DNA of 33,904 nucleotides from a virus (lineage: Duplodnaviria; Heunggongvirae; Uroviricota; Caudoviricetes). Position 1 is the stretch's first letter, and the number at the start of each line of letters is the position of its first letter. Below the pieces are notes generated by a model. That model was not told where the DNA came from. It ran no database searches and saw only the letters and a program-made list of their open reading frames with translations. Shown piece by piece: positions 1 to 33,904 of the stretch. The position numbers and the translations under genes are program-made. Location of the stretch: IMG/VR virus record IMGVR_UViG_2541047875_000010, positions 1 through 33,904 of that record. The stretch is one strand, 5' to 3'.

Positions 1-28205: not shown

Positions 28206-28628
28206 ATGTTCCTGAAAACCGAATCATTTGAATATAACGGCGTGAGCGTCACGCTTTCTGAACTGTCAGCCCTGCAGCGTATTGAGCATCTCGCCCTGAT
28301 GAAACGGCAGGCAGAACAGGCGGAGTCAGACAGCAACCGGACGTTTACTGTGGAAGACGTCATCAGAACCGGTGCTTTTCTGGTGGCGATGTCCCTGTGG
28401 CATAACCATCCGCAGAAGACAAAGCTGCCTTCCATGAATGAAGCCGTTAAGCAGATTGAGCAGGAAGTGCTTACCACCTGGCCCACAGAGGCAATTTCTC
28501 ATGCTGAAAACGTGGTGTACCGGCTGTCCGGTATGTATGAGTTTGTGGTGAATGATGCCCCTGAACAGGCAGAGGACGCCGGTCCTGCAGAGCCTGTTTC
28601 TGCGGGAAAGTGTTCGACGGTGAGCTGA
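28206..28628 (+). CDS. G: tail assembly chaperone G
   Basis: MFLKTESFEYNGVSVTLSELSALQRIEHLALMKRQAEQ... matches lambda gpG. Confidence 0.9.
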   Translation: MFLKTESFEYNGVSVTLSELSALQRIEHLALMKRQAEQAESDSNRTFTVEDVIRTGAFLVAMSLWHNHPQKTKLPSMNEAVKQIEQEVLTTWPTEAISHAENVVYRLSGMYEFVVNDAPEQAEDAGPAEPVSAGKCSTVS

Positions 28629-29044
28629 GTTTTGCCCTGAAACTGGCGCGTGAGATGGGGCGACCCGACTGGCGCGCCATGCTTGCCGGGATGTCATCCA
28701 CGGAGTATGCCGACTGGCACCGCTTTTACAGTACCCATTATTTTCATGATGTTCTGCTGGATATGCACTTTTCCGGGCTGACGTACACCGTGCTCAGCCT
28801 GTTTTTCAGCGATCCGGATATGCATCCGCTGGATTTCAGTCTGCTGAACCGGCGCGAGGCTGACGAAGAGCCTGAAGATGATGTGCTGATGCAGAAAGCG
28901 GCAGGGCTTGCCGGAGGCGTCCGCTTTGGCCCGGACGGGAATGAAGTTCTCCCTACTTCCCCGGATGTGGCGGACATGACGGAGGATGACGTAATGCTGA
29001 TGACAGTATCAGAAGGGATCGCAGGAGGAGTCCGGTATGGCTGA
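28206..29044 (+). CDS. T: tail assembly protein G-T fusion (programmed -1 ribosomal frameshift)
   Basis: Slippery heptamer GGGAAAG at 28604-28610 near the end of G; the -1 frame continues as the T-like ORF (28610-29044). Confidence 0.7.
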
Positions 29045-31598
29045 ACCGGTAGGCGATCTGGTCGTTGATTTAAGTCTGGATGCGGCCAGATTTGACGAGC
29101 AGATGGCCAGAGTCAGGCGTCATTTTTCCGGTATAGAAAGTGATGCGAAAAAAACGGCGGCAGCCGTTGAACAGTCTATGAACCGGCAGGCGCTGGCTGC
29201 ACAGAAAGCGGGGATTTCTGTCGGGCAGTATAAAGCCGCCATGCGTATGCTGCCTGCGCAGTTCACCGACGTGGCCACACAGCTTGCCGGCGGGCAGAAC
29301 CCGTGGCTCATCCTGCTGCAACAGGGTGGTCAGGTGAAGGACTCTTTCGGCGGGATGATCCCCATGTTCAGGGGGCTTGCCGGTGCGATCACCCTGCCAA
29401 TGGTCGGTGTCACCTCGCTGGCGGTGGCGACCGGTGCGCTGGCGTATGCCTGGTATCAGGGTGACTCAACCCTGTCCAGTTTCAACAAAACGCTGGTCCT
29501 TTCCGGTAATCAGGCGGGGCTGACGGCAGATCGTATGCTGGTCCTGTCCAGAGCCGGACAGGCGGCAGGGCTGACGTTTAACCAGACCAGCGAGTCTCTG
29601 ACGGCGCTGGTAAATGCCGGTGTGCGTGGTGGTGAGCAGTTTGAGGCGATCAGTCAGAGTGTGGCGCGTTTCTCCTCTGCATCCGGCGTGGAGGTGGACA
29701 AGGTCGCTGAAGCCTTCGGGAAGCTGACCACAGACCCGACGTCGGGTCTGACGGCGATGGCGCGCCAGTTCCATAACGTGACGGCGGAGCAGATTGCGTA
29801 TGTTGCTCAGTTGCAGCGTTCCGGCGATGAAGCCGGGGCATTGCAGGCGGCGAACGAGGCCGCAACGAAAGGGTTTGATGACCAGACCCGCCGCCTGAAA
29901 GAGAACATGGGCACACTGGAGACCTGGGCAGACAGGACAGCACGGGCATTCAAATCCATGTGGGATGCGGTGCTGGATATTGGTCGTCCTGATACCGCGC
30001 AGGAGATGCTGATTAAGGCAGAGGCTGCGTTTAAGAAAGCAGACGACATCTGGAATCTGCGCAAGGATGATTATTTTGTTAACGATGAAGCGCGGGCGCG
30101 TTACTGGGATGATCGTGAAAAGGCCCGTCTTGCGCTTGAAGCCGCCCGAAAGAAGGCTGAGCAGCAGACTCAACAGGACAAAAATGCGCAGCAGCAGAGC
30201 GATACCGAAGCGTCACGGCTGAAATATACCGAAGAGGCGCAGAAGGCTTACGAACGGCTGCAGACGCCGCTGGAGAAATATACCGCCCGTCAGGAAGAAC
30301 TGAACAAGGCACTGAAAGACGGGAAAATCCTGCAGGCAGATTACAACACGCTGATGGCGGCGGCGAAAAAGGACTATGAAGCAAAGCTGAAAAAGCCGAA
30401 ACAGTCCGGCGTGAAGGTGTCTGCGGGCGATCGTCAGGAAGACAGTGCTCATGCCGCCCTGCTGACGCTTCAGGCAGAACTCCGGACGCTGGAGAAGCAT
30501 GCCGGAGCGAATGAGAAAATCAGCCAGCAGCGCCGGGATTTGTGGAAGGCGGAGAGTCAGTTCGCGGTACTGGAGGAGGCGGCACAACGTCGCCAGCTGT
30601 CCGCACAGGAGAAATCCCTGCTGGCGCATAAAGATGAGACGCTGGAGTACAAACGCCAGCTGGCTGCACTTGGCGATAAGGTCACGTATCAGGAGCGCCT
30701 GAATGCGCTGGCGCAGCAGGCGGATAAATTCGCACAGCAGCAACGGGCAAAACGGGCCGCTATTGATGCGAAAAGCCGGGGGCTGACTGACCGTCAGGCA
30801 GAACGGGAAGCCACGGAACAGCGCCTGAAGGAACAGTATGGCGATAATCCGCTGGCGCTGAATAACGTCATGTCAGAGCAGAAAAAGACCTGGGCGGCTG
30901 AAGACCAGCTTCGCGGGAGCTGGATGGCAGGCATCAGGTCCGGCTGGAGCGAGTGGAAAGAGAGTGCCACGGACAGTATGTCGCAGGTTAAAAGTGCTGC
31001 CACGCAGACCTTTGATGGTATTGCGCAGAATATGGCAGCGATGCTGACCGGCAGTGAACAGAACTGGCGCAGTTTCACCCGTTCCGTGCTGTCCATGATG
31101 ACAGAAATTCTGCTTAAGCAGGCAATGGTGGGGATTGTCGGGAGTATCGGCAGCGCCATTGGCGGCGCTGCCAGTAGTGGCGCATCGGCCTCAACCGGCA
31201 CAGCCATTCAGGCGGCAGCGGCAAACTTCCATTTTGCGACCGGAGGATTTACGGGAACCGGTGGCAAATATGAGCCAGCGGGGATTGTTCACCGGGGTGA
31301 ATTTGTTTTCACGAAGGAGGCAACCAGCCGGATTGGCGTGGGGAATCTCTACCGGCTGATGCGCGGCTATGCCACCGGCGGTTATGTCGGTACACCGGGC
31401 AGCATGGCGGAGAGCCGGTCGCAGGCGTCCGGGAAGTTTGAGCAGAATAACCATGTGGTGATTAACAACAACGGCACGAACGGGCAGATAGGTCCGGCTG
31501 CTCTGAAGGCGGTGTATGACATGGCCCGCAAGGGTGCCCGTGATGAAATTCAGACGCAGATGCGCGATGGTGGCCTGTTCTCCGGAGGTGGACGATGA
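29037..31598 (+). CDS. H: tail tape-measure protein H
   Basis: 853-aa translation matches lambda gpH as recalled. Confidence 0.95.
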   Translation: MAEPVGDLVVDLSLDAARFDEQMARVRRHFSGIESDAKKTAAAVEQSMNRQALAAQKAGISVGQYKAAMRMLPAQFTDVATQLAGGQNPWLILLQQGGQVKDSFGGMIPMFRGLAGAITLPMVGVTSLAVATGALAYAWYQGDSTLSSFNKTLVLSGNQAGLTADRMLVLSRAGQAAGLTFNQTSESLTALVNAGVRGGEQFEAISQSVARFSSASGVEVDKVAEAFGKLTTDPTSGLTAMARQFHNVTAEQIAYVAQLQRSGDEAGALQAANEAATKGFDDQTRRLKENMGTLETWADRTARAFKSMWDAVLDIGRPDTAQEMLIKAEAAFKKADDIWNLRKDDYFVNDEARARYWDDREKARLALEAARKKAEQQTQQDKNAQQQSDTEASRLKYTEEAQKAYERLQTPLEKYTARQEELNKALKDGKILQADYNTLMAAAKKDYEAKLKKPKQSGVKVSAGDRQEDSAHAALLTLQAELRTLEKHAGANEKISQQRRDLWKAESQFAVLEEAAQRRQLSAQEKSLLAHKDETLEYKRQLAALGDKVTYQERLNALAQQADKFAQQQRAKRAAIDAKSRGLTDRQAEREATEQRLKEQYGDNPLALNNVMSEQKKTWAAEDQLRGSWMAGIRSGWSEWKESATDSMSQVKSAATQTFDGIAQNMAAMLTGSEQNWRSFTRSVLSMMTEILLKQAMVGIVGSIGSAIGGAASSGASASTGTAIQAAAANFHFATGGFTGTGGKYEPAGIVHRGEFVFTKEATSRIGVGNLYRLMRGYATGGYVGTPGSMAESRSQASGKFEQNNHVVINNNGTNGQIGPAALKAVYDMARKGARDEIQTQMRDGGLFSGGGR

Positions 31599-31924
31599 AG
31601 ACCTTCCGCTGGAAAGTGAAACCCGGTATGGATGCGGCTTCGGCTCCTTCCGTCAGGGAAGTGCGCTTTGGTGATGGTTACTCCCAGCGCTCGCCTGCCG
31701 GGCTGAATGCCGACCTGAAAACGTACAGCGTGACGCTCTCTGTCTCACGCGAGGAGGCCACGGCGCTGGAGTCGTTTCTGGCTGAACACGGGGGCTGGAA
31801 GGCCTTTCTGTGGACGCCGCCTTATGGCTACCGGCAGATAAAGGTGACCTGCGCAAAGTGGACAGCGCGGGTCAGCATGCTTCGTGTTGAGTTCAGCGCA
31901 GAGTTTAAACAGGTGGTGAACTGA
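31595..31924 (+). CDS. M: tail tip protein M
   Basis: 109-aa translation matches lambda gpM as recalled. Confidence 0.9.
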   Translation: MKTFRWKVKPGMDAASAPSVREVRFGDGYSQRSPAGLNADLKTYSVTLSVSREEATALESFLAEHGGWKAFLWTPPYGYRQIKVTCAKWTARVSMLRVEFSAEFKQVVN

Positions 31925-32622
31925 TGCAGGATATCCGACAGGAAACACTGAATGAATGCACCCGTGCGGAGCAGTCGGCCAGCGTGGTGCTCTGGGAAAT
32001 CGATCTGACAGAGGTCGGTGGAGAACGTTATTTTTTCTGTAATGAGCAGAACGAAAAAGGCAAGTCGGTTATCTGGCAGGGGAGAGAGTATCAGGCGTAT
32101 CCCATTCAGGGGAGTGGTTTTGAACGGAATGGCAAAGGTGCCAGTACGCGGCCCACGCTGGCAGTCTCTAACCTGTACGGCATGGTCACCGGTATGGTGG
32201 AAGATATGCAGAGTCTGGTCGGCGGAACGGTGGTCCGGCGCAAGGTCTACGCCCGTTTTCTGGATGCGGTGAACTTCATCAACGGAAACAGCGACGCCGA
32301 TCCGGAGCAGGAGGTGATCAGCCGCTGGCGCATTGAGCAGTGCAGCGAACTGAGCGCGGTGAGCGCCTCTTTTGTACTGGCCACGCCGACGGAAACGGAT
32401 GGCGCTGTTTTCCCGGGGCGTGTCATGCTGGCCAACACCTGCACCTGGACCTATCGCGGTGATGAGTGCGGTTATGATGGTCCGGCTGTCGCGGATGAAT
32501 ATGACCAGCCGACGTCCGATATCACGAAGGATAAATGCAGCAAATGCCTGAGTGGCTGTAAGTTTCGCAATAACGTCGGCAACTTTGGCGGCTACCTTTC
32601 CATTAACAAACTTTCGCAGTAA
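31924..32622 (+). CDS. L: tail tip protein L (Cys cluster)
   Basis: 232-aa translation matches lambda gpL, including the C-terminal cysteine cluster (CTWTYRGDECGYDG...CSKCLSGC). Confidence 0.9.
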   Translation: MQDIRQETLNECTRAEQSASVVLWEIDLTEVGGERYFFCNEQNEKGKSVIWQGREYQAYPIQGSGFERNGKGASTRPTLAVSNLYGMVTGMVEDMQSLVGGTVVRRKVYARFLDAVNFINGNSDADPEQEVISRWRIEQCSELSAVSASFVLATPTETDGAVFPGRVMLANTCTWTYRGDECGYDGPAVADEYDQPTSDITKDKCSKCLSGCKFRNNVGNFGGYLSINKLSQ

Positions 32623-32627
32623 ATCCC

Positions 32628-33371
32628 ATGACAGAGACAGAATCAGCGATTCTGGCGCACGCCCGGCGATGTGCGCCAGCGGAGTCGTGCGGCTTCGTGG
32701 TGAGAACGCCGGAGGGGGAAAGGTATCTTCCCTGCGTGAATATCTCCGGTGAGCCGGAGGCGTATTTCCGGATGGCTCCGGAAGACTGGCTGCAGGCAGA
32801 GATGCAGGGTGAGATTGTGGCGCTGGTCCACAGCCATCCCGGTGGACTGCCCTGGCTGAGTGAGGCTGACCGGCGGCTGCAGGTGCAGAGTGATTTGCCG
32901 TGGTGGCTGGTCTGCCGGGGGGCGATTCACAGGTTCCGCTGTGTGCCGCATCTTACCGGGCGGCGCTTTGAGCACGGGGTGACGGACTGTTACACGCTGT
33001 TCCGGGATGCTTACCATCTGGCGGGAATTGAGATGCCGGATTTTCATCGTGAGGATGACTGGTGGCGTAACGGTCAGAATCTCTATCTGGATAACCTTGA
33101 AAGACATGGTTTTTACCGTGTCGCACTGACAGAGGCACAGCCGGGCGATGTGCTGCTGTGCTGCTTTGGTTCATCGGTGCCGAATCATGCCGCCATTTAC
33201 TGCGGCGACGGTGAGCTGCTGCACCATATTCCTGAACAACTGAGTAAACGAGAGAGGTACACCGACAAATGGCAGCGACGCACACACTCCCTCTGGCGTC
33301 ACCGGGCATGGCACGCATCTGCCTTTACGGGGATTTGCAGCGATTTGGCCGCCGCATCGACCTTCGTGTGA
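32628..33371 (+). CDS. K: tail tip assembly protein K (JAB/MPN and NlpC/P60-like domains)
   Basis: N-terminal HSHPGG (JAB/MPN-like) and C-terminal Cys/His residues; lambda gpK-like; the 3' end overlaps I and may be shorter than the track ORF. Confidence 0.85.
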   Translation: MTETESAILAHARRCAPAESCGFVVRTPEGERYLPCVNISGEPEAYFRMAPEDWLQAEMQGEIVALVHSHPGGLPWLSEADRRLQVQSDLPWWLVCRGAIHRFRCVPHLTGRRFEHGVTDCYTLFRDAYHLAGIEMPDFHREDDWWRNGQNLYLDNLERHGFYRVALTEAQPGDVLLCCFGSSVPNHAAIYCGDGELLHHIPEQLSKRERYTDKWQRRTHSLWRHRAWHASAFTGICSDLAAASTFV

Positions 33372-33904
33372 AAACGGGGGCCGAAGCCATCCGGGCGCTG
33401 GTCACACAGCTTCCCGCCTTTCGTCAGAAACTGAACGACGGCTGGTATCAGGTACGCATTTCCGGACAGGATATATCCCATGAAACATTGTTCACACAGA
33501 TGAATGACACACTGCCTCCGGGCGCGGTAATACATATTGTCCCTCGCCTGGAGGGGGCAAAAAACGGAGGGGTTTTTCAGGTCGTGGCCGGTGCTGTGCT
33601 TGCTGTTGTCGGTTATGCATTAAGCTGGACAGGCATAGGTGCGGTTATTGGCAACCTTGGTGTGGCCATGATGCTTGGAGGGGTGGCACAGATGCTGGCC
33701 CCTAAATCCAGAACTCCCCGTACACAGACAACGGATAACGGCAAACAGAATACCTATTTTTCATCACTGGATAACATGATTGCCCAGGGGAATGTTCTGC
33801 CTGTTCTGTACGGTGAAATGCGCGTGGGGTCACGCGTGGTTTCTCAGGAGATCAGCACGGCAGACGAAGGGGACGGTGGTCAGGTTGTGGTGATTGGTCG
33901 CTGA
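33269..33904 (+). CDS. I: tail tip assembly protein I
   Basis: MAATHTLPLASPGMARICLYGDLQRFGRRIDLRVKTGAEAIRAL... matches lambda gpI; stop codon coincides with the window end. Confidence 0.85.
   Translation: MAATHTLPLASPGMARICLYGDLQRFGRRIDLRVKTGAEAIRALVTQLPAFRQKLNDGWYQVRISGQDISHETLFTQMNDTLPPGAVIHIVPRLEGAKNGGVFQVVAGAVLAVVGYALSWTGIGAVIGNLGVAMMLGGVAQMLAPKSRTPRTQTTDNGKQNTYFSSLDNMIAQGNVLPVLYGEMRVGSRVVSQEISTADEGDGGQVVVIGR

Follow-up and report, generated by a model that had tools for sequence, protein, structure and literature searches.

A very probable lambda-type G/GT programmed −1 ribosomal frameshift signal in a lambdoid Escherichia coli prophage or phage

Introduction

A frameshift in the tail assembly chaperone genes was reportedly found by Xu, Hendrix and Duda (2004) to be conserved in the long-tailed dsDNA phages. 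The closest described system is that of bacteriophage lambda, in which genes G and T are connected by a programmed −1 frameshift, for which both PMC5009743 and PMC3296357 cite Levin, Hendrix and Casjens (1993). The slippery site of lambda G/GT is GGGAAAG, divided into codons as G_GGA_AAG (PMC3296357, Table 1; PMC7618472). Few heptamers are more prone to shifting in E. coli than this one (PMC5009743, PMC6924986), and the best shift tetramer is A_AA.G (PMC4066793). About 96% of the ribosomes at the lambda G site remain in the 0 frame (PMC3296357). Shifting depends on the thiolation of U34 in tRNA-Lys (PMC3296357), and the hypomodification of this position results in more shifting and a lower phage yield (PMC3296357; PMC7618472). 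The products, gpG and gpGT, are both absent from the lambda virion, and a ratio of about 30:1 between them is required (PMC5009743). The GGGAAAG heptamer is also used by phage TP901-1, in which mutagenesis showed the same chaperone-ratio logic (PMC4493119).

We analyzed a stretch of DNA of 33,904 nucleotides from a virus of the Caudoviricetes (IMG/VR record IMGVR_UViG_2541047875_000010), referred to below as the window, with a focus on a GGGAAAG heptamer in a pair of overlapping G- and T-like reading frames. We consider this site, with a probability of about 0.96, to direct programmed −1 ribosomal frameshifting of the lambda G/GT type in a lambdoid prophage or phage of E. coli.

Results

Organization of the element and of its tail genes

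The two parts of the window differ in their relationship to lambda. Positions 18500–33904 are collinear with lambda 1–15444, with 96% identity. The early and lysis half of the element (positions 1–18500) is a mosaic lambdoid region unlike that of lambda, its best match being to mEp460-like phages, with a coverage of 53% only. The genes of this half encode a cI-like repressor, a replication protein, a KilA-N protein, a DUF968 protein, the antiterminator Q and a lysozyme. Genes arranged in this way would be expected in a prophage or a permuted record.

Several other features were recorded in the window. The lambda-collinear part opens with a cos-like sequence, GGGCGGCGACCG, at positions 18500–18511, with one mismatch with respect to the lambda cohesive-end sequence used as the query. 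Just past the Q antiterminator gene (12808–13191), there is a match to the Rfam family STnc100, an sRNA (129 bits, 13963–14165), and a tRNA-Met(CAT) gene identified with ARAGORN (14269–14344) also lies just downstream of Q. The ORF at 13775–14197 is probably not a gene, because it overlaps STnc100 and has no Pfam match. Among the minus-strand genes of the early region, a plus-strand ORF of 387 aa (5577–6740), for which no Pfam match was obtained, overlaps the minus-strand ORF 5403–6143.

V, the major tail gene, lies upstream of the overlapping G and T ORFs, and H, the tape-measure gene, lies downstream of them (Table 1). The genes further upstream were recognized with Pfam as Z (Minor_tail_Z) and U (Phage_tail_U), giving the order Z-U-V-G-T-H, which is the lambda order. 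Residues 1–125 of gpG correspond to Phage_TAC_2 (PF06894; E = 9.8e-58, 193.9 bits, versus a cut-off of 27), a family described in Pfam as 'Bacteriophage lambda tail assembly chaperone, protein G'. Residues 164–239 of the fusion correspond to Phage_tail_T (PF06223; E = 6.8e-14, 52.5 bits, versus a cut-off of 25.9). The start of V was set by collinearity with V of phage 434 and lambda. The first 8 nt of H are shared with the end of T, and the two Pfam matches of the H product had E values of 1.3e-70 (TMP_2) and 6.4e-21 (Tape_meas_lam_C). A phmmer search with the GT fusion against PDB sequences yielded no match at E ≤ 0.01. The original prediction had taken the tail assembly chaperone module to be intact. 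At the sequence level, this holds for Z, U, V, G, T and H; M, L and K are represented only by ORFs that follow one another as expected, I is truncated at the end of the window and J lies outside it.

Table 1. Features of the G–T region and of its neighbors (positions in the window)
Feature	Coordinates	Strand	Basis
Gene V, major tail tube protein, upstream neighbor	27450..28190	+	Pfam Phage_TTP_12 (E = 2.9e-69) and Big_2
Gene G, tail assembly chaperone gpG, 140 aa, 0-frame product	28206..28628	+	ORF and Pfam
gpGT fusion CDS, 279 aa, join(28206..28610, 28610..29044)	28206..29044	+	Conceptual translation, length match with lambda
Slippery heptamer G_GGA_AAG (very probable −1 programmed ribosomal frameshift site)	28604..28610	+	Phase check, identity with lambda and 434, relatives
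T segment, −1 frame, 144 codons + TGA, C-terminal part of gpGT	28610..29044	+	Pfam
Predicted two-tier GC-rich RNA hairpin, from 7 nt 3′ of the heptamer	28618..28688	+	MFE fold of 90 nt
Outer stem of the hairpin	28618-28625 with 28681-28688	+	Predicted
0-frame G stop TGA, which shifted ribosomes would pass	28626..28628	+	Within the conserved T codons GAG-CTG-A (Glu-Leu)
Inner GC stem of the hairpin	28645-28651 with 28672-28678	+	Predicted
Gene H, tape measure protein, 853 aa, downstream neighbor	29037..31598	+	Pfam TMP_2 and Tape_meas_lam_C

Position and phase of the slippery heptamer

The heptamer that the original prediction had placed at the 3′ end of G, at 28604–28610, lies at exactly these coordinates, on the plus strand. 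Its first base is the third codon position of the G ORF, resulting in the canonical X_XXY_YYZ phasing, with Ala-Gly-Lys encoded in the 0 frame, and it is the only in-phase XXXYYYZ heptamer within G. The 0 frame reads ...GCG GGA AAG TGT TCG ACG GTG AGC TGA at the 3′ end of G, so that the G stop is separated from the end of the heptamer by 15 nt, or five codons (CSTVS). The −1 frame is open from position 28565, immediately after a TGA, and contains no ATG, GTG or TTG upstream of the heptamer. From the heptamer, it continues for 146 codons, ending at the TGA at 29042–29044, and the predicted T-like ORF in the −1 frame of G is thus present, with its Phage_tail_T match. The +1 frame is shut within a few codons of the heptamer.

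GGGAAAG is not enriched in the window (seven copies, versus 4.95 ± 2.04 expected), and at least seven copies were found in 22 of 100 shuffled windows. The bare heptamer count therefore carries no signal, and our case is built on the phase of the site, its position and its conservation. Both strands were searched for in-phase XXXYYYZ sites in open frames of 100 codons or more, which yielded 63 sites. Only one of these sites, that at 28604, combines an A_AAG end, a distance of no more than 15 nt to the 0-frame stop and a long −1 extension. Four further sites have a long −1 extension, with other end bases and with the stop of their own frame 69–270 nt away; one of them, at 19956, is itself in an alternative frame within the long ORF 19209–21134. 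A second in-phase A_AAG heptamer, A_AAA_AAG, was noted at 12466–12472, inside the DUF968/HNH-like ORF 11810–12805. It is most likely incidental; the stop is 330 nt away and the −1 frame is open for 26 codons only.

Comparison with lambda, phage 434 and E. coli genomes

The 839-nt G–T region aligned without gaps with that of lambda (NC_001416, 9711–10549), with 24 differences and a nucleotide identity of 97.1%. None of the substitutions falls in the site. The differences closest to the heptamer are located at positions 28586 and 28675, and identity with lambda is unbroken over the heptamer itself, the 17 nt preceding it and the 64 nt following it. The heptamer, its phase, the 15-nt distance to the stop, the lengths of the products (140 and 279 aa) and the gene order are all the same as for G/G-T of lambda. 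The differences within G and T are mostly synonymous or conservative, with eight amino-acid changes in G and two more in T (10 in GT), and they introduce no stops or indels. The likeness to lambda on which the prediction was based is therefore literal, with a gap-free alignment and identical site and flanks, and neither the disrupted site nor the interrupted T that it had named as counter-evidence was found.

The alignment with phage 434 (OL657226) is also gap-free, with 98.0% identity over the G–T region and an identical heptamer. The record for this phage annotates, at the homologous coordinates, a two-piece joined CDS designated 'gene GT tape measure protein chaperone frameshift product'. 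The 839 nt were found to be 100% identical in three complete E. coli chromosomes (A24, FDAARGOS_1295 and FDAARGOS_1267), and a homologous G–T region is present in 3,708 of the 5,426 complete E. coli genomes in RefSeq, with a median of two copies.

Conservation of the site in close and diverged relatives

When IMG/VR was scanned with an alignment of the T domain, a relative was found to be encoded by at least 581 viral contigs. Among the best 80 of these, the site could be anchored in 72 loci, all of which have an intact heptamer, an unchanged stop spacing and the full 146-codon extension. These 80 loci are 98–99% identical and are therefore of no use for the analysis of covariation.

A comparative test was performed on nine lineages, including lambda and 434, by aligning the 3′ end of G and the start of T; the diverged relatives added were PhiR12_4, Stx1_9793, ASU11, N15, Klebsiella phage Kp4865-4, mEp213 and LLS. 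The lineages are largely unalignable upstream of the site, and the T frame is strongly conserved downstream of it, with amino-acid conservation in this frame starting at the heptamer itself. An in-phase heptamer ending in A_AAG is found at the same aligned position in all nine lineages. Its sequence is G_GGA_AAG in lambda, 434 and PhiR12_4, A_AAA_AAG in Stx1_9793 and ASU11, and G_GAA_AAG in N15, Kp4865-4, mEp213 and LLS, such that A_AAG is the only part of the heptamer that is invariant. This invariance in the sequences compared fits slippage of tRNA-Lys as the putative core event. The records for N15 (genes 14/15) and LLS annotate G_GAA_AAG as a −1 frameshift site at the homologous position. 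The relatives with other heptamers (G_GAA_AAG, A_AAA_AAG) also differ from the locus studied here in having diverged C-termini of G. In some relatives, the T domain is shorter (113–117 codons), lacking the C-terminal ~30 residues of lambda T.

The 0-frame stop lies 15 nt past the heptamer in eight of the nine lineages, and 3 nt past it in Kp4865-4; the −1 extension ranges from 115 to 154 codons. The fixed 15-nt spacing can be accounted for by the position of the TGA inside the conserved T-frame Glu-Leu codons (GAG-CTG-A).

Candidate RNA stimulators

The signals of dnaX and IS911 carry a 5′ Shine-Dalgarno (SD)-like stimulator, whereas no conserved one was found at the G–T site: a search for an SD-like element upstream of the heptamer (about 10–14 nt, within 25 nt) identified none that was conserved among the lineages compared. 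The best anti-SD pairing in these 25 nt ranged from −3.1 to −6.7 kcal/mol, at positions that were inconsistent among lineages.

A 3′ RNA stimulator, in the form of a stable hairpin or pseudoknot 5–9 nt past the heptamer that is backed by covariation, is a feature of the dnaX, IS911 and IS3 family signals. At the G–T site, a hairpin is predicted from 7 nt past the heptamer, with one compensatory pair (Table 1). The 90 nt past the heptamer have an MFE of −40.6 kcal/mol (z = −3.05), placing them in the top 1.3% of the 3,043 sense-strand segments of 90 nt from positions 18600–33904 (2% after adjustment for GC content), and about a dozen further sites in the structural region have equally stable folds. 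In seven diverged sequences, pairing is retained in 95.5% of cells (RNAalifold, pair counting). Fourteen of the 22 pairs of the hairpin are invariant, in a highly conserved coding segment, and a compensatory change was observed in one pair only, probably corresponding to a single event. Pairwise codon identity at positions with invariant residues is about 0.73 for T codons 1–28, versus about 0.59 later in T. This difference is small, and no other part of the protein is as conserved as this segment; we therefore treat the hairpin as unproven. Levin et al. (1993) are said to have observed at most a modest effect of downstream sequence. A search of Rfam at gathering thresholds, or at E ≤ 10 over positions 28500–28800, yielded no family at or near the site. 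No 3′ stimulator for lambda G–T is named in the papers covered by the analysis.

Discussion

Because the site and its flanks are identical to those of lambda, we infer the events at this locus from the lambda literature, and the occurrence of the shift, its efficiency, the tRNAs involved and the functions of the proteins described here are those that the lambda experiments would predict. Most of the ribosomes translating G would stop at the TGA and release the 140-aa gpG. About 4% of them, if the lambda figure applies, would slip back by one base when the P site holds GGA and the A site AAG. The tRNA-Gly would re-pair with GGG and the tRNA-Lys (anticodon mnm5s2UUU) with AAA, so that Gly-Lys would be read in both frames. 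After the slip, reading would continue as GTG TTC GAC... in the T frame, past the G stop, giving rise to the 279-aa gpGT, with the predicted junction peptide ...PVSAGKVFDGELSF... (also written as ...AEPVSAGKVFDGELSFALK). By analogy with lambda, gpG and the G part of gpGT would coat the tape-measure protein gpH, and the T part would recruit the major tail protein gpV, allowing the tube to polymerize around gpH. The efficiency of the shift would then set the gpG:gpGT ratio at roughly 30:1, as needed for correct tails.

The predicted hairpin, which is preserved from lambda to N15-like and Klebsiella phages, is the only element of this locus with residual novelty. It might tune the efficiency of the G–T shift, and hence the gpG:gpGT ratio, but we consider such a role unlikely. 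If it does so, the sequence conservation of this segment would reflect dual selection, on RNA as well as on protein.

The ORF listing contains a 144-codon ORF beginning at the GTG at 28610, with GGGA a short distance upstream, and T is annotated as a separate GTG-start CDS both in NC_001416 and in the 100% identical prophage of E. coli A24 (RefSeq/PGAP), as would be expected if T were an independent gene and the heptamer incidental. This possibility is nevertheless very improbable. The GTG, which starts at position +6 of the heptamer, is specific to the lambda type and missing from seven of the nine lineages, in which GTC, GCA or GCC is found instead, and the first ATGs common to all lineages lie 75–87 nt downstream, past the most conserved segment of T (ELxFxLxLARExGRPDWR). 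Upstream of the GTG, the best SD-like pairing is a weak one (−4.0 kcal/mol), directly adjoining this codon and too close for normal spacing. What is conserved instead is the position and phase of the heptamer ending in A_AAG, and the T sequence has been reported to be expressed as gpGT (PMC5009743, PMC3296357). The separate T CDS is an annotation convention rather than evidence.

Two further explanations are even less probable, and we give them almost no weight. The window resembles an integrated or permuted lambdoid element, many prophages are defective and the number of heptamers does not exceed that expected by chance, all of which would be compatible with a fortuitous heptamer in a decaying prophage in which G and T have survived only as relics, the functional frameshift having been lost. 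However, G, T, Z, U, V and H are all complete, their comparison with lambda reveals neither stops nor indels, and the site is retained in 72/72 close relatives and 9/9 diverged lineages. A −1 product at a homopolymeric run could also be generated by transcriptional slippage, through the stuttering of RNA polymerase on the run of A residues rather than through the ribosome, and there are six A residues in a row in the relatives with A_AAA_AAG. The runs at 28604 are nonetheless short, with three A and three G residues, and productive transcriptional slippage requires far longer runs. The conserved feature, moreover, is the X_XXY_YYZ codon phase, which is relevant to ribosomes and not to RNA polymerase. 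The level of gpGT responds to the modification of tRNA-Lys (PMC3296357), and PMC5009743 explicitly sets ribosomal frameshifting at lambda GT against transcriptional slippage. The lambda-type programmed ribosomal frameshift remains our preferred reading.

Since the GTG is not conserved in relatives, the stand-alone T model is an annotation artefact. In the A24 prophage and lambda records, T is annotated as a stand-alone CDS, with no slippage join (L090, 1605–2039; L002, 1216–1650). RefSeq/PGAP splits a prophage copy identical to that studied here, and 3,708 of 5,426 complete E. coli genomes carry the region, indicating that mis-annotation is widespread; many of the E. coli genomes with this region, which number in the thousands, are probably affected by the artefact. 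The correct gene model consists of G and a joined G-T CDS produced by ribosomal slippage, with no free-standing T.

The original prediction rightly considered the site to be expected rather than novel: it is the already-known lambda G–T frameshift site, in an ordinary and very common lambdoid element of E. coli. It adds nothing new biologically, this being one of the best-studied recoding signals of bacteriophages. Its importance is confined to annotation, and it shows that the G–T chaperone pair of the element is intact.
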